Assembly: GCA_964016885.1 (NCBI GenBank)
Contig: OZ024749.1
Coordinates: 46,004,001 to 46,068,000, forward strand
Reading direction: 5' to 3'
Origin: Eledone cirrhosa
Lineage: Eukaryota
Length of the DNA: 64,000 nt
This document shows positions 1-64,000 of this stretch, in pieces. The number at the start of each line of letters is the position of its first letter. The stretch's first letter is position 1. The notes below the pieces were generated by a model that saw only the letters and a list, made by a program, of their open reading frames with translations, did no database searches and had not been told where the DNA came from. The position numbers and the translations under genes are program-made.

Positions 1-44
<44 letters not shown>

Positions 45-78
45 AGTATGTATATATATGTATATATATATACATATT

Positions 79-214
<136 letters not shown>

Positions 215-830
215 TATATATACATATTTATATATATATACATGTGTGTGTTTGTGTGTGTGTATATGTATATACATATATATATATAATCTTGCTAACC
301 TTCACTAATCTATTGTCCATATTTCTTGCCTATAATATATATATATATTTTGATAAATATTTATGTAATAACAATAATTCGTAAATAGTGAAAATAACAA
401 ATATGTTGAAAATGTTATGGATTTCTTCATAAACTTCAAATTTTTAGCAACGAACAGCATTGAAGATGTATCAGTTCCTGCTTTTATTTCCGTTGTTATT
501 TCCCTTTCATGCTGAATTTCAGTTAGAGTTTCATAATTCCGGTCATATTTTAGAATTTATCAATACAACAACACAGTAAGAAAAATAAAAAAAATATAAA
601 AACGGAGATAGAGATGGCGCGATGTTTTATATAAAGATATGGAAGTAAAATATGAAAAGTATACAGCATTGTTTAGTCTACAAGAAATAGAAGCCAAGCT
701 TTATCATTATCACATTCTTCTGTCATAAAACGAAAAGCGCCATTGGTTAAATGTAGGTGTGGTCTCAGTATGTCTCAATATACGATAGGATGGTCACCAC
801 TGGACCGTCATTGATAATATGTCTGTTAAA

Positions 831-1018
831 TAATTGTTTCTAATTTTGGCACAAGGCCAGCAATTAATATATTGCATTACTGGTACTTTATTTTATCGAC
901 TCCGTAAGGATGAATGGCAAAGTTACTCGGCATGATTTGAACTGAGAATGAAAAGGCCCATAACTCTATGTTGCAAAGCATGTTGTCTGACGCTCTACCA
1001 ATACTGCTAATCCACCAC
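831..1018 (-). mobile_element. tRNA-derived SINE, family A (short-tail form), diverged copy
   Basis: Reverse complement of the 5049-5238 copy: tail TAATTGTTTC...GGCACAAGGCCAGCAATT, core TACTGGTACTTTATTTTATCGAC.CCGTAAGGATGAA.GGCAAAG, head ...GCTAATCCACC. Confidence 0.9.
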
Positions 1019-1269
1019 TGTGAAATATAACTCGCGCTTATACAGCACAAATCCATGGGCAGCATTAGCCAAATATAATTCTCAGAAATGTCTGATTGCG
1101 ATACGAAAGATCGTTAGATTAGTTTAAATCTGTGAGAAGAATAAATATCAGTTAATCGGAATTAGACTGGCTCCGAATATAACATTACCGAAATATGAAC
1201 CACAAAGAATACCATCAACATGGCGACAAACAGTACGATTACTCTTACGATCACTACTGTTACCGACAC

Positions 1270-2060
1270 CACCTCTATACAGCCATCAACAACAGCACCA
1301 CTATCACCAGAACCACCAACACTACCTCCTCCAACAAGAACAACATCACCACTAAAACCACCACTAAAACCACTACCATCAACACCAGCTTAACAACAAC
1401 ATAAACAACAACAAGAGCAGCAACAACAGCAACATCAACAACAAATCAATACCACCATAAGTTCAACAACATACTCCCCTCCACCAATACTATCATCAAC
1501 ACCACCACTACCAACCACCACCTCTAAAACCGCCACCACAATCATATCATCACCACTTCTAATATCACCGCCACCTCCACCACCAACATCACCACCACCA
1601 CCACCACCACTACCAACGTTACCATCAGTAACACCCACCACCACCACCACCACCACCGCCATCACCGCCACCTCCACCACCAACATCACCACCACCAACA
1701 CCATCGCCACCAACACAACCACCACCACCACCACACCAACCACCTCCAACACCAACATCACCACTACCACCATCACCAGCAACACCACCGCCACCACCAA
1801 CCACCACTACCGTCACCACCAACCACCACCACAAGCACCACCAACAACAACACCACCACCACCACTAACACAATCACCACCACCGCCACCAACATCACAC
1901 CACAACCATCACAACCAGCACCACCACCACCGTATCACCACCGCTGCCACCGCCACCGCTGCCACCACCACCACCACCACCATCACCACCACCACCACCA
2001 CCACCACTACCACCACCACCACCACCTCCACTACAACTGAGTTACCACCAGCACCAGCTT
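1270..2060. repeat. Degenerate (ACC)n/(AAC)n triplet low-complexity tract
   Basis: Directly visible ACC/CCA/AAC runs; source of the poly-V/G/T pseudo-ORFs. Confidence 0.9.
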
Positions 2061-2310
2061 CTAGATCAGAACAATCGCTACATACATAGTATAAACCACA
2101 AGCAATATGTTTAATCCTGTTGTAAAGTCAATATTATAGCTGGTCTCGGCAGTATATAGGAGAAGACACGAAAGCTTAATTCACTGATCATCATCACATC
2201 AACTCATTATGACTGAGAGATAATACTAGAAGGAAGTTGAATTCCTGTGTTAGTTTCCTCTTCTTCGGATTCTAACCAGTTCTTCATGTTTATCACCTGC
2301 TGTGTTCTGC

Positions 2311-2395
2311 AGGGCACTGAGGATCAAGCTGCGAGGCTGTGTAATAGGAATATGTGAGGAGGTAGTGTATGGTTGAAACTGAGCAGTACTGTCTT
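2311..2395 (+). ncRNA. Decayed hammerhead-like motif (weak)
   Basis: AGGGCA-CTGAGGA...GAAA-CTGAGCAG-TA-C-TGTCTT. Core boxes and stem III are present, but stem I is offset by 1 nt and stem II pairs poorly. Abuts (TA)n at about 2400. Confidence 0.25.
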
Positions 2396-2398
2396 GTG

Positions 2399-2474
<76 letters not shown>

Positions 2475-2616
2475 TATATATATATATATATGAAGATGTC
2501 GCTAATGTGAGGGAGGGGTAGGAAGAGGGCGTAAGAGGGTGTTAGAGGGAGTAAATATGGCGTGAGTGAAGCGTAGACATAGATAGAGTGTGACTGGTTG
2601 ACTAACTGAGTTTTTA

Positions 2617-2619
2617 GAG

Positions 2620-2664
<45 letters not shown>

Positions 2665-2670
2665 GAGAGA

Positions 2671-2722
<52 letters not shown>

Positions 2723-2740
2723 GAGAGAGTGAGAGAGAGA
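2617..2740. repeat. (GA)n microsatellite
   Basis: Directly visible. Confidence 0.95.
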
Positions 2741-3863
2741 ATGAAACTGATACACTGGAAACGTACAGAGATGATGACATTAAGTTTAATACAGATTGAA
2801 GGAACTTAAAAAAGGATAGAGTGTAACTGAGCCATAATATGTTTGGAAGTAATTGATAGAGAGGGAAAAGTGTCTGAGAAAAACACACATAGAGAAGGCA
2901 GCGATGTACAGGTGTAGTAAAAGAGAAGGAGCTAAAGTTAGAGATGAGACTTGGTATAGTATTGTAATCCTAAATAAAATTGTAGTGAGGGACAGAATGA
3001 ATCAAGACCGGGTGGTTGAATCAATTACTTCCTGTTCAATAGGGAGCATGAGTGGACAATTGATAGACCGTATGAGCAAATATTTGACCAAAATATATTA
3101 TGAGTTAAAAGAAATAGGGAACATGAAAGACAGACATGCAAAAAAGGAACGACGATACAAGATCTCTCCCAAAACAAAAAATAAAATGAAATGAACATCA
3201 TAATACCCACAAACATAATATAACCCCCATTGATTTCCATCATCAATGAAACACTGCATAAGCCGGTCACGTGATATAATGCTTGTTTATCACCCGGCAG
3301 CCTCGTTCTGATTTCCTCAATTTCAAATCTTCTCCCATGTTGATTTTTCCTTCATTTTCCCTTTATTTTTAGGGATTTGTCGTTATGACTTGGTTTTATT
3401 TGTGTCATTTTTATACATCTTGCTAGACATCTTCAGTTAGGTTGGCATACATATTTAAACCATATCCGTTCAAACTTAATGGCTTCGTCTCATACCATAT
3501 TCTCCTTCGAATTGTTGTTACTATGCGGCAATGTACGCAACTCGATTTATATTACTATTATGTATATATACATAAATAAATGAATATATTGGAAGCCCCG
3601 TGTATAACCAGTGAGGTGTCCCACTGGATGATTCAGGATTGGATAGGAAAACAATATATTTTGCCAGGAAGAAGAATTTTATGACAATCTAAGGTTCCTG
3701 AAATCTGAGAGACTAAGCATTTTCAGTGATTTTAAATGTAGTGAATCTACATGAATCTATTTAATGTGAATCATTAGTGGTGGGCATACTGTAAAATTGG
3801 CTTCAAATTGTAATTGAATGCCTATCTGTATAAAGAAAACCACGGTACTAATCCCTTATACAC

Positions 3864-3920
<57 letters not shown>

Positions 3921-3933
3921 TATATATATATAT

Positions 3934-3986
<53 letters not shown>

Positions 3987-4103
3987 GATAAATCTACCAA
4001 GAGTTTACGGTAGTGTCCAATCCGTATGGAGAACTCAATGTATTCCGGATATCATGGAAAGAAGAGATGTAATGAAAAACCACTTTCGGTGAAAGATAAA
4101 CGG

Positions 4104-4293
4104 TATAAGACGGCGTATATATGTGTTTGGTATGTATATTTAATCTTGATAATTTGTATAATTTTGTATAATTTTGTACATAGATCTGTTGAATATGCAT
4201 ACCAATTCTAACACATATATATCCTAGAAACGATCGTTAAATAATGAACTTTTTTTGTTTAATATAAGGAATTGTTTATTCATTATTTGTTTA

Positions 4294-4296
<3 letters not shown>
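4104..4296 (+). mobile_element. Decayed paralog of the long-stem-II hammerhead element at 9211-9400 (putative Penelope-like pLTR remnant)
   Basis: Shares TATATATGTGT..GGTATGTATAT...CATAGATCT...ATACCAA..ACACATATATATCCTAGAAACGA.CGT.AAAT.ATGAA and the downstream tail with 9224-9400. The CTGAAGA box has decayed to TATAAGA. Palindromic stem III ACGATCGT is retained. Ends at (TA)n. Confidence 0.65.
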
Positions 4297-4379
<83 letters not shown>

Positions 4380-4596
4380 GGCGGACTGGATCTAAAATTA
4401 TTGGATGCCAGGAGATGAAGGAGGCCCACCTACATATAGAATGCTATCATTTAATTTTTATAATGAATAAATAACATTTTCGAAAAATACATAAGTCTAA
4501 ACAAATGGTGCAATCAAATTGTTGCGGAGAAATATCTTACCTTCTCCAATAAAAAAATATTATGTATTTTGCGAAATCCAAAGTCTTTCAATAAGC

Positions 4597-4961
4597 CATG
4601 AACAACACCACATCTTTTTAACTTTGATTTTGAAAGTAGATTTATAATTATCAATTTTTAATATACTTTTGTAGTTGCCTCGTTGGCCTAGTTTGAGGAA
4701 TCATAGACGGTGGTGATCCTGGTGTGAAGTTCGATCCTGATTGGGAGTAGGGTTCTCCTAAATCATTTCAGTTTCTTCCTATTGGTTGTAAAGTAAAACT
4801 GAGAAAGGTTACATATACCTCTTGACCAAGATTGAACCCAAATAAAGATCTCTAGTACCTATCGATAGTCTACTGAGACAACAACGAAAATCGTATGGAA
4901 ATTCATACTTATAAACCTACTTTCAAAATTTTCAAATCAAAGTTTTGTGGTGTCGTTCATG
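4597..4961. mobile_element. Old MITE-like element with ~55-bp imperfect inverted repeats (4597-4651 / 4905-4961)
   Basis: CATGAACAACACCACA...AACTTTGATTTTGAAAGTAGATTTATAATTAT is mirrored by ATACTTATAAACCTACTTTCAAAA...TCAAAGTTTTGTGGTGTCGTTCATG. Confidence 0.5.
4677..4886 (+). mobile_element. Possible second tRNA-derived SINE (family B) or tRNA pseudogene, inside the MITE-like element
   Basis: GCCTCGTTGGCCTAGT (A-box-like) and GTTCGATCC (B-box, 4729-4737) at tRNA-like spacing; ends in ACAACAAC. Single copy in the window. Confidence 0.4.
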
Positions 4962-5048
4962 TCTTTCTTAATGTTATTGTTCCTACTTAAGGTCGACTTT
5001 CAATAATGAGCTTTGGTCTTTCACACTCACTCATTATATATATAGAAA

Positions 5049-5233
5049 GGCGGTGGATTGGCAGTATCGGTAGAGGGTCGGACGCCATGCTTTGACGCAT
5101 AGAGTTACAGCCCTTGCCATTCTGAGTTCAAATCCCGCCGAGGTTAACTTTGGCTTTCATCCTTACGGGGTCGATAAAATAAAGTACCAGTAATGCACTG
5201 AGTATTTGCTGGCCTTGTGCCAAAAATAGAAAC

Positions 5234-5238
<5 letters not shown>
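5049..5238 (+). mobile_element. tRNA-derived SINE, family A (short-tail form), well-conserved reference copy
   Basis: A-box-like TGGCAGTATCGGT, B-box GAGTTCAAATCCC, central CTTTCATCCTTACGGGGTCGATAAAATAAAGTACCAG (recalled as resembling the Meta-SINE domain and Octopus SINEs), tail GCTGGCCTTGTGCCAAAAATAGAAACAATTA. Many copies in both orientations in the window. Confidence 0.93.
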
Positions 5239-5314
<76 letters not shown>

Positions 5315-6066
5315 TATATCTATATCTATTTTTATATATATATATACATATATATATATACACCATCTTCACCACTAATTGAGTTAACAGATGCCTTTAT
5401 TTGCACTAACGTATATTTTGGTTCCTAGTAATTCCCTTGAGAATTATATATATATTGTGCTTGTATGATATTGTGCTTGTATGTGTTTAAATATAATTAC
5501 GTGTGAGTTGGTTTGTCGGCATTAACACTACAATATATATATATATATAAACATAAATTATCGAGATTCGCATTTCGGCCCACGAAATAACGAAAAACAA
5601 TCTCCGAGATGTGCGGCAAGTGCTCAATGAGAGCTATAACAAACATTAAAGGCCAAACACTGAGACGACGGTTAAACAATCATTCGTATAGCCCCAAAAA
5701 ACGATCAAGTAATTCGGGTATTGAAAATTTACCCGGACTCCTGGATGGTTGGTAAAATCCAGTATATGGGTTTCTGCTGCTCCTGAATCAAGTACCGTCC
5801 GCTTACATAAATAATGTCAGGCTTCTGGTAAGATGATTGAACAAGGAAGCCACTTTCTCAACAGATCTTAGTTCAATGTTAATACCAGAACTGACTATTG
5901 CTGAACCCACGTGGGGATCGGCAATGAAGGGAACCTCTATATCAGGCGAATGATTACAGTTGTGTATATTTTTGCAAGAATTCAAAAACATCACAAATCG
6001 TTTATTAGCGTGAAGCTAATAAACCTTTGTTCGTACTGCCTCTCTGTTTTGTTCCCGTTCAATTTT

Positions 6067-6122
<56 letters not shown>

Positions 6123-6633
6123 ACATCTGTTATATGATTTTATGTCTATATACTTCCGAGTAATAAAGGGTGTATGTATGTGAAACAAAGTGAGAGAGGA
6201 TACATATGTAAAGAAATCTTAAAACGATAAATTTGTTACGAGATCAAATTATATGAAACTAAAAACGCGGTGTTTGTTCCTTTCCTTCAAAAAGTACAGC
6301 GATTGATACGATATGATATGAATTTTAAAGCCTACACTACTTAGGAAGTGTTTGAAGTGTGAAAAGTAAGGTCTCAAAACACGTATGTTTACATATGATT
6401 TAGCTGTTCTAAACATCGACTGCTGTAGTAATTAAAATAGGAGAAAAAAATATCGGTTCTAAAGTTTGACCTAACACTATTTAGAATTTTGAAAATGTAA
6501 TATAACAAACAATTTCTTTAAAATATAGGTTTATGTGTAGTTACTTTTGTGTATGTTGCGTGCTTGTACACAAACTGTGGCGAGAGCTCACACAGAAACG
6601 CACTCACTAGCACAAACATATACATATTCCGCA

Positions 6634-6705
<72 letters not shown>

Positions 6706-6744
6706 TATGAATATGTATATATATATATATGAATATACATATAC

Positions 6745-6791
<47 letters not shown>

Positions 6792-6952
6792 AACATATAT
6801 ATATATATATATATGTATATCCATATACATCTAAATATATGCGTACGTGTGTATGTATTGTACACGCATACACGGAGAGATACACAAGTATACACACCCA
6901 CACAAACACACACACACACACATATATGTGTGTGTGTATGCGTGTGTGTCTG

Positions 6953-7043
<91 letters not shown>

Positions 7044-7619
7044 GTGTGTGTATGCGTGTATATATATATATATATATAATTACACACAAACGTTTACTAC
7101 AGCTTCTTTTTAGAAGTCAGAGCTAAGCAGTTTAAGTCCAGTCCTGTAGGACTAATGTCCTAGAATCACGTACGACACATATAACACCGACATTCGTTTT
7201 ATCTCGTTCTATGTTTAATATATCTTATACATCAAAAACAAAAAGAAGATTAATAAATTAATAAACGAATATAAATGGACGACGTAGAAAGGGAAAAAAA
7301 AAGAAGACGGATGTGAAGAAGATAACGAAGAAAAGTATAAGTGAGGGGAGGTGGTAGAGGTGTAAAAGAATAAAGAAAAGAAGAGTCGGTAGTGACAGAT
7401 AAAAGGATGAAATAAGGATTAACGGAAGCGCACCTGTGTTAGGCTGTGTTTGTTCCTTTTTCTGATTATACACATACACACAGTTACCTACGTAAATATA
7501 TTTCAACGGACAAATACACATATGCCTATTTAGACACAAACACACATATAACTATATGAATAGATGTATATATGTATGTGTATGTATACATATATATATA
7601 TATATATGTATGTGTATGT

Positions 7620-7659
<40 letters not shown>

Positions 7660-7688
7660 GTATATACATCTATTCATATATTTATATG

Positions 7689-7797
<109 letters not shown>

Positions 7798-7824
7798 TTA
7801 TTTATATATATATTTATTTATATA

Positions 7825-8002
<178 letters not shown>

Positions 8003-8453
8003 AATAAATAAATATATATATACATATATATATATATGTAAATGTGTGTGTGTGTGTGTGCATAAATTTAAGTACTATATGTTTATATAGTTATATCTTA
8101 TCTTTAATATTGTAATGCTTACTGCTTACATCAAAAGGGTATATCTCAGCTAATACGCATTATATAATATATGCTAGCTCTTTACAGTTTGTCACATTTC
8201 TTCTTATGAGTCGCTAATAAATGATTTGCGTCTTTATTTATCCTGTTTTACTGCGTTTGTTTGTTTGTTTGTATATATATTTTCTTATATATAGATGTTC
8301 CCTAGGGGTGGGTCTGAATATATGGCTTTCGTTATCCTTTTTAATGATTTTGTTTGTTAATGTTTCTTATATATGTATATGTATATATGTGTCTGTGTGT
8401 GTGAGTGCATGTATATATATATATATATATATATATAAATTGATATATGTGTG

Positions 8454-8484
<31 letters not shown>

Positions 8485-8527
8485 TTATATATGTATATAT
8501 ATGTATATATATATATGTATATATCTG

Positions 8528-8594
<67 letters not shown>

Positions 8595-8678
8595 ATATAC
8601 GCATACAGAGAAAGAAATTTGTTCTTTCTCGGGGCTGGTGGTGTAACATCTGTTTTACTATATATTTATAAATATACT

Positions 8679-8681
<3 letters not shown>

Positions 8682-8731
<50 letters not shown>
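8682..8731. repeat. (ATT)n microsatellite
   Basis: Directly visible. Confidence 0.95.
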
Positions 8732-8986
8732 GTTTTTGCCTTTCACGTTGGACTCCACCATTTATTGTTGTGTGCGTGTGTAATGATGGTTACTAGCGGA
8801 CTCTCTTTGAAATATGTTTGCAAACGACCTATAAAGTAGTGTAGGATTAGTGGGTATATATATATATACGAGCCGAACACAGGCATTCATATATATATTA
8901 TATATATTCATAGGAAGGGTAAAGGAAAGGAGAGTGCTCTATGTAAGCTACAGAGCTATTTAGTTACGTAATAAACAACATAAGAC

Positions 8987-9034
8987 AATTATTCCGTGGT
9001 TTCACGAAGACAGATGTAATCGCTCATCAGAATT
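8987..9034 (-). ncRNA. Decayed type I hammerhead ribozyme motif
   Basis: Minus strand: AATT-CTGATGA-GCGA(loop)TCGT-GAAA-CCACGG-AAT-AATT. Core and stem II are intact; the cleavage-site UH is lost. Confidence 0.45.
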
Positions 9035-9081
9035 TTTTAAAAAATGTTCATTTATTTATCGTATGTTGTTCATTACATAAC

Positions 9082-9162
<81 letters not shown>

Positions 9163-9172
9163 ATATGTATAA

Positions 9173-9203
<31 letters not shown>

Positions 9204-9210
9204 GAGGGAT

Positions 9211-9342
9211 TTATTTCTGAAGACAGCATATATATGTGTAGGTATGTATATTCCCTCTGATATTTTGTAAAAATTTTACATAGATCTATATGATATACAT
9301 ACCAACACACACATATATATCCTAGAAACGAACGTAAAATGA
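9211..9342 (+). ncRNA. Type I hammerhead ribozyme motif with ~100-nt stem II
   Basis: Stem I TTATTT/AAATGA; CTGAAGA 9217-9223; stem II containing ATATATATGTGT/ACACATATATAT and GGTATGTATAT/ATATACATACC; GAAA 9325-9328; stem III CG-AA-CG; GTA cleavage triplet 9334-9336. C.A mismatch at the base of stem II. Confidence 0.65.
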
Positions 9343-9395
9343 TGAATTTTTTTTAATATAACGAACTGTTTCTTTGTTTGTATTCATTATTTTTA

Positions 9396-9435
<40 letters not shown>

Positions 9436-9436
9436 A

Positions 9437-9470
<34 letters not shown>

Positions 9471-9513
9471 GTATAAATATATATATATATATATACGTAT
9501 GTATACGTACATA

Positions 9514-9830
9514 CATAAGTATGTATACGTACATACAGATATGTATACAGACGTACAGTAGTATGTATACATATACATACATGCATACATATATATATTT
9601 ACGTATGGAAACTAGTACATCGTTCCTACTGTCAGTGTTGAACAAAAGGGCAACGATGGTTGCTAAACACTGTACGCCTTAATTCGGGATATTTGTTTCC
9701 AAACAAACCGAGCATTATAATAAATGTTCGGTAAATCCATCCGTACATATATATATGTGTGCATGTATGTATATATACACATACTACTGTACGTATGTAT
9801 ACATATATGTATGTACGTATATATACTTAT
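9514..9830. repeat. ~95-bp imperfect inverted repeat (9514-9609 / 9736-9830) enclosing the 3' half of a hammerhead-bearing unit
   Basis: ATAAGTATGTATACGTACATACAGATATGTATACAGACGTACAGTAGTAT is mirrored by ATACTACTGTACGTATGTATACATATATGTATGTACGTATATATACTTAT. The loop begins GAAACTAGTACATCGT and matches 13772-13885. Confidence 0.75.
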
Positions 9831-9915
9831 ATTTAAGTAACAGACGTACTAAGAGTCAGAAATGAAATTTCGTTTCATTTTTTTCCATATATATATATAT
9901 ATATATATATACAGG

Positions 9916-10119
<204 letters not shown>

Positions 10120-10562
10120 ACCTGTCTGTGCGTGTTTGTATGTACGTGCGCGATGGTGTGGGTGTGTTGTACTTCAATTGATCCAAAGACGATTCTTCTA
10201 GATTTTTTTATGAAATGGACAGCCTGATCGTGTGCCCGTAATGTAGTTCCCTAGTCAACATGATTGTTCCCTGAAACGTTGATGAACTGAAATGGTCATA
10301 GTCTGCCTGAGATACTCTTATAGAAAGACCAAATTAGGTCAATTCTTCAACATAATCCCTGGAAAGATACAAAGCTTTCACACTAATGCATGCGATATTT
10401 CACATAACTATAATCACTCCTTTATAGTCACATAGCTATCATCACGCCTTTATAGTCAGTCTATAAAATATACACAGCATGTCCATTATCTTGGTCATCA
10501 TCATCATCAACAACACCACAAACATGATCATCGATATCTTCCGCCTTAACATTATTTTATCA

Positions 10563-10748
10563 CGGTGGATTGGCAGTATCGGTAGAGGGTCGGACGCCAT
10601 GCTTTCCAGCATATTTACGTCCCTTTACAATCTGAGTTCAAATCCCGCCGAGTTTGACTTTGCCTTTCATCCTTACGGGGTCGATAAAATAAAGTACCAA
10701 TTATGCATTTGGTAATTGCTGGCCTTGTGCCTAAAGTAGAAACAATTA
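10563..10748 (+). mobile_element. tRNA-derived SINE, family A
   Basis: Full-length match to 5049-5238. Confidence 0.93.
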
Positions 10749-10974
10749 TCATCAGTAATACAACATCAACAACAGCAAGACAAAAAAGAAAACAACAAAC
10801 AAACAAAAAAACATCAAAAGAGTGAATGTATCAACAAACAATATACAACAACAACAGTAATGACAACATCAACAAGACCATCAGCGTAAAAACACAAAAT
10901 CAAAATCCATCGCTGATGATCAAAATATCTTAAATGGTTTATACGTTGGTCGTTACATTCTTTAACTGGATGGA

Positions 10975-12050
10975 TCCTTGATTCGATTGTTGGATGGCTG
11001 GTTGGCCAACTGACTGGCAGGATGTTTGGCTGGCTGCCCGACTGGCTGTTTGGTTGGCTGGCTGATTCGCTGGCTGGTTGGCTAGCCGGACAAGGGCTGG
11101 TTGGCTGGCTGACGGACAGGCTGGTTGGTTGGCTGGCTGATTCGCTGGCTGGTTGGCTAGCCGGACAAGGGCTGGTTGGCTGGATGGATGGTTGGCTGAC
11201 CGACAGGCTGGTTGGCAAGCTGGCCGACTGGCTGACTGGCTGGCGGATTTGGCTGGTTCGCTGGCCGACTGGCGGATTGGCGGAGAGCTGAGTGGCTGGC
11301 TGACTGTTTGGCTGACTGGGTGATTGGCTTGCTGGCCGGTCCACTGGCCGCCTGGTTGGCTGGCCGACGGACTAGTTGATTGGCTGGCTGGTTGGCTGGC
11401 TGGTCTGCCGGCCGACTGGCTGCCTAGTTGGCTGGCCGACGGACTAGTTGATTGGCTGGCTGGTTGGCTGGCTGGTCTGCCGGCCGACTGGCTGCCTTGT
11501 TGGCTGGCCGAAGGACTGGTTGATTGGCTGGGTGGTTGGCTGGCTGGCTGGCCGACTGGCCGCTTGGTTGGCTGGCCGACGGACTGGTTGATTGGCTGGT
11601 TGGTTGGCTGGCTGGCTGGTAGGCCGACTAGCTGCCTGGTTGGCTGGCCGAAAGACTGGTTGATCGGCTGGTTGGTTGGCTGGCTGGTGTCCGGCAGACT
11701 GGCTGCCTGGTCGGCTGGCCGAAAGACTGCTTGATCGGCTGGTTTGTTGGTTGGCCGGTGTCCGGCAGACTGGCTGCCCTGATGTTTGGCTTCTTGGTTA
11801 TCGGTAGGATAGCCCGGATGGTTGACTGTTTGGATGGTTGGCTGACCGAATGGCTGTCTGGCCGACCTTCTGGCTGGCTGGCAAGGAGATGGCTGGCTGG
11901 CTAGACTGGGATGGCTGGCTGGCTAGAACTGGGGCTGGCTAACTGGCTGGCAGTCTAGATGTTCGACTTCTTGGTTATCTGTAGGATTGACCGGCTGTTT
12001 GGTTGTCTTGCTTGTCGGTTGGTTGGTTTGTTTTTGGTTATTTGGGTTGG
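10975..12050. repeat. GC-rich (GGCT/GGTT)n-derived minisatellite with 68-76-bp higher-order units
   Basis: GGACT(A/G)GTTGATTGG recurs at 11369, 11441, 11513 and 11581 (72, 72, 68 bp). The TGGTTGGCTGGCTGATTCGCTGG block recurs at 11051 and 11127 (76 bp). Confidence 0.9.
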
Positions 12051-12350
12051 TTTCATTCCTTCTTTCGTTTTCGGTTATTCAGTCGTGAAACACGAAACCC
12101 AGGACCACCATCACTAACAACAACATATTATTAGTGGCTAAACAAGGGAGGAGAAAACAACAAACGCAGCCTAATAAATAAGCAACCACATGATTTCCGA
12201 AGCCACTAATTCACGCCATTCACTTTCTCATAAATATTTTCATCTGTTGGCGGTGATTTTACGTCCTATTCCGCCATATTGGTTGGCATTCGTCTCCTAT
12301 TATTATAATAACAGATATCACCCCACCCTGTTTTCAGTTCGTTTCCATGT

Positions 12351-12406
<56 letters not shown>

Positions 12407-12435
12407 TTGTGTGTGTATGTGTGTTTGTGTGTGTG

Positions 12436-12470
<35 letters not shown>

Positions 12471-12488
12471 TTTGTGTGTATGTGTGTT

Positions 12489-12562
<74 letters not shown>

Positions 12563-12596
12563 CATATTTATATATATATATATATCCACACACACA

Positions 12597-12638
<42 letters not shown>

Positions 12639-13540
12639 TGTGTGTGGGTGTGTGTGTGTGGGTGTGTCTGTGTGTGTGTCTCTCTGTGTGTAATTGCATG
12701 TGTTTGCATCTGTGTCCTATTTTTATTTTTATTTTTACTCTCTATCCTCCACGCAGTACCCTTCTTTTATTTTTCTCTTTGATTATCTCAGAATTATCTC
12801 CCTCTACTCTCTCACCCAGTTTCTCTCCCCCGCTCCCACTCTCTCTCTCTCTGTCTCTCTCTCGCTCTCTCTCCCTCTATGTATCTACTAATCTGTCACA
12901 AATTTTCTTTCTGCCTTTCCAAATTACTCCCTCGTTCAATCCTCCCTCTTCGTTCTAGAACTATCCCCACTCCCTCTATTACAATATTAGTTCGGTATTT
13001 CTTTCTCTATATTTATGTCTCACTCCATTAGTCGTCCTTGTCCCAATGTTTATGCCACCCCTTACTTTTGCATGTTCTATCTAATTTTAATAGCTCTCTA
13101 TCCCAAATTCAATCCCTATCTATCGCTTTCTCTCATTCATAGTCCCAATCACCGTAACTAGCTATTATGAATGCAAGCTAGAAGAAGCACACTTTATAAT
13201 CTCCATGTTTGTTATTTATGAGAAGCGAGGTGGTGACGTTGATTAGAGAATTTCACAAGCCTCCTATATTTCAATTCTCCTTTAATATCTTCCTCGACAT
13301 CATCTCAAAATATTACACTTTCACCATATCCACACACTGGCAATCTGATGACTGCAATAGAGAGAGGGAGTAAGGAATAGAGAGATAAAGAGAAAGGGGA
13401 AAATGTGAGAGAGAGACAGTAAGCTAAATAGAGTGTGTGAGAGAGCGAGTGAATGAAAGCCTGAGAATGTAGAAATCAGATAACAAACAACATACATACA
13501 TGCACACATATACATATATATATGTACGTATGGTATATGA

Positions 13541-13885
13541 ATACTACTGTACGTCTGTATACATATATGAATGTACGTATCAGCCGTACTAAGAGTGAGA
13601 AATGAAATTTCATTTTTTCCATTTATCATTTCCGATACGCCCGGCCGACTAACTCACTCGATATGCAAATTAGGCTGCTCAGCCGTTAAAATGCATAAGG
13701 AAAGTATATACTTTCAAACGTTCAATCGATTGACAGGAAGGTATACGGTGATGATAACAGCTAATAAGCTAGAAACTAGTTCATCGTTCCTCTGTCAGTG
13801 TTGAACAAAAGGGCAACGATGGTTGCCGAACACTGTACGGCTTAATTCGGGCTATTTGTTTACAAACAAACCGAACATTATAATA
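13541..13885 (+). mobile_element. Hammerhead-bearing repeat unit (putative Penelope-like pLTR or retrozyme monomer), paralog of 9608-9888
   Basis: 13541-13622 matches 9781-9888 and 13772-13885 matches 9608-9723. Contains a decayed hammerhead at 13745-13787. Confidence 0.7.
13745..13787 (+). ncRNA. Decayed minimal type I hammerhead ribozyme
   Basis: ACGGTG-ATGATAA-C-AGCT(AATA)AGCT-A-GAAA-CTAG-TT-CATCGT: 6-bp stem I, palindromic stem III ACTAGT, two substitutions in the CTGATGA box. The paralog at 9608 has the GTA triplet. Confidence 0.55.
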
Positions 13886-14153
13886 CATCGTGTGTGTATT
13901 TGTATATATAGACATAGGTAGGTAATAGTCTATTTGTTCATATGTTTCAATCACATAATCAAATCTATTTAACCACTCCCTGTACTACAGTATTGTATCT
14001 CTTTTTTTATCTATACACATTTATTATCTTACCATTCAATAAGGTTCTATTGATCTGTCACCTAATATCTATCTGCATATCAAATGCAGATTTGTCTGTT
14101 GGTGTTACTCGAGTTATAAGCGTTGATTGCCGTGTTAATGGTGTAGGTAAGTT

Positions 14154-14342
14154 TTGTTTCTACTTCAGGCAAAAGGCCAGCAATTACCCAAGTGCATTAC
14201 TGGTACTTTATTTTATCGACCCCGTAAGGATGAAAGGCAAAATTAACCTCGGTGGGATTGGAACGCACATTGTAAAGGGGCGTAACGCTATGCTGCAAAG
14301 CATGGCGTCCGACCCTCTACCGATATAGCTAATCCACCGCCC
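14154..14342 (-). mobile_element. tRNA-derived SINE, family A
   Basis: Full-length reverse-complement match to 5049-5238. Confidence 0.92.
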
Positions 14343-14747
14343 TATTAGATACTAGTGGCTATGACGTTTACGATGAAGTAGGCTGTGATGGGGCTCCTGT
14401 AAATATTGATGCTTGTAATTGTTTCGGTTATTCAGTTATGGTGCAGCTTTGTCGCATCAATATTATAGACGATGCATGTAAAGCGCAGGAAGTTGCTATT
14501 GGTGGTAGTGCTGCACATGCAGATGGATTTGAGAAAGTAATAATAAATATGTGATTTTGTTGAACAGGAGAAGAGTGAGAAAAGGGACATAAAAAGTGTG
14601 GTAGTTTTCGAGCCAATGGTGATGAGGTATGATGTTGACGAATGTGGATCAAGTAATGGTTTGACATAATGATGCTGGTGGTTGTGACACCGCCTTTGTA
14701 GTGGCAATAAACAGGGATAGAACAACAACAGAAATAACACCTGTGTC

Positions 14748-15350
<603 letters not shown>

Positions 15351-15916
15351 ATGGCACATTAATAATCACGAGAAAAAGATGCAAATATCGCAAATTACTA
15401 AGGATAAAACAATAATTATGATGACAATAACATAAACAACATCATCATAAAATACATCTAAATCGACAGCAAGTAAAATAATATAAACAGAAATAACAGC
15501 AATAACAGCGACAATGACAACAGAATCAATAAAGGAAATATATTGTGACCAAAAGTGAAACAAAAAATTGAAATAATAAAAGGATAACAAGTTCTTATAT
15601 AAAATACATGTTTAAAAGCATTAACAAAAAACCTAGCATAAATGTAACAAAATATAATGTAAAATATGGTGTAAAATAAAAAAAAACAATAACATATGAA
15701 TGGAGAATATGGCAGAGATTAAAGAGCATGAGAATATATCAGAGAGATGAATGAAATTATATATACGAGCATGCATACTCATACACACGCACTATACATA
15801 CGTATATGTATATATATGTATATATACATATATATGTTTGTATTTATGTATATATATATATATATATATATGTAAGGTAAGTATCTATATATATATATTT
15901 ATATATGTGTATGTAA

Positions 15917-15966
<50 letters not shown>

Positions 15967-16037
15967 GTAAATATGTATATATATATATATATTTATATGT
16001 GTATGTATGTGTATATATATATATGTATATATATATG

Positions 16038-16124
<87 letters not shown>

Positions 16125-16131
16125 GTGTATG

Positions 16132-16176
<45 letters not shown>

Positions 16177-17685
16177 GCATGGAATATCAAAACATAAATC
16201 TCAGAATCAAAATATAGATGTTAAAAAAACAGAAATCATTAGAGAAAACGCCACGGTAATAAATCAAAATGTGAAGATATCAAACGATGGAAAAATAACA
16301 GACATACAGAAAATAATCCTAGAAAACAAACATGGTGTTGTATAAATATAAATAAACAAAAGCACATTAAAACCAAAATTTATAGAAAAAAAAGAAAGAA
16401 GCAATCATAGAGGCGCTTCAAATTGCTGTCATTGGCGGCGAATATAATAGAATATGTGTTGGACGCCTTGTATAATGGAGCTTGACGCTGATGGTCTTTT
16501 TGGGGGAGAAGGTGCTTAATTTTTATATTTTTATGGGATATTTTTTTGTAGCTGCGACTTCTCTGAAAGGAAAGCATAAAATCACCTTCATAAAAATCCC
16601 CTAAAAATATAACAAAATGGTAGAGGTGCAAATATGCTCGGAAAAAAGAAAAAAAACTGTCAAGTAACTAACTCATCGGTTAGTTTTTTGCGCCTCTGAT
16701 ACCACCTCGTTCGTTTAGAACTTTCGTCGTTGTTTATCATTCTTTATATTTTTACTCTACATTATAGAACACCTTTGTATTATTTATTTTATCTTGTTTT
16801 TTTTTTCATACTGACGACTGTTATTATTTCTAATAATTCGCTTTATATTATACATGATGCTCTGTATTAGCCTACCTTGCCCATGCCACAAACATCAACA
16901 CTCTCACTAATATTCTTCTAGCATCCACACACGGAGTGTTTCTTTCTGTGTTCTCTATATTTTCTGTGACTCCATATATATTTTATGCCTGTGAACATCG
17001 GCCTCCGTTTTTAACTCCATTTCCGTTTTATTTTCCATTATTTAACTATTATATCTATACCCAAGAAGCCATCGTGGGCTAGCTCATTGCTGATCGCACA
17101 TGTTCGACCATATGTATTTCTGGGTATAACGAAACTTTATATATGAAGGTTGAATATTCACGATACTTTTGCAGACATCTGGTTCAAGCTTGACAGAAAC
17201 CTGATGTCATGGTATTAGAAGTCTTTCCTATATCGACATAAATGATGTGATATGAATAACAAATAGAAATGGGTGACAAACATTGATCATCAATATTGCC
17301 TATAATACAAACAATCTCTTCTGGCTGGTAGAGTCCAACCCACACGGATATATTACGTATTTCTCTCCCTCTTATCTGTTCCTCTCTAATATATGTATAT
17401 GCGTGTGTGTGTGTGTGCCTCTGTATGTGTGTGTATGGGTGGGCTTTTGTATCTGTGGTGATTCTTTGCGTGTGCCTGTATACGATGTGTCTTTCTGAAG
17501 ACAGTAACATAGGGAAACAAGCATGGCGTCGTTAAGATCGACTAAACACCATTGAAGGTTGTGTTCAAGCATGACCACAATTTAATAACTGAATACAGCA
17601 ATATAATAATAGAAATAGAAAATATAACGTTGCACATTTTAAGGAAGAAAATTATTGTGGTTCATGAAATCAACCGCAGTAAACG

Positions 17686-17831
17686 ACAGGTAATAATTTC
17701 ATCGACCCGTAGATAAATGAAAATTGAAGTGGACGTTAGCGAAGTTTGAACTGACAACACATTCAAGGTTCTAATTAAATACCACTAGGAATTTTGGCTA
17801 GCGCTCAGCCGATTCCTCCCACCCAGGCGCC
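17686..17831 (-). mobile_element. Highly diverged SINE family A relative
   Basis: ATTTCATCGACCCGTAGATAAATGAAA...TTTGAACT...CGATTC...GCC is collinear with the reverse-complement SINE. Confidence 0.5.
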
Positions 17832-18049
17832 TTCCACCTTTATTAATGAGAACTGAAATAACTACCATTATAATTTCAAGGCTGTAATTAGACGTGCGAA
17901 AGAATACATTAGATTCACACAACAAAGCATTAACGATACACAATTCTCTCTCTCTATTTATTAATCCCTCTTTATTTATTTCTAGGTCTCTGTCCCTTAC
18001 TCTCCCTCTCTCCATTTCTCTTCACCTATATATGTTTCCCCCCATCTTT

Positions 18050-18168
<119 letters not shown>

Positions 18169-18422
18169 CTTAATCCCTCCTTATTTATTTCTAGAACTCA
18201 GTTACTTTCTCTCCCTCTCTTCATTTCTCTCCATCTCTCTCCCTCTTCTCTCTCCCTAGTATATCCCTCTTCTCTCTCCTCTCTATGTCTCCCTCTCTCA
18301 CTATATATATATATTACTTAATTCCTCATTATTCCTTTCTAGAAATTTGTTCCTTTCTCTAACTGTCTCCATTTATCTCCATCTATCTATTGTCCAACCC
18401 ATCACACCCCCCTCCCCCCTCT

Positions 18423-18476
<54 letters not shown>

Positions 18477-19202
18477 GTCTCTCACTATCTCTATATTAAA
18501 TTCATGTGTCTCTAGGCTTGTTCAATAAAAATATGATATTATACCTCCACCGGTATCGACGATGACTGTTGAAATGTAAGACTGTGATAGATCTGTAAAT
18601 TGTGGCTAACGAAGAAAAGACAGGAAGAGATGAACAAAATTCTAATAGAGTGAAACATCAATTCACTCTAATAGAGTGAAATCTCAATTCGATCTTCAAG
18701 AGAGTTCGTCACCCGAAATCTTTGTAAACTGAAACTATATTTTACATCTGAAACGTTAAGAGAGAAATCAACTAAAAGGGTGGTTCTTTGTGAATGACAG
18801 AGATATATCACCATAGTAAATAGCTACAGAGAAAGTGACACTTTCCCGCAGGTACTCAAAGCTTGTTGTCAAAAGTTATTGCCGACTTCTGTGTTCGTTA
18901 CACGAGACACCGATCGAGAACCGAGACGTGTTATGTTCGGAAAACATTTTTATTGAAACGATTTATTCATGATGAGAGGCGCTCGTAAACCGAGGTTCCA
19001 CTATATGATACTATGAAAGTGGCAGAAACATACAGAGTGAAATATGGAATAATTTAATGTTAGAATCTTTTTCTCTCCTCCCTAAACACACAGGCACACA
19101 CTCTCTTATATATATATATGTACATACACAAACACAAACACACACACACATGTATACTGTATATATATATATAAATATATATGCACATATATATATATAT
19201 AC

Positions 19203-19313
<111 letters not shown>

Positions 19314-20177
19314 ATAAATATATAGTGTATTCTTAGAGATATAGAGATATATCGCCGCATTCATTCAAAAACTGAAACGAAACTGAAAGAATCAAAGTAA
19401 AACCAATATTAATATTATTATTGTGAAATTATTATTATTATTGAAATATAATTAAAAGAAAAGAATTACAATATAAAAAAAGTGAATCAAACATTAACTA
19501 TTTTGTAATTGGTGTATAATTGATGCCTGCACTTAACAATGGATCGAATTAATAAATATAAAGATATAAACAAATGAAGAATGAAAGAACTACTGTAGAG
19601 AGAAATAGAAAAAAATGAAGTTGATATGAACGATAGAAAGAAAAAAATGATGTGGTATTGGAAAACAGAAATAAACTCCCTCATCCCACCCCCCAGTCTC
19701 CCCCAAAAATAATAGTAAAAAAAAAACGCAGAAAAAATGACAAAGAAAGCAGAGGAGGATAAAAACGACTCGAAAAAAATTGAATGAAAAATAATAGTTT
19801 TAAAAAGAGAAAATGGCGAAATTATAGAAAGAGATCCGATGAAAGAAATACGAGTGCGGTATGCGATGTTCAGTGGTTTAAATAGATGCGTAAATTGGAT
19901 TAAATAGCAGGAAAATGGTTTATCTGTATTGAAGGATATTGGTGGAAAACTAAATTAAAGAATGAGTGAAAGTGATAGAAAATAACCAAAGAGAGGGTGT
20001 ACTGTATAAAGTGTGGAAAATACTGACATTTTTTAAAAATGTTTCATTAATGTATGAATCATAACGATATACAGAAAGAGTTGTTATATGTTAATGTGGG
20101 TGTACATCTTTTGTAGTACGAGTTTTGTGCCTGTATGTGTTTATTTAAAAAAAAATGTATGCATACACATATTTACA

Positions 20178-20238
<61 letters not shown>

Positions 20239-21701
20239 ATATATATATTGATATATTGTTAAAACACACACATATATGTATATATGTGTGTGTGCGTGCG
20301 TGCATATATGTGTATTTGTGTGTGTATGCGTTAAATATGTAAATGTGTCCTACTCCATCTTGCAATATATGCGTTAGGGTTTGTGTGTTTGTAACTGCTG
20401 TTGTAGAATTTATTCAATTTTCTCTAGATGAATACAAAGTATTGAAATTATATTATTTAACGTGTCACGTCATATTTGACCCATACTTGAAGAAATCATA
20501 CAAAAGGAAAATCGAAAGACAGAACCAAAAAGACAAAATGACACATATACACACATATAAACACCAGCACCACACAGAGACTTAGACATACATACTGGAA
20601 TAATCACAGAAATACACATTTTCACTCAGAAAATTGAAGCAAATAATGAAATAATTCCAAACCAGTTCCCTAATTACAAATAATATTTCCTTGTAAATGT
20701 CATATAGTGTTCTAAATTTACTGGACGTGACTGGATGCATATGGGTGCCGGTATACATGTTTGTGTGCGTTTATAAGTGTCTGTTCGTATGCGACATTGA
20801 TATTATATACATCCTTGTGTTTTTCTGCGCAGTTGTGAGTGTATGCATTGAAATACACACAGAGACACACATACACATACACAAACACATTCATACACAT
20901 TTTATATATATGTGTGTGTATTTGTGCACATGCGTATGTGTTTGTGTGTGCGTGTGCGTGTGTTTTTTTACTGAGTCTATCAACAAAATGTGTAGTCGCA
21001 GTTTACATAAACAGAGACAATTTAGTATGATATGTACACACTAAAATTCATTGCGCAACCAAATGTTTCATGCTCTCACAATATACATGTTTATTTGGGG
21101 ATGATATTTTGGCCAATATTGCTTTCATAACTGGTAAACATCACTTGAGATTCAATTGTTATCCCCTTCAATCTTTAGCCTATTGTAAGAAATAGAATTA
21201 ATCAGATATACTAAAGGAATTTCAGTTGTGCTTCAGGTGAGTGACAACATGTTTTGTAAACCTTCAGTTGATCGTATTTCCTTGTGTCAGGTATGTGATT
21301 ATGGTTCTATTTCGCTGTTATGTTTTGACAGGTGAAATCCATTTCTTTAAGGCTGGTTGATAACATATCCTTGTTTTTCATTAAAATATTTGTTTGTTTG
21401 GCTATTACATTATTTTCCCTCGCAGAGCAAATTTATCATCTCCTTACTCCTTTGGGTTTAATGAGTTACACGTCGAATTCAAAATGTTCAATACACCGAT
21501 TTCCTAATATCCACATCATTGTATTATGTATATTATTATATAATTCTGAATGTATATTTACGAATTTGAAAATGGGTGTTAATTCCGCTTTGAATTATAA
21601 TATTATTTTGAACAATTTTACAATCACTTGTCAGTTGTGTAATCGTATTCAAGCATTTCAGATAAGAGGGATATATCTGTACTGTATATATATATATATA
21701 T

Positions 21702-21769
<68 letters not shown>

Positions 21770-21772
<3 letters not shown>

Positions 21773-22157
21773 AGGTCACCATTCGGTGCTACTGATAACA
21801 TGTTTCCCTGTTCAACCTGTCTCATGGTCGGGTCGTTGGCGACTAAACTGGCAACCCCACCAACGTTTCTTGGTGAGGAGGGTGACTTTGGACATCTTGC
21901 AGGACTAAAAACAAAACCTGTCAAAGGGCAAAGGAGCTCTTAAGAGTCAATGGCCAAAATAATCACTTGGAGTAATGACCCCTTGGAGTAATGACCCCAG
22001 CCCCATGTGTCAATAATTGTGACAAGTGTAGTGTTTTTACCAGAGTTTTCAAGTCGCTGGCTGGACTAAAAAGTCACACTCGTTCAGTCTATCGGTAGGG
22101 ATTCTCCTACATGGATATAAAGTAGTGGCGGTACTCGAAAACGAGTTGGCACCTACC
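21770..22157 (+). mobile_element. Internally deleted RTE-clade LINE derivative (5' UTR joined to ORF C-terminus and 3' UTR), inserted in (TA)n
   Basis: The 5' part has GTCG..GGCGACTAAA within an HDV-like fold. The 3' part encodes CDKCSVFTRVFKSLAGLKSHTRSVYR* (22018-22098), resembling the C2H2-type motif at the end of RTE ORFs. A short 3' UTR with CTCG-AAAA-CGAG hairpin is followed by (TA)n. There is a 16-bp tandem duplication CTTGGAGTAATGACCC near the junction. Confidence 0.75.
21774..21851 (+). ncRNA. HDV-like (delta-like) ribozyme fold, partly decayed
   Basis: P1 GGTCA(21774-78)/TGGTC(21825-29); P2 CCTGT(21807-11)/ACTGG(21847-51), one mismatch; P3 TCA/TCA, central mismatch; L3 ACCTGTC with CC pairing GG(21830-31) as P1.1; P4 TCG-TTGG-CGA; J4/2 CTAA with candidate catalytic C21843. 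Confidence 0.6.
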
Positions 22158-22172
22158 ATATATATATATATG

Positions 22173-22250
<78 letters not shown>

Positions 22251-22904
22251 GCTTTCTTGGCTTTTGATCTAATATGTCCTTTAAAGCAAACTCACTCTTA
22301 TACTGCTGATATTTTCAAATGTGTTTATTAACCAATGTGGTACTTTGCATTAGATTAATGTCTTACGTTAATATTTTTTATCCAGATTATATCTTGTGGA
22401 GCAGAAGATATAATATATGAAATTTTTCTGTCTTTCTTAAACAGATTTCCTGAATATCTCCTGTTTCAAGAAGTATTGAGTATTTCGTTACGTATAGTGC
22501 TAATTAATTTTCCATAAACTAAAGGGATGGAATGTGATTAAATATTTATTGTTTCTACTTGTATTATTAATATATTTACCGAGACATTGAATAGGACCCC
22601 AAAGTAGGGAAATGAGTCATGTATATGGATAATCACTTCGATAATTGTCATTACTGCAACAATGGAAGGATCTCTTGAAGAAGAGATTATATTATGATAT
22701 CGATTTACAATGAGGTACGGAAAAGTAAAGAAATTCTCGGCTTATTGACGAAAAGTTATTGGCCAAATCATAGAAAAATCATGTATCGAGTTATTCCAGC
22801 CTCTCTAAATACAATTGCTCTGAGATTTCCAGTAGATCTTGTACTCAGTAATGGTAACATTTGTGCAGATTGTGATGTTGATCTGAAATTAGGACTTGAA
22901 GCAT

Positions 22905-23114
22905 TGCAATGATGATGTGGATACTGATGATGTTGAAGAACATTATTATTCATTTCATGTTCCTGGTGATGTTGTTGATGACACTGATGATGATGGTGGA
23001 GGTGATGATGAAAGAGAGGATAATGATGATATTGATAGTGATGATGATGATGATGATGATGTTGATGATGGTGATGATGGAGAAGGTGATGATGAAGGAG
23101 GTGATGTTGACAGA

Positions 23115-23155
<41 letters not shown>

Positions 23156-23500
23156 GGATGATGATGAGGTTGATGATGAGGATGATGATGAGGTTGATGA
23201 AGGAGAAGTAGAAGAAAAAGAAGGAGGAGGAGGAGAAGATAAAGAAGAAGAAGAAGAAAAAAGAATCATGATGATCATGATGATCATGATCATGATGATG
23301 ACAGAGATGATGATGATTATGATAATCATGATCATGATCATGATGATGGTGATGATGATCGAGACGATGAGGACGATGGTAATGATGAAGATGATAATGT
23401 TGGTTGTGTCTATGGTGGTGTTGTTGTTGCGGATAATGTTTATGGTGATGATGACGATGATGATGATGATGATGATGATGAGGATGATGATGATGATATT
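22905..23500. repeat. Degenerate (GAT)n/(GAA)n triplet tract
   Basis: Directly visible; source of the poly-D/M pseudo-ORFs. Confidence 0.9.
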
Positions 23501-23852
23501 GGAGCTGTTGTTAAAATCCTTCAAAAAAGTAAAGAAAGTAAAAAATAAAAAAAAAAATAAAAATTCGCTATAAATGTGCGTGTGACAAACAATAGAACGA
23601 AACAAGAACAACATCAACAAAAATGACAACAACGGCAACAACAATAGAAGCAAGGGCCACCATAATGACATCAACAATAATACTAATTTGATTAGGGGCT
23701 CCAACCTTGTCTCGAACCCTTCATTCATTCATTTCTACTCAGCACTATAGGGAGACATCATTAATCAGAGACACACACACGGATATAAACTAAATAGAGA
23801 AATAAATAAACACACACACATACACACACACACACAGACAGACAGACAGACA

Positions 23853-23910
<58 letters not shown>

Positions 23911-24040
23911 CACACGCACACACACACACACGCACACACTCACACACTAAATAATAAATGTAAATAAAAATCAAATGAAACAAACAAAAGAAGATTGAAT
24001 TAAGCACGTGGAAGTGTGATCGTTGAAATTTCGCCTGATG

Positions 24041-24130
<90 letters not shown>

Positions 24131-24256
24131 TATATGTATATATACACACACAAACATATATATATATATATATATATTATTTATATCTTATATATATATT
24201 TATGTATGTGTGAGTATATATATATATATATATGTTTGTGTGTGTATATATACATC

Positions 24257-24353
<97 letters not shown>

Positions 24354-24859
24354 GTATATCCGTACATAACAATAATCATATTAAACATAATAATAAACGA
24401 ATAATACTAAGAAGAAGAAGATCGGTAGGAGCTGTGTCAATAGTAATAAAACAATAATAACACCAATAACAACAATAACAACAATAACAACAATAATAAC
24501 AATAATTATAGTGTCCCTTGGTGGTACTTGGCGCAAGTGGCTGCGATTTTCCCTGTCAATCGCTGCAGTTGCCCGGTGATAAAATGGCCAACGAAGTAAA
24601 TTAAATCTCTTCTCCCTCATGTTCAGGAAGAAATATATTTATATGTATATTAAAATACATCTCTCTTACCCACTTATTATCTCCCTTCTCCTCTGTCTGC
24701 TTCTGCATATCTCCCCCTACCACTCTCTTTCTCTCTCTCTCTGTCTCTCAATCTGTGTCTCTCACTCACACACACTCTCTCTCTCTCACACACACTCTTT
24801 CTCAGGCACTTACACCCCCCTCAAACACACACTCTCACTCTTCCTCACACACATACACA

Positions 24860-24897
<38 letters not shown>

Positions 24898-25634
24898 CAG
24901 ATACACACACACTCTCTCTCCCTCTCTCCCCATACCGTCGTTCTCTCTATTTAATACTACTTTCCCATTTTGCATCCCTAAATCTGCCTCTGCACACGCA
25001 TATGCGTCAATTTTAATATTTCCCCAACTCCATTTCCGTCAAATTCTTCATCATCATCATCATCATCTTCATCATCATCTTCGTCATAGTCCACTTCATT
25101 TTCCTCCTCTACCTCATCACCATCATCATCATTAATATAATCATCGTTCGCCGTCACGCCACCGCCATAATAATTCCCATTCTTGTTTTTTATCATACCC
25201 CTCAATCTTCCATAAACTGCTCCCTCTGCATATGGGCATGCGTGGGCACAATGAAATCACTCAAGCCATTTATTTAATATTGGTTGCGCAGCCATCATCA
25301 GCGGTACGCTCCTAGCCGCCACCGCCACCACCAGCAGCACTACAACCTCCGCCATCACAATCAACATCAGCTACATCACCACCACCACCAACAACAACAT
25401 CAACACACCTCCACCATCAATAGAAGATCTACCATTTCTCGCCCATCATCAAAAATACTTCCAACTCCCACTGACACCTTACACATTACCACCAACACCA
25501 CCAGCACCGCAGTCGCTATCAGTAACACTAGAATCATAGCAAACAACAACAAAATTCCACCCCCACTGAAATCAGTTCTGTCAATCCAACGGCCACAATA
25601 CTATCAGCACCATCAGTAAATAATTATTCTTATT

Positions 25635-25836
25635 GGTGGATTGGCAGTATCGGTAGAGGGTCGGACGCCATGCTTTGACGCAACGAGTTACGGCCCTTGC
25701 CATTTTGAGTTCAAATCCCTCCGAGGTTAACTTTGCCTTTCATCCTTACGGGTCGATAAAATAAAGTACCAGCAATTCCCCAGTGCATTACGCACTGGGG
25801 AATTGCTGACCTTGGGCCAAAAGTGGAAACAATTAT
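25635..25836 (+). mobile_element. tRNA-derived SINE, family A, with internal inverted duplication
   Basis: Full-length match to 5049-5238 plus a 17-bp perfect hairpin at 25770-25808. Confidence 0.93.
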
Positions 25837-25990
25837 GATTACATTCCGTTTTCAAACCCTACCCAAGTAAATTTTCACCATTCCAGGGTCAGCAAAATCA
25901 AGTACTATCAAGTATAGGAATAGAATTCGTCGACATTCACCACCAAAATATTGTGTCTCAATTATAAGCTATTGTGACAATCACCAGATA

Positions 25991-26205
25991 ATGATTTCTA
26001 CCATAGGGACAAGGCCAGTAATTTAGGGGGGGGGGACAAGTCGATTAAATCAACCCAGTACATTACTGGTGCTTTATTTTATCGACCCCGTAAGGATTAA
26101 AGGCAAAGTTAACCTCGGCGGTATTTGAACTCAGGCTGTAAAGGGGCGTAACTCTATGCTACAAAACATGGCGTCCGACGCTCTATCGATACTGCCAATC
26201 CACCA
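25991..26205 (-). mobile_element. tRNA-derived SINE, family A (long-tail form)
   Basis: Reverse-complement match. The tail has an extra GGGGGGGGGGACAAGTCGATTAAATCAACCC segment absent from short-tail copies. Confidence 0.9.
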
Positions 26206-26210
26206 GATAG

Positions 26211-26423
26211 TGGTGAATTTACAGAATCGTTAAATCATCTGACAAATAACTTTGTGGTATTTAGTTACTTCTCATTACATTCTGCGTTAAAAACTCGCCC
26301 AGGTTATCTTTGCCTTACATCTATCTGTGGTCGATAAAATAATGTACACGTCCATTGATAGGGTCGATATAATCGACGTTCCTCTTTCCTCTAAAAGTTT
26401 CGCTTAACTTAGAAACCGTTATA
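26211..26423 (+). mobile_element. Diverged SINE family A (long-tail form), head-to-head with the previous copy
   Basis: TGGTGAATT..AGAATCGTTA...TTTGCCTTACATC...GGTCGATAAAATAA...GGGTCGATATAATCGAC...TTAGAAACCGTTAT. Confidence 0.7.
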
Positions 26424-26434
26424 ATTCTCACTAT

Positions 26435-26482
<48 letters not shown>

Positions 26483-27077
26483 CACTGTAGATGCTGTTGA
26501 AAAAAATTAGCTTTCCAAATTTATCATATTGACCCATATTACACTTTAAGTTATATTCATCTTTATTTATTGTTTGTCGTTGAATTCATTTTTTTATTTT
26601 TCGATTATTCTTATTATCATGTTATTATTATTACTATTATAATTTATGTTTTACTTTGCTTAATGCTTACAGGACTGAAACCAATTCCCAAGAGTTTACC
26701 AACCCACATCCTTCCATTTTTATTCGCTCGCTCACACACTCAACCAACCAATCGCATATTCGCTCGATTGCTCGATAGCTCGTTCGTTCCTTTGCTCGCT
26801 CGTATGTCGTAACGAGTGTCATGATTAGTATTTTGATAAATGACCGATGAGAAAGCAGACATAATGACGGAGGAAGAATATGTGATGAACTGCTGTTCGT
26901 GTCAGCCATGACACATACACATGGGCCTCGTTAGTAAAGTTGCTAACTTAATGACGTTATAGGTGTCAATGTGATGAATGATTCTCGTTGTAACAATATT
27001 GTTAACACATTAGCAGTTTTAGCGACAATGCTGATGACTGTGGCGATAATAATTACAGTAATAATAATAACAATAAT

Positions 27078-27390
27078 AACGATTTCTGATTTAGGCTCAA
27101 GGCCAGTAATTTGTATGGTGTAGATGGAAAGCCAATTACATCAAAACTTATACTATATTTTATCGAACCCAGAATGATGAAACGCTAAATTGACCTTGAT
27201 GTGATGCGATTTCAAAACGTACAGCGCAGTAATGCACGTGGCAAAGAACTTTTCCGATGCTCTCATACTGATTTTTAATTAAAGCACAAGGCCAGCACGA
27301 ATGCGCATTTCGACTATATTATGTCAAGTATCTGATAGGTATCTTTTCTTATCGATACCTGGAAGCATGATTGTACAAAGTTGATTTCCA
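27078..27390 (-). mobile_element. Two consecutive diverged SINE family A fragments
   Basis: TTTCTGATTTAGGCTCAAGGCCAGTAATTT...TTTTATCGAACCC...ATGAAA, then AAAGCACAAGGCCAGCA...TTATCGA...ATGA. Confidence 0.6.
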
Positions 27391-27632
27391 TAATTTTCTT
27401 TCTAGTAACAGTTCTAACAACATGTAGTTGGCAACATGTTATATATGACTATATTGGGCGCGGGTGGGACTCGACATCATATGGTAAGAGTATTCAAATA
27501 AATATCAGTCATTACTCGGTTCCTACTGACAATATTTAATCACCTACAATATCAAACATTGTCTTAAGTGTAGTTGCAACCACAGCAGCAGCAACACGAT
27601 TATTATGAACAACCCCATGATGAACACCATCA

Positions 27633-27633
27633 A

Positions 27634-27718
<85 letters not shown>

Positions 27719-27741
27719 GGTGGTGGTGGTAGTAGTAGTAA

Positions 27742-27805
<64 letters not shown>

Positions 27806-27821
27806 GGTGGTGGCGGTGGTG

Positions 27822-27865
<44 letters not shown>

Positions 27866-27922
27866 TGTAGTAGTAGTAGTACTGGTGGTGGTGGTGGTGG
27901 TGGTGGTAGTAGTAGTAGTAGA

Positions 27923-27953
<31 letters not shown>

Positions 27954-27974
27954 GTAGTAGTAGTAGTGGTGGCG

Positions 27975-28019
<45 letters not shown>

Positions 28020-28052
28020 CTAGTAGTAGTTGTAGTAGTAGTAGTAGTAGTG

Positions 28053-28106
<54 letters not shown>

Positions 28107-28107
28107 A

Positions 28108-28140
<33 letters not shown>
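27633..28140. repeat. (AGT)n/(GGT)n/(AGC)n compound microsatellite
   Basis: Directly visible. Confidence 0.95.
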
Positions 28141-28141
<1 letters not shown>

Positions 28142-29780
28142 GGTATCTGCTGCAACTGTCAACACATCTGTTACAAATGCACCTACTAACTGTATGCATA
28201 ATTCTAGCAACAATATCTGCAATGCATACTAATAGAGGTGACAGGAAACGTAAACGGTGATATCAAGTGCTGTAACAACAAGCAGCAACAGGAAGAGAGC
28301 CAGTTGTAACAGGAAGAATAACAACAACAACAGCAACAGCAGCAACAACAGTAGCATCACAAACAACAGCAATCTCTCCAAGCAGAAAACTAGTTATATA
28401 TCACTTCGACCAAATATTCAGCTAGGTTTGAAGACTCTGGTTAATCTAACTACAGCACTCGGGTGGATAACGCAGATATGACCACCCATCTATTACATCT
28501 CACCATCAATCAGACCTGATGGATTCACACATATGGAACATTTTCTCTGTTACCCCACTTTCATCAATAATACATGTATATCTCTTAGGGAAACACTGGT
28601 ACTACTTCCATATATACATCCAGAAATCACACTCCAGAACAAAACATAAATATCACGCTTACCTAATTATATCTATGTATTACTCTCACAGCAGAAGTAA
28701 ATGCAGTTATAACCCTTTCTACTATACCTCTCATATAATGAATACAACATTTATATATAACGAACTGAAACTATCTGTCATTAACTAGTGTGCATTTACC
28801 TGGGTGACACTATAAATAAAAACGTAATGTTTGGCCACGAGGCTTGTTTAATAGGAGCACACAGTGATTGTTGTGACTGGTAGAGTTCTGAAAAATCTAT
28901 GAGATGCGGGGTAGAAAACATATATAGAGGATATTCTGCGCTAACAGATTAATGGCATCTTAGTGTCGTTGAGTAGATCGTTTATACTCAAGACGTGTCG
29001 TAAATTTAGGGCAATAAGGTAGTTTACCCTCGAGTCTCCTTTATAGGTAGTAGCAATAGCTGCAGAACCACTGTAAGACTAAGGAGACTGGAAACATGTG
29101 GATAACAGTAATTAAAACAATATACAAAATATCATCGAATGCCAAAAGCAGCAGTGATAACAACTAAAAGAAGTATGGTGACAGCATTATTATCATTCCC
29201 AACAGCAAGTATGCCATCTCTTTCAGTTCTCATAAACTGTAGTATCAATCGAGTGTCGATGGCATGATATTAACAACGAAGACAATAAAAAATATATCAC
29301 AAACAAAACCAACCATCAGCAGCAGCAGTATTAGAAACTGCAATAGCATCAAAAACAACGACGACTTATCAAAAAGTAATAAATTAATGACAACAATATC
29401 TACGGCGTCAAAAATAGCAGCAGCAACCAGCCGCAAAGGAACCGCCCTTATCAGCATTTGCATCATAACAGCATTAAGAGCAACTAACGAACTCATCTCA
29501 TTTCATGAGCAGCTAACGCCCCGACGCCAATCTCTTCGTTTGTCCTTTCTTTCACACGCTCTTTATTTCACTACTCAATTCCCTAGACGTTATTTTCTAC
29601 ATTTTTTTAGGCCACCATCTAAGATGGCGTTTGCTTCCAATTCTTGTACATCTGCAAAACTAGTTTTCCCGCCTTCCGATTGAATGATAATCTCCTGGTC
29701 TCTATATTCTTTCTCAATCGTTCTATCTAATATCTCATTGTAACCAATACACCATGCATCCTAAATATCTTTCTTTGTTT

Positions 29781-29880
29781 CTTTTCTCTCTTTTCCCCGG
29801 TCGCTCTCTTTCTCTCTTTCTCCTTTTCTCTCTTTTCCTTCGTCGCTCTCTTTCTCTCTTCCTCCTTTTCTCTCTTTTCT
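29781..29880. repeat. 42-bp pyrimidine-rich tandem repeat (~2.4 units)
   Basis: CTTTTCTCTCTTTTCC...GTCGCTCTCTTTCTCTCTT.CTC starts at 29781, 29823 and 29865. Confidence 0.8.
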
Positions 29881-30972
29881 CCAATCTTCGCTGCAATTAA
29901 ACAGTAACATAACAATAAAGATTTGAAAAGTAGAAAAAATGAATAAATATACCAAAAACTAATGCATAAATAGTCCAAAACAAATAATCAGCAGCGACAT
30001 CTTCACCCTTTCTATTCACTTCATTTCACATTCAATATGGCTGCCAATCGCCACAGCATAGCTTTATAGCCATTATGGCGGCCATATCAGCTCAGCCGTC
30101 TTATATAAACGTACATATTTTATGATGGATTTGAATTATTGCTATTGCTCTTCATGTTTAGCATTAGTTCATCCTTAATCAATCAGATCTATAGCAATGA
30201 AATTCCATTCGTGACAATCACGTCTATTTTATTCTAGCATAGTCCAACTATGACAGCATTTCACAAAATATACTTCAACCATTTTAAATGCTGCTAAGAC
30301 GTAACATCAGAAAAATTTAGTTTCACCATGGTATTTGATGAAATCAATCATATTCTGTATCTGGCAACATATTTATTTCTAATGTTTTACTGTATAGTCT
30401 ACAGAAAAGTTAAAAATTAGCTGGTGTAATTGTCAGAAATATTGTATACAAAAGGACAAAACAACGGAGATATATATATATATATTGTGTATATAATGTG
30501 GAATATACAAAGACAATCAAACTAAGAAGGATAACAAAGTAGCGATGAGAAATATGTTAATGACTTATATAAACTTCATAAATACAGGTATTATTAATGA
30601 CGTATAAATAAATACATGCAGGCATATGATATTATATATGACATAGGGCATGAAAATAACACAGGTCTATGGTAATATTGGATTTTGTGTGTGATCGTAT
30701 CAAATACAGTTTAGTTCTTAGTGGTGATCAGATATAGGTGAGTGAACATATATATAGTGTGGTGTAATCCACACACACACGCAGAGAAAATAAAATAAAC
30801 AAATAAAAGAAATGTCCAAGTGTATGTATGTGAAAGACGTATAAAATATATAAAAGAAGGACATGTTTGAAAAAATACGTACAACAGGAGCTTAACAAAG
30901 TAATGAATATACTGAAGACGAATACACACTTACTCTCATACAATCATACACATAAACACACACACATGTATC

Positions 30973-31007
<35 letters not shown>

Positions 31008-31119
31008 TATGATATATATACATATATATATATACGTACATATACATATATATATATACATATATACATATACACATATCTATATATATATATATATATA
31101 TACATATATACATATATAT

Positions 31120-31150
<31 letters not shown>

Positions 31151-31163
31151 TACATATATAACT

Positions 31164-31309
<146 letters not shown>

Positions 31310-31318
31310 CATATATAC

Positions 31319-31354
<36 letters not shown>

Positions 31355-31810
31355 TCGGGCGTATATCCACAATTGAGAAGAGCTGGAAGTCATGCCAATC
31401 CTATTGATGTTTCTCTATCGTATCAATTCTGGTCAGTTCTTAATGGTCACCTTCAATAATGTCCACTTAGTCTGCACTACTTTGTGAAAATACTTGAGTA
31501 CTTTCTAAAAGGCATTTTATATCTTAACGTTCTTCTATTTCCGTTGATGTAGACTCAGGCCCGATGTATATATAGATTTCTGAGCCCAACCTAAACCAGC
31601 TATGCAATTCTCATTATTTCGTTTTAATAATATACGTTTTATATATATATATATAGAGAGATTTTTCTTTTTTAATGTCCACTATATATTTCCTACGTGA
31701 CATAATATTGCAGTCCTTTTTATTCATTGTATTGCGATAAAGTAATAAGAAAAAAAACGCACGTCATGCTGTAAAATTATATATAAATGAATCAATATAT
31801 TATATTCATG

Positions 31811-31946
<136 letters not shown>

Positions 31947-31947
31947 C

Positions 31948-31975
31948 ATATTGTTATACTTGGGGAGGGTCATAT
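31948..31975. mobile_element. Terminal fragment of the 61580-62013 foldback element
   Basis: ATAT-TGTTATACTTGGGGAGGGTCATAT matches the ATAT-TGTTATATTTGGGGAGGGTCATAT junction at 61576. Confidence 0.75.
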
Positions 31976-31989
31976 ATATGTATATATAC

Positions 31990-32125
<136 letters not shown>

Positions 32126-32163
32126 GTATGAGTGCGCACTTGTACATGCAAAGGAATATATAT

Positions 32164-32206
<43 letters not shown>

Positions 32207-32448
32207 CATACATACGTACATGAAATACATATATATGCATGTGTTTGTGTATGCCATGAGTTATATATGAGGATATTTTTTTTTCACCCGTAGAGAATCG
32301 TCGAAACGAACTTTTACAGTTGGTCTGGTAAAATGTCCACAGTGAAACAATGCTATTATAGAAGCAATGGAACATATATCCATAGGCATACTCATCATCA
32401 TAGTCACACTTCTGTGTGGATATACATACATACACACACACACAAACA

Positions 32449-32488
<40 letters not shown>

Positions 32489-32933
32489 GTGTCTGGTCTT
32501 AGTTTTATATAATCTATAGAAATAACGCAACACCAACGCACAATAACGTATCAAAAATTTAATAAAAATACATATGAAGACAACAGCAAAATAAAGTAAA
32601 AAATGCATTTGTATCGATCACGTTAAGTATATGGTCCAAGGTAATACGAAATGGCGCTATGAAAGAAGTGGAAATTGTGAAATAGGATTGCAAATGGAGG
32701 AAATGTAGAAGGGGAGAAAGTATTACACAATGGAAGCTAAGATGAGGAAGTGAATGAATAGTAGAAGAGAACAGAAATCAAAGAAAGTTATAAAGACACA
32801 CACGCATATATATAGTTATATATAAATGTATGCATATATATATATATATATATATATTAAAATTGAGACAGTAAACAGAAAACAAAAAAAAAACGTGGAA
32901 GCGAAGAGGCAATGCAAATGTTATTATTAGTTT

Positions 32934-32978
<45 letters not shown>

Positions 32979-33042
32979 TCCATTTTAAGTTACCTTAAAT
33001 AGCAACTACACAGCCATTTCTATTCTACATATATATATACTT

Positions 33043-33160
<118 letters not shown>

Positions 33161-33639
33161 GAATAATCTTTCGCCATATCCCATCATGACAATTCACTCC
33201 ATTATCATTTCATCATCCATGAACTTAATGCTAAACCAACTAAACTTAAGCACAATAACTCTAAAAGTTTTCAGAGCCATTGAACTCCTTGTTACCCGAA
33301 AATATCTAGTGGTAGTAGTAGTAGTAGTAGTAGTAATTATCGATGCTGTCATTATCATTGTTGTCATTGGTTACGGTTTATGTTGGTGGCTTTGAAGCTA
33401 TTGTGGCCGTCGTTGCTGAGTCCACACGCGTTATTGTTTTTGAAGGTGCCCCTATTATCACAATAAAAATTCGGATCGAAAATCTGACGTAAAGTAAGGA
33501 GTGGTGTGTTAAGTAACGTAAAATAATACATATATATATATATATATATAAATACATACAAATATATACATATATATATATACATACATATATACATATA
33601 TATATATATGTGTAAATATATATACATGTATACATATGA

Positions 33640-33678
<39 letters not shown>

Positions 33679-33705
33679 TATATACATATATACCTATATA
33701 CATGT

Positions 33706-33802
<97 letters not shown>

Positions 33803-33803
33803 A

Positions 33804-33839
<36 letters not shown>

Positions 33840-34224
33840 GGACCCTAGTAATAACCAGTAAACCTTTATGTCAGTATCTCCCAAGAGATGAGATGCGTGG
33901 AGACGTTATAATAACTAATGACCCATTATATTAAACAATCGGAAAGCAACTGGAAGAAGGAAAATATGAAAAGAAACACTACAAATATATTCGATAAAAA
34001 GTATGAAAACCAGACAAACACCAATAACAAACCATTAGAAAACGAACAAAATAGAAAGTAAAGCCTTAACACACCTGTACTGAGTGTGTTATGCCATTAT
34101 GTGCTTTGACTGACAGCCATTAAACATTAAAATATTGCTATAATGATATTAATAACAATAAACATTATAATAGTAAAACACATAATATTGATACTTCTAC
34201 TACTAATGATACTAGCAGGACTAC

Positions 34225-34303
<79 letters not shown>

Positions 34304-34663
34304 ACAGTATTATTAGTGGTGGTGGTATTAGTAGTAGCGTCAGCAGTAGCAGCAGTAGTAGTAGTAACAATAATAATAATTATTGTAATAACGATAACTA
34401 TAATCATATATTTCAACTTCTTACATTGCCAAATACAACTTCATGTCAAGAACAACAACAATAATAATATGGAGGCTTTTAATTTTCTTTTATGTCTTCC
34501 TTTTCATGTTGTCAATACCATCACCACACATATAACGTCCTTGCTAGTATCGATTATGTTTCTAAGTTTAGTAAACTTAACACTTCAAATTTTAGTCCTA
34601 ACAACAACGTAGCGATTGATTCACTTCAGGCATAGGGGCAGACATATACTCGTATATATATAT

Positions 34664-34793
34664 TGTGGTTCGTTCGTGTTCCGAGGGTGGGTCCTGGTTT
34701 GGTTTTGCATGAAATATGAGTCCAGGTTTGGTTACAGTTTAGGGTGGTTCCTCCGTTAATTCTGGATAGATTGGAACAATAGCGATCTCTCTC

Positions 34794-34842
<49 letters not shown>

Positions 34843-34913
34843 TGCTCTAGGGTTCTTATATATTTTATATATATTTATCCTTATCGGGCCCTCTTCGGAT
34901 TTTAGTCTTCACA
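34664..34913. mobile_element. Possible solo LTR-like element (TGTG...CACA)
   Basis: A relatively GC-rich 250-bp island starting TGTGG after ATAT and ending TCACA. The flanks ATAT/TTTA are not a perfect TSD and there is no second copy. Confidence 0.3.
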
Positions 34914-34951
34914 TTTATTATTATTACTATATATACATATATATATATACT

Positions 34952-35007
<56 letters not shown>

Positions 35008-35953
35008 TCAATATTCTTTTTTCTTTTTTCTGGACACAATTGTCACACTGTACATTCTGAAGCTAAGGGAATATGTAGCAATTACGACTCTTTTTATATT
35101 ATTTGTAGTATTATTTGAATCTAGATTTCTCCCTTAAAACTCTATCATTCTCTGAGTTATTAAAAGAAAATTCTTTGCTGGCATATTACATAGCATGTTT
35201 CAAATCTTGTATGATTTGAACTTTGAACATACAGAAATAATAAAAGCATTCTTCATTGATGCTTTGGTGCATCTCTCATATCACTTATAATAACTGTGCC
35301 GACTACGTTCAGCCTAGCTTCCATCTTTATATATAGAAGCTCAATGCCTCAGATAAAATCTTATAGTTTTCAAACGTTATGAGATCAGGCATAGGTTAAA
35401 TTCATAACAACATTTACAATGGTTATTAGTGTAGAGGTTAAGCGGGTGGATTAATTTATGATTTATCGGCACATATATGAACACTAAAGAACAAACTGGT
35501 CTAAGCTCAGATGTGTGAATTTAAATTACGAATCAAAACAAATGTTTCAATCCTATCTGACGATCTGGCGTATTATTTCAGTCTTGACTCGAGGTGTGTT
35601 GATTAAGCTTTTATATACATAAATCCCAGAGAATATATTAAATGACCAAATCTGTAAACACTAGAAGAGTAGCGACCATTTATTTGTGTCCTATTATCAA
35701 CCTAAACTCAATGATGAAACCAAGACAACATAGATTTTGTTAAAGGCAACAAAACAAATAAACCAAGAAAGAAAAGGGGATGATCATTTTTCGGGGGATT
35801 GATATGACACTGTGCTTTACAACAGATGTGTTTTCGCTATTCATATACAGAACAAAATAGAGGACATGACAAAATAATAGAAATTTATAAGTGCTATACA
35901 CGATTTCAACTCATTTAATATTCATAGTCACCTTGTTTGTTTCAGACATAATT

Positions 35954-35965
35954 ATGATGATGATA

Positions 35966-36046
<81 letters not shown>

Positions 36047-36052
36047 GTGGTG

Positions 36053-36088
<36 letters not shown>

Positions 36089-36850
36089 TAATAATGATAA
36101 CAATAATAATAAAATAATAAAAATGACAGCAATAATGGATATTACATAACTTGTTAAGGATTCAATTTAATGATCCAGTGTTAATAAGATCTTCACTGGG
36201 CAAATGAATATAGTAATAATAATAATAAAAAAAAATAATCATTATTATAATTAATGTTATTATTATTATCATTTTCATCAAATTTATTATTAATGTTTAT
36301 ATCGTTATTATTATCATCATTGTGATTTTTACCGTTAATCTTAATATTGTAATTACTATCTCTGACGTCATTGCATGTGATAATATTACTACCATTACTC
36401 ACATTATTACTGCTGTTATTGTTGTTGTTGATGAGGGGGTGATGAAGATGATGATGGTCGTGTTTATGATGATGATGATGAGGATAGTTGTGGTGGTGAT
36501 GATGATGATGACGATGATGATGATGGCGAGGATGGTTGGGGTGGTGATGCTGATGATGATGATGATGATGATGATGATGTTGGTGTTGGCCGGAGTGGTG
36601 ATGGTGATGATGGTGTTGGTCGGGGTGGTGATGGTGATTATGATGATGATGAGGAGGATAATGTTGATGATGGTTTTGGAGTGGTGATGGTGATGCTGAT
36701 GTTGTTGATGATGATGATTTGGTTTGGGTGGTGACAGTGATGCTGCTGCTGCTGATGATGATGATGGTGTTGGTTGGGGTGGTGATGGTGATGATGATGC
36801 TGATGATGATGATGATGACCTTGGTTGGGGTGGCGATGATGATGATGAGA
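35954..36850. repeat. (GAT)n, (AAT)n and degenerate (GAT/GGT)n tracts
   Basis: Directly visible; source of the poly-H/M/I pseudo-ORFs. Confidence 0.9.
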
Positions 36851-37749
36851 TGGTTGAATGATGTTTCTATTTGTGTTGTCGTTGTGACTCTACGTAATAA
36901 GTATTCTTTCTTTAGTAAACGAAATTGCTCCATTGTTCTACAGGGTGTCTAAGTGACCCCATCCCCAGCGCCATCACGACCCCCAACACCACCACTCCCA
37001 CTGAAACACGTCCAGGATCAACACTTCAAATCGAATAATTTCCTTATTGTATTTTTACAAACTTATACATAGGCACACACTCTCCATATATCAACTGTCT
37101 CACAATCTCACTCTCTCTATCACTCTCTCATTCTCTATTATTTATTTCTCTCTCAATCTTTCAATCTTTCACACACATACATACACACACATACATACAC
37201 ACATACACACACAAACACAAACACATACACACACACACAAACACATACATATACACAAACACCCATAACACTTGCTCTGAATAAATGTCAACAAATGCGG
37301 GGTCGCGTGCAAATGAACGAATTGATTTCGCTCCGTCACTAATTTACGTCTCGTCTCTCTCTCTCTCTCTCTCTATTTCTTTCTGTCTCTCTCTCCCTAC
37401 CTTCTCCTGACTCTACCCCCCCCCCCTCATACACTCACACGCACGTTCACAAACACACATGTACACACATAGAGGGATGTTTATGAAAAAGATATATAAT
37501 TAGACACTTATACTTGCTTTCACGTGCTTAAACAAGCTGGCGATAACACAGAATGATTTTGAGCCATTTTCCCGAGTCTCTTAATCCATCAGTGATCTGT
37601 AGGGGTTAAAGTGCATTACATATTCATAACAATAAAAGCAAATTTTAAACTTAATTTAAACCTATGTCCTTATTTTTCTAGTTTTCAGTGGGCCATCTCT
37701 TCTGCCGGCTGTTTTTCTATCTTTAATTTTGTTTTTATTTATCTTGATT

Positions 37750-37921
37750 TGGATTGGCACACTCGGTAGAATGTTGGACACCGTGGTTTGCAGAATAGAG
37801 TGATGGCCCTTTACGTTTTGAGTTCAAGTAACTTTGCCTTTCATCCATACGGGGTCGATAAAATAAAGTACCAGTAATGCACTGGGATAATTGCTGGCCT
37901 TGTGCCAAAAGTAGAAACAAT
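37750..37921 (+). mobile_element. tRNA-derived SINE, family A, with a short deletion after the B-box
   Basis: Matches 5049-5238, but GAGTTCAA is joined almost directly to TAACTTTGCCTTTCATCC. Confidence 0.9.
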
Positions 37922-38604
37922 CATATATATATATATATATATATATTAATTTATATATTTATGTTCATACACAGAACAAAACGCTATATTGCAAGATTGC
38001 TCATAACTGCGACCTAATCTTCAGCCGCCTAGACGATTTAGTATATGTATATATATATATATATACATTAGGCTGAGTCGTTTACTACTACTACTACTAC
38101 TACTACCTTCTCCTTGGAGTGTTGACATATATGTTCATACTATCTGTTCGCAAAATCTGTATGACATTGGTAAAAAAATGGTAATAAAAAACGAGGAAAT
38201 GAAGAAAGAAGGAAAAAGAATTGAAAAATTGGTGAAATTAATAACAAACATAAATGAAAAAAATATATATATTGAAAACGAAAAAAGAAAATTTGTGGGA
38301 CTATTATATTTATTGATTATATAGTGATGCTGTTGTTATTGAAGGTGATGATTGTGGTGGTTGGTAGTGGTGTTGGTTTCTGGTGGTGTTGTCAATAGTA
38401 TTGGTGATTGTGCTGGTACACAGCACAACATGATTCCAATATAATTTAATTATCATGTAGGCAATATTTTTGCTCAGATAAACAACGACATTTTAAACAA
38501 TATTACAAAAACAAACTCTCAGACAGTCTCGCTGGTTCTCAATCTGACAAATTATTCTCAAGTCCGGAGTAATCTCTCTATTGCTTTTTTCTTCTTTCTC
38601 ACAC

Positions 38605-38643
<39 letters not shown>

Positions 38644-40060
38644 ATTGCATTTTATTTTCAGTTCGAAGCCCGCTGGATTACACGTACAATTTTTAGGGGT
38701 TATTTCATATCAACTTGGTCTAAAAATACTCTATATCATACGGTACTTTATTTTGTTGTTTTCTGTTGTTGTTTTACAATCATGGAGAATAACAGAGAGG
38801 TTAGTTTTAGACATCTTTGTGGCATTTCTTGAGGTTAACTAACATAACTTATGTTTCTATGCGAAATATGTGAAAAAATATATGACATGATATGTATTTA
38901 TATATATATTTGCTTATCTCGCTTTGTCTCCCCTCTTTCTTTATATTTAATTTTTCACTGTGACCTTACGATCGACATCAGCATCATCAGTTTTAAAGTG
39001 CCAAGATCAAGACTTCATTTACTGCATATCAACGACATATGGTGGAATGTAAATGATTAGGAAAGTTCCAAAACAAAAAGAATTTGATCCTTATATCTAT
39101 ATTCGTTCTTCCCATACTCATTCCTGACTGTATGGGACCACGGGCATTTACACCCATGCCCATTTATATAATACAGAATGATCATGCTTCTCATGAGGTA
39201 ATAATTGACGCTATTGTATCCCGAATATTCGACCGACAATTAGATGGATGTTTGGTACCGAGCCGTAGATCAACCGCCTCATTCACAAGGATGAACCTCG
39301 TCAACAATATGAAAGATTTTCAATGAGAGGAGTAGGGTGCCCCAAACTGAACCTTCACAGAGTTAGCCACTATTTTTGTTTTTCTTATTATTGGATGAGA
39401 GTTGACATTCTTGAATTCATCCACCATTTAAGGGGTCTTATTGTTGTTGTCTGTATGTGAGTGGTTGTTTATGTGTACACCGAATTTCAAACATATATAC
39501 ATACAAACATACATACATCCGTTATCCTGCGCACACATAGCCATAGATACTTACATGCATATAGTTATATATAGACACTTACATATAAATAAGAGTATAC
39601 TGCATCCATAAATATGTGTAGTATATATATATATATACGTAAATATATATATATATGTATGCGTGTGTGTGTGTGTGTGTGTGTGTTTGTGAGAGACTCT
39701 TTGTAGACTAGAAAATAATTTCAATAACGGCCAACAACTATTAATTAAATATTTATTTTTATATAAACATTTTAATTCAGTTTTTAATGATTTTAGAATA
39801 TCTCATCATGATTTCCATTTAAAATACAGTTTTCTAATTTTTTTTTTCACAAATATAATGTAGCTTTTATCTGATAAGCTACTTAATTAAAGATGTTCCA
39901 CTTATTGCAATTATTGTCAAAATAATAATCAGTTTTTCTTCAATTATGTACAATTATTTTATTTTGATAGTTGATTATGTTTTATTTATTACAGTACAAT
40001 GATAGTAAAAACAACGTCAACATTTACAACAACAACAAAGCTAACATCACCAACAGGAAT

Positions 40061-40246
40061 AATGGTTTCTGATTTAGCCAACATATGTTGGAGAGAGAGG
40101 TGCCTTACTAGTACTTTAATATATCGACCCCGTAAAGAGGAAAGGCAAAACTAACCTCGGCGGGATTTGAAATGAGAACATAAAGAGTTCTCATTCTAAG
40201 CCATGAAGCATGGTGTCCGGCACTCAATCGTTAGTATCAATCCATC
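40061..40246 (-). mobile_element. Diverged SINE family A
   Basis: TACTAGTACTTTAATATATCGACCCCGTAAAGAGGAAAGGCAAAACTAACCTCGGCGGGATTTGAA...AAGCATGGTGTCCG...CAATCCA. Confidence 0.8.
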
Positions 40247-40900
40247 ATCCTGAACGCTACTCCGCCCCATATATATACATATATTTAATATAGAAATGGC
40301 TTATAGAGGACTAGAACTGTTTCATTCTTAAGTTCCTCCCTTATGTGGTTAGCTCCGATTGAACCCGAGATACATACACATATATATCACGTGTTGTAGT
40401 TTTGAAGCATTGTGAAAGAAGAAATACAAATATAAGTAGGAAATAATTTTAATTATTTGGCAGCCTGACAATGCGTGTGAGATATAATTGCCAAGGTAAT
40501 ATGGATTTGACAAAATTAGACAAAAGGACAAGAAAACGATTAAGAATGATTCAATATTACCTGTGCAAATTTAATGATCCAAAATATTCTCGAATACGCC
40601 ATCCACTATTACCGAATCCCCTTCACTCTTTGACTGTTTCCTTATGTATGTTTCTGACTACCTCTCTCTTTCTGTTATTCGCCCCCTCCTCTCTCCATAT
40701 ATCTATCCATCCACCAATCTATATGTATGTCTGTCTCTCCAAAGACGGTCTCCAATCTAACTCATGCCTGCATGTATATGCATAAGTATGTATAAAGGTA
40801 ATTGTGTCTAGTATATTTCTTTATCACTCGGCATCTCTTTTTTCATCCACCATCTCGAAGCATATTATATATATATATATATATACATATATTTATATGT

Positions 40901-40993
<93 letters not shown>

Positions 40994-41018
40994 TTTAGAT
41001 ATATACATACATACATAC

Positions 41019-41145
<127 letters not shown>

Positions 41146-41173
41146 CATATTTCGTTTCTGACTTTATTTAGAT

Positions 41174-41214
41174 TCACTGAAGAGGTCACATAATGTGTGA
41201 CGAAAGAACTTTGA
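41174..41214 (+). ncRNA. Minimal type I hammerhead ribozyme motif
   Basis: TCA-CTGAAGA-G-GTCACA(TAATG)TGTGAC-GAAA-GAAC-TT-TGA: perfect 6-bp stem II, one extra nt after the core, 3-bp stem I, CUU triplet. Confidence 0.55.
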
Positions 41215-41363
41215 CAATATGGGAACAACCGTCCGGTTGTGGAACCAACCAACCAACCGGAATTTTATAAATTCTTAAATTTATAAGTTTAATTTATAAT
41301 AAATTGGAGTGAAAGCAAATGGAGGGTGTGTTTCTTATTGGCAACATGACCCTCCCAAAGTAT

Positions 41364-41411
<48 letters not shown>

Positions 41412-41554
41412 TTTCTAATGGTGGATTAATATATATATATACATTTGAGTAGTAAGTTACATAAGTGTATAATTAATTCTGAAAGTTTTAACATCATCAC
41501 ACGAACAAATAAGTCTGCTTGAGATTTTGTTAACCCATATTGTACACTACATGA

Positions 41555-41648
<94 letters not shown>

Positions 41649-41881
41649 TGTAACTATATACGTGTAGGTTTGTGTGCACGTATATATATAGACAACTAAC
41701 TATTAGTGTATAAGAAACTTCATATACAAAATATATATATATAATGTATCTGTGTTTCTATGTTTTTGTGTATATGAGTGCGTTCGCTTGGTGTGTGATT
41801 GCAGATTTGTATATATGTATGTAATTACGTATGTAATTTACTGATATGGACGTTTGGCTATATATGTACTCGGTGCAAATA

Positions 41882-41925
<44 letters not shown>

Positions 41926-42370
41926 CGTCTGCAGTATATTCTATGTCTTTGTATGAAAGTCTGTGTCGTTTTCATGTATATGTTTGTTTTTGCCTAGCTG
42001 GTGTATGTGTTTCCGTAGTCGTAGTTTCAAAATATATCTATGTATCTGTCTGCGTGTCCGAGTATATGTATGTATTTAGGCTGACAGGCTTGTGTCTTTC
42101 AATTGCTCCTGATGAGAGATACCCATTCAGCAATGAAAAGTCCATCATTCTGAAACGAAAACCAGTCCTTAATGTCATGACCTTTCGAAGTCTTTCTTAT
42201 CGCTTGGTGACATTTCGTTCTTTATGATTGCTCAATTCTAAAGGTAGCCAAAAAATGTTTTAGATAACGCATATACCTTTTGCCTTGCAATTTCTAACTC
42301 GGGGAAAATGGCCAAGAAATTCCATACAGAACGATAATTATGTATCTATATAATCTATACGCATCGACAT

Positions 42371-42520
<150 letters not shown>

Positions 42521-42550
42521 TATGTATATATATGTATATATATATATATG

Positions 42551-42590
<40 letters not shown>

Positions 42591-42640
42591 TATGTATATA
42601 TATGTATATATATATATATGTATATATATGTATATATATG

Positions 42641-42735
<95 letters not shown>

Positions 42736-43121
42736 GTATGTGTGTGTATACATATATGTATGTATATGTGTGTGACTTCGTGTGTATATGGTACTACTTT
42801 AGTATTAATGCCACAATTTAATGTTTTAATGTCTCGTACCTTAGACATAGTCCTAAATATCAAATGACTGTTGTTGTTTTTTTCATGTTCTATTTTTTAA
42901 CATTTATTCTCCTCATCCTGCCAACACAGTTGAAGATATATTGTTATTACTATTGTTGTTGTTGTTGTTCTGGTTTTTGTCGTCGACGTTAGGGGTGGTG
43001 GGGTTGTGATCGTTGATGCTAGGGATATTCTGTTCTTTAACAATTTTTTTTTGTGTTTTAACATTATATGTATTCTTTCTTTACTAAGCCGTGTTTATCC
43101 CTCCTCTCTTTAATTCGTGTC

Positions 43122-43278
<157 letters not shown>

Positions 43279-44009
43279 TGTATAATATTTTTGTAACTAT
43301 GTAACTGTATCCTATTATCAAACTCAACGAAATATATGGGTGGGCGATTCTCTAGACATATAGACGTCCACCACGTTCTTGGAACGTCTCTAGAATCTCC
43401 CTATATAAACAATGCCGATACTTATCTAACATTTCCCTCAAATCGACTACCTATCTCTATTTATTACTATTGTTCACGTGAATTTGTCTCTTCGTTTTTT
43501 AGTATGATTTTTTTTTCTCTTTCGATGAATTTCAATCTACTTCTTTTATTTTAGATTTCTTTTTATTCATATTTTATTTAGATTTATTTAATTTCATTTA
43601 TAATACTGTTGTTTACTTCTAATTGTTTTGTATTGTATGTTTATATATGATACAATTATCGTGAAGCCTCCTGCATTCACTATTTAAGATAATGTAATAC
43701 ATTATATATATAGAGAGAGTTTCCGTAGGGGTACAGTTGGTTCTAGAGGTGCCACTGAAAATATTTTATTGTGTTTCTATCATTTAATAATAATTTGAAA
43801 GAGATGCACGCGTTAATATTTGCCGCATAGATGTACACATGCAATGGTTTGGCACAGCTTTCTCTAAACAGAAACTTATGCCCGTCATAATTTTAGAAAT
43901 TCAGCAGGACACAGATGCTGTGATGCATCATAGCTAACGATTCATGTGATTAGAGAGTAATACTTTAAAAAGAAATATGTGTAGAAAACGACGCATGATG
44001 TTGTGTGTG

Positions 44010-44088
<79 letters not shown>

Positions 44089-44402
44089 GAAAGAGAACGA
44101 ATATTAATATAAAACACACTTACGCTACTGTAGTAATAATTTTACTTATGTATTTAATTGCTGTAAATCAATGGCTGATTGCTTAGATATATTTATATTT
44201 TATCAATTAATTTTGAAGAACTTACCTGAAGCATCAGAAACTAAAATGTATTCAAAGCATAGCCAACAAAATCAGTATAACATACTAAAAGGATAGAAGC
44301 ATATAAGCCCAAAATTTTATTTAAATAAAACAATAAGGTACTACAACAATAACTAAAAAGATGATGACGACAATAAAGACGATCACAACAACAACGTCAA
44401 CG

Positions 44403-44489
44403 AGAAGAAGAAGAAGAAGAAGAAGAAGAAGAAGAAGAAGAAGAAGAAGAAGAAGAAGAAGAAGAAGAAGAAGAAGAAGAAGAAGAAGA
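44403..44489. repeat. (GAA)n microsatellite
   Basis: Directly visible. Confidence 0.95.
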
Positions 44490-45087
44490 ATATGCGAAAC
44501 ATATTTTTGAATCAGAAATTGATTACTTTAATAACATAAATATATAGATATATAAGTATGTGTATGTATAAAGATACTCTCATCCATTTATGTGGATATC
44601 TGTAATTGATTGTGTCACGTCACGTCTGCAAAGATATTACTAGTTTGTGCGTATGTGTATGTGCATATGAGCATATAAATATATATAAATATATAAATAT
44701 ACACATATATATATATAAATATATAAATACACACACACATACACACACATATATATATATATATATCTATATATATATCTATAAGGGTGTGGTAGGTGAA
44801 TTTATGTATGTCTGACTGCCTTAGTCTCCATTAACAACATTTCCTTCATCTGTCCTCCGTTTCAATAGAATTTAATGAATCTTTATCTCATCTAAATATC
44901 TAAATATTCTCCGAAAAATAAATTAATAATAGCATACATACAAAGACATATTTACACACACATTTACGTACACATATCTAAATCTATATATGTATATATA
45001 AATAGAGTTATATATATATATACACATATATATATATATGCACACATATTTATATGTATATATTGTATGATATATATATATATTGTA

Positions 45088-45140
<53 letters not shown>

Positions 45141-45580
45141 AACCCATTTATTGTTTCTTTAGTAAGAAACTTAATGGAAACAAGTACTTATCTTCAAATA
45201 AACGTATTTTGTTTATTTTCTTCAATAATGTTGCTAATGATTTGAGCCAATAAATTCACATATGATGACACATAAATTTGAGTGAATGTTATATAAAAAA
45301 ATATAAAATCAAAGACAAACCACTGACGAGACAATAAACTGTACATTATTTTTTTGGTTTAAATTTCTAAATATTGTTCTTCATCAAGCCCATCGTATCT
45401 TAAAACCCTGCAAGAGATGTAATGTTTAAGTAATATTTCATTATTAAAACGAATGTTGTAATCACATGAATAAAATTATATATACTTTTTGGAAAAAGCA
45501 CACGCAAGTCCTAATATATATATATATATATATATATATACGCACACACATATACTCAAATATATGAATATATACACACA

Positions 45581-45662
<82 letters not shown>

Positions 45663-45771
45663 CCCTTCTATTACGTAATATATTGATATATAAATCTACC
45701 ATAGTGTTTTAATTCTCCTATACCTCACCCCCCACCCATCTCTCGATATATATATGTATACACACACACAC

Positions 45772-45842
<71 letters not shown>

Positions 45843-48104
45843 ACACACATAAATATATATATAAAGTACCCGCATGTCTTCGGCGTCTTCATTATGTATC
45901 CATTTTTAATCGTTGCATTAATAAATTATCCATTATTTAATTTGAAAATGTGATGTATTTCCGAAGTATATATTACTTTTTCTTTTACTGATATGGGTCT
46001 CTATTGAACCCGGATAATCTCTGATGTTATCTCTGCTCTGAGGCATTCCCCACATTCATCTACCTATCAGACTGTCTATGGGAAATGGCAATTGAAGTAT
46101 GGCTATTGAATGGATAGATGATGTCCATATTAATGAATTAAGTTGATATCGTTGTTGTTTAATTCACGTTCCTCCATGTTAAATAAAAACATAATGAAAT
46201 GTTTTTTGTTTTGTTTTTATTTGGGCTCATACAATTTCCGTGTCTTAATGATAGTATGTATTTATGACTACCCAAAATTGCTATAATTTCAAATTAAAGA
46301 AATGTAAAATGAACTATAGTTAGGCTATATTTTTATTTGCCTACCATGAATAATTGAGTTTCTTCAGGATACAGATAGAAAGACAAACTTTCCCACCCAC
46401 GGTTGCGCACCTTGTTATATGTAAGTATGTATCTTAACTATAATAAAGAAAGGAGTGCGGGACTGAACTCAGAATATATTATTTTACCTCGTTTGTAAAA
46501 TATGTTAGATTACTTTGCATAAATAATGAATGAACATTACATAATTTATGTGCTAAATTTCGTTATTGTTGATTAAATATATTTTATTGCTTATTTAAAG
46601 ATTCACTTCTTTAAAAGTTTCAAATGTCAACACTTCCGGTTAGCGGCCGTTATATTATAACACTTATAAAAATATCGCATATATTTCCGTCGCTAATGTT
46701 CACCGTAATGCAGTTTATATATAATATCATGTTTGTAAAATGTATCAAGGATTACTTTACTGAGTACAGAAGAGAGAGTAACACAGTCTCTCTTCAATTT
46801 CTGTGAATATTGTCAATTACGATTTTATTTGATGTATCATATCTACATGCATATATATTTGCGTATAATATCAATATGCACACTACACAAGCTAGCAGAA
46901 AACCATCCGAAGGGTAGTTTTTCTGCTAGTATATATAATGAATTCTATAAGCAATGCTTCGTATACCGGAAAATCACATTTATATCGGAGTAGTCGCATT
47001 AATAGTTTCACTGTGGAAGTTTGAAGAGGTTTTACTACATTCTGTTTCTGCATTTCTTTGTTTTTACACAACGTTTCTCTTTATATGTCTTAGGGCTAAT
47101 AAGCAGTTCATGAAATGTCAACGCCGTTATCATTCTGACTACTGCACCTGATCCCTCTGGTTATGCAAATCGATGTCTACGAGAAAAATTCTAGTGTAAA
47201 TCGATGTCAGGAGAAAAGTTCTAGTGTAAACTATTCCATTATGGATCGAAACTCATAATTGCAGAGATTTTCTAGCCACTCATTTAGATGCAATATTACA
47301 ATAGTTTTGCTAAGGAAGTACGGTCAGCAGGAGAATCGGGGTGGTATCATTGAGCTATCATTTCCAGAGATTCGTATGCTTCACTCGTACAAGAGAGCAT
47401 ACATTCATTGATATTTGATAGATATGTGCACTGATTTGGTTGTTTATTTTTCTACTATGCTGAAAATAAGATTGGGGTAGCTTTCATTAGAAGACGATTT
47501 CTACTCATTGTTTGAATGTAATTATTTTACCGGCAATTGAAGAAGGAAAGAAAAACAAAGCTTCGGTGGGATTCGAAATCTAACTTTAAAGGAATGTAAA
47601 GATATATAAGTACTTTCCTAATGCTGTTATCAATATTTAAAAAATAACGAAACAGATATCAAAATAAATTTTCTTCCAACAATACTGAGCAAAACATGAG
47701 GAATATAATATAGACTGTACATATTATACAGCATTGAAAAATGAAAGATTTTTCTAAAATATATTTAAGCTGAATACGTAAACCTATAATAGATGCTCCT
47801 TAGATATGCATTCAAAAGTATATATAAATATATATATATGTATATATACATATATATGTGTGTGTATATAATATATACATATATATATATGTATGTATAT
47901 ATATATCTATATATCTATATCTATATATCTCTCCATATATATAATATTATAATATATTATATTATATTACATTGTATTATATTCTGCGTCGATTTACCTA
48001 TTAATCTATCTTTGTGCGCCAATGCTTGTCTATGTACTAGAATGTTGAATATATTAAGATGTGTGTATACATGCGACAGGTATATATACATATATACCTG
48101 TCAC

Positions 48105-48183
<79 letters not shown>

Positions 48184-48511
48184 TGTGTGTGTGTAATGAT
48201 AGATAGATATAAACATACGTGCATGTGCGCTTGTGATAGGATGAAAATAAGTGTGCTTCTATGTTTGGTTGCATATGTGAGTATAGCAATTAGTTCAATT
48301 GATGATGCCTAGAGGTATTTCATATAATTCATCAAAGGGATAATGATCGATGCCTTTGATCTGTAATCATGTTTAATAACTACTTTCTATAGAAATATTA
48401 GAATAATATTTGGGCATGGTCTACATTCTTGTCATTCTCTTGTCACATAGAACATCAATGTTCGTATAAAAGCAGTAAAACTCATGCACACACACACAAC
48501 ACACACCCCCA

Positions 48512-48599
<88 letters not shown>

Positions 48600-48722
48600 G
48601 AATAAGATTGTTAATAATATACATATGAATACATCTAGAGGAACATTCACATTTTCAAATATTTAAATATATGTAAAAAACCCAAGCCTATTTTCATTAT
48701 TTACGATGTACAGAGATTTCCC

Positions 48723-48878
48723 TCATTTTGGATGAGTCTGGGACTTTACCTGAAGTTGGTTAGAGGCGCTGTATACCTGAACCTCTGCTAAAGCTTTATT
48801 TAGAAGCCAGTCTTCACAACAATCACCCAACACTACGATCTCGGCACTCAATCCATCTTTTCGACATTCAACAATACC
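48723..48878 (-). pseudogene. Possible decayed LINE AP-endonuclease fragment
   Basis: Minus frame reads ...GLSAEIVVLGDCCEDWL...SNQLQVKSQTHP*, reminiscent of the IVxLGDFNxH...W motif of CR1/Jockey-type endonucleases, but FN is missing. Confidence 0.3.
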
Positions 48879-49376
48879 TCAATATATCCCACTAAAAGTA
48901 TATCATCACCATGTCTCTCTCCAATAGCAACATACTACCTTTACGTCTCATCTAGCCTATTCACATATCCACTCTCCTTTATGTACAACAGTGCATTAAA
49001 TCAGGTTGTGGAAACTGAATGAAAGGCAATTCTAGTTTCACGAACAACATGCCGAGTATTGCTGCCAAGCATCTTATAAGTTAAATTCCATTTGCCGTTA
49101 CAGCAAGGACACGACTGTGTAATACAGTTTCATCAGCCAATGCATAAAATAAAACTATGCCCAATACCCTGTAACACAGGAAATATCCAAGAGTAATAGG
49201 GAATACTTTATCATTATATAACTATATGGCTCGTTTCCTATAATATTACTTTCAGGAGATATCGTTACATAATGGTAAGGTATGATATGTAATTCCAAGA
49301 GAATATGTTACATTTCATTTCTTCTATCTGCACTCTTTGACGGCCGCAGGAAATAGACACAAACACACACACACTC

Positions 49377-49440
<64 letters not shown>

Positions 49441-49441
49441 G

Positions 49442-49496
<55 letters not shown>

Positions 49497-49504
<8 letters not shown>

Positions 49505-49685
49505 AGATCAAAAGATGGTTAAAGGAGTTCAATATATTTTATTATGCGCATTTCAAAAACAAACATCATCAAACAATAATATTTGTGTTTTCATCAGATA
49601 AAACAGGAGAACATGATATGAAGGCTAAAAAAAACACTTGTTGATAGTGCAGTTTTAAATCAACCATCTTTTGATCTTATATTAT
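49497..49685. repeat. 24-bp perfect inverted repeat (49497-49520 / 49662-49685) flanking a hammerhead
   Basis: ATAATATAAGATCAAAAGATGGTT and AACCATCTTTTGATCTTATATTAT. Confidence 0.9.
49535..49605 (-). ncRNA. Type I hammerhead ribozyme (best-conserved copy)
   Basis: Minus strand: TGTTTTAT-CTGATGA-AAACACAAATATTATT(GTTT)GATGATGTTTGTTTTT-GAAA-TGCGCA-TA-ATAAAATA. 8-bp stem I, 16-position stem II with one mismatch, palindromic stem III TGCGCA, AUA triplet. Confidence 0.85.
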
Positions 49686-49768
49686 GCATACTCCAGTCCC
49701 ACAAACTGTAGAGTGCTTCTTATCCGATATCTGCATTGCTTTATTGTACTACAATAAAACTCACCTCC

Positions 49769-50016
<248 letters not shown>

Positions 50017-50314
50017 TATATACATGTATGTATCCACATATATTTAAATATATGTTTGTATTTATAACTATACTTGTTCCAGCTATCTATATATCAGTCT
50101 ATCTATCTCTCTATACATATATCTACGCAGCTATGCCTCTCTCTATATATTTATCTATCTATGCATATATCTATCCATACATTCCACCAATATCGTGTAT
50201 TATAATCAAGCATCTATTTAACAGAAAAATAATATTTATATGTTTAAAAGAAACACACATACTCGAGTATAAATATATATATATATATATTTCATATATA
50301 TATATATATATATT

Positions 50315-50473
<159 letters not shown>

Positions 50474-51002
50474 CCATTATTATGTTTGCATTATTAATAC
50501 CTGCAGGCAAACACGCTGTGTAACACATAATCAGAAATATTTCTAGCATGTGGGTGTGTAGCATTCATTATTGCTGCCTCATGCATCAACACTAACTTTA
50601 AAAAAAAAATAAAATTCATGAAATTACGAACGAATCTATCCTGATAGATTTTTTTTAAAAACCCAATCAGCAATTGAAACAATCGATAATTGAAAATACA
50701 AAAGAACAAGGATTGTTTTAAGAATTAGTGACAGACGCCTCACATGATAGAAAAAATATATATCTCTTGCGTATACGTAAATTATAGGTATTTTTGCCTT
50801 AATGTGTTTATGCTTAGCATTCATTGCTCTAATGTGTGGTGCTAGGAGTTCTGTACGTTATGAAAAAAATCAAATTCTTAAATTGCCAGCAGTAATTTCA
50901 ATAAGAGTTGGAATTGTTTACCACACGACAAGCTAAATTGGAAAACAATATAAACACCCACAGTTGTATTTATATTTATTAATATTTAAGAATATTTATG
51001 TG

Positions 51003-51036
51003 CACACACACACATACACACATACACACACACACA

Positions 51037-51100
<64 letters not shown>

Positions 51101-51133
51101 TCCACACACACGCACACACATTCACACACACAC
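51003..51133. repeat. (CA)n microsatellite
   Basis: Directly visible. Confidence 0.95.
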
Positions 51134-51140
51134 ATTCTCA

Positions 51141-51196
<56 letters not shown>

Positions 51197-51359
51197 CATA
51201 TATATATATATGAATAAATACACGAATGTCATACATTGTACATGCATAGGTAGAATACTGTGAGAAGACATGCACGTACACACACACAGACTCACACTCA
51301 TATACTTATACACAAAACATATCAACGTACTAACACACGCATACACACATACACATATA

Positions 51360-51439
<80 letters not shown>

Positions 51440-51607
51440 AAATGTGTGTGTGTGTGTGTGTGCGTGTGTGTGTATATATTATAGATATGTGTGTGTGCTC
51501 AACCAATACCATTCGTTTATATACACATAAATAGAGATATGTACGCACGCGTACATATGTACATTACTGTTCATCTTTGGATATATGTTTATCAGTGTGC
51601 ATATACG

Positions 51608-51693
<86 letters not shown>

Positions 51694-51732
51694 CATATAT
51701 ATATATACATATATATATGTATGTATGTATAT

Positions 51733-51801
<69 letters not shown>

Positions 51802-51804
51802 TAT

Positions 51805-51890
<86 letters not shown>

Positions 51891-52017
51891 GAACGATCGA
51901 CTTTCGTCAAATCGGACCGAGGAAACGATGTTTCCGTTGGTCTTTCCATTTGCTAATACTATCTATCGATCGCAACTCCAGGTAGAAGGAGCAACGTGTA
52001 ATAAAGTGTCTTGCTGC

Positions 52018-52071
<54 letters not shown>

Positions 52072-52199
52072 GGCTATATCTAACTAAGAAAGTTCGAATT
52101 AGGTTGTGCCATCACGTTAAAATAAACCTGTACCTATTACCAGTTCTAGTTCTATCAGAACATATATAATTTCCAAAACGAAACACATGGCCTGCGCTT

Positions 52200-52290
52200 T
52201 GTCGATAGATGAATGCAGGTAATATCGAGCCCTATTTTTGACTGAAAGGATGAAAGTCAACTTATACCTCGTTGAGATTTGACCTCATGA
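52200..52290 (-). mobile_element. Highly diverged SINE family A fragment
   Basis: GAAAGGATGAAAGTCAACTTATACCTCGTTGAGATTTGACCTCA is collinear with the reverse-complement SINE core. Confidence 0.5.
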
Positions 52291-52816
52291 GCAGAAATAT
52301 CTATGGCACAAAGCTTGATATCCTTTTCTAAATGTTGTTTGCAATTGGTCAGAAGTTAAATTGTTCCAAGATTCAGCAACAGAGGAGGCTGCTATCTTGA
52401 CTAGTGTTATGTCGCAATGTTTCCGGAGATTATATTGCCACCACATGCCACTGTGTTTCTCCTATTTTCCAATATAATCTGCACGAAATTCACTCGTTCC
52501 CAAGTCGCGTCGAATATTCCTGTACCAACACATAAAGCCTTCACCTATAATCGAGACATTCTATGATGGAATTGCCATGGAATTTATTGCAGGGGTTATA
52601 TCTACAGAGGATTATATAATTTTGTTTGTCTGGTTGTAGTTGCAATTATGTAGATACATTAATTTCTTAGATGGAACATTTCTAATGTCTATTTCTACCC
52701 AGCATTCAACTATCTTTCTATACCTCTCTCATTCAATATATATCTGCTCCTCTCCCTTTCTCTCTATCTATTTATTTTTATGTACATATATATATGTTTG
52801 TGTGTATATATATATG

Positions 52817-52847
<31 letters not shown>

Positions 52848-52950
52848 ATGTGTGTGTGTGTATATGCATGTATATATATATATTTATATATATATGTGTG
52901 TGTGTGTGAGGACGGTTACGTGTGTATAATGTATGCATGTATGAATGTAC

Positions 52951-53000
<50 letters not shown>

Positions 53001-53596
53001 ACATACGTATGCACGTATATATGTATGTAAGTAATATATGTAAGATTCATTGATAAAGAACTATTTGAAACCAAACACGAGAGGTTTTTCTTTCGGAAAT
53101 GTCATTAGTGCTGAAGTAAAGGACACCGAAGAATTATATAAAATACACCAAAAATAAAACAAAGCAAAACATATTCTTGAAACAACAACCACAACAAATA
53201 AAAGCCACGACAATAATTTCAGGAACAAAAATAACCAATAGAATATGAGCCGCACCAAGAACAATAAAAATTGTAACAATTTAGAAAGTATACCATTTGA
53301 TAAATTTTCCTCGATGAACAGCCGTGAGGGGGAAATATATATTTTGTTTTGATATTGTATATGTTGTTGTTGAGGTATGATAAAATATCTCTGAAGTAAA
53401 TTTATTTTTAAAAAAAATTTTAACTCAGAAACTCAAATACAAAATATAAAATAATTAAATGCGGTAAACAAAACAATTTCTATGTATACAAAACCTAATT
53501 TATATATTTTTTTCCGAGGACATATGTATGTATATATGTATATATGTATGTATGTATCTATGTATGTATGTATGTAAGTATTACTGTATGAATATG

Positions 53597-53780
<184 letters not shown>

Positions 53781-53996
53781 CTATATATACGGACACTAAA
53801 TGTTCCAACTACTATTTTAGCTATCGAATGTATTAAGTATTATTTTCTAAAATTGCTTGAAGTAGATTTTTTTTTTTATATAATTATTGTTATTTATATT
53901 TAGCTGCATTATTATTAGTATTATTACTGTTCCTAATGTATATTTTATTAATAATATAATCAATATCATTTTAAATATTTCTATTATTATTATTAC

Positions 53997-54065
<69 letters not shown>

Positions 54066-54210
54066 ACAGATAATTCTGCAGACAGTGTGCACTATAATTA
54101 GCATTGCAGTGTATAAGGTTCTTGGTTTCAAATCGAGATTGATTTCAAATATCTAACATTGTTATTGCTGCTATTCAACTACAATAACAATAATAATAAT
54201 AATAAATTAA

Positions 54211-54370
54211 TGTTTTCTGATTTAGGCGTCAGGGCAACTATTTTTGAGGAAGTCGGTTAAATCGACCCCATTACGCTTCTTGTACTTTATTTTATCGACC
54301 CCGAAAGGATAAAAGGCTAAGCTAATCTAGAGGGGATTTGAACTTAGAGCGTAAATGGTAGTAACTATGC
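54211..54370 (-). mobile_element. SINE family A (long-tail form), head truncated
   Basis: AGTCGGTTAAATCGACCCC...GTACTTTATTTTATCGACCCCGAAAGGATAAAAGGC...GGATTTGAACT. Confidence 0.85.
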
Positions 54371-54502
54371 GCAACGTTGTAGTAAAATTGTCGTCACAGT
54401 TTAATTTTAGCTGCTAATTCATGCAAAGTGAAATAAAGTGTCATGCCATCTTAACTCTAGGCTTTTTTACACGTGCTTTTGTTAATAACACCTCAATTAT
54501 AG

Positions 54503-54680
54503 ATGGACAAAGAGCAGCGAACAAATCTTAAGTCCGGCTTGTGAAAATGCGATCAGAAGCACCCGGAATATTGCGGCAACTGTACGGCTATGAGACGATG
54601 CCACGCTCATAGGTTTCGAGGAGTTCAAATTGTTCAAATAGGGAAGCGATGTGAATATAATGATAGCGAAGATGACGACG
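54503..54680 (+). pseudogene. Mariner (Tc1/mariner) transposase N-terminal fragment with frameshifts and stops
   Basis: Stitched frames give MDKEQRTNLK... GILRQLYGYETMPRS*V / FEEFKLFK*GSD, resembling the mariner HTH pattern EQRxNIKF...LxxxYGxxxMSRxxVFEWxKRFKEGRE. Confidence 0.75.
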
Positions 54681-55292
54681 TCGGTGGTCATCTTCGGATC
54701 GCGGTGGTGGTATTTGTTGTGGTGTGGCTGGTGATTTTGTTTGAGGTAATAGTGAAGATGCGGATTCTAAAATAACAGTTTCCTTGAAGAAACACACCAT
54801 CTTCTGCAGACTGGTACACGTGGCAATGGATCAGAAAGGATGATCACTTAACTGTTTATTTCGTTTTATATCTCTTTAATGTACACAGATATATCTGCAG
54901 ACGCTTTACTGTTTTATATGTTTATTACTATTTACTAACTGAATGTACGCTGGGGACACATGGCAACAGAGTTAAGCAAAGATAGAGTGACAAAGCTAAT
55001 GACAGAGACACACAGACAGAGAGGAATATGGAACATGGTCGGAAATGTTCGAAAGAGAAAGCGGGGGATAAATAAAATGAGAGAAAGAAGAAATACAGTT
55101 GATATATAGAATATAGAAGGGAGAGAGACCTTGATAGTGAAAGAACAAGACAAATATTGTGAAATTGAGGGAGGGAGAGAGATAGAGAAAGAAGGATAGA
55201 GAGAGAGAGGGGAGGAGAGGAGAAGAGAGAGAGAAATACAGACATACAGACGAAAAAGAAAGACTGAGTTTAATAAACGTTAAGAGCATAGA

Positions 55293-55329
<37 letters not shown>

Positions 55330-56055
55330 ATGTGTGTGTGTATATATATATATATGTGTGGAATTGGAGAAAAGAGTTGACATAATGAAAGAAAATATAA
55401 GGAAATAACGAGGGAGTGAAAGTAAGAATGATATCAAGAAAAAGGAAATAGAAAAGAACGGAAAGAAGATAACTAGAAAGAAATGCAAAAGCAATGACAG
55501 AAATGAAGTAAAATAGGATGAAAGAGAACTAGAAGTGAGGCCGTGAGAAAAATAGAAGAAATAACGAAAGAAAAATCAAGATAAAGAGAAAACGAAGAGA
55601 GTTGTGAAAGAACAGAGAATGAGATAAGGGAATAGAAGGATAATCAAATATCAATGTATAGAACGTATAATGCTAAAATAAATAAATAAATAAAATAAAC
55701 AGCTATCGAACAAAGGACGAGAACACTTTGACCATATCCAAGCGATAATGACCGATTTTCTAGTGTTTATATTCTAAATGAGACATTACATTATATATGA
55801 AAGTGTGCAAAGATTTGCCATTCCAGTAGTATTGATGTTTAATGGCGGACAGTTGACACAATAAACGGTAGATGAAACAGAGGAAACAATTTGGGAGCTT
55901 TTTACGAGCCAATTTAGATGCGTCTCTGTGGTATCTCCATTTGCTAGACAGAGTCAGCAAATATTACTCAATTGCACCATGCTGCCCCTCAAGTTTCATA
56001 AATTACATTGGTTACCATACACAATGTCTTAACACGACACAAAAAATACTAATAA

Positions 56056-56246
56056 TAATTGTTTCTACTTTTTGCACAAGGCCAGCAAATTACCCAGTGC
56101 ATTACTGGTACTTTATTTGCCTTTCATCCCGTAAGGATGAAAGGCAAAGTTAACCTCGACAGGATTTGAACTCAGACCGTAAAGGGACGTAACTATTTTG
56201 TAAAGCATGGCGTCCGACTCTCCACCGATACTGCCAATTCACCGCC
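56056..56246 (-). mobile_element. tRNA-derived SINE, family A, with internal inverted replacement
   Basis: Full-length reverse-complement match; 14-bp perfect hairpin at 56116-56148. Confidence 0.92.
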
Positions 56247-57254
56247 CCTAAAATGCTAACAATAATACAAGACAGACACGGTAGGGAATATATTCGATAA
56301 TGTTACATTTATTCAGAATTTGTGTCACATCTCGCCTGAACCCATGTGGCGTTTTCTACTTAGTCACTAGAAACAGCAGTCAACTCTCAATCATACCCAA
56401 ACTCTCTCTCAAAACCAAAAAACCATGGTAGGATGTTTTAGAATATCAGAAGTGATTTCGTAGATATGGTATGTGTGAAAAGAAGACGAGTTATCCGGTG
56501 CTGAAAATATCTTGACCCGAGCGTTTGTGTAAAAATTGTGCATGTGTGTGCGTGTGTGTTCAGAAATGATCTTTGGCTAAGTGTCATCACGTTGACCAAT
56601 CAGATTTACAAACACATCTAATAGTATACATGTTTACATGTCAAACACTGCACCAATGCAAAATCGGAGACTAAATATACAATATCCAACCCAACAAAAA
56701 TACAAACACAACCACAAAATAATACCATTTATAGCACGAAAGGAAAAATATTTCTCATCAGATATTTGATTAATCCGTGTTTACACAGAATATTTTTTTC
56801 TTATACGGTAATGCATGTCGTTGATGGTATTTGCATTCAGAATGAAAATAGCCGAAATATTCACCTTATATTACCACATTCTACGCTTTAAGATATTTGC
56901 CAATTTATCAACTGTGGTTCTATATTGCATTTATCAACTCAGAAAAGATGAGAGACAAACTTTACCTCGACAGGAGATCTAACCCAGAAAACAGAGAAAA
57001 ATTGTACATATGTATTTAAACCGACACCACAATACTTCTGTCACAACGTCGCCTATAATAAACACAAGTCTGCACACAATACAGATACAAATATATGCAC
57101 ATTGTGTTGCAGTAGGTAATCGCATGGGCATTGAAAATGTAATGATATTTATAATTATCATTATTCTTCTCGCATAGGCACACAATCACATATCCGTCTA
57201 CGTCTCTTAACGTTATTAAAAGACAACAACAAAAAACAGTAAATTCAGTATTTT

Positions 57255-57365
57255 ATTGGTATGAGATTGTATCGACCCTGGAGAGATGAAAAGCAAAGAT
57301 GAGATTTACGGTTGGATTTCAACCACGAACCTAATAGAGCTGCAAAATGATTCTGACAGTCCACC
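57255..57365 (-). mobile_element. Highly diverged SINE family A fragment
   Basis: TATCGACCCTGGAGAGATGAAAAGCAAAG...GGATTTCAAC. Confidence 0.5.
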
Positions 57366-58202
57366 AATCTGCATGGTGATAGAAAAAAATGAAGGATATT
57401 CAATATAAAGAATATGAGGAATAATATTTTCCAACGTTAATAATGATGAAAAAAGTTATTTAATGAATAAATCATATTAACTAAAATAATAATGATGTTG
57501 TTGATTATGATGATAATGATGATGATACTGATGATACTGACCGTGATGCTGTTGCCGTTGTTGAAGATGATGATGATATATAAAAATAAAATAAAAAGAT
57601 GAATAGCAAGAAAAGAAGAAGAGGGACAACAAAAATGAAATAAAAAACTGAAAGATTTAATGAAAAGAAAAAAAAAAAAATAGAAAGTTAGTGACACAGA
57701 ACATAAGAAATTTTGGTGAAGAATAAAAACACCAAAAAATACAACAAATAAAATGAAGATAAACGCAACAAGAACAGGAGAAAGAAAAACAAGACAGACA
57801 GAAAAATAGAACAACAACAACACATCGCTTCGAAAAAAGAATCTTCAAAGGAAATATCATTAAAACAACAACCAATCAAACAAAAAGATAAACATATGAA
57901 TTGGTTTATTAGAAAGAAAAAAAGAATAGTTCAAAAGAATTGGCAATATATAGACTAGGTTGCAGCCTGTATTTAACTAATATCTTATCATTAAGTGGTA
58001 AGGACGAAGTACTTTAATTAAAAAACTAAAGAAAAAACATAGGAGACGAAAATAAAAATAAAAATAAAAAATAAAGCTCGTACATATAACGCTTATGACG
58101 TCACTAGAAATGCCACCAGCGATATAGTGTGTATTAATTAAATTTTGTAAAGAAGTCTTGCTTATGTCGTGTCGCTTCATGAAACACAACTACTGCCCTT
58201 GG

Positions 58203-58346
<144 letters not shown>

Positions 58347-58800
58347 GGGTGTATAATCTATATATTTGGTAAATGTTGAGTCTTTTTACTGCGCAGTTCC
58401 ACCAGTGTGCACATCGGATGGTAAGCAAAATTCTGTATTTAGTCCTCATATATGTGTATATGAGCGTGAGCTTGTTAAGTGTATATGAATATATATATAT
58501 ACTTTATATTAGACCGTGAAACCTGCATTATACGAGAACACCTATGAGAAATGCGCAATAATATATTATCTACGAAACACTTACAAGAAGCATTATGCTT
58601 CCTTCTCCGTGGACTTTCGTAGCACATGAGCGGTAAATTATGAAGAATTAGTTAATAAAATATACGTATATAGCCGAAATTACAGGGATACTGAGAATAT
58701 TGATAACAGCTTAATATACTCGTCTAGGTCGTGTATTTTTAGGACATATATAAATACTGTATACGTGTATATATACAGCGTTATATTACCACACATACAC

Positions 58801-58871
<71 letters not shown>

Positions 58872-58900
58872 GTATATATATACATATATATATATATTTG

Positions 58901-59009
<109 letters not shown>

Positions 59010-59540
59010 TTATGAACTGTCGGTTCCATACGCCTTTGTGCTCTCTCTCTCTCTAACTCACTCTTTCTCTCTCTCTCTATATATATATATCTCTTAATTC
59101 CTCACTCTATCTATAACCATCAGCTTTTCCCTCCAAGATTATAACGTTATATCGCGTATTCTCGGAATTATAGTTCTCCTTTTGATAGCTCTTGCTATAT
59201 AGTTAAAACCTGACTTAAAGTTATTTCTCGAGGGCAACGGCACTTTCATGTCAATATAATTGCTAAGTTCTACAAACTCTAGATTTCCAGGTTCTTCCAA
59301 TTGCTTCTGGAAAATAAGCGTCAATATAAATTATGATTACATAAATATATATAATTTTCACACCGAAATTTCGAAAAGGTTTTCGACATATATTTTCAAA
59401 GAGTTTCTGTATATATCTGCATTTGAGCATTATTCACAAAGCCTTTCTCTCTACCACACACAAACAGAGACACACACGTAGACCCCCACTCACATAAAGA
59501 CTCATATATATATATATATATATATATGTGTGTCTGTGTA

Positions 59541-59591
<51 letters not shown>

Positions 59592-59610
59592 GTGTATATA
59601 TATATATGTG

Positions 59611-59723
<113 letters not shown>

Positions 59724-60253
59724 GTGTATGTGTGTGTATTCCTACACACATATATACGTATATATGTATGTGTGTGTAGAACAAAGAATTAATCAATACA
59801 GACTATCGTACGGAATACATTAAATTAAAGACCTCATCAACCAGTCTTACGTTAACCGCAGCCATCGCAAATACCGCCCTTCACAACAGCGCCGCCGCAA
59901 TCAAACACCGAAATAACAGCACCACCGCCGTCGCCATGCAACAGAAAACAGCCACGCACTTACCCCACCTTTCACCATGAAGAGAATACCTACAGGCTAT
60001 GAGCAAAGCTTTTACCTCCTCGGACACGATTGCAATAAAAAATATCGCGCATCGCACACATACAAACAGCCACTGCTCTCACTGTCTGACACATACATTC
60101 AAAGTTAGAAACGTATATTATATCACATGTATATATACATTTATATATATTTATACTTACACACGCACACTCACACACGCACACACTCACGCACAAACAC
60201 ATGCACACATGCACACATACAGACACACCTACACACACACGCACACGCACACT

Positions 60254-60291
<38 letters not shown>

Positions 60292-60375
60292 ACAAACATA
60301 TATATATATTTTAATTTAAATAATAAATACATGCATATATATAAATATATAAAGACACACCCAAAAATATATATC

Positions 60376-60459
<84 letters not shown>

Positions 60460-60461
60460 CA

Positions 60462-60516
<55 letters not shown>

Positions 60517-61040
60517 CCGTCATAGACACACACACTCACACACACACAGACACACACTAACACACACACACACACACACGCATGCATATATATATATATA
60601 TACATATATATATGTATGTATATATATATAACTAAATTTGTGCGTGCGTATATATATGCGGTTATCTATGTAGGTGCTTCTGTGTGTGTGGATGTACTGT
60701 CAATCAAAGGCAAGCTTTCGCTGCTTGGTTCAGCGGTACTAATAAAAAATAAACGCTAACGAGAACGTTCCCATTACGTCGAGATGTGGTTTCGCCCAGT
60801 CTTCATAGCACGTGATTACCTTCAGGTTGTGTCGTTATAAATATACTCACTCTCTCACATGTGTACTTATGCGCTTTTATTAGAAACTAGAGGAGCCCTG
60901 TCGACAATAATGGCTCCAATAGTTTTGAATATATTTAGGTTTGATATCTAGGATTAGTATGTCATATATAACAGTTTTACTGAGAAATGCAACAAACACA
61001 GACACAGAAACACACATTCACACGCGCACACATGTCCACT

Positions 61041-61113
<73 letters not shown>

Positions 61114-61217
61114 GTGTCTCACACGTGTCTCACAGGCACCCTCACTATTGCATGTATTATATATTTTTCTCATGTTCTCAATATTAAGGTATATAAATAT
61201 TGAGTTTTGTCATATAT

Positions 61218-61263
61218 TAATGTACTGGGTAATTGCTGGCCTTGTGCCAAAAGTAGAAACAAT
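61218..61263 (+). mobile_element. 5'-truncated SINE family A (tail only)
   Basis: TAATGTACTGGGTAATTGCTGGCCTTGTGCCAAAAGTAGAAACAAT matches the family tail. Confidence 0.85.
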
Positions 61264-61328
61264 ATATTACTCACTACCATGACTGAATCTTAACCATCTA
61301 CTATGTCAGGGTATGTCATGCATCATCT

Positions 61329-61395
61329 TATGTTATCTGATGAGGACGTACTGTTGAACTTAACTCAGTACCTCTGAAATATGTATAATAAAATA
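61329..61395 (+). ncRNA. Type I hammerhead ribozyme
   Basis: TATGTTAT-CTGATGA-GGACGTACTG(loop)CAGTACCTCT-GAAA-TATGTA-TA-ATAAAATA. Stem I 7/8 paired, stem II 9/10 paired, AUA triplet (cleavage predicted after 61387). Confidence 0.8.
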
Positions 61396-61445
61396 TACTT
61401 GATCACAAGAATATCTATTTTGTTAATAAATACTTTGAATTAATA

Positions 61446-61527
<82 letters not shown>

Positions 61528-61579
61528 TATATTAGTTTTGCGAGGTTTTTTATATGAAATCGTGTGTCGAAACAGATAT

Positions 61580-62013
61580 TGTTATATTTGGGGAGGGTCA
61601 TATTTGCGTAATATTGCCAGAATTAATAACAGAACACACTCACTGTTTGGTTGGTTTTCGCTTCTCGCTGTCTTTTATATATATATATCTGCGATCTAAC
61701 TTACTCGGTCCTCAATGTTGCCATTGACTGACCGGCGGTCAAAAATAATACAGATACAATATAGACAAACACATATATATATAGTTTACATAAATCTTTC
61801 GTTGCACATCTGCAACATCGTCAGTGGTGTTATATTCATTGTTCCTCCTGTTGTGTTGTATGTCTACGCCATTTTTTTTGAGGACCGAGTAAGTTAGATC
61901 GCAGATATATATATATAAAAGACAGCGAGAAGCGAAAACCAACCAAACAGTGAGTGTGTTCTGTTATTAATTCTGGCAATATTACGCAAATATGACCCTC
62001 CCCAAATATAACA
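61580..62013. mobile_element. 434-bp foldback/MITE-like element: 136-bp perfect terminal inverted repeats, TGT...ACA ends, ATAT flanks
   Basis: 61580-61715 is the exact reverse complement of 61878-62013, including the internal (AT)6. ATAT lies at 61576-79 and 62014-17. The spacer is 162 bp. Partial arms occur at 9916 and 31952. Confidence 0.85.
61779..61835 (-). ncRNA. Minimal type I hammerhead ribozyme motif inside the foldback spacer
   Basis: Minus strand: ATATA-ACAC-CA-CTGACGA-T-GTTGCA(GATG)TGCAAC-GAAA-GATT-TA-TG-TAAAC-TATAT. Perfect 6-bp stem II, extra U after the core, stem I interrupted by an internal loop. Confidence 0.6.
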
Positions 62014-62192
62014 ATATATAGATATATATATATATAAATATAATATATATATAGGGAAAAGACAGGACACGACCGCTGGCTTCGGGTCGTTACGACAGCT
62101 AGATCCGAACGCATATATTTATATATATATATATATGTGTGTGTGTGTTGCATTGCTCAGTAAATATGTTATATATGAGATACTAATCCTAT

Positions 62193-62281
62193 CACGTTTG
62201 ATGAGCTGCCGATTCCACAGTCGGGACCGATCACTACCTTTCGTAAATTGAGCTACTCGTTCGCGAAACGCGCGACACGTG
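62193..62281 (+). ncRNA. Decayed type I hammerhead ribozyme
   Basis: CACGT-TTGATGA-GC...GC-GAAA-CGCGCG-AC-ACGTG: 5-bp stem I and palindromic stem III. C3>T and U16.1>A substitutions. Confidence 0.55.
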
Positions 62282-62535
62282 TGACTAAATATAATGATGT
62301 TGTGTTGATAATTGCTTCTTATAATATATACATATATGCATGTACTCGGTTGCTACCTCTTCATTTACATCTTCATACTATTGCACATCACTCTTTCTGT
62401 CTTTCTGATATCCGATTTCTTTCATTTTGAATTGAGAGAAGGTTTCAACAAATCTTGAAGAGTATTTTAAGAAGATTGCACTCTCAAATATTAAAAAGAT
62501 TCCATCATACACCCGCCTGTGAGTGTTTTGTTAGT

Positions 62536-62578
<43 letters not shown>

Positions 62579-62583
62579 TATAC

Positions 62584-62654
<71 letters not shown>

Positions 62655-64000
62655 CATACATGCACACATGCATATATATAAATACATACACTGATACATA
62701 TATATATATATACATATACATACTTTATGTGTGTGCGTGCTTCTGTGTGCATGTGTGTGAGTGCCTGCATGCATGTTTTTGTAGCCATATGTGTATGCGA
62801 ATGCATGATCCCATAATTTAATTAATATAATGAAATAATAGCACCGCAATCTCCTTTCAGACACAGTAGATTAAAAAGCCCAGCTAGGATGATAAAGAGA
62901 AGGGGATAATTTTCAGTTGTAATGTCAACTTGGGAGTCAATGGAAATGTGCACCCTAAACAAAGGTACCGGATACACAGCCACATTTTCGTAAAAGGGCG
63001 CATTTAAAACAAAATGTCGAAAAATTATAATTTAATAACGCATTAGGAAATTGAGGCCAATCGGTAGGGGAAGAGAAACGTACCCTAGAAATATATATAT
63101 ATATATACGCAATACGCACATAAACACACACATGCATGTATGCATACACAAAGACAATTTCAGACACATAGACTTAGGCACACACCTCTAACTATTCATT
63201 ACATTTAAAGGGTTAGAAATGGATTAGTTTTCGAAAATCACCCTAAAATATTTCCTGCTCCTGTCTCCACTACTACTACTATTAACAACAACATCAAAAA
63301 CAACAACAGCAACAACAATAACAACAACAACAATAACAATAATAAGGATTAATATTTTTATTGCGTTCCTCATATGGATTTTACCGGGTTTTTTTTCTTT
63401 ATTCTCAAATTCTATTTAAATTCTGACTACTATAAAAGAACGTAGATTTCCAAGATTTTATACCATTAATTTATATATTTTCATCTTTTTTTTTCTTGGT
63501 TTCTGGATAAAGGCGAAGACGAATTAATTACTATATCATATACTCTTGTGTAGAAAATAAAATAGAAAACGCGAAACAAAATAGAGATAAAACAACCAAA
63601 ATATATTTCAATAAATGTAATAGAAAAATATAAAACAAATAAGATATATTATAATTTCTAGAGATTTTAAAACAAAAAGAAGTAGATAAAAAATACTATA
63701 AAAAGACATGATGTAATATTAAGTATATCATAAGTTAACGAAATATAAATACAAAAGAAAGAAATTGCCATAGTTGTTTTAATAATTATATTCATTTATT
63801 CTATATATATTTTAAAAGTGAGTTAAAAGTAGAAAGCAAAGATTTTAGAGTCACATAAATGTAATGATTTAAACACATTTATTTTTTTCCCTTTATTGTT
63901 ACTGCAACGGACGCACCATCATTCTCTGTTCAGTTTCATGTATCATTCTCCCGGTACCTCTTTCTTCTTTCTATTACCCTTTTTATTTTTTTTTGAGATA

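What the first reader, a model, noticed from the sequence alone, without database searches (positions are those of the whole stretch)
21770..22157. 388-bp minimal RTE derivative whose 5' end coincides with an HDV-like ribozyme
Seen: the nested double-pseudoknot pairings P1, P1.1, P2, P3, P4 and J4/2 CTAA can be drawn for 21774-21851. The predicted G1 lies only ~4 nt from the end of the upstream (TA)n. The rest is UTR-like sequence fused to a zinc-finger-like ORF end and a hairpin 3' UTR. Established: HDV-like ribozymes occur in 5' UTRs of RTE and other non-LTR retrotransposons, where they release the element RNA from read-through transcripts. Inference: a bipartite non-autonomous element that needs no Pol III promoter because the ribozyme defines its 5' end. 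Mismatches in P2 and P3 suggest this copy is impaired.
Basis: partly seen in the sequence, partly recalled or inferred. Interest (0 to 1): 0.7.

Follow-up and report, generated by a model that had tools for sequence, protein, structure and literature searches.

The report
Virus-type RNA roadblock heads a retrotransposon
This is a damaged, one-off shortened copy of a very common jumping element whose first 60 letters are predicted to fold not into a self-cutting ribozyme but into the nuclease-blocking RNA knot known from flaviviruses, which would likely set and protect the start of the element's RNA.

Summary
The 388-bp unit is real but not a family: its junction occurs once in the genome. It is a decayed deletion copy of a 610-bp non-coding, bipartite RTE family with about 13,000-22,000 copies. 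The HDV drawing fails: C21823 is C in 103 of 103 heads, P3 pairs in 29% of cells, and a permissive HDV descriptor rejects the head. Instead, positions 21770-21857 carry every sequence-testable hallmark of a flavivirus subclass-1a exoribonuclease-resistant RNA (xrRNA): G-C pseudoknot 1, U-A-U triple, 5-bp P1, unpaired C, P3, a covarying pseudoknot 2 and P4. These hold across seven RTE heads from this genome and from metagenome contigs. Copies start at this fold, 0-4 nt upstream of it, close to where Xrn1 halts on viral xrRNAs. Likely mechanism: 5'-3' exonucleases trim host read-through RNA up to the knot. Resistance is untested; Rfam scores are below threshold. No paper on this was found; an unreviewed note of this scan reached the same idea on another genome.

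The parts
21685..21769 (.). Upstream (TA)n array, the insertion target; may supply the bases at -1 to -4 of the RNA
   Evidence: flanks of 76 heads
21770..21828 (+). Predicted subclass-1a xrRNA-like fold: G21770 pairs C21813 (PK1); U21771 with A21791-U21811 (triple); P1 21772-21776/21815-21819; P2 hairpin 21777-21788; unpaired C21789; P3 21790-21795/21807-21812 (3 of 6 pairs broken in this copy at 21795, 21809, 21812); PK2 21797-21802/21823-21828
   Evidence: Rfam RF01415 sub-threshold hit on an intact copy; descriptor parse; pair counts; position table
21830..21857 (+).
   Evidence: 97% of cells paired, 2 pairs with changes on both sides; present in 4 of 5 MFE folds
21858..21984 (+). Rest of the retained RTE 5' UTR (family positions 89-216), a run of conserved hairpins
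21966..21998 (+). Private deletion joint: about 230 nt of the family lost, 16-bp tandem duplication, ATGACCC/ATGGGCCC microhomology
21996..22098 (+). Remnant of the last C2H2 zinc finger and stop codon of a zinc-finger-type RTE ORF
   Evidence: zinc fingers of the relative RTE-B
22099..22157 (+). 3' UTR ending in the GGCAGCCAYC-type terminal motif shared with autonomous RTE-B; likely the reverse-transcriptase recognition site
   Evidence: about 85% identity over 34 nt
22158..22248 (.). Downstream (TA)n array (tail and target duplication, not separable)

Best explanation
The window holds a decayed, once-deleted copy of a 610-bp non-coding RTE retroposon whose first 60 nt are predicted to fold into a flavivirus-type (subclass 1a) exoribonuclease-resistant knot that likely sets and protects the RNA's 5' end. 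Shown: copy number, bipartite build, unique junction, conserved and covarying helices, start of copies at the fold. Inferred: copies are transcribed by read-through from host promoters or introns; after decapping, debranching or upstream cleavage an XRN-type 5'-3' exonuclease eats the host leader and stalls a few bases before the knot, leaving a stable unit-length RNA without promoter or self-cleavage. Inferred: a zinc-finger RTE protein (RTE-B has intact 1,181-aa ORFs, the same terminal motif and the same microsatellite targets) copies it into (TA)n/(GTAT)n arrays. The window copy has lost half of P3 and is likely inactive.
For: Unprompted Rfam hit to Flavivirus_SLIV exactly over the head (25.5 bits, E 0.042; three weaker head hits). 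All defining 1a features from Vicens and Kieft 2021 and Szucs 2020 are present in 7 of 7 intact heads. On 8 aligned heads 90.5% of cells pair, 3 pairs change on both sides (all in PK2), covariation score reached by 3 of 500 shuffles, slid controls 23-48%. Descriptor score 22 reached by 0 of 4000 shuffles for each of two families and 0 times in 535 kb of background. A model built only from retrotransposon heads ranks the 3'-end motifs of five 10.7-11.0 kb viral contigs and two small ones in its top 9 matches among 80 pattern-selected viral loci, two of these hits lying outside the selecting pattern. 18 of 30 position-sampled copies and 15 of 22 RTE-A copies start at G1; 8 RTE-A copies with a TSD show 0-4 extra bases; 11 of 76 heads show a T-TAT phase break at -3; Xrn1 halts 5-6 nt before P1, that is at -3/-4. 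The head precedes an RTE ORF start in metagenome locus L143.
Against: No resistance assay and no RNA 5'-end data (searches gave contigs only). All Rfam scores are far below the gathering score of 54.5, and none was obtained for L143, L155, L167, L177, L103 or the window copy. The descriptor was written after the hit was seen; scores of 20-21 occur in 2-3 of 4000 shuffles and 5 times in background. A chance bacterial locus chosen by a P3 pattern scored 19 bits with the same model, and one genome-sized viral locus (L283) only 7.4. Only 8 related rows; PK2 has a mismatch in the young family and a gap in two rows. For the young family the nested xrRNA fold (-22.7 kcal/mol, pseudoknots not counted) is above the MFE (-25.9), and folding z-scores are not significant. 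Two RTE-A copies have 0 extra bases and 4 of 56 young heads have G at -1, which could be a cap trace. None of 10 intact-ORF RTE-B loci showed its own head next to the ORF, and the direct parent of the 610-bp family was not found.
Confidence: 0.55

Rival explanations
1. The head is an internal RNA polymerase II promoter that starts at G1; the same fold serves only to stabilise the RNA, help translation or bind the RTE protein.
For: Precise starts at G1 with 0-4 variable bases are also what a start site plus untemplated bases gives; G at -1 in 4 of 56 young heads; a shared ~70-bp 5' domain of other LINEs and mollusc LP-SINEs was proposed as a promoter (PMC4758252); RTE-A took over nt 1-275 recently, like 5' promoter switching.
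Against: Conservation is of base pairs with compensatory changes, including a pseudoknot, which a DNA promoter does not need; the invariant bases are those that define the xrRNA ring; recurrent break at -3. Not exclusive of the best explanation.
Confidence: 0.25
2. The head is a self-cleaving ribozyme (HDV-like as proposed, or an unknown class) that cuts at or near G1.
For: HDV-like and twister ribozymes are known at RTE 5' ends (PMC5786205, PMC6765202, PMC8501958); a CTAA after a short hairpin and a P2-like pairing exist in the young family; this genome has a separate canonical-looking HDV-like family.
Confidence: 0.1
3. The likeness to xrRNA is chance or convergence of a generic three-way junction with a pseudoknot, with no nuclease resistance.
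For: Sub-threshold scores; a short motif; thousands of families scanned; few independent homologs.
Against: The match covers topology, helix lengths, the order of parts, five defining single bases and the position at an RNA 5' end at once; shuffle and background controls do not reach it.
Confidence: 0.1

Closest known systems
Subclass 1a xrRNAs of mosquito-borne flaviviruses (Rfam RF01415; PMC8374639 parts 1-3 of 5 read; PMC7527734 and PMC5760640 passages)
   Same: Three-way junction, 5-bp P1 starting CAGG, G-C PK1, U-A-U triple, single C between P2 and P3, L3-based PK2, following hairpin; marks the 5' end of a defined RNA.
   Different: Lies at the start of a chromosomal retrotransposon, not in a viral 3' UTR; U-A replaces C-G at two stem ends; longer P3 and L3; below the Rfam threshold; resistance untested.
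Bipartite non-autonomous RTE LINEs such as RTESINE1/2, Bov-A, WALLSI3 (PMC5786205, passages and supplement search)
   Same: 5' UTR joined to the 3' end, no ORF, microsatellite tail; carries the RTE 5'-UTR motif found 74 times in that supplement.
   Different: Head predicted to be an xrRNA; direct parent not found; the window copy is a private second deletion.
HDV-like ribozymes of RTE/R2/L1Tc elements and R2 SIDEs (seen only through passages of PMC6765202, PMC5786205, PMC12222951; Ruminski 2011 not held), and twister variants of Perere-3 (PMC8501958, abstract and section 17)
   Same: A folded RNA at the extreme 5' end that frees and shields element RNA from a host co-transcript.
   Different: No catalytic core found; the end would be made by a host exonuclease (5' phosphate), not by self-cleavage (5' hydroxyl).
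LP-SINEs and the shared 5' domain of Nimb-17_LMi, I-3_DR, RTE-9_CPB (PMC4758252, section 10 and supplement passages)
   Same: A ~70-bp LINE 5' domain swapped between unrelated elements and heading non-autonomous copies.
   Different: The printed LP head differs from this head by eye (not aligned); proposed there as a promoter, no RNA fold given.
RTE-2_OV (PMC9115989, passages)
   Same: RTE-B here has a similar build: one ORF with endonuclease, RT and C2H2 finger, long UTRs, microsatellite starting at the ORF end.
   Different: Sequence identity not tested; no 5' RNA structure described in the passages seen.

Membership tests
Subclass 1a xrRNA | Three-way junction P1 (5 bp), P2 (variable), P3 (4-8 bp) | tested here: met
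   P1 97.5%, P2 outer pairs 100%, P3 87.5% of cells paired in 8 heads; window copy broken in P3
Subclass 1a xrRNA | PK1: 5' G pairs with the C of J3/1 | tested here: met
   G-C in 8 of 8 rows; the optional second pair fits in the young family, not in L143, L177, L209
Subclass 1a xrRNA | U-A-U base triple | tested here: met
   U2, A22, U42 invariant; 102 of 103 young heads each; bases only, geometry not shown
Subclass 1a xrRNA | Single conserved C between P2 and P3 | tested here: met
   C20 in 8 of 8 rows and 102 of 103 young heads
Subclass 1a xrRNA | PK2 between L3 and the strand 3' of P1 | tested here: met
   82.6% of cells paired, 3 of 6 pairs with changes on both sides; one mismatch in the young family
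Subclass 1a xrRNA | Rfam gathering score | tested here: not met
   20-25.5 bits against 54.5
Subclass 1a xrRNA | 5' end of the RNA 5-6 nt before P1 | tested here: inconclusive
   Genomic junctions show 0-4 extra bases and a break at -3; no RNA ends available
Subclass 1a xrRNA | Blocks Xrn1; ring around the 5' end | not testable with these tools
   Needs assay and structure
HDV-like ribozyme | 3-bp P3 with a U-led L3 and P1.1 | tested here: not met
   P3 29% paired; descriptor fails
HDV-like ribozyme | Conserved P1 and P2 forming the double pseudoknot | tested here: not met
   P2 74% paired, central pair kept in 1 of 7 rows; part of the drawn P1/J1-2 is the conserved P2 hairpin
HDV-like ribozyme | Element begins at the cleavage-site G1 | tested here: not met
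   Copies begin at 21770, four bases before the proposed G1
HDV-like ribozyme | Mg2+-dependent self-cleavage | not testable with these tools
   Bench assay
Bipartite non-autonomous RTE | RTE 5' UTR joined to an RTE 3' end, no ORF | tested here: met
   nt 1-275 shared with RTE-A, nt 192-398 69% like the RTE-B 5' UTR, tail like the RTE-B end
Bipartite non-autonomous RTE | Many copies share the junction | tested here: met
   Met for the 610-bp family (22,014 matches at its joint); not met for the 388-bp form (1 match)
Bipartite non-autonomous RTE | Autonomous parent with the same ends | tested here: inconclusive
   RTE-B is a relative with intact ORFs; no exact parent among 30 of 34 and 28 of 28 exclusion-pattern loci

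The most novel reading that the evidence does not exclude
A lineage of animal RTE retrotransposons and their non-coding derivatives uses a true subclass-1a xrRNA, so far known only from flaviviruses, to let host exonucleases cut their RNA out of read-through transcripts: a cellular xrRNA, a third way (beside promoters and ribozymes) to start a LINE, and a sign that this fold moved between RNA viruses and retrotransposons.
Probability: 0.45. Interest if true: 0.9.

Novelty: new variant of a known kind. Interest (0 to 1): 0.74.

Why it matters
Reviews state that xrRNAs have been characterised only in viruses (PMC8374639) and that no analogous structure is known in cellular RNAs (PMC12081666). 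A 60-nt candidate present in over 13,000 genomic copies and in several animals makes that open question testable with a standard one-day assay. If it holds, it explains how promoter-less, ribozyme-less LINE derivatives get uniform 5' ends, bears on the origin of the flavivirus fold, warns that some 'HDV-like' calls at RTE 5' ends may be misreadings, and offers a non-viral 5'-protecting element for RNA tools. The 388-bp copy itself is ordinary debris.

Tried and rejected
A 388-bp family: rejected. Twister: consensus columns of PMC8501958 absent. Hammerhead, pistol, hatchet, twister sister: compared from recall only, no fit; no Rfam hit. CR1-like RT hits are not the partner. An early reading of the 610-bp family as an RTE-A/RTE-B chimera was reversed when its middle proved to be RTE-B-type 5' UTR; RTE-A is the likelier recipient of the head. 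Exact parent: not found (one search was a mis-typed exclusion that served as a count and an unbiased sample). More homologs: prokaryote and viral pattern scans gave chance matches only; RTE protein scan of viral contigs empty; 35 of 42 metagenome matches were chance. A related head seen as loose ends in run X6 is not in G000. Expression: no RNA holder listed; contigs cannot show ends, and the GATC joints look like ligation artefacts. U6 fusions as a marker of 5'-hydroxyl ends: 0 of 68 U6 ends examined (of 106 matches) join the head, but no positive control was established, so it is not counted. Flavivirus-type CAC/GUG variant in G000: 0. One search used a mis-registered structure string and is void. 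LP-SINE head alignment is mostly a figure and could not be compared by tool.

Full report
What is there. Positions 21770-22157 lie between two (TA)n arrays. A search of the 3.0-Gb genome gave 2027 candidates, 40 scored. Almost all match the first 215 and last 162 bases with about 230 bases between them that the window copy lacks. Thirty-two full copies gave a 610-bp consensus; 31 are 0.5-2.5% from it and one 4.9%, while the window copy's two halves are 92.6% and 93.3% identical. Pattern counts give 13,227 heads, 18,810 matches at nt 263-287 and 22,014 at the 5'/3' joint. The window's own junction was found once. It sits at an ATGACCC/ATGGGCCC microhomology with a 16-bp tandem duplication. So the 388-bp form is a private deletion; whether it arose during or after insertion cannot be told.

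The parent family. It is non-coding and bipartite. Nt 1-275 are 98.5% identical to the 5' end of a full-length RTE (RTE-A, L103; RT and DUF6451), of which 23 junction matches exist, but RTE-A ends in a different tail. Nt 192-398 are 69% like the 5' UTR of a second, abundant zinc-finger RTE (RTE-B; intact 1,181-aa ORF), and the tail matches RTE-B's last finger and terminal motif. An older 530-bp family and a third family with RTE-B's own 3' end (L142) share the head. The simplest reading (inference): the three short families are bipartite derivatives of zinc-finger RTEs, moved by RTE-B-type protein into (TA)n/(GTAT)n arrays, and RTE-A picked up the head recently. The exact parent was not found (30 of 34 and 28 of 28 loci were truncations or small variants), and none of 10 intact-ORF RTE-B loci showed its own head next to the ORF; a long microsatellite lies at that place. 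Bipartite RTEs are known (PMC5786205, passages; motif in supplement).

The HDV proposal. Of the two predicted repairs, A at 21809 holds (101 of 103 heads) and G at 21823 does not (C in 103 of 103). A metagenome scan gave 42 matches, 7 of them real homologs in four sequence types; L143 runs on into an RTE ORF start. A permissive HDV descriptor that accepts 7 of 14 loci of an unrelated, canonical-looking HDV-like family in this genome and 74 of 300 shuffles rejects the window copy and the 610 consensus; the hits in the old family and L177 use different registers. No Rfam ribozyme family hits at E up to 10. Ruminski 2011 was not held, so its RTE ribozymes could not be compared directly.

What the head looks like instead. 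Rfam on an intact copy gave, as best hit, Flavivirus_SLIV over positions -5 to 67 (25.5 bits, E 0.042, gathering 54.5); three weaker hits fall on other heads, none on the four metagenome loci scanned. The defining features of subclass 1a xrRNAs are a three-way junction with 5-bp P1, variable P2 and 4-8-bp P3, PK1 with a G-C pair, a U-A-U triple, one C between P2 and P3, PK2 and P4 (PMC8374639; PMC7527734). Each is present in all seven intact heads. Pair counts: 90.5% of cells, three PK2 pairs changed on both sides, covariation score reached by 3 of 500 shuffles, slid controls 23-48%; the tool warns that related rows can beat shuffles, and one double change comes from a single copy (L209). C21823 is invariant because it pairs with G21802 in PK2, and A21809 belongs to P3. 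The hairpin after PK2 is 97% paired with two double changes. My descriptor gives 22 for both consensuses, 20-22 for the other heads and 18-22 for five viral contigs of 10.7-11.0 kb matched near their 3' ends, which I take for flaviviruses from size and position only; 22 was reached by 0 of 4000 shuffles twice and never in 535 kb of background, 20-21 rarely. The descriptor was written after the hit. Model R1, from retrotransposon heads alone, put those five and two small contigs in its top 9 matches among 80 pattern-selected viral loci, including two sites outside the pattern; a sixth genome-sized locus scored low, and a chance bacterial locus reached 19 bits. Thermodynamic folding is neutral to slightly against: z-scores -0.7 to +0.4, the old family's MFE shows P1, P3 and P4, the young family's MFE prefers another hairpin by 3 kcal/mol with pseudoknots not counted.

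The 5' end. Of 30 copies sampled by position through their 3' part, 18 start at G1 and 12 are truncated or rearranged. Of 22 RTE-A copies examined (of 23 listed, plus L104; L109 and one unplaced copy left out), 15 start at G1 in unrelated flanks; 8 with a recognisable target duplication have 0, 0, 2, 2, 2, 2, 3 and 4 extra bases. In microsatellite flanks 11 of 76 heads show a phase break just before TAT at -3 (duplications there are mostly ambiguous). On mosquito-borne flavivirus xrRNAs Xrn1 halts 5-6 nt before P1 (PMC5760640), which is -3/-4 here. This fits, but a start site with untemplated bases fits too, and 4 of 56 young heads have G at -1.

Mechanism. Shown: family, build, unique junction, conserved fold, start at the fold. 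Inferred: read-through transcription, entry of a 5'-3' exonuclease after decapping, debranching or cleavage, stalling at the ring, and copying by RTE-B-type protein. Other non-LTR elements solve the same problem with HDV-like or twister ribozymes, and the R2 ribozyme is also said to confer exonuclease resistance (PMC12222951, passage). I put the fold at about 0.8, real resistance at about 0.6, and a role in setting the 5' end at about 0.45-0.55. The window copy has three broken P3 pairs and fails the descriptor.

Novelty. Searches for xrRNA with retrotransposon (23 papers, listings seen; mostly prime editing), exoribonuclease-resistant with retrotransposon, with transposable element, Xrn1 ring-like, and searches showed no report of an xrRNA in a retrotransposon; subscription papers and bioRxiv supplements were not searchable. 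A 2021 review says xrRNAs were characterised only in viruses and a 2025 paper that none is known in cellular RNAs. I reached this reading; an unreviewed note of this scan (e1-10133478) showed the same idea on another genome. It is not independent proof, and it pointed me to the LP-SINE paper. Both parts are known kinds; their combination is not in the literature I could search.

Noticed in passing
L257:398-453 and L267:51-124, 398-450: Two small viral contigs (4,255 and 3,725 nt) carry subclass-1a-like xrRNA parses, one near the 3' end and one twice, though far shorter than flavivirus genomes.
   Followed up: no
L103:871-1144 and L365-L384: RTE-A shares nt 1-275 with the 610-bp family at 98.5% but has another ORF type and tail: a recent 5' switch between RTE lineages.
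   Followed up: partly
L484, L489, L491 and about 19 more of L483-L550: About 22 of 68 dispersed U6 3' ends are joined to nearly the same point of one short 3' tail; a tandem U6 gene cluster lies on C19.
   Followed up: no
L551-L564: A separate repeat family in this genome has a canonical-looking HDV-like fold (13 of 14 loci one family, 28-35 bits, below the Rfam cut-off).
   Followed up: partly
L209:1470-1555 (minus strand): A head with a different P2 followed at once by a second start of the same head, beside an oppositely oriented tRNA-type SINE; recalls tandem viral xrRNAs.
   Followed up: no
L011, L012, L019, L421, L448-L450: Copies of the 610-bp, old and RTE-B families insert into each other's (GTAT)n tails and form head-to-tail arrays, which would give read-through multimers.
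   Followed up: partly
family nt 86-200; window 21855-21960: A run of four conserved hairpins with an A-rich loop follows the head in all homologs (4 of 21 pairs with double changes); role unexplained.
   Followed up: partly
L026:1778-2020 (family nt 278-520): An 80-codon open frame in the 610-bp consensus, not kept in the older family; probably chance.
   Followed up: no

What the first reader, a model, noticed from the sequence alone, without database searches (positions are those of the whole stretch)
61576..62017. Perfect 136-bp foldback element with Ginger-like ends carrying a hammerhead in its loop
Seen: identical 136-bp arms, TGTTA...TAACA termini, ATAT on both sides, and a 162-bp spacer containing a minimal hammerhead (61779-61835, minus) and a TGACCG-G-CGGTCA mini-hairpin. 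Arm fragments recur at 9916 and 31952, the latter with the same ATAT-TGTTA junction. Established: Ginger DNA transposons have TGT...ACA ends and 4-bp TSDs, and hammerheads are normally features of retroelements, not DNA transposons. Inference: either a young non-autonomous DNA transposon that captured a ribozyme, or an inverted duplication created at a PLE-type insertion. ATAT is palindromic and common here, so it is weak evidence for a TSD. A transcript would form a 136-bp perfect dsRNA with a self-cleaving loop.
Basis: partly seen in the sequence, partly recalled or inferred. Interest (0 to 1): 0.75.

Follow-up and report, generated by a model that had tools for sequence, protein, structure and literature searches.

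The report
Mirror-image stub of a Penelope retrotransposon
The perfect fold-back is real, but it is the cut-short, head-to-head end of a young, high-copy Penelope-like jumping gene with its usual ribozyme motif, likely made when both cut DNA ends started copying the element's RNA; it is a known kind of insertion, not a DNA transposon that captured a ribozyme.

Summary
In detail: exact 136-bp arms, a 162-bp spacer and a minimal hammerhead motif. The Ginger/MITE reading fails. Arm plus spacer is the 3' repeat (pLTR) of a 4,128-bp element with a 1,217-codon open frame (RT, CX4CxxC linker, GIY-YIG). The insertion extends 49 bp further left (61531-61579, the PLE 'tail'), so the left ATAT is element sequence. 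The real target duplication is 12 bp, ATATATAGATAT; 8 of 10 testable family copies show a 12-14 bp duplication. This exact inner joint occurs once in the genome; the hammerhead core occurs 5,204 times. On chromosome C1, 39 of 41 head-to-head clusters pair one tailed with one tail-less end. Inverted truncated copies, a one-sided tail and pLTR hammerheads are published PLE features (PMC8557442, PMC4209133, PMC11167929). The family data favour priming from both target ends on the same RNA (inferred). The scan already reported this architecture and reading on other DNA of this genome. Ordinary element; modest mechanistic value.

The parts
61519..61530 (+). Left copy of the 12-bp target-site duplication ATATATAGATAT at the end of a (TA)n tract (12-14 bp; the next AT is ambiguous)
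61531..61579 (-). PLE 'tail': unit positions 1-49, coding for the ORF N-terminus just behind MTLPKYNN; present on this end only
   Evidence: 100% to L033 unit 1-49; tblastn, P0001 aa 1-29
61580..61880 (-). Long arm: pLTR, unit 3828-4128, 100% identical to full-length copy L033; 5'-truncated at a family hot spot (13 of 90 arm ends lie in unit 3800-3849)
61580..61601 (-). First codons of the element ORF (ATG at 61601, MTLPKYN...)
61712..61741 (-). Two small pLTR hairpins (UGACC-GCC-GGUCA and UCAAUG-GCAA-CAUUGA); the short arm starts inside the second
   Evidence: function untested
61789..61826 (-). Minimal type-I hammerhead motif: CUGACGA core, extra U, 6-bp helix II, GAAA, self-complementary AGAUUU, predicted cut after A 61791, helix I of only 2 bp
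   Evidence: cleavage not tested
61864..61875 (-). AAAATGGCGTAG motif just inside the truncation hot spot, also kept in a sister family; resembles a YY1 site (recalled, not tested)
61878..61880 (+). Head-to-head joint with a 3-nt overlap (TTG) shared by both arms; unique in the genome
61878..62013 (+). Short arm: inverted 5'-truncated pLTR copy, unit 3993-4128, tail-less end TAACA
62014..62025 (+). Right copy of the 12-bp target-site duplication; its first 4 nt (ATAT) equal the first 4 nt of the tail

Best explanation
This is a 483-bp, 5'-truncated, head-to-head insertion of a young Penelope-like retrotransposon (RT plus C-terminal GIY-YIG endonuclease) in a TA repeat, flanked by a 12-bp duplication, and likely made when both 3' ends of the cut target primed reverse transcription of the element's RNA. 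Inferred steps: the endonuclease nicks the two strands about 12 nt apart. One 3' end primes inside the ORF start (tail position 47-49 or 62) and copies 350 nt, to what is likely the RNA's 5' end region. The other primes at the fixed TAACA|AUAU site and copies 136 nt. The two cDNAs join through TTG/CAA microhomology and are filled in. The hammerhead is the element's own pLTR motif and sits in the loop only because the second arm stopped short of it. It would need a second copy (dimer) or the protein to cut.
For: Shown: identity of 61531-61880 and 61878-62013 to the unit of full-length tandem copy L033. The ORF has RVT_1 (E 5.9e-5, below the curated cut-off), YVDD, CX4CxxC, VY..C..C..YIG and R/H/E/N conserved across 25 aligned homologues. 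Exact matches genome-wide: 1,547 tailed ends, 2,211 tail-less ends (the latter pattern also hits sister families) and 5,204 hammerhead cores. On C1:1-158.6 Mb, 39 of 41 head-to-head clusters have one tailed and one tail-less outer end, 0 are tail-less at both ends and 2 are tailed at both. Tail ends are bimodal: 16 of 58 at 46-49 and 35 of 58 at 58-63. A 12-14 bp TSD is seen in 8 of 10 testable loci against 20 of 490 mismatched pairs. For two separately primed cDNAs: the tail-less arm is longer in 19 of 45 joints, the tailed arm in 16, and they are near-equal in 10. Poly-A stutter is confined to one arm in 4 of 31 loci (23/12, 14/11, 27/8, 29/8). Microhomology of 2 nt or more occurs at 14 of 26 clean joints against about 14% by chance. 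For one template or source: arms of one locus differ at 1.9 sites/kb against 4.9 between loci and share 19 private substitutions (53 loci). Co-terminal joints are in excess: 10 of 45 within 25 nt against 2.1 permuted, and 5 of 40 against 1.4 (P=0.009) outside the hot spot. Literature: an Anolis PLE protein cleaves and extends both strands and starts at two sites that bound the tail (PMC11167929, main text read).
Against: The priming mechanism is read from genomic end-products only. Shared variants between arms could also come from gene conversion or from fold-back copying. Unequal arms could be later deletions of longer palindromes. 19 of 45 joints carry inserted bases rather than microhomology. 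Pfam did not call the GIY-YIG domain; it rests on motifs. In PMC11167929 the start sites needed no homology to the target, so the 2-4 nt AT matches here may be incidental. Helix I of the hammerhead is only 2 bp and the AGAUUU duplex alone scored +1.2 kcal/mol, so the ribozyme may be inactive. No independent read spans this joint.
Confidence: 0.85

Rival explanations
1. Same PLE insertion, but the second arm was made by fold-back: one cDNA (or an antisense RNA, as proposed in PMC3846280) snaps back on itself and is copied, and later deletions make the arms unequal.
For: Excess of co-terminal joints, some centred on short palindromes (L062, L029); arms share private substitutions; in this window the tailed arm is the longer one, which fold-back allows; self-priming is the published proposal (PMC3846280, passages read).
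Against: In 19 of 45 joints the tail-less arm is longer, and a cDNA begun at the tail-less site cannot template the tail. The second arm stops at the same base rather than copying the tail. Poly-A stutter is not mirrored in 4 of 31 loci.
Confidence: 0.1
2. A non-autonomous Ginger-type DNA transposon (MITE) with 136-bp TIRs and a 4-bp TSD that captured a hammerhead.
For: TGTTA fits the TGTNR terminus, 136 bp lies in the TIR range, and Ginger2 prefers RTATAY targets (PMC2836005, passages read).
Against: One copy of this joint in 3 Gb; arm lengths differ at nearly every locus; the left ATAT is element-coded and the TSD is 12 bp; the parent encodes RT and GIY-YIG, with no other frame over 195 codons in the unit; no head-to-head cluster has two tail-less TGTTA ends (0 of 41).
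Confidence: 0.02
3. Assembly or library fold-back artefact.
For: The arms are 100% identical; no public contig spans the joint (inconclusive).
Against: The structure is asymmetric (tail on one side), the flanks differ beyond a 12-bp TSD with a rare G interruption, and dozens of loci follow the same rules with different joints.
Confidence: 0.03

Closest known systems
Canonical EN+ Penelope-like elements, Neptune/Nematis type (PMC8557442, passages read)
   Same: RT plus C-terminal GIY-YIG with CCHH and a CX2-5CxxC linker; partial tandems; inverted 5'-truncated copy; tail at one end only; hammerhead in the pLTR; microsatellite target.
   Different: The tail is 47-49 or 62 nt (three start sites in all) rather than 30-40 bp. 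Neptune against Nematis was not resolved. Whether this family is already in Repbase or Dfam could not be checked.
Poseidon_Ac (PAc) of Anolis, in vitro (PMC11167929, main text read)
   Same: Two copying start sites bound the tail; both target strands are cut and extended; AT-rich target; hammerhead near the ORF start.
   Different: Penelope/Poseidon clade, which lacks the linker Zn-finger. Its start sites lie 111-118 nt into the ORF, against 22 and about 70-84 nt here; its hammerhead overlaps the start codon, here it lies about 190 nt upstream. The paper does not explain the inverted arms.
Minimal type-I hammerheads of metazoan PLEs (PMC4209133, results and discussion read)
   Same: Extra nucleotide before helix II, G10.1-C11.1 pair, long helix II, palindromic 15.1-16.1 segment, short helix I (2 bp as in D. 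virilis); pairs on opposite strands were already noted there.
   Different: Nothing substantial; activity not tested.
Pen2a_Av and kin in Adineta vaga (PMC3846280, passages read)
   Same: Inverted pLTR, one-sided tail, pLTR holding the first codons of the ORF, 8-10 bp TSD, asparagine-rich stretch in the ORF.
   Different: TSD here is 12-14 bp; the N-rich stretch is N-terminal to the RT; that paper explains the inversion by self-priming on an antisense template.
Ginger1/Ginger2 DNA transposons (PMC2836005, passages read)
   Same: TGTNR ends, inverted repeats of similar length, AT-rich target.
   Different: 4-bp TSD, integrase-like transposase and fixed TIR length; none is met here.
L1 twin priming (recalled, no call)
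   Same: A second target end primes on the same RNA and the cDNAs join by microhomology.
   Different: In L1 the inverted part is a different, upstream segment; here both arms copy the same 3' segment from two fixed start sites.

Membership tests
EN+ Penelope-like element | Single ORF with RT | tested here: met
   1,217-codon frame in L033; RVT_1 E 5.9e-5, below the cut-off; YVDD and other motifs. The window holds only the first codons.
EN+ Penelope-like element | C-terminal GIY-YIG endonuclease with CCHH motif and R, H, E, N residues | tested here: met
   Motifs conserved in the alignment of 25 sequences; Pfam gave no hit.
EN+ Penelope-like element | Tandem or partial-tandem units forming pLTRs, inverted 5'-truncated copy, one-sided tail | tested here: met
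EN+ Penelope-like element | Minimal hammerhead in the pLTR | tested here: met
   Motif at unit 3882-3919; two compensatory pair changes in helix II against one sister family (4 rows, two families, so weak).
EN+ Penelope-like element | RT falls in the PLE clade, sister to telomerase RT | not tested
   No named reference PLE proteins were at hand; the PDB search gave only weak RT hits.
Neptune/Nematis type | CX2-5CxxC linker before GIY-YIG | tested here: met
   HCTNRKCIIC at aa 1083; C77/C82/C85 invariant in A1.
Neptune versus Nematis | RT phylogeny | not testable with these tools
   No named references.
Hydra clade | CCHH absent, linker CxCX5C | tested here: not met
   CCHH and CX4CxxC present (criteria).
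Ginger DNA transposon | TGTNR termini | tested here: met
   TGTTA...TAACA, but these bases are ORF codons of the PLE.
Ginger DNA transposon | 4-bp TSD | tested here: not met
   12-bp TSD here; 12-14 bp in 8 of 10 testable loci.
Ginger DNA transposon | Integrase-like transposase in the autonomous parent | tested here: not met
   The parent encodes RT + GIY-YIG only.
MITE / non-autonomous TIR element | Dispersed copies of fixed length and interior | tested here: not met
   1 exact joint genome-wide; joints vary among 45 loci.
Active hammerhead ribozyme | Self-cleavage | not testable with these tools
   3 of 90 arm ends lie within about 10 nt of the predicted cut: no clear signal.

The most novel reading that the evidence does not exclude
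This family records an obligatory asymmetric twin-priming mechanism. A dimeric PLE enzyme on one RNA primes one target end at the pLTR end and the other at tail position 47-49 or 62; both copies often run to the same RNA 5' end and are joined head to head. This would explain the inverted pLTR and the one-sided tail of PLEs in one step and replace the published self-priming model.
Probability: 0.45. Interest if true: 0.5.

Novelty: new member of a known kind. Interest (0 to 1): 0.2.

Why it matters
The locus itself is one of well over a thousand similar ends and needs no special explanation. It is a caution for annotation: short head-to-head PLE stubs mimic MITEs with TGT...ACA ends and an apparent 4-bp TSD. 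The family is young (copies 97-100% identical, intact ORFs), so its insertions are a good natural data set for an open point named in PMC8557442: how PLEs form tandem/inverted repeats and tails. The counts here (39:0:2 end asymmetry, 12-bp TSD, one-arm stutter, co-terminal joints) give predictions that the published in vitro PLE assay could test. Twin priming for PLEs was not found in print in searches, but earlier notes of this scan reached the same reading on other families.

Tried and rejected
Rfam scan of the window: no match. Pfam on the whole protein: none; on parts, RVT_1 only, below the cut-off. PDB profile search: only weak RT hits. Sequencing runs: no RNA holder listed. Contigs of four runs (at most 2 samples) cover the element as a high-copy repeat, but none spans the joint, so they say nothing for or against it. 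The first structure string was out of register and was redone. One search was an uninformative self-alignment. The first TSD script used a wrong boundary for the 49-nt tail class and was redone. 'Solo' tail-less ends: of 20 fetched, many belong to sister families that share only the last 20-27 nt, and some have a diverged tailed partner, so 2,211 is not a copy number of this family. Hammerhead cut site as a truncation hot spot: no clear signal. A search of earlier findings by sequence gave nothing. The YY1 label is recalled; one search was seen as a listing only. Host: the best named homologue is from Octopus vulgaris (69%), so an octopus is likely but not established. Supplements of the cited papers were not read and may list this family.

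Full report
Observation. The arms 61580-61715 and 61878-62013 are exact reverse complements over 136 bp with a 162-bp spacer. The hammerhead-like motif lies on the minus strand at 61826-61789 and the small hairpin at 61729-61741. Arm fragments occur at 9886-9998, 31952-31975 and 41343-41367.

What the sequence belongs to. A search of the own genome with the 434-bp unit scored 40 of 717 candidates. Apart from the window and one 90% copy, the best hits match query 1-301 at 100% and then run on. Their flanks show two kinds of end: TAACA followed by (TA)n, or TAACA followed by a shared sequence that is also present left of the window's 'arm'. Locus L033 holds a tandem unit of 4,128 bp with an open frame of 1,217 codons. 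[quoted passage not shown] These are conserved in an alignment with 24 of the 92 homologues found. By the criteria in PMC8557442 (passages) this is a C-terminal EN+ Penelope-like element of Neptune/Nematis type, not Poseidon, Hydra or Naiad. The best named homologue is from Octopus vulgaris (69%).

Anatomy of this copy. Against the L033 unit, 61531-61579 is unit 1-49 (minus), 61580-61880 is unit 3828-4128 (minus) and 61878-62013 is unit 3993-4128 (plus), all at 100%, with a 3-nt overlap TTG at the joint. The ORF's ATG is at 61601, so the 'Ginger-like' terminus is coding sequence and the left ATAT is the start of the tail. Outside the true ends lies a 12-bp duplication, ATATATAGATAT (61519-61530, 62014-62025), a word found 3 times on the window's + strand. 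The joint is unique: one match in 3.0 Gb. Exact matches number 1,547 for the tailed end, 2,211 for the tail-less end (shared with sister families) and 5,204 for the hammerhead core.

Family rules. The listed ends on C1:1-158.6 Mb (80 tailed, 100 tail-less) form 123 clusters. Of 41 head-to-head clusters, 39 have one tailed and one tail-less outer end, 2 have two tailed ends and none has two tail-less ends. I fetched 40 paired and 20 unpaired tailed loci and found 46 head-to-head joints. One with tails at both ends (L091) was left out and one breakpoint inside a poly-T run (L066) was set by hand, leaving 45. Tails end at 46-49 (16 of 58) or 58-63 (35 of 58); the other 7 are breaks of exact match at substitutions. 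Where the TA flank is interrupted, 8 of 10 loci show a 12-14 bp duplication, against 20 of 490 mismatched pairs (50 loci examined, 40 uninformative). The tail-less arm is longer in 19 joints, the tailed arm in 16, and the two end within 25 nt in 10 (permutation mean 2.1; 5 of 40 against 1.4, P=0.009, outside the hot spot). Of 26 joints without inserted bases, 14 have 2 nt or more of microhomology (chance about 14%); 19 have insertions. In 53 loci, which include 15 from the first, score-ranked search, the two arms differ at 1.9 sites/kb against 4.9 between loci and share 19 private substitutions. In 4 of 31 loci the A-tract is expanded in the tailed arm alone.

Mechanism (inferred). These rules fit two cDNAs, each primed by one 3' end of a staggered cut, from two different fixed sites on the same RNA or on sister RNAs of one source, then joined head to head. 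PMC11167929 (main text) shows that a PLE protein cuts and extends both strands and starts at two sites that bound the tail, but it does not address the inversion. PMC3846280 (passages) proposes self-priming on an antisense template. Fold-back explains the co-terminal joints and the shared variants, but not the longer tail-less arms, the fixed stop before the tail or the unmirrored stutter, unless later deletions are added. 13 of 90 arm ends, and the long arm here, fall just upstream of an AAAATGGCG motif. Joints of a sister family (L114, L117, L121) fall before the matching AAGATGGCG. This may be the RNA's 5' end (lead from earlier finding e1-9504305; YY1 likeness recalled) or a stall near the A-tract.

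Hammerhead. The motif matches the minimal PLE type of PMC4209133 (results and discussion): extra nucleotide before helix II, G-C closing pair, palindromic 15.1-16.1 segment. A sister family, with a remnant at window 41173-41367, keeps the register with two compensatory pair changes in helix II (only two families). Helix I is 2 bp here and about 4 bp in the sister family, so activity is doubtful. A read-through transcript would fold into the 136-bp duplex, but no expression data were available.

Comparison and verdict. Ginger membership fails on TSD length and transposase (PMC2836005, passages), and MITE behaviour fails on copy structure. An artefact is unlikely given the asymmetry and the TSD, though no independent read spans the joint. 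Inverted truncated copy, one-sided tail and pLTR hammerhead are textbook PLE features, and recently active Penelope families are reported in O. vulgaris (PMC13282606, passages). The bioRxiv paper 10.64898/2026.07.22.740005 (first part read) ties animal retrozymes to PLE pLTRs and does not change the reading. Searches found no paper proposing twin priming for PLEs; earlier notes of this scan propose it for other families of this genome. New member of a known kind; interest 0.2.

Noticed in passing
window 41140-41367 (+): Older sister-family PLE stub with the same layout: inverted tail remnant, homologous hammerhead (CUGAAGA at 41177) and the same ATGACCCTCCC...TAACA end; 932 first-look candidates in the genome.
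   Followed up: partly
window 9886-9998 (+) and 31952-31975 (-): Short 5'-truncated copies (about 110 and 24 nt) of the same or a sister family's tail-less end, set in (TA)n.
   Followed up: partly
window 61333-61392 (+): A second, unrelated hammerhead motif (CUGAUGA...GAAAUAUGUAUA) 140 bp left of the insertion, in a high-copy repeat at about 61273-61428.
   Followed up: no
window about 62190-62275 (+) and 49597 (-): Further hammerhead-like motifs: a degenerate one with UUGAUGA core right of the insertion, and one with an 8-bp helix I at 49597.
   Followed up: no
L002 (G000:C2:295350350-295350769): An older copy (90%) with almost the same two breakpoints (unit 3993 and 3833) but with the tail on the short arm: a recurrent joint in mirror arrangement.
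   Followed up: partly
P0001 aa about 255-420 (L033): Long asparagine-rich stretch in the N-terminal part of the ORF, kept in frame; recalls the N-rich inserts of Adineta Penelope ORFs (PMC3846280).
   Followed up: no
L017, L019, L020, L066, L072: Poly-T stutter (up to 29 nt) at the pLTR A-tract in the tailed arm only.
   Followed up: partly
L090, L082, G000:C1:181.30 Mb: Arrays of three or more full units in tandem, some joined to an inverted arm.
   Followed up: no
L052, L064, L065, L091: Tail ends at 63 where the target offers CAT, matching the RNA's AUG: a hint of 3-nt pairing at priming.
   Followed up: partly
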